Of a stretch of DNA of 16,068 nt, positions 1 to 16,068 are shown in pieces. This DNA is from a virus (taxonomy: Duplodnaviria > Heunggongvirae > Uroviricota > Caudoviricetes). The position numbers and the translations under genes are program-made. Position 1 is the first letter of the stretch; every line of letters begins with the position of its first letter. Below the pieces are notes generated by a model. It made no database searches and had not been told where the DNA came from. It saw only the letters and a program-made list of their open reading frames with translations. The stretch lies in the IMG/VR virus record IMGVR_UViG_3300045118_000414. One strand, written 5' to 3'.

Positions 1-330
1 TTTAGGGGTCGTTTTTTAATATTTGAAAATCAATTTTATTTCAACTTTAGAATATTATTACTTTTACTAAAAATAAATATAAATAGGTCTAATTCTGAGT
101 TCACAATTTACTTTAAGCTGATTTCATTGATCGGAAATGCGATTTTTCATGGGACCGGTCGAAGTTGATTTTGAAAAAAATTTTTCTGGCCCCTGTTTAT
201 GCGGGTCCGCTGCTGCACCGGTCATTTTTTGTTGCAAAATCATTGGGGTTTTTGACCAAAAAAGTGTATCAAAATGAGAATTTTTTGCGAAGGAAAATTT
301 TTTCGGATTTTTTGGGTAAAAAGTTTTTTT
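1..330. other. Non-coding region with regularly spaced A/T homopolymer tracts (possible bent DNA near a genome end, pac site or origin)
   Basis: No ORF of 60 aa or more in the track. A4-7/T4-7 runs at 225-230, 236-239, 249-253, 258-263, 271-274, 281-286, 294-303, 308-313, 318-322 and 324-330. The function is inference only. Confidence 0.4.
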
Positions 331-355
331 GAAAAGTAAAAAATGTACTTTTCAA
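329..355. repeat. 10-bp inverted repeat (TTGAAAAGTA-N7-TACTTTTCAA)
   Basis: Arms 329-338 and 346-355 are exact reverse complements. Confidence 0.75.
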
Positions 356-388
356 TATTTGCCTGGAGGGTCAGTCCAGGCAAATATT
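354..388 (-). terminator. Perfect 14-bp hairpin just downstream of the leftward 399..797 gene; likely terminator
   Basis: AATATTTGCCTGGA (354-367), loop GGGTCAG, TCCAGGCAAATATT (375-388); 10 nt past the stop codon of ORF 399..797. Confidence 0.6.
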
Positions 389-398
389 TAGGTGGCGA

Positions 399-797
399 TT
401 ATGAGTGAAATTCGCGGTCGTAAGTACGTGCACATTTTTCACAAAGACTTAGGGGGATGTCGCTTATATATTTTTTAGGTAATAGCTGTAAGTCTATGTA
501 AATACTGAGACTTGGTAGGTAGCCTACATTTGTGACAGTGTGCGCATTTTTGGTATGACATATAACACACGTTTCAATTGGTATATTTGTATGTTTTACT
601 AACACTTCTTCGTTTATCGCAGTATCCAGGTATTGGTACTGTTGGCCGCATTCTTGACAAAAATCATAATTAGTTAATTTCGCACTATCATTCCGTATGC
701 AACCTAGTACACCTTCAGCACAGCATGGACATAAAACACGATACGCCGATATTGTAGACGCGGACTGCAACGCAGAATGGAAAAGTTTGATAATCAT
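399..797 (-). CDS. Hypothetical protein with two putative Zn-binding modules
   Basis: 132 aa with CPCC...CQEC and CVIC...CEKC pairs; SD-like AAGGA 7 nt upstream of the ATG. Confidence 0.75.
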   Translation of the reverse strand: MIIKLFHSALQSASTISAYRVLCPCCAEGVLGCIRNDSAKLTNYDFCQECGQQYQYLDTAINEEVLVKHTNIPIETCVICHTKNAHTVTNVGYLPSLSIYIDLQLLPKKYISDIPLSLCEKCARTYDREFHS

Positions 798-799
798 AA

Positions 800-1915
800 T
801 TAATTCCTTATTGTGAAAAATATAATAGTTATTATTAGTACCATTAACAATAATGAAAGAATAAGTATTTGTATGATTGGTTCTATTTCTACAGTCAAAT
901 AGTCAAATTCCTTAAATTGCCGCCGCTCAAATTTTTGGGCCACTATATCTTTAAGATTAGTCACCGTAGTCAATGGATCGAATTTACTTTGAGCTAATAT
1001 CATAGCTTGTATATCTTCTTTCATATCATTCCGTTTAGTCCATGAGAAGACTTTAGCCCACTGTATTTTGGCCGTATCGTTAATACTTACACATACAACT
1101 ACTTCGTTCTTATTACCACCTTTCCAATAGCTTTCTTGATGAACAGCGTATCCATCTGGCCGGTCGTGGAATATTAATAACCACATACGTACTTGTTTTA
1201 CTGATCCGATTAAGCCATTGTAATTTGTCAGCAGCTGATCTGCTTGAGTATAATCCATTATATTCCCTTCTTGCAATATCGAAGGACAGGTGTTATTTAT
1301 CACTTTCGGATAATTAAACAATTTTATATGTGCTGTATCAGGCTGATAGAATTTAAATACACTTGGCGCATGTCGTGTTTTATTAGTGTATAGTTGTGTA
1401 CTAATATATGGAATAATAGTATGATCATCGTTATTCCAATGTGTAGTATATTTATCACCATCCTGTGTATAATAATTTCGGCCTAGGTCTATGTATTGTT
1501 TATTTTTCCATATCTTGGTTAAGTAGTTATACATACCCAAATCTACGTCATAATTTTTACCGAGATTTGTAGTTATTTTATAACTAGGTCCATGACTATC
1601 CACATGTGAACAATCATAGTAATATGTGGTATATGTAATATTACCGTCTGAATCAGTCCCCGAAGGAATGTCGCGTGAACACATATCATGATGCCATTCA
1701 TTCCATGGTTCATAGTAATCACATGCTAACGCATATTCGCCGATATATTCAGTTTCTAAAGCTGTTCCATATGTAGCTATTAATTGACTACCGAATAAAA
1801 TTATAAACCCAATATTCAGTAGTATTACATATTTCTGCCAAGACATTTTGTCTTTAAAAAACACAAAACAAACTGCTTCAGCAATTGCAATAATAACGAT
1901 TCCGATAAGAATCAT
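800..1915 (-). CDS. Phage membrane protein with two N-terminal and one C-terminal TM helices and a possible TPM-like extracytoplasmic domain
   Basis: 371 aa with hydrophobic helices at both ends. The YWKGGNKNEVVVCVS segment resembles the G-x-K-x-N-x-V-hydrophobic strand of TPM domains. SD AAAGGA upstream. The ORF is secure; the domain call is tentative. Confidence 0.6.
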   Translation of the reverse strand: MILIGIVIIAIAEAVCFVFFKDKMSWQKYVILLNIGFIILFGSQLIATYGTALETEYIGEYALACDYYEPWNEWHHDMCSRDIPSGTDSDGNITYTTYYYDCSHVDSHGPSYKITTNLGKNYDVDLGMYNYLTKIWKNKQYIDLGRNYYTQDGDKYTTHWNNDDHTIIPYISTQLYTNKTRHAPSVFKFYQPDTAHIKLFNYPKVINNTCPSILQEGNIMDYTQADQLLTNYNGLIGSVKQVRMWLLIFHDRPDGYAVHQESYWKGGNKNEVVVCVSINDTAKIQWAKVFSWTKRNDMKEDIQAMILAQSKFDPLTTVTNLKDIVAQKFERRQFKEFDYLTVEIEPIIQILILSLLLMVLIITIIFFTIRN

Positions 1916-1958
1916 GATTTATCCTTTCTAAGTATAGTGGGTATATTAGTTATCATAT

Positions 1959-1967
1959 TCTTATACC
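1959..1967 (-). promoter_or_regulatory. GGTATAAGA motif, putative -10-like element of the leftward promoter
   Basis: The same 9-mer is on the minus strand at 9586-9594, 10122-10130 and 13957-13965; three of the four copies lie upstream of leftward gene clusters. Confidence 0.5.
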
Positions 1968-1996
1968 TTGCATTTTTGAATATACTTTCGTATATT
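1968..1996 (+). promoter_or_regulatory. sigma70-type promoter, leaderless start of the spike gene
   Basis: TTGCAT (1968-1973), N17, TATATT (1991-1996), then 5 nt to the ATG at 2002; no SD. Confidence 0.7.
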
Positions 1997-2001
1997 CTTG
2001 T

Positions 2002-3273
2002 ATGGAAACTTTTTATGCTAAGGTATTAGAACAGCTGGACGATTATCGATTCAAGGTCAAGCGTATGAATGCAGTTGAAAGGAGCGAAGCGTCATTAGCT
2101 GAAGTAGCAACAGTACTGTCTATGATGCCAACAGGACGAGGTGCTGGATTTCGTGCTGGTGCTAGTAAATGCGATAATTTATATGCTGTATGTTTTAAAG
2201 ATTCTGCATATATGGTTTTTATCCTGGGGTTTGTTCCAGGTAGTTTTGCGCGAGAAATTACTAGATCTGAACCTGGTGGATTTGTATTAGCTAGTGCAGA
2301 TAATACACATGTTAAAGCATTCGGTGACGGATCATTAAGTTTATATACATCTGAATATTCACAATTAGTATTAGAGCCACGAGCTGAATCGTTATTTGGA
2401 CAATTCAAAAATGTAACCTTTAAATATTGGACAGGCAGTAATAGTATCAGACCTGGTATATACCGATTCTATTATGCCAAGGATCAAGATCTTACCGCAT
2501 TACCTACACACAAAACAGATACTAAGCCAGATAATTTTATAATCGATATTGGTAAATCAGATGAAGCTAAAGGCACTGTTAACTTTTGGATAAAAGAAAA
2601 TTATGATTCAACTGGATCTTCCATATATTCATTAACTGGTACAATAGGCGACAAAAATATTATTGCTTTGTCGTTTGCTGAGACAGATTTAAAAATTACA
2701 TCAGATATTACATGGACAACCGATGGTGCATTATTATATTCTGTAAAAAACACTGACACAAAAAATAATGTTCAGTGGAAGTTTGATGAGAAGTCATTGA
2801 TAAGCACACTGACCTTCAACGATGCTAAAGCTAAAGTTGATCTAATACTGGATTCATCAGTGGACAATCAATTTAGTATTATTGGTAGTGGCGAAGGTGC
2901 AAGTAAGAAATATTCATTAGCAATGGGCACGGGTTCAAGTGCATTAATACTACGTCTAGCCGATGATAAAGTTAAATTAGATATTGCCAGTGATGGTGGT
3001 ATTATATTAGATAATGGTAAATGTGTAATTACTGTTACCGCTAGCGGTGATGTTACGATTAAAGCGGACGGTACAATTAAGATTGGTGGATCCGGTAATG
3101 AACAGCGATTAGTGACGGAAAGTTGGGTCAAGGACGAGTACGCTAAGCATCAACATCAAGCACAAGGCCCGGCATCACCTACAAGTACACCTTTTCCATT
3201 AGATATGAGTATATATTCACCAGGCTCAGACAGCAGTTCAAATCAATTTACAAATACAACGAGGGCAGAATAA
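2002..3273 (+). CDS. Baseplate central spike protein (gpV/gp5/VgrG-like)
   Basis: The N-terminus has an OB-fold-like pattern (AKV...FKVK...G.GF...DNLYAVCF...VFILGFVP). The C-terminus has beta-helix-like repeats (ITVTASGDVTIKADGTIKIG) and ends in HQH followed by a G/P/S/T-rich tail, matching the HxH metal-binding apex of P2 gpV-type spikes. Confidence 0.65.
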   Translation: METFYAKVLEQLDDYRFKVKRMNAVERSEASLAEVATVLSMMPTGRGAGFRAGASKCDNLYAVCFKDSAYMVFILGFVPGSFAREITRSEPGGFVLASADNTHVKAFGDGSLSLYTSEYSQLVLEPRAESLFGQFKNVTFKYWTGSNSIRPGIYRFYYAKDQDLTALPTHKTDTKPDNFIIDIGKSDEAKGTVNFWIKENYDSTGSSIYSLTGTIGDKNIIALSFAETDLKITSDITWTTDGALLYSVKNTDTKNNVQWKFDEKSLISTLTFNDAKAKVDLILDSSVDNQFSIIGSGEGASKKYSLAMGTGSSALILRLADDKVKLDIASDGGIILDNGKCVITVTASGDVTIKADGTIKIGGSGNEQRLVTESWVKDEYAKHQHQAQGPASPTSTPFPLDMSIYSPGSDSSSNQFTNTTRAE

Positions 3274-3524
3274 TGTCATTAAGTGCGAGCGATCTTGTGG
3301 TTAAGATAAAAGCTGAGGTCGACAAGAAAAAACAAAAAATAAAATTACGTGATAATTATACTAATGATGAAATGTTTGAAGCCATTGCAAAAGCTATTAT
3401 TGATTACTTAACAGCCAACACCGTCGTGTCAGTAACAGCTAATATTGGTGAAATCATGGTAGCAGGTAGTCCGTCAGCACAACAAAATGCGGCACCTATT
3501 ACAATAAAAGGAACAATCAGTTAA
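3273..3524 (+). CDS. Small conserved-looking protein coupled to the spike gene (probable baseplate component)
   Basis: 83 aa; TAATG overlap with the spike stop; amphipathic helix AIAKAIIDYL followed by beta segments ending KGTIS. Confidence 0.65.
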   Translation: MSLSASDLVVKIKAEVDKKKQKIKLRDNYTNDEMFEAIAKAIIDYLTANTVVSVTANIGEIMVAGSPSAQQNAAPITIKGTIS

Positions 3525-3529
3525 TACTA

Positions 3530-3558
3530 TTGACATACTCAGATTATTTGAGTAATAT
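3530..3558 (+). promoter_or_regulatory. sigma70-type promoter, leaderless start of the carrier-repeat gene
   Basis: Consensus TTGACA (3530-3535), N17, TAATAT (3553-3558), then 5 nt to the ATG at 3564; no SD. Confidence 0.8.
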
Positions 3559-3563
3559 TACGT

Positions 3564-3881
3564 ATGAATCTAAATAAACTCGGATTTGAAAAGAAAAGAA
3601 CAGATGACTTAATAGCTGGTGGTACCGCAGGTGCCTTGGCTAATTTAGTTGTCGCCCCTATTGATGCAATCGCAGATTCACGTCGCGCTGGTACATTTTT
3701 AGGACATAAACTTATGTCAAAAACTATTCCGGCGCAGATAAAAGAAATGTATTACATAGGTGGCCCCAAAGGATTTTTTTCTGGAGCCGGTGTAAAAATG
3801 CTTAAAGTAGCACCTGCTTCAGCTCTATCATTTGCACTCTATGGAATTACCAAAGACATACTTCAACGAAAAAATAAGTGA
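3564..3881 (+). CDS. Single-repeat mitochondrial carrier (SLC25 / Mito_carr)-like membrane protein
   Basis: DLIAGGTAGALANLVVAPID matches the odd helix pattern xxxAGGxAGxxxxxxxxPx[DE]. GGPKGFFSG matches [DE]GxxGx[FYW][RK]G. MLKVAPASALSFALYGITKDIL matches the even helix pattern xxRxxPxxAxxFxxYExxK. There is only one repeat (about 90 aa). Confidence 0.8.
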   Translation: MNLNKLGFEKKRTDDLIAGGTAGALANLVVAPIDAIADSRRAGTFLGHKLMSKTIPAQIKEMYYIGGPKGFFSGAGVKMLKVAPASALSFALYGITKDILQRKNK

Positions 3882-4572
3882 TCCACAAACACCACTACTG
3901 CCCGCAGTTAGTTTAGGTGCAGCTTACGGTATACCCATGGCTATATTATATCAGTTAGCACGTGGGCGCAATGTAGGATGGAAAGACGCATTAATAGGTG
4001 CGGGTATTGGCGCAGGATCTGCATTAATTGCCAATACGGTAAATCGTAAATATTTTGCAGATGAATGGGATAGATATCGTGAAGGTAAAAAAATGCAAGA
4101 ACTAGGATTTCAAAAGACCGCAAAAGACATGCCGTCATTCACCAGCCAGGATCGTCCTGAAAAGGTAAAAGAAATATATCGTGCATTAAAACGCGAACAC
4201 CCAGAATGGTCTGCTGGTAAAAAGGCACGTATTGCTGAAAGCACATATAATAAAATGGCTGCCGTTAGTCCTAAAGCATTACGACAGGCATTGGATAAAC
4301 GAATTACCACAACAAACGAATTGATTTTAAACGGCAATGTACCATTAACAAAACAATTATTGAAACGTAATATATCACAGGGGTCTAATCTAATACAAAA
4401 GATGACCGCAGAAAAAGCGCCTGCATCTGAAGGAGCTAACGCAATAAGAACGACAGCATTGGCTCCAGCACAATTACAAGATAAACTAAATTATGTAAAT
4501 TATTTTGTTAATCGTTCCAAAGAGGCGCTCAACGAATTAAAAATTATACCTTATATAAAGAAAACAAAATGA
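3832..4572 (+). CDS. Modular hypothetical virion protein: glycine-zipper hairpin, GFQKTA linker, basic helical modules (start uncertain)
   Basis: Open frame of 246 aa with GAAYG...GAGIGAG hydrophobic helices. Possible starts at 3832, 3841 or 3937, plus an internal ATG at 4093 preceded by GAAGG. ATGA overlap with the next gene. Confidence 0.7.
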   Translation: MHSMELPKTYFNEKISDPQTPLLPAVSLGAAYGIPMAILYQLARGRNVGWKDALIGAGIGAGSALIANTVNRKYFADEWDRYREGKKMQELGFQKTAKDMPSFTSQDRPEKVKEIYRALKREHPEWSAGKKARIAESTYNKMAAVSPKALRQALDKRITTTNELILNGNVPLTKQLLKRNISQGSNLIQKMTAEKAPASEGANAIRTTALAPAQLQDKLNYVNYFVNRSKEALNELKIIPYIKKTK

Positions 4573-6299
4573 CAGATCTATTTATTAAACCATTAGAATT
4601 TGAAAAGACTGCATACCTACGAGTAAGTGAAAATCCTACTGAATGGACTAGAGATGTAATGGAACAGTTCTATGTGGCATTTCCTTATTTTATTAATTAT
4701 CCGGTCAGAGTAGAATTCAAACAAAAAGATGAACAAAAAGGATATGCAATTGGTGCAATCATTGTTGAAAATGGTGGAGGTGTCGCAGTGCCCATCGTTA
4801 TTAAAAATCGTGAATTGTATCCATTTGACGTTTGCTTAATTAATGGACAAGTTATACCATTAACTGATTATACAATCAATACATATATTGCAGGTAAAAC
4901 TCCGTTCCTGAAAACGGTGAAACGAGAAACAGGTGATATCACTACATTGTTATTTAGTTCAGGCGGATTGGGATATATGAGAGAGGCACCAATCGAAACC
5001 TACAAAACTGCTGGTGCAGACGAATCATTATTAGATAAAGTATTGCCTTTAACAACAAAGGCCGAACGTGAAAAGATTTTGACAGAAATTGAAAACGAGC
5101 AAGTAACTGAAGGTTATCGTATGAACGGCACAGCGTCGTGTGTAGTTAAGATTGCCAGTGAATCGCACGAAGATGTGGTTCTCGAGAAAACTGCAGCACG
5201 TGTAAATGATTTACTCGACCGTGATATTTGGTACATTTATAAAAATGGTGAGTTTTCATATCATGGTACATTCGGGAATAGTAAGGTTGCCGATACTGCA
5301 ATTACATTTGATAACATGACCGAAGCAGATGTTGCCGCATTTAAAGGACAGCTTATTAAATGTGCGAAAGCCAAAACATTAGAAGCTAAACAGCAATCTA
5401 AGCCTGTAGTAATACTACCAATTAAAAATAGTGACACGTCAATTGTGTTACTTGAAAATGGTGACTATGTTCGTATACCTAATCACATGTATGTAGATGC
5501 ACCGGTAAAAATATCAATGGAACCTCCTGGACAGCCGCCTGAATTACATAAATCCGGTATGTTTAAATACGGAGATGGTACATATAGCGATGTATTAACC
5601 GTAGATCGATTACTTGCTATGCGTGATATACAGTATGTGTATGCAAATAATGGAGCCAAGTTTGCGGTGTATAGTGGTATTGAAAAGACTGCAAATGTTG
5701 ATGGGTGGACATGGGTGCCAGAAAATGCATTTGTTAAGTTAGGTTGTGAACAATGCACAGAAAAGAAAGTAAAAAATATAAAACATCGTGTTATTAAAAC
5801 AGCTACTGAATTATCAATAGATGGTGCAACACCAGTCAACCTACATGATGGCATTTGGACGTTAATTCAGAAAGGTGCACTAGAGGATGATGTAAAAAAA
5901 CTTGGATCGTTACGGGATGGTGAAGCCTTAGAGTTTGAATACGAATTTACTGAACCAGTTTCGTCCATTGAAAAGATAGCATTTGAGTATGACAGTATTG
6001 TTGCAAAAGAATTAAGTGATATCCAAAGAGTATCTCGAAATTATGTTAAAGAAGCAAGCGCTATACCTGATGTACCTACTGTTGATAAAGTGTTAGCACT
6101 AAATTTTGTTAACAAAGATACAATTGCGGTATTTATAGACTCAATCCCGTTATTTGAAAATGCTGTGGCAGCGTTAGCAGAAATGATTATGAAAGCAAGA
6201 ATTGGTGTACAGTTAGTAGATGAAGGCGCATTGCGCAAAGTAATGTTTGGTTTGTTAGATATAATTGAAATATTACGTGGAGTAAAGGGATTAAAATGA
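4569..6299 (+). CDS. Large hypothetical protein with repeated K-T-A/K-x-A motifs; probable virion structural or morphogenesis protein
   Basis: 576 aa, ATGA-coupled at both ends; KTA occurs 5 times, plus KIA twice, KCA and KEA. No enzyme motif recognised. Confidence 0.8.
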   Translation: MTDLFIKPLEFEKTAYLRVSENPTEWTRDVMEQFYVAFPYFINYPVRVEFKQKDEQKGYAIGAIIVENGGGVAVPIVIKNRELYPFDVCLINGQVIPLTDYTINTYIAGKTPFLKTVKRETGDITTLLFSSGGLGYMREAPIETYKTAGADESLLDKVLPLTTKAEREKILTEIENEQVTEGYRMNGTASCVVKIASESHEDVVLEKTAARVNDLLDRDIWYIYKNGEFSYHGTFGNSKVADTAITFDNMTEADVAAFKGQLIKCAKAKTLEAKQQSKPVVILPIKNSDTSIVLLENGDYVRIPNHMYVDAPVKISMEPPGQPPELHKSGMFKYGDGTYSDVLTVDRLLAMRDIQYVYANNGAKFAVYSGIEKTANVDGWTWVPENAFVKLGCEQCTEKKVKNIKHRVIKTATELSIDGATPVNLHDGIWTLIQKGALEDDVKKLGSLRDGEALEFEYEFTEPVSSIEKIAFEYDSIVAKELSDIQRVSRNYVKEASAIPDVPTVDKVLALNFVNKDTIAVFIDSIPLFENAVAALAEMIMKARIGVQLVDEGALRKVMFGLLDIIEILRGVKGLK

Positions 6300-6703
6300 A
6301 CGAAATAGCTAACTTATTTGCAAAAGCAATTAACAAAGTAAGACAATTTCCTCGCACAACTACGGGAATTGCTGGCGGTGCAGTGGGGGCCGTTGGAGGC
6401 AATGTTATCGATGATGGTAATGCACGTGGTACTATTGTGGGCACCGCATTTGGTACTGGAGCAGGCGTGGCATTTGGTGCTAAATTTAATAAAGCAATAA
6501 CACCCTTAGTTAATAAAGTACGTGAAACCGTGCCTTCCATGGCTAATATAGCTTTGTCTGAAAAAGAATTGCGTATGAATCGAATTCAGCATGCGCAAAA
6601 TGCACAGGCACACGATAAACGCTTACTTAATTTAAAGAAACAACAGAAACCAGTAGATTCAGCTATTCCCGGCGTAGAAGGGTTTAGAGTAGTGAAAGGA
6701 TAA
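6296..6703 (+). CDS. Glycine-zipper (GxxxG) two-helix membrane protein with a basic tail
   Basis: GIAGGAVGAVGG and GTIVGTAFGTGAGVAFG; ATGA overlap with the upstream gene. Confidence 0.75.
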   Translation: MNEIANLFAKAINKVRQFPRTTTGIAGGAVGAVGGNVIDDGNARGTIVGTAFGTGAGVAFGAKFNKAITPLVNKVRETVPSMANIALSEKELRMNRIQHAQNAQAHDKRLLNLKKQQKPVDSAIPGVEGFRVVKG

Positions 6704-6706
6704 GTT

Positions 6707-6955
6707 GTGGTAAAACAATCTAGTATAGGTGAATTATTTACACCAGTTGCGAAACACTTAGCAAAAAATCCCAATTTAGCTGGGGGTGCGATTGGTGCAT
6801 TAACTGGTGGAATTTTGGGAGCAAACACATTCAATGACACCCCAATTGCCGGAGTATTAGGTGGTGCAATCATGGGAGGTGCAACGGGTGCATTTATTGC
6901 AACAACCAAGCGTGGTAAACAAACAATGAAGGTTTTATTTGGCAAAGGAAAATAA
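6707..6955 (+). CDS. Glycine-zipper two-helix membrane protein (GTG start)
   Basis: LAGGAIGALTGGILG and IAGVLGGAIMGGATGAFIA; AAGGA upstream of the GTG. Confidence 0.75.
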   Translation: MVKQSSIGELFTPVAKHLAKNPNLAGGAIGALTGGILGANTFNDTPIAGVLGGAIMGGATGAFIATTKRGKQTMKVLFGKGK

Positions 6956-7694
6956 TAACACACTAACTGGTGTAGCATTAGGCACCGGTGGTGGGATAGC
7001 TTATACATATGGACGTTCTAGTCTGCCGAAGGTCAGTAAGCCAGTACATATTTCAGCACTGGAAAAAGAAAAATTTATATCCAAGTTGAAACCTGGCGAC
7101 GTGTTACTAACTGGGGCGTACGACAAGGGTCCATGGGAAAAAGGTTTTGATACATTTCTAAATCGCAATAAACCTGTTTATCATATTGGTGTATATACTG
7201 GCAAGGGGCAATATTCCGAATTTTTATTACGTCATCAACAGCCGGGCGGAGATACAACCAAAAAAGATTTACGACAAGCACTCACTGAAGAAGCACATGA
7301 AGCATGGCGTCCTCACATTACTGATACTGAGCGCAAAAATTTCTTAAAGGGTGTAAATAAACGTTATACTAAGTCTTCATACAGCTCTCCCGCTGCTATA
7401 AAAGCGTATCTAGCGAACTCATTTGGATTAAAAAATATAAAGTGTGAAGGAGATTTTTGCAGTAATGCTCCAGCCAAACATTTACCACAGCGATTATTCA
7501 AAGTCAATAAATCAATTGCTATGCCAAAAGATTTCACCAATCCAAAAAAATTTACATTAGTAGCAGAACTAAAGAAAGTAGAAACACATCTACCAGCATC
7601 AAATAAATCATTATTAAAGTATGTCGTAGCTCCTGCTGTAGCATTAGGTGCATTAGGGTTTGCATTAGATCATGCCAAAAAACGAAAAGAATAA
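6939..7694 (+). CDS. Permuted papain-like NlpC/P60 enzyme (YiiX/YaeF, peptidase C92-like) with hydrophobic terminal helices
   Basis: LKPGDVLL, then YHIGVY (His82), then FCSN (Cys174): His before Cys, as in permuted NlpC/P60 enzymes. TTG start with GAAGG upstream. Confidence 0.75.
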   Translation: MAKENNNTLTGVALGTGGGIAYTYGRSSLPKVSKPVHISALEKEKFISKLKPGDVLLTGAYDKGPWEKGFDTFLNRNKPVYHIGVYTGKGQYSEFLLRHQQPGGDTTKKDLRQALTEEAHEAWRPHITDTERKNFLKGVNKRYTKSSYSSPAAIKAYLANSFGLKNIKCEGDFCSNAPAKHLPQRLFKVNKSIAMPKDFTNPKKFTLVAELKKVETHLPASNKSLLKYVVAPAVALGALGFALDHAKKRKE

Positions 7695-8832
7695 ATATAT
7701 TATTCCCGGATTAGCCGCAGCCGTAGGCGCTGCAACTTATGCTGTAGCACGTAAAGCATGGAATCCTACAGCATTACAACGAGCATCAAAGGGTAAACTT
7801 ACCTGGGTTAGTGACGCAGGCACGCGAAAAATAATGAGCGGTAAAAATCCACTAAGTAGAACATTAAAGAATATATTCTACGGCGACATTGATGTTACAT
7901 CTGTTGATAAGCTCAAGAATGTAAAAAAAGTTGAAGGTGCGTTGTACGCAGACATTGATGTATTAGGCAAAACACCAAATTTACCTAAAGCCGATATTGG
8001 TCTTAATACGGCATCACATATTATTCGTGAGAAATTACAAAACAAAATAGAGTTTTCAAGACTTAAAGATCCAACACACAGTATCGTGCCAGGTCGTGCA
8101 TTTAGTGAAGCAGTTGGTTCGCCTAAATCAAAGGCAAAATTTTTGGAAGCATTCAGTAAGATTCGTAATAAGCATTATATTAAACCTACTGTTGATTATG
8201 CATCCAGACAAGAAGGACATTTTCCGTCATCAGTTATTAGTGAGATTCAAGAGCATTATAAATTAACAGGCGAAGTCCCAAAACAATATCGTAAAGCAGT
8301 CGGACACTTATTTAAGAATCAGTCTAAATATGTTATACAGCCTGAGGTCGATTACGAAAGAATTAGTAGTGGTATGGATAAAGGTAAACCAAGACACGAA
8401 TTTAGAGTTGAGTTTTCTGTACATAAGAATAAAGTTAGTCCGGTTAATATTACCGGACGTAACGCAGATTGGGCTGGTGGGGTAATACCAATAAATAAAT
8501 CTCATGCAGATAAAAAATTTATATCATCAACTATGGGATCATTACAAAGGATAGTAAAAGCTAATCCAAAAGTATTCAAAGAACGCAGTTTCTTGCTTGG
8601 TGCTGATGTCATTAAAGATGTGAAAGGCAAAACACGGATAGTAGAAATAAATGATCAAAGCGGTAATTTAGATCCCGCGATACTAACAGTCAATTATCGT
8701 CCAAATACTGCCCACAATTTGTACAAAAAAGTAACTGGTCGCGATACTAAAGTTACAGCAGGCATTAAAGCAATAGCTACATCTACCGTTGTAGGTAGCA
8801 CTGCACTTATAGAACGTAAAGAAAAAGCCTGA
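7672..8832 (+). CDS. ATP-grasp fold ligase (RimK/TTL-like superfamily) with hydrophobic terminal helices
   Basis: Motifs in canonical ATP-grasp order: QNKIEF, YIKP, YVIQPEV, EFRV, LLGADVI-x-D-x-x-G-x-x-x-IVEIN (Glu325/Asn327). Confidence 0.8.
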   Translation: MPKNEKNKYIIPGLAAAVGAATYAVARKAWNPTALQRASKGKLTWVSDAGTRKIMSGKNPLSRTLKNIFYGDIDVTSVDKLKNVKKVEGALYADIDVLGKTPNLPKADIGLNTASHIIREKLQNKIEFSRLKDPTHSIVPGRAFSEAVGSPKSKAKFLEAFSKIRNKHYIKPTVDYASRQEGHFPSSVISEIQEHYKLTGEVPKQYRKAVGHLFKNQSKYVIQPEVDYERISSGMDKGKPRHEFRVEFSVHKNKVSPVNITGRNADWAGGVIPINKSHADKKFISSTMGSLQRIVKANPKVFKERSFLLGADVIKDVKGKTRIVEINDQSGNLDPAILTVNYRPNTAHNLYKKVTGRDTKVTAGIKAIATSTVVGSTALIERKEKA

Positions 8833-8848
8833 GATTAATCAGGCTTTT
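8823..8848. terminator. Bidirectional intrinsic terminator between convergent genes
   Basis: AAAAGCCTGA-gattaa-TCAGGCTTTT, a 10-bp perfect stem with A and T runs on its flanks; overlaps the ATP-grasp stop codon. Confidence 0.8.
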
Positions 8849-8877
8849 CTCATTTATATCAGCCAGTGTTCTCTGGT

Positions 8878-9483
8878 TTATGACTCTTTATTTTCCTTTG
8901 ATGCGGCTGGCTCTTTACTTGAAAGAGCTTTTACCTGATCGGCGATTGATTTATTCTCGTCCTCATCCTCACTCTCATCCTCATCATTTTCGATCTGCAG
9001 GACCTTTGAGGGGTCAAGAATTTCGATAGCATCGATTTCGTTGAAAGTAAGGAGCAAGTTATATGGCTTGTCGTCGGAGTCAGTGATAATGCAATTCTCA
9101 ACGTCACCTTCGGCAACAGCTTCAAAATGAATTATATGATCGTCAGCATATATCTTAGTGACTTTTGCTAACACCACTGCGTCTGACTCATCATATCCCC
9201 CATGCCAGCGTTTACTTATTACTCCCTCATCGAGCAATCGAAGCATCCCTTCGTGTTGCACGTGTAACCGCACGATTTTGTCGGGCAGTGTATCGCACAT
9301 GACCTTGAGGACATCATCGGGATTACCTTTTGGATATTGCGGCTTGCTCCATTTAGCACTGTAATTTACAAAAGCACCAAGTTTGTGAATGCCGCCATCT
9401 TTAATCCAGGATAATGGCGCAGCTGCGATTGTGATCGCTTTTAGGGCAAGCATAATGCCACTATTTAATAAAGCGTGTAACAT
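8878..9483 (-). CDS. Hypothetical protein with an acidic low-complexity C-terminus
   Basis: 201 aa; strong SD AAAGGAG upstream; EDESEDEDE tract. Confidence 0.8.
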   Translation of the reverse strand: MLHALLNSGIMLALKAITIAAAPLSWIKDGGIHKLGAFVNYSAKWSKPQYPKGNPDDVLKVMCDTLPDKIVRLHVQHEGMLRLLDEGVISKRWHGGYDESDAVVLAKVTKIYADDHIIHFEAVAEGDVENCIITDSDDKPYNLLLTFNEIDAIEILDPSKVLQIENDEDESEDEDENKSIADQVKALSSKEPAASKENKES

Positions 9484-9496
9484 ATTATTACTCCTT

Positions 9497-9577
9497 TACC
9501 TGTTTATGCATACCCGTTGCAATGGCCCAGGTAGGCCGATTGTTATTGATTTATTGTGAACAATCCGGGTAAATTGC
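9497..9577 (-). ncRNA. Candidate structured cis-regulatory leader (three-way junction plus pseudoknot next to the SD)
   Basis: Pairings 9566-9571/9511-9516, 9559-9565/9538-9544 and 9534-9537/9524-9527. The loop 9528-9533 is complementary to 9497-9502, which adjoins the SD. No known family assigned. Confidence 0.45.
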
Positions 9578-9585
9578 TCATATTC

Positions 9586-9594
9586 TCTTATACC
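9586..9594 (-). promoter_or_regulatory. TGGTATAAGA, putative extended -10 of the leftward promoter
   Basis: TGn-TATAAG pattern about 100 nt upstream of the ATG at 9483; the motif is shared with three other sites. Confidence 0.5.
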
Positions 9595-9599
9595 ACTAT

Positions 9600-9628
9600 T
9601 TGACTTTGTTTAAATAATTTCGTATATT
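9600..9628 (+). promoter_or_regulatory. sigma70-type promoter, leaderless start of ORF 9634
   Basis: TTGACT (9600-9605), N17, TATATT (9623-9628), then 5 nt to the ATG at 9634. Confidence 0.75.
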
Positions 9629-9633
9629 ATACC

Positions 9634-9858
9634 ATGAAATTAAATGATATAAAACTAGCTCTTGTACATCAAGAAGTTGATATGAAGATGCAAATTGCAG
9701 AGTTAGCGGCGCAATTAATCCAGCTTACCGTGCCTGGCGGAGTAGTAACCACAAAAGATTTTTTTGAGTTATACAACGAGCTTTGCAACGAAATATTGGA
9801 ATCGTTAATAGAAGCAAAAGACGATGTGGTGTCCCAAATGCAATCAAAAGAAGTTTAG
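9634..9858 (+). CDS. Small helical hypothetical protein
   Basis: 74 aa; the ATG sits at the predicted transcription start. Confidence 0.65.
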   Translation: MKLNDIKLALVHQEVDMKMQIAELAAQLIQLTVPGGVVTTKDFFELYNELCNEILESLIEAKDDVVSQMQSKEV

Positions 9859-10006
9859 GTTGGAACTTATCTGTACTACTGAATCAGTAGCAACGGATGA
9901 AGCAACTTGCGAAGGATGTGGTTATAAATTTAAAATCACATGGCGATTAAAAAATAGACAAAAATACATATACTCACAAATTGAAAATTATGAAAAGGGT
10001 GGCTGA
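9824..10006 (+). CDS. Small Zn-ribbon protein
   Basis: 60 aa with CPKC...CEGC; followed directly by a terminator. Confidence 0.65.
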   Translation: MWCPKCNQKKFRLELICTTESVATDEATCEGCGYKFKITWRLKNRQKYIYSQIENYEKGG

Positions 10007-10019
10007 GGCTGCCCTTTTT
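9993..10019 (+). terminator. Intrinsic terminator ending the 9634-10006 unit
   Basis: AAAAGGGTGGC-tgag-GCTGCCCTTTT(T); the stem closes with two G-U pairs on the + strand and ends in a T run. Confidence 0.7.
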
Positions 10020-10027
10020 CATTTATG

Positions 10028-10116
10028 TAAAAGAGAAGGTGGCGATAGTTACTCGCCTTCCCTTTGTGACAAAAACCGTGCACGGTGTCGGTTAGAAAGA
10101 GGACATCTAATCCTTC
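10028..10116 (-). ncRNA. Candidate small RNA between two terminators
   Basis: GGTATAAGA motif at 10122-10130, perfect palindrome ACCGTGCACGGT (10076-10087), and a long hairpin around 10031-10065 that pairs better on the minus strand and ends in T residues. Confidence 0.3.
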
Positions 10117-10212
10117 TATGTTCTTATACCGCATTACTTCCTTCAGCCCTAAAGCACATTACATTCGCCAAAAATAAATCAAAAAAATATATCCCCTCAT
10201 CCTCAAGAAAAT

Positions 10213-10244
10213 AAAAAAAAATAGCCCATGTTCTGAGCTATTTT
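10213..10244 (-). terminator. Intrinsic terminator of the long leftward operon
   Basis: The minus strand reads AAAATAGCTCA-gaaca-TGGGCTATTTT followed by more T residues; overlaps the stop codon of ORF 10238..11068. Confidence 0.7.
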
Positions 10245-11068
10245 GGCCAATCACTCTTTTCGAGTAAATTGTCATAAAAACTTTGTAACGCTCCAGCAGC
10301 AACAACACCAAAAGCTTCGAATTGACTGCTCGGTACATTTGTAATTAACCAGTTATTAAAATTATCGCGATGTGTATTTAATATAGTCGGATCGATTGTT
10401 TGTAACATCTGAACAAATATGGGCAGCGCTCTTGGATGATATATAGCGCTAAATTTTAGATCAGATGCGTGCAATGTACGGGGCACACATTCGAGAATTG
10501 GTGCAATTGAAAATAATGGTGCCGAATTTACATAAGCTTCAAATAATTTAAATAGATTTTCATCAACGCCAGCTATTCGATCTTGAATTATCATAAAAGC
10601 AGCGGGGGTCAATATACGTTCATGATCTGCATTTAATATCGTGGTGGCAAATACACCGAAACTATTTAATAACTTGTACTGTGTGCTGTATGTATACATG
10701 CTTGATTCAAGTATGTCTTTAACGGTGATACTATCTGCCTTGTTATTACGTGTTAATACGTTATATGCGTCTAGTCCGTACTTATTTAATACTTTGTGCA
10801 ATTTTAGCGCAGAGTACTCTTCGAAGTATTGTATGGCTCCCGATGCTATAGCTGAATCAGATAGATCTGTGAATGTGACATTTAGTGGACTTGAGTGCTG
10901 TTCGGTGTATATATATTTAGCTATTATATCGAAACCAAATTCAGTTAAAAATTCACGTGCTTCGTCGCTAGTTAATGCAATCATAAAATGAGCCTCAACC
11001 CGTGATTCCGGTCTTTCGTGTTCAAGGATGCTAGTATGTGGTGAATCAAAGTCAACAGGTTCTCCCAA
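10238..11068 (-). CDS. Hypothetical, mostly helical protein (start TTG 11068 or ATG 10984)
   Basis: Long open frame. The ATG at 10984 has a GAGG SD; the TTG at 11068 has none. Confidence 0.75.
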   Translation of the reverse strand: MGEPVDFDSPHTSILEHERPESRVEAHFMIALTSDEAREFLTEFGFDIIAKYIYTEQHSSPLNVTFTDLSDSAIASGAIQYFEEYSALKLHKVLNKYGLDAYNVLTRNNKADSITVKDILESSMYTYSTQYKLLNSFGVFATTILNADHERILTPAAFMIIQDRIAGVDENLFKLFEAYVNSAPLFSIAPILECVPRTLHASDLKFSAIYHPRALPIFVQMLQTIDPTILNTHRDNFNNWLITNVPSSQFEAFGVVAAGALQSFYDNLLEKSDWPK

Positions 11069-11504
11069 AATTTTTTAATTTTTGAATTATTTGCCTATAT
11101 AAGGGATTTTTTGGTTTTTCCGGCTCATGGGCGCACGGTATTAATTTTTTTCCAATTTTTAATTTGGATGATATTACCTCTGTATCATTTTTTAAATAAA
11201 ACGCGCCAAATGGTATAACTGCCATTACATCACGATAAAAAATATTACGAATTTTAAAATGACAACAAAACTTGTCCCCTTTTTCTGCGGCGTACAGGTA
11301 ACTATGAATCCAACCCTCTTCGGCATAATGTACAGTTTCTTTATAATTTACTTTAACTTCAGGGCGCTGTGTTACGCCTGGCTTAATCTGGACTTTCAGC
11401 GCCGCGGTATACCATATCCCATCCACAATTTTAATTGCTTTTACAACTTTTATTGGCCACCAGGCCCTCTTCGGTTTTGCCGGCGATTTCGGATAGAAGC
11501 ACAT
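11052..11504 (-). CDS. Hypothetical phage protein (MCF...IHSY...IPxG-type family)
   Basis: 150 aa; GGAG SD. The motif pattern resembles a recurrent uncharacterised phage family (from recall, unverified). Confidence 0.7.
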   Translation of the reverse strand: MCFYPKSPAKPKRAWWPIKVVKAIKIVDGIWYTAALKVQIKPGVTQRPEVKVNYKETVHYAEEGWIHSYLYAAEKGDKFCCHFKIRNIFYRDVMAVIPFGAFYLKNDTEVISSKLKIGKKLIPCAHEPEKPKNPLYRQIIQKLKNFGRTC

Positions 11505-11817
11505 TTTTTTTCTCCATAACCATTGATAATATTAAACTATTCTCGAGTACTAAGTTGATTTCACTTTCGTCTACTTCCTCGAAGCAACTTGCTTGTCGTA
11601 ATAAGACTTCTTTTCCGGGATATTCACCAGTGTATATAGATCCAACTGCACTTCCTATACGTCCGTCATCCAATAGTACAATTGCCTCGGAATCCTCCAC
11701 ACGATACCCTATTATTGGAAAACGATATATGAAATAGGTGCTGTCTTTGTCATCTTCTCCGCGCCAGTATCCATAATAAGCATGTATATTAGGATTATGA
11801 TTTTCGATGATTGTCAT
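11431..11817 (-). CDS. Hypothetical protein
   Basis: 128 aa; GGAGAGGT SD upstream; 74-nt overlap with the next gene. Confidence 0.65.
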   Translation of the reverse strand: MTIIENHNPNIHAYYGYWRGEDDKDSTYFIYRFPIIGYRVEDSEAIVLLDDGRIGSAVGSIYTGEYPGKEVLLRQASCFEEVDESEINLVLENSLILSMVMEKKNVLLSEIAGKTEEGLVANKSCKSN

Positions 11818-12004
11818 CTAATGTTACCTCTCCATGAACCAAGGCACAGCCTGTTTCACTTAAGAAGTGCTCGAGTCCTGTTGTAATGTTTTTGCAAACT
11901 TCCTCTATAGATATCCCAGCTTCTAATTCAATATCGCACACAATTTTCAAACTGGCCTTAGCTTTTATCTTTTGTGGTTTAACTTTTTTGTTAATGATTG
12001 CCAT
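11795..12004 (-). CDS. Small hypothetical protein
   Basis: 69 aa; AAGGA upstream; fits the operon tiling. Confidence 0.6.
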   Translation of the reverse strand: MAIINKKVKPQKIKAKASLKIVCDIELEAGISIEEVCKNITTGLEHFLSETGCALVHGEVTLDDNHRKS

Positions 12005-12010
12005 CTATTA

Positions 12011-12316
12011 CTAATCCTTATAAATTATCGGTTCTTCTTTGTTTGACAGCCTTTTATAAATAGTTACTAAATATATTATTACTGCTATTACAATGGTTAT
12101 ACTAATTATAATAATCCGAATTAGCCAAGGACATAATAAAACAACATACAGAATTAATCCCGCCATGCCTCCATAAACTACAATTGTTACCGTCATTATG
12201 AGTAACGCACCCGCAAATAGCAGCCTCGATTGATATTTTGTAACGGCTGTTTTCTCCAGGTCCGGAAATACACTTTTTGAAATAGCATACTTCCAACTTT
12301 TACGTGATACATTCAT
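12011..12316 (-). CDS. Small two-TM membrane protein
   Basis: Long hydrophobic stretch LLFAGALLIMTVTIVVYGGMAGLILYVVLLCPWLIRIIIISITIVIAVIIYLVTIY; ATGA overlap with the upstream gene. Confidence 0.7.
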   Translation of the reverse strand: MNVSRKSWKYAISKSVFPDLEKTAVTKYQSRLLFAGALLIMTVTIVVYGGMAGLILYVVLLCPWLIRIIIISITIVIAVIIYLVTIYKRLSNKEEPIIYKD

Positions 12317-12678
12317 AAAATTATTTTACTCCCTATACCCAATTTTGATAATATATTTTCTAACATCTTGCTTGTCTCCATTCGTCCCATTAAAAACATC
12401 GGTTCTCCGGTCATAGATATGATCAGTAATGACGGCAGTGCACGTATACCAAGCATCTCAGCTAATTCATAACCAGCATCACTAACATCTACTCCATATA
12501 AATTTAATTTACCAGTATATTTTTGTGAAATATTTTCTAACATATCAACAGTAGATTTCATAAATGAACACGGTATATAAAACAAAATTAACGCCGGCAC
12601 TAATCCTGAAAATCCAGTATTAACACCGGACACATTATAAATTTTTTCGTTAAACTCTTTCACGTTTAGCGATTGCAT
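12313..12678 (-). CDS. Thioredoxin-fold protein lacking the CxxC active site
   Basis: PALILFY...LENISQKYTGKLNLYGVDV...ELAEMLGIRALPSLL...GEP...G follows the Trx pattern including the cis-Pro. The WCGPC site is replaced by FYIPCSFM (single Cys37). SD AAAGGAG. Confidence 0.75.
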   Translation of the reverse strand: MQSLNVKEFNEKIYNVSGVNTGFSGLVPALILFYIPCSFMKSTVDMLENISQKYTGKLNLYGVDVSDAGYELAEMLGIRALPSLLIISMTGEPMFLMGRMETSKMLENILSKLGIGSKIIL

Positions 12679-13039
12679 TTAATCTCCTTTGTATAAATGT
12701 AGCGCGTTTTCGAAATGCCGTTAACAACTCCTCAGGTGTTTTTGCAGACTTGATGTTCTTATAAGTAGAAGAATTTCCACAATAAGCTTTCATATATGCA
12801 TTTTTTGGTCCATTCTTGGGGGCATATATACATAAGGCACATTGGCTGTTTACGGCTTTACATAAACTACATGAATGATATCTATTAAATCCAATTAATT
12901 TTCGAGCAATCAGCTCTCCATCTATAATTATGGAACATTCATAACAATGCGCGTTCCAAACATCTTTTATAGTTTCTAATGTCACAGTTTTATAAAACTT
13001 CATTAACTGTCTTGCAGCCGTTATATTTTTAGGATGCAT
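12650..13039 (-). CDS. Cys-rich hypothetical protein, paralog of 13515..13901
   Basis: ARKLIGF...CSLC-x6-CALCIY...C...TYKNIKSAKTPEEL; GAAGGTG SD. Confidence 0.75.
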   Translation of the reverse strand: MHPKNITAARQLMKFYKTVTLETIKDVWNAHCYECSIIIDGELIARKLIGFNRYHSCSLCKAVNSQCALCIYAPKNGPKNAYMKAYCGNSSTYKNIKSAKTPEELLTAFRKRATFIQRRLNAIAKRERV

Positions 13040-13253
13040 TTACACCTTCCGTTTTTAACAGCATTGTTTCTTTTTCTAATAATACCATAATTTTATTAAT
13101 GTCTTCTGCAACATGACAGTGCAGTTGGTTATTATTGTCCAAATAAAATACAACATGTTTGTCTGCTGAGTTTTCATGGATTTCAATCGATATAATTTTA
13201 TCAACGTTAATAACTGCTGGACGGCGACATCGATCCATTACTACTATAAACAT
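13029..13253 (-). CDS. Small beta-rich protein, possibly FlbD-like fold
   Basis: INVDKIISIE...HVAEDINKIMVLL resembles the N-x-D-x-I-x-x-I-E...V-x-E-S-x-x-x-I pattern of FlbD-like proteins; AAGGTGG SD. The fold call is tentative. Confidence 0.6.
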   Translation of the reverse strand: MFIVVMDRCRRPAVINVDKIISIEIHENSADKHVVFYLDNNNQLHCHVAEDINKIMVLLEKETMLLKTEGVNAS

Positions 13254-13558
13254 TCTATTTCCACCTTTCTTATTTCAGTAACACCTGGGTACTTGATCGA
13301 GAACTCGCGCATAGTATACATTCCAAAGTATACTTCTGTACCACCGCTTATACCATTAAGTGTTATATTTATTTGAACACTTACTGCGGTATCTTTGAGA
13401 TTCTTTGCTTCACCGGACACAAGGACATGGTCGGCCCCCATGGTTATTCGTAAATTTTGTATTTGGATTTTTGGATCATTCTTTGATGGAGCAGGAGCTT
13501 CTAACAATCCGCAGCTATATAATAGCATACTTACCACTAACATCATCATCCATTTCAT
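13244..13558 (-). CDS. Predicted lipoprotein with an Ig-like (FxLYD-like) beta domain
   Basis: The ATG at 13558 has a GAAAGGTG SD, so it is preferred over 13573. The signal peptide MKWMMMLVVSMLLYSC ends in a lipobox-like Cys; VSGEAKN...VSVQINITL follows. Confidence 0.65.
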   Translation of the reverse strand: MKWMMMLVVSMLLYSCGLLEAPAPSKNDPKIQIQNLRITMGADHVLVSGEAKNLKDTAVSVQINITLNGISGGTEVYFGMYTMREFSIKYPGVTEIRKVEIECL

Positions 13559-13901
13559 ATTCGCACCTTTCAATAAGTTGTTGTATATAGTTCATTCTTG
13601 CTTTATAGGCCAAGTATAATTTTTCTGGTGTATCTGCGCTGGCGATTGCACGATAAGTTTTCTCATTAACACCCGCTGTGCAATGTTCTTCAGCTACTTG
13701 CATGTAAAAGCAATCTATACATGTGTCCGCAATAGCACAAATTATACATTCATTGGTATCACCAAACCCTGTTAACGCCCTAGCGACATCTTTAACACCA
13801 TAAGTCTTAAACGCGTTCTCTACTTGTACGCATGTAAGATCTCGATACAGCTGAGCTAGTCTCTTAGCTGCATTTAATGCTGGTATACTAAATGCCTTCA
13901 T
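13515..13901 (-). CDS. Cys-rich hypothetical protein, paralog of 12650..13039
   Basis: ARALTGF...CIIC-x5-CIDCFY...C...TYRAIASADTPEKL; AGGAG SD. Confidence 0.75.
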   Translation of the reverse strand: MKAFSIPALNAAKRLAQLYRDLTCVQVENAFKTYGVKDVARALTGFGDTNECIICAIADTCIDCFYMQVAEEHCTAGVNEKTYRAIASADTPEKLYLAYKARMNYIQQLIERCEYEMDDDVSGKYAII

Positions 13902-13903
13902 AT

Positions 13904-13932
13904 TTGCTTTTCTCCTAAATTTTATGTATATT
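13904..13932 (+). promoter_or_regulatory. sigma70-type rightward promoter facing the leftward GGTATAAGA element
   Basis: TTGCTT (13904-13909), N17, TATATT (13927-13932). Confidence 0.55.
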
Positions 13933-13956
13933 ATATATGTAAATGCATAACAAATA

Positions 13957-13965
13957 TCTTATACC
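13957..13965 (-). promoter_or_regulatory. TGGTATAAGA, putative extended -10 of the 13901-10238 leftward operon
   Basis: Same motif as the other divergent regions; about 55 nt upstream of the ATG at 13901. Confidence 0.5.
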
Positions 13966-13968
13966 ATA

Positions 13969-14238
13969 ATGCCAGTAACTATAGACGATTTAGAATTATT
14001 AGCCACTACTCGAATTGCGTCGGAAATATCACAATATGTCAATATGCAATACGATGCTGGTAAGATATTATGTATTCAAAACAATGTACGACACGTTACA
14101 GATAAAATTTTTAGCAGAGCGGTTGCTAGTCGGATCGTGCGTATTTTTCAAAAACAATACAACACCGCAAACTATCCAGACACTTTAAAGATCGATGATG
14201 AGTACACCTTCTCTTGGCAGTCCGATATTAAGTGGTAA
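13969..14238 (+). CDS. Small hypothetical protein
   Basis: 89-aa ORF, first of a rightward three-gene cluster; no SD seen. Confidence 0.6.
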   Translation: MPVTIDDLELLATTRIASEISQYVNMQYDAGKILCIQNNVRHVTDKIFSRAVASRIVRIFQKQYNTANYPDTLKIDDEYTFSWQSDIKW

Positions 14239-14758
14239 TATATATAGTATAAATACTGGTATTTCTTTGACCGCTGATTTAAGAGAAAAAGGCCGTCAGG
14301 TTTTATTGGTATTAAATACATTATTTAAGGGCCGTGTTATAATAGCTCGAAATACATTTTATAAATTTTCTTCCAGACTTCTTACAAAAGATGAAGCCAC
14401 TAATTATATCGAAAAGCTGTTTCCGGAAAAACTTTTTCAACGGGTAATAAATAAAGATATTTATGCAGTATCTCCGGCAGAGATACTAAAATACTACGAA
14501 GCTTACGATCAAACGTCTTGTTTTGATATTCGTTTTCCAAAAACATCTGCTGAAGCACCCGAGGCTATCGTAGTAATAGAAAAAATAATATTTTATAATG
14601 AATTATACTTAGAATTCAACGCCGCACAAGCGCAGTTTAATCCATTACCATCTACAAACAAATTATACATGTACCCTCCATTAATATTTACTGATAATAC
14701 AGATAGACCGCCTGACGCACCGGTGTCGATAAATTATGACCAAACAAAAACAAACTAA
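14195..14758 (+). CDS. Hypothetical protein (start uncertain, possibly TTG 14267)
   Basis: Open frame of 187 aa between two other + strand genes; the ATG at 14195 would overlap the upstream gene by 44 nt. Confidence 0.65.
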   Translation: MMSTPSLGSPILSGNIYSINTGISLTADLREKGRQVLLVLNTLFKGRVIIARNTFYKFSSRLLTKDEATNYIEKLFPEKLFQRVINKDIYAVSPAEILKYYEAYDQTSCFDIRFPKTSAEAPEAIVVIEKIIFYNELYLEFNAAQAQFNPLPSTNKLYMYPPLIFTDNTDRPPDAPVSINYDQTKTN

Positions 14759-15245
14759 TGGTAACAATGGCTTTCGATTTTCATTGAAGGCTCTCGTAAC
14801 AAATAAAATAAAAAGATTCAGTGACGATATTTCGAAACGTAACGGTAAAAGTAACATCACTGAAGAATGGCTTTACAATCGACTCAAGCAATTATTACTC
14901 CCAGGCAATTTTATAGCCTGCGAGACATGCGGCATGCCAATGACGTGGGATGCCCTGACGATCGATCACAAAGTTCCTCGATCGTACTATAAACGATACC
15001 GTGGTAATATACATAATACTGATAATTTAAATATTATATGCCCGGCTTGTAATAGTTTAAAAGGTCAACGTACCTTACCACAATTTCTAACGGTATTACG
15101 TGCCAGAAATGATGAGATACAAAAAATGGCCGCTCCTTATCGTAACCAACCACAACCTCCTATTATAGCCCCGATGTATCCAGATATCGGATTAGGTCTA
15201 AAAATATTTGGACCAGATAAAGCGCATAAACGATTGAAACAGTAA
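14736..15245 (+). CDS. HNH endonuclease (Zn-binding CxxC...DH...N...CxxCN type)
   Basis: CETCG...TIDHKVPRS...NTDNLNIICPACNSLKG. Confidence 0.9.
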   Translation: MTKQKQTNGNNGFRFSLKALVTNKIKRFSDDISKRNGKSNITEEWLYNRLKQLLLPGNFIACETCGMPMTWDALTIDHKVPRSYYKRYRGNIHNTDNLNIICPACNSLKGQRTLPQFLTVLRARNDEIQKMAAPYRNQPQPPIIAPMYPDIGLGLKIFGPDKAHKRLKQ

Positions 15246-15279
15246 AAAAAAAGACCCGGGTCATCATCTCGGGTCTTTT
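15244..15279. terminator. Bidirectional intrinsic terminator between convergent genes
   Basis: A9-GACCCGGG-tcatcat-CTCGGGTC-T4. Confidence 0.8.
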
Positions 15280-15284
15280 AGTTT

Positions 15285-15500
15285 CTAGCGCGGTTTACTA
15301 CATAATTCACGAATTCGGTCTGATTCCAGCAATGCAAGTTGTTTACGTGATTCTTCTGCAGATAGATACGGTTTCTTACTGTTGCCGCATTGATCAGTTT
15401 CAGGCAAACATAAATAGGTCGACCCAACCACTCGATCAGGTAGCACCAAAAAATCGTTGTGTGTTTTATTAAGCGCTTCTAAGTCTTTCGGGGTAAGCAT
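15285..15500 (-). CDS. Small hypothetical protein
   Basis: 71 aa; AGGA upstream; ends just before the terminator. Confidence 0.6.
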   Translation of the reverse strand: MLTPKDLEALNKTHNDFLVLPDRVVGSTYLCLPETDQCGNSKKPYLSAEESRKQLALLESDRIRELCSKPR

Positions 15501-15504
15501 ATTA

Positions 15505-16056
15505 CTATCCTATGATACCATAATGTAATTCAATAGTGGCGACCTTATGTAGTCGTACCAATAACGCCTGAAAAGCCGGTGTATATTTTTCCCATTCGGG
15601 TGGCAATGCCTGATTTTTTGGCACTACGCACATGGCATCTTCATGGATCCATGCTTCTTCACCATCAACATATGGTGTGAGTTTGCTTATCGTAACCACA
15701 TTTTGGTCTTGGTAGGCCTTTAATACCATTAATGTTGGGGCATCAAAAATCGCACGATGTCCGCCGGGAGCTACGTATCCGCCTTTTACTTTGGCGAAAT
15801 CTACGATTGGCCTTAATTTGTTTCCTTCGAGATCTGTTACAACCTGTGCAAATGATCCCGAACCCTTGGAAAATGGTCCGCACTCATTTGCTTGGATATG
15901 TAATGTTGCTCCTTTTACCTCTGGGTAAAATTTACGGCGATCTGATCCAGGTGCAACTCGATCCTTCAACACCACAACAATGCGGCGCTTATCAAGACTC
16001 GAGTACACATTGGTGAGCAAGGCTTTTTTCAGTTCTTGCCTTCGCATATCATGCAC
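15505..16056 (-). CDS. Hypothetical protein, possibly 5'-truncated by the window edge
   Basis: 183 aa or more. The listed start is a GTG and the frame stays open to position 16068. Confidence 0.75.
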   Translation of the reverse strand: MHDMRRQELKKALLTNVYSSLDKRRIVVVLKDRVAPGSDRRKFYPEVKGATLHIQANECGPFSKGSGSFAQVVTDLEGNKLRPIVDFAKVKGGYVAPGGHRAIFDAPTLMVLKAYQDQNVVTISKLTPYVDGEEAWIHEDAMCVVPKNQALPPEWEKYTPAFQALLVRLHKVATIELHYGIIG

Positions 16057-16068
16057 GCGCGCGAAAGC

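Follow-up and report, generated by a model that had tools for sequence, protein, structure and literature searches.

Does a tailed phage encode a stand-alone copy of the repeat that occurs three times in every chain of a mitochondrial carrier (SLC25), and, if so, what might such a protein do? The three-fold internal repeat of these carriers was noticed in 1981 (PMC11670154). The question is raised by a short ORF in a window of 16,068 nucleotides (the whole stretch of DNA that was analysed; virus record IMGVR_UViG_3300045118_000414):

3564..3881, plus strand: single SLC25/Mito_carr repeat protein, P0001, 105 aa (PF00153 match, family, selection)

The reading frame of P0001 starts four codons 5' of the ATG and closes with TGA at 3879-3881. 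Its comparison with PF00153 (Mito_carr) gave exactly one significant match, as the first-pass annotation had anticipated (E 9.3e-14, 51.4 bits; cut-off 22.3), in which residues 13-103 covered model positions 6-95 of 96, and this score puts the similarity far above that of a generic glycine zipper. When the PDB was searched with the profile of the phage family, the bovine ADP/ATP carrier (1okc) was matched at E 4e-19, and further matches were the yeast and Thermothelomyces AACs, UCP1/2, and the GTP/GDP carrier (GGC1). All of the 100 nearest ESM Atlas clusters were Mito_carr. A search with P0001 returned 2272 matches at E<=1e-3, every one of which above 40% identity was a short one-repeat protein. 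While SLC25 proteins have three tandem repeats per chain, P0001 has a single one in its 105 residues. No Mito_carr match was present in the ORF next after P0001, even at E<=1, and when the entire genome (215,016 bp) was searched in six frames, P0001 alone was retrieved, which bears out the earlier proposal of a stand-alone repeat as opposed to a broken three-repeat gene.

The genome was derived from lake water and carries a terminase, a major head protein, and a tail sheath; its source is a contractile-tailed jumbo phage. That the host belongs to the Bacteroidota is no more than a guess. Por_Secre_tail was seen in one relative alone (L002) and was not found in this genome by an insensitive search. 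Contigs from a 2018 and a 2025 lake-water run, both flagged as possible sources of the studied DNA, each ran across positions 2000-6300 free of indels and with a single substitution, and a third run joined both ends of the carrier gene to flanking DNA. The chimera or frameshift against which the first-pass annotation had cautioned was thus seen in none of the per-run contigs.

Other one-repeat homologues, for which a search had been suggested, were indeed found: 15 short proteins of 105-144 aa, forming one clade, and one 587-aa form with a single repeat at its N-terminus fused to a 470-aa extension. The idea that this longer form is a fusion of the first and second genes of the operon described below was supported by neither HMM nor BLAST. 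The one-repeat family is known so far only from large phage-like contigs. No relatives in cultured phages were found for the carrier, or for the 576-aa and spike-like proteins introduced below, and pattern scans of IMG/VR and GTDB genomes based on the family alignments returned nothing, though they used few peptide patterns and are hence weak. The relatives share 47-79% amino acid identity at saturated synonymous sites (pS 0.63-0.86), and the dN/dS of 0.12 for the closest pair (L002 versus L020) indicates that the repeat is under purifying selection, which removes one of the routes by which the initial proposal might have been refuted. P0001 is almost certainly a genuine, selected one-repeat homologue of SLC25.

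The family alignment divides the protein into three elements:

3609..3671, plus strand: odd-type helix, aa 16-36, with piGpixpiG (A18-G19-G20-T21-A22-G23) and P32-x-D34
3672..3785, plus strand: matrix-type loop, aa 37-74, net charge +4
3786..3851, plus strand: even-type helix, aa 75-96, with K81 and A83-P84-x-x-A87 (pixxxpi)

Every residue highlighted in the first-pass annotation was found at its position (A18-G19-G20-T21-A22-G23, P32, D34, A37, GGPKGFFSG at 66-74, K81, P84, F90, Y93, G94, and K97). Definitions of the motifs (piGpixpiG, pixxxpi, and the networks) were taken from PMC7611774, according to which piGpixpiG and pixxxpi permit close packing within and between domains, with the flanking pi residues directed toward interdomain interfaces. 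P0001 has both packing motifs (pixxxpi as A83-x-x-x-A87); A18, G19, A22, G23, P84, and A87 are invariant in the family, and A83 is present in 14 of the 15 members. Invariant, too, are P32, D34, D38, and K81. The last of these supplies the basic contact-point residue of the even helix, as had been claimed, since the profile search aligned it with the contact-point Arg of bovine AAC helix 2 ('VIRYFP'). The loop ends in G67-x-x-G70-F-F-S-G74, a degenerate form of the [DE]Gxxxx[YWF][KR]G motif, and its net charge lies between +4 and +8 in 15/15 members.

The gates of the carrier, in turn, are incomplete. The matrix network fails in P0001 despite the invariant P32 and D34: the odd helix is followed by Ala37 in place of the Lys/Arg of the network, then by the invariant D38, and Arg stands at position 41, so that the glutamine brace is missing. 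Across the family, position 37 is Ala in 11 members, Lys in three, and Gly in one; since D34 is invariant though its usual partner is Ala, it may serve another role. The cytoplasmic network appears in P0001 as Y93-G94-x-x-K97, that is, without its acid, though Y93 is invariant and position 97 is basic in 14/15; position 94 is occupied by Gly (nine members), Glu (four), or Lys (two). The earlier observation that both gates are half lost through Ala37 and Gly94 is therefore confirmed, and it extends to the relatives, none of which (0/15) has both networks complete.

P0001 is very probably an integral membrane protein. The hydrophobicity of its helices is moderate (mean Kyte-Doolittle values of 1.6 and 1.1), and the second helix contains two lysines, which makes its autonomous insertion into a bacterial membrane an assumption. 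The single-sequence AF2 model was poor (pLDDT 51), with the ESM Atlas model at 0.54. A homotrimer prediction (three copies, 15-row alignment) gave a score of 0.21 and a mark of 0.42 and carries no weight either way.

The surroundings of the gene were then considered as a possible guide to its function:

2002..3273, plus strand: probable tail central spike, 423 aa (synteny; weak PDB profile match)
3273..3524, plus strand: 83-aa ORF, phrog_5576, separating the spike-like gene from the promoter of the carrier
3530..3558, plus strand: sigma-70-type promoter, TTGACA (3530)-17 nt-TAATAT (3558)-5 nt-ATG (sequence and scan)
3832..4572, plus strand: second operon gene, 246 aa from TTG 3832, with an in-frame ATG at 3937 (ORF reading)
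4569..6299, plus strand: conserved protein, 576 aa, one to two genes 3' of the carrier (synteny)
6296..6955, plus strand: pair of small membrane proteins of the glycine-zipper type, 135 and 82 aa (sub-threshold Pfam/NCBIfam Gly-zipper matches)
6939..7694, plus strand: 251-aa protein without family match (Pfam, PHROG, and NCBIfam-type searches)
7672..8832, plus strand: last operon gene, 386 aa, candidate ATP-grasp-like fold (ESM Atlas model)
8823..8848, unstranded: two-way terminator hairpin at the operon end (scan)

A conserved operon starts with the carrier gene. The consensus promoter ascribed to it is present, and it ends 5 nt before the ATG, which implies a leaderless mRNA. The same layout (TTGAC[AT]-17-TAnnAT-5/6 nt-ATG) precedes the homologues in L002, L003, L004, L005, and L006, so that both promoter and start are kept in diverged loci. 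The gene order, from the spike-like gene through the carrier and the hairpin protein to the 576-aa family, is retained in 9/9 loci examined, while the slot of the 83-aa ORF differs between relatives.

The product of ORF 2002..3273 is probably the tail central spike, as judged from its sequence profile and gene position. Homologues precede the carrier in L002, L004, L005, L020, and L018, the family profile matches the 'central spike' 8kea_D in the PDB at E 0.02, and H383-x-H385 near the C-terminus is invariant. In L020, a CIS_spike_tip protein (E 3e-32) is encoded 31 nt upstream of the carrier gene. The spike-like gene of this genome had no Pfam match, no match to PF04717 or PF19267 was found in the genome, and when the spike-like family was compared by HHalign with a gp5/Phage_base_V protein from a distant relative, the result fell short of significance. 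The placement of the carrier in a structural region, as originally described, is accordingly only partly apt: it adjoins the probable spike gene, but the terminase is 18.5 kb away and the head gene 27 kb.

The product of the second gene has a pair of hydrophobic, Gly/Ala-rich helices at its N-terminus, and hairpin-bearing counterparts lie directly 3' of the carrier in L002, L020, L021, L022, and L023. When the other hairpin proteins of the operon were considered as degenerate carrier repeats, no Mito_carr signal was obtained at E<=1. The 576-aa protein, which accompanies the carrier in 9/9 loci examined, has homologues in L002, L004, and L005 that are 48-64% identical; a Pfam domain was found in none of the approximately 20 full-length members of its family. 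Its AF2 model (pLDDT 70) matched no fold in the PDB and nothing in the ESM Atlas, and the sole match in BFVD was an uncharacterised Caudovirales protein. Glycine-zipper proteins occupy the slot of 6296..6955 in L005, L018, and L020. ORF 6939-7694 was considered as an NlpC/P60 protein, and no sequence support was found for this. The 386-aa protein, whose homologues close the cassette in L002 and L004, had no Pfam or PDB sequence match, and the resemblance of its Atlas model to many ATP-grasp clusters (TM 0.51-0.64 over 250-280 residues) is a lead only.

These findings led us to a model, based on sequence comparison and held with a probability of about 0.5, in which P0001 would form a carrier-like homotrimeric bundle in the host inner membrane, weakly gated and membrane-permeabilising. 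Inserted into the cytoplasmic membrane of the host, the protein would keep its strongly basic loop in the cytoplasm, as in the topology of the carriers, and copies of it, most likely three, would self-assemble into a six-helix carrier bundle of perfect three-fold symmetry. Since the interdomain packing residues are invariant in a protein of one repeat, a role for them is possible only between subunits, and we are slightly inclined to accept a carrier-like homo-oligomer; on these conserved interface motifs the ungated, homotrimeric anion or nucleotide pore envisaged by the first-pass annotation would depend as well. Three Lys81 side chains would then line the cavity at the level of the contact points, above a ring of Asp34 and Asp38. 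As no member has both salt-bridge gates, a strict alternating-access exchanger is unlikely. The bundle would more likely be a weakly gated channel or facilitator through which small, symmetric or phosphate-bearing anions pass, or a general membrane permeabiliser, though we consider passage of solutes or ions as its function somewhat less likely than not. Cooperation with the other membrane-hairpin proteins of the operon during infection would be probable. No neighbouring gene has a known function that names a substrate.

Other explanations have to be weighed against this model. P0001 could work as an open single carrier domain whose polar face is turned to the lipid, serving as an adaptor, insertase, or scramblase for the hairpin proteins of the operon. 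MTCH2 and MTCH1 offer a parallel, being SLC25-derived proteins that have lost part of the helix set and the canonical gates and play a non-transport role; MTCH2, having lost one helix, has five per chain and resides in the mitochondrial outer membrane, as against two helices in the phage protein, and according to PMC12934571 it has turned into an insertase by means of a lipid-accessible hydrophilic groove. Both transport gates of the phage repeat are likewise degenerate, the operon encodes several more small membrane-hairpin or glycine-zipper proteins, and the fusion of the repeat to a 470-aa extension in one relative is anchor-like, a form that suits a membrane anchor as well as a barrel. However, the hairpin-protein HMM does not match that extension, and the invariant interdomain packing residues suggest helix contacts on both flanks instead of lipid exposure, so we regard a lipid-facing single domain as rather unlikely. 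Still less probable, in our opinion, is an ordinary small phage membrane protein of the holin-like, depolarising, or superinfection-exclusion kind, for which the carrier hairpin would be a mere scaffold. Its 105 residues, two hydrophobic helices, basic C-terminal tail (QRKNK), and own promoter would agree with this, and in these features the protein resembles holins and T4 Imm/Sp-type proteins. On the other hand, no endolysin, spanin, or PHROG lysis family, beside which a holin would be expected, was recognised in the operon; the invariant residues are those of a carrier cavity and interface (K81, D34, P32, and piGpixpiG), not merely hydrophobic ones; and a carrier similarity of about 65 bits has been kept despite saturated synonymous sites.

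A further possibility, which we likewise consider improbable, is that P0001 is a virion-borne ejection protein, packaged or mounted near the tail tip, set free when the tail contracts, and inserted from the periplasm into the inner membrane, where it helps to open or anchor a DNA conduit, and that a shared N-terminal L-x-F-[EQ]-K type motif is its packaging or processing signal. Immediately upstream of the operon lie the probable spike and spike-tip genes, and its strand is that of the sheath, head, and terminase genes, opposite to all copies (25/25) of the phage-specific motif GGTATAAGA, and the three-fold symmetry of a trimer would suit a trimeric spike. It must be borne in mind, though, that the spike assignment is itself no more than probable and that double-stranded DNA would not fit through a six-helix bundle. 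As to the signal, the first-pass annotation had linked LGFEK (aa 6-10 of P0001) with LGFQKTA of the next ORF as a sign of integration into the virion system. Both motifs exist, KLGF stands at the N-terminus of 12/15 carriers, and LGFxK recurs in the second gene of L022; yet the likeness is short and is lost in the close second-gene homologue of L002, which leaves the link weak. [EQ]KTA occurs seven times in the ORFs of the genome versus 2.1 expected; four of these sites fall in the two genes that follow the carrier, and another lies next to the head gene, in an ORF of 124 aa. EKTA is found, too, in the fused form four residues past the end of the Pfam carrier-repeat match, but KTA is missing from the carrier itself. 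Finally, the eukaryotic distribution of SLC25 otherwise might be taken to mean that P0001 is either a functionless fragment of a carrier gene from a eukaryote or a chimera of the assembly. Purifying selection, fifteen diverged members, the conservation of start, promoter, and synteny in 9 loci from different samples, per-run contigs without indels, and the lack of a repeat-class signature of recent capture make this explanation, as far as sequences can tell, barely credible.

The homotrimeric carrier model was also set against known systems. The phage repeat is homologous over its full length to the repeat of about 100 residues in SLC25 carriers (1okc, the Thermothelomyces AAC 6gci, and UCP1/UCP2), with which it shares (i) an odd helix with piGpixpiG and Px[DE], (ii) a basic loop ending in GxxGF[YF]xG, and (iii) an even helix with a basic contact residue three positions before Pro, pixxxpi, and [YF]xxx[KR]. 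It differs from them in having one repeat per chain instead of three, Ala at the base of the matrix network, Gly at the cytoplasmic acid, and R41 for the glutamine brace. Moreover, unlike the nuclear SLC25 genes of eukaryotes, the family is encoded by a phage of bacteria and has no mitochondrion to occupy. Half- or third-size prokaryotic proteins that could rebuild, by oligomerising, a fold built in eukaryotes from internal repeats of one chain are exemplified by SemiSWEET (as compared with SWEET) and by small transporters of the EmrE type; SemiSWEET oligomers are experimentally proven, and the phage repeat, sequence-unrelated to them, would be analogous in its inferred oligomer. The mimivirus carrier VMC1 is another SLC25-type protein outside eukaryotic genomes. 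Two proteins of Legionella pneumophila, LncP and Lpg1137, are reportedly full six-helix carriers that are delivered into the eukaryotic host and are plausibly of eukaryotic origin. These SLC25 homologues (PMC3252375 and PMC5621508) resemble the phage family in being SLC25-type sequences outside eukaryotic genomes, and LncP is described as a member of the mitochondrial carrier family that is secreted in infection. Unlike the Legionella proteins, the phage family has one repeat, no donor-repeat signature, and a presumed bacterial site of action.

Does this single repeat, then, descend from a eukaryotic carrier or from what preceded it? The phage family is equidistant from eukaryotic repeat classes 1, 2, and 3, in a comparison with a set of best hits as distinct from taxonomically balanced individual repeats. 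In trees it forms one clade on a long stem whose place among repeats 1-3 is not separated, and AU tests rejected none of the three attachments. The equidistance counts only against the recent capture of one particular repeat and favours neither a captured eukaryotic gene nor a relic. That the one-repeat ancestor from which SLC25 arose by triplication, or a sister of it, survives in this family, still as a symmetric homotrimer, is a bold reading to which we give little credence; were it true, the carrier fold would have existed in the bacterial or phage world before eukaryotes joined three copies.

Because the family is small, conserved, confined to phages, and built of one repeat, the long-held idea that the carriers arose when a one-unit ancestor was triplicated becomes open to direct testing. 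P0001, a natural one-repeat protein, gives a handle on whether one repeat can trimerise into a carrier-like barrel, on what a perfectly symmetric carrier binds or conducts, and on which features (gates, an asymmetric binding site) needed to be added after triplication. Even if it was captured from a eukaryote and cut down, it would mean that a single domain can fold and assemble as a viable unit, and it would provide a minimal structural scaffold. For phage biology, it draws attention to a conserved, uncharacterised membrane operon beside tail-spike genes in a clade of freshwater jumbo phages. The same question of prokaryotic ancestry is raised by CysZ/YihY, proposed as remote bacterial homologues of AAC (10.64898/2026.03.31.715626); that case consists of a circularly permuted fold similarity and a short motif, whereas the phage family is matched by Pfam at E ~1e-13.

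A 105-residue protein (P0001) was translated from the + strand ORF at window 3564-3881, and every residue that the first-pass annotation had named was found at its assigned position. The PF00153 (Mito_carr) match expected from that annotation was obtained once, over aa 13-103 (model 6-95 of 96; E 9.3e-14, 51.4 bits, with a gathering score of 22.3 bits), while PHROG and NCBIfam searches returned no family match. A HMMER search of 1.84 billion representative proteins yielded 2272 matches at E<=1e-3, the bulk of which were three-repeat carriers with about 30% identity to P0001; the matches with a named source came from a breviate protist, a fungus and a plant. When a profile was made from the phage family, it matched the bovine ADP/ATP carrier (AAC; 1okc, E 4e-19), as well as AACs of yeast and Thermothelomyces, UCP1, UCP2 and a GTP/GDP carrier. 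In this alignment K81 fell on the contact-point Arg of 'VIRYFP' in AAC helix 2, in agreement with its proposed assignment to the contact point of an even helix. In an ESM Atlas feature search, all 100 of the nearest 100 clusters were Mito_carr. Taken together, the Pfam match, the profile matches to 1okc and other carriers and the ESM Atlas clusters indicate that the likeness of P0001 to carriers is homology and not a glycine-zipper coincidence.

The reading frame opens four codons 5' of the ATG and stops at 3879-3881. No Mito_carr signal was present in the following ORF, even at E<=1, and a six-frame search of the entire genome gave a single match, as anticipated for a stand-alone repeat. Contigs from one 2018 run and one 2025 lake-water run, both flagged as possible sources of the window DNA, each held 2000-6300 in one piece (1 substitution, 0 indels), and both ends of the carrier gene were bridged in a third run. 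Based on the frame limits, the single genomic match, the per-run contigs and this bridging, it is very unlikely that a frameshift has been overlooked or that the contig is chimeric, the latter being the point for which the annotation had advised a read check.

The search for further one-repeat homologs that had been suggested was successful: 15 short proteins of 105-144 aa were found, 39-56% identical to P0001, and in profile searches the short phage proteins scored at least 107 bits versus at most 92 bits for eukaryotic fragments. We compared nine independent loci, namely the window and the contigs L002/L003, L020, L004, L005/L006, L018, L021, L022 and L023. All nine start with a 320-420-aa gene followed by one to several small variable genes and the carrier; then come a small Gly/Ala-rich helix-pair protein (absent from L004), a 570-650-aa homolog of the ORF 4569-6299 product (48-64% identity where measured), glycine-zipper proteins and, finally, a 390-860-aa protein. 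In the 73.6-kb contig L018, the same syntenic position is occupied by a 587-aa protein, P0221 (L018:6202-7965, +), in which the repeat takes up the first 120 residues (aa 19-119; PF00153 E 8e-12) and the remaining 470-aa extension resembles no other product of the cassettes. This extension contains four x-K-T-A motifs, the first of which, EKTA, lies 4 residues past the end of the Pfam match. In the distant relative L019, a gp5/Phage_base_V spike gene is followed by a gene of the 576-aa family with no carrier in between. LigD_N (PF13298) proteins lie within the cassettes of two relatives (L018:11702-12139 and L022:8824-9357), with no counterpart in the window.

Using the carrier motif definitions of a published review (PMC7611774), we found A18, G19, A22 and G23 (the piGpixpiG packing motif of odd helices), P32 and D34 (Px[DE]), D38, G70, G74, K81, P84 (three residues after K81), A87 and Y93 to be invariant in all 15 members, and the pixxxpi motif of even helices to be represented by A87 and A83 (the latter in 14/15). 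According to the review, motifs of this small-residue type let helices pack closely both inside a domain and against its neighbors, the flanking pi residues being located at interdomain interfaces (PMC7611774). The main argument for a carrier-like homo-oligomer is that these interdomain residues are invariant in a protein with one repeat per chain, so that the sole possible partner for its interface faces would be another subunit. The annotation had also described both gates as half-lost, and this holds: P0001 has Ala at position 37, the base of the matrix network (Ala 11/15, Lys 3/15, Gly 1/15), and Gly at position 94, the acid of the cytoplasmic network (Gly 9/15, Glu 4/15, Lys 2/15); no member has both salt-bridge networks complete, and none has Gln at the glutamine-brace position. 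Since SLC25 members in general show high conservation of the matrix network (PMC7611774), we read the degenerate gates as a real departure from the norm of the family. In 15/15 members no segment is more basic than the loop (net charge +4 to +8), and by the positive-inside rule the loop would lie in the bacterial cytoplasm, equivalent to the matrix side.

Because no neighboring gene names a substrate, we commit only to a putative membrane role of P0001 together with the other hairpin proteins of the operon, for which a symmetric, weakly gated trimer would be the most likely form. Rival explanations are that the protein acts as an open-groove adaptor or insertase, as a virion-borne ejection protein or as a generic small membrane effector. 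P0001 holds a bona fide Mito_carr repeat, but it falls outside the definition of an SLC25 carrier, which comprises three repeats and two gates. It also differs from the known bacterial homologs, Legionella LncP and Lpg1137, which are six-helix effectors directed against eukaryotic hosts, whereas P0001 is a one-repeat phage protein. In full-text literature combining carrier, SLC25 or PF00153 with phage, no paper on a one-repeat form was found.

A tree was built from the phage proteins and the individual repeats of 28 eukaryotic carriers, each divided into three; the phage proteins grouped as a single clade (SH-aLRT 99) with a long stem (1.37 changes per site). HMMs of repeat classes 1, 2 and 3, built from 42 eukaryotic carriers, assigned 113 of 123 repeats from 41 held-out carriers to their own class, with margins of 13-21 bits; the carriers sampled were the best matches to the phage protein and are thus a biased set. 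The phage proteins scored 62-66 bits on each model, the level seen among the three classes themselves, with a mean best-versus-second margin of 2.0 bits (maximum 5.6) and a mixed best class, and AU tests rejected none of their attachments to R1, R2 or R3. The near-equal scores and the AU tests show the phage family behaving as a fourth repeat class. Of the origins offered by the annotation, a captured eukaryotic gene or a relic of the one-repeat ancestor, recent capture of one repeat from a modern carrier is spoken against by the class scores, and an ancient capture followed by symmetrization and a pre-triplication lineage would fit the class-HMM and AU data equally. With the one-repeat family, the hypothesis that mitochondrial carriers arose by triplication becomes open to experimental test.

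The consensus promoter noted earlier, TTGACA-17 nt-TAATAT, is separated from the ATG by 5 nt, and a TTGAC[AT]-17-TAnnAT-5/6-ATG layout also precedes the homologs in L002, L004 and L005 despite diverged flanking DNA. This conservation indicates that the start codon of P0001 is fixed and argues for the carrier as the leaderless first gene of an operon, whose tightly abutting or overlapping ORFs extend to a hairpin terminator at 8823-8848. Genome-wide, the strict pattern TTGAC[AT]-N16-18-TAnnnT-N4-7-ATG has five matches, four of which coincide with the ATG start of an ORF at least 60 aa long (genome 94,259, 188,934, 197,415 and 203,485). The phage-specific motif GGTATAAGA has 25 copies, every one of them on the genome + strand, opposite to the carrier promoter. 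Synonymous sites are saturated among homologs (pS 0.63-0.86; proteins 47-79% identical), and the least saturated pair gave a dN/dS of 0.12.

The 423-aa protein encoded upstream (window 2002-3273, +) is only a probable tail central spike, as a Pfam search of the window genome found no spike domain. Its family profile gave a weak match (E 0.02) to PDB 8kea_D, a solved 'central spike', and the family has an invariant HxH close to the C-terminal end, reminiscent of the apex at which P2 gpV-type spikes bind iron. In L020, a 46%-identical homolog is followed by CIS_spike_tip (PF19267, E 3e-32; L020:7542-7970), ending 31 nt before the carrier; in the window genome this slot is filled by an 83-aa ORF unrelated to it. 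The 576-aa partner matched no known fold. The last operon gene (window 7672-8832, +) gave no match in Pfam and PDB sequence searches; its predicted fold in the ESM Atlas is ATP-grasp-like, with many ATP-grasp clusters aligned at TM 0.51-0.64, and its feature matches were phage RimK/D-Ala-D-Ala-ligase-like clusters. The motif [EQ]KTA occurs seven times in genome ORFs (2.1 expected), including the following copies:

Window 4102-4113, LGFQKTA, one of four copies within the pair of genes that follow the carrier
Window 4602-4613, LEFEKTA, in the same two genes
Window 5184-5195, LEKTA, in the same two genes
Window 5682-5693, IEKTA, in the same two genes
Genome 176,987-177,361, 124-aa ORF with EFEKTAG, adjoining the major head gene

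Members of the 576-aa family share a conserved LEFEKTAY at the N-terminus, with K13 and Y16 invariant, and the KTA-type motif could serve in processing or targeting. The carrier N-terminus reads M-x-L-x-K-L-G-F (window 3564-3593 and homologs) in 12/15 members. Its likeness to the next gene, remarked on in the annotation, stands for the window (LGFQK) and L022 (LGFTK) and does not extend to L002, where LGFxK is absent from the second-gene product.

The window corresponds to the minus strand of genome 190,981-207,048 in the 215,016-bp IMG/VR record (CheckV 100%, GC 37%), and at least eight metagenome runs from lake water contain near-identical DNA. The source is a contractile-tailed jumbo phage, given the size of the genome and these genes:

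Genome 181,996-184,656, large terminase (phrog_675, E 6e-53)
Genome 175,141-176,055, major head protein (phrog_2522, E 4e-18)
Genome 154,812-156,455, tail sheath (phrog_279, E 6e-13)

The 886-aa terminase (terminase match aa 511-877) bears an unusual N-terminal extension, of which aa 138-270 match (E 2e-10) a PHROG that bears a thymidylate synthase annotation. The stretch that separates the sheath gene from the head gene contains three nucleotide-sugar epimerase paralogs (phrog_540, E 1e-46 to 1e-57) at genome 160,544-167,038. Elsewhere in the window, a thioredoxin-like protein (12313-12678, -) scored 22.5 bits, slightly below the Pfam threshold of 23.5, and an HNH endonuclease (14736-15245, +; E 6e-10) is encoded downstream of the carrier cassette.
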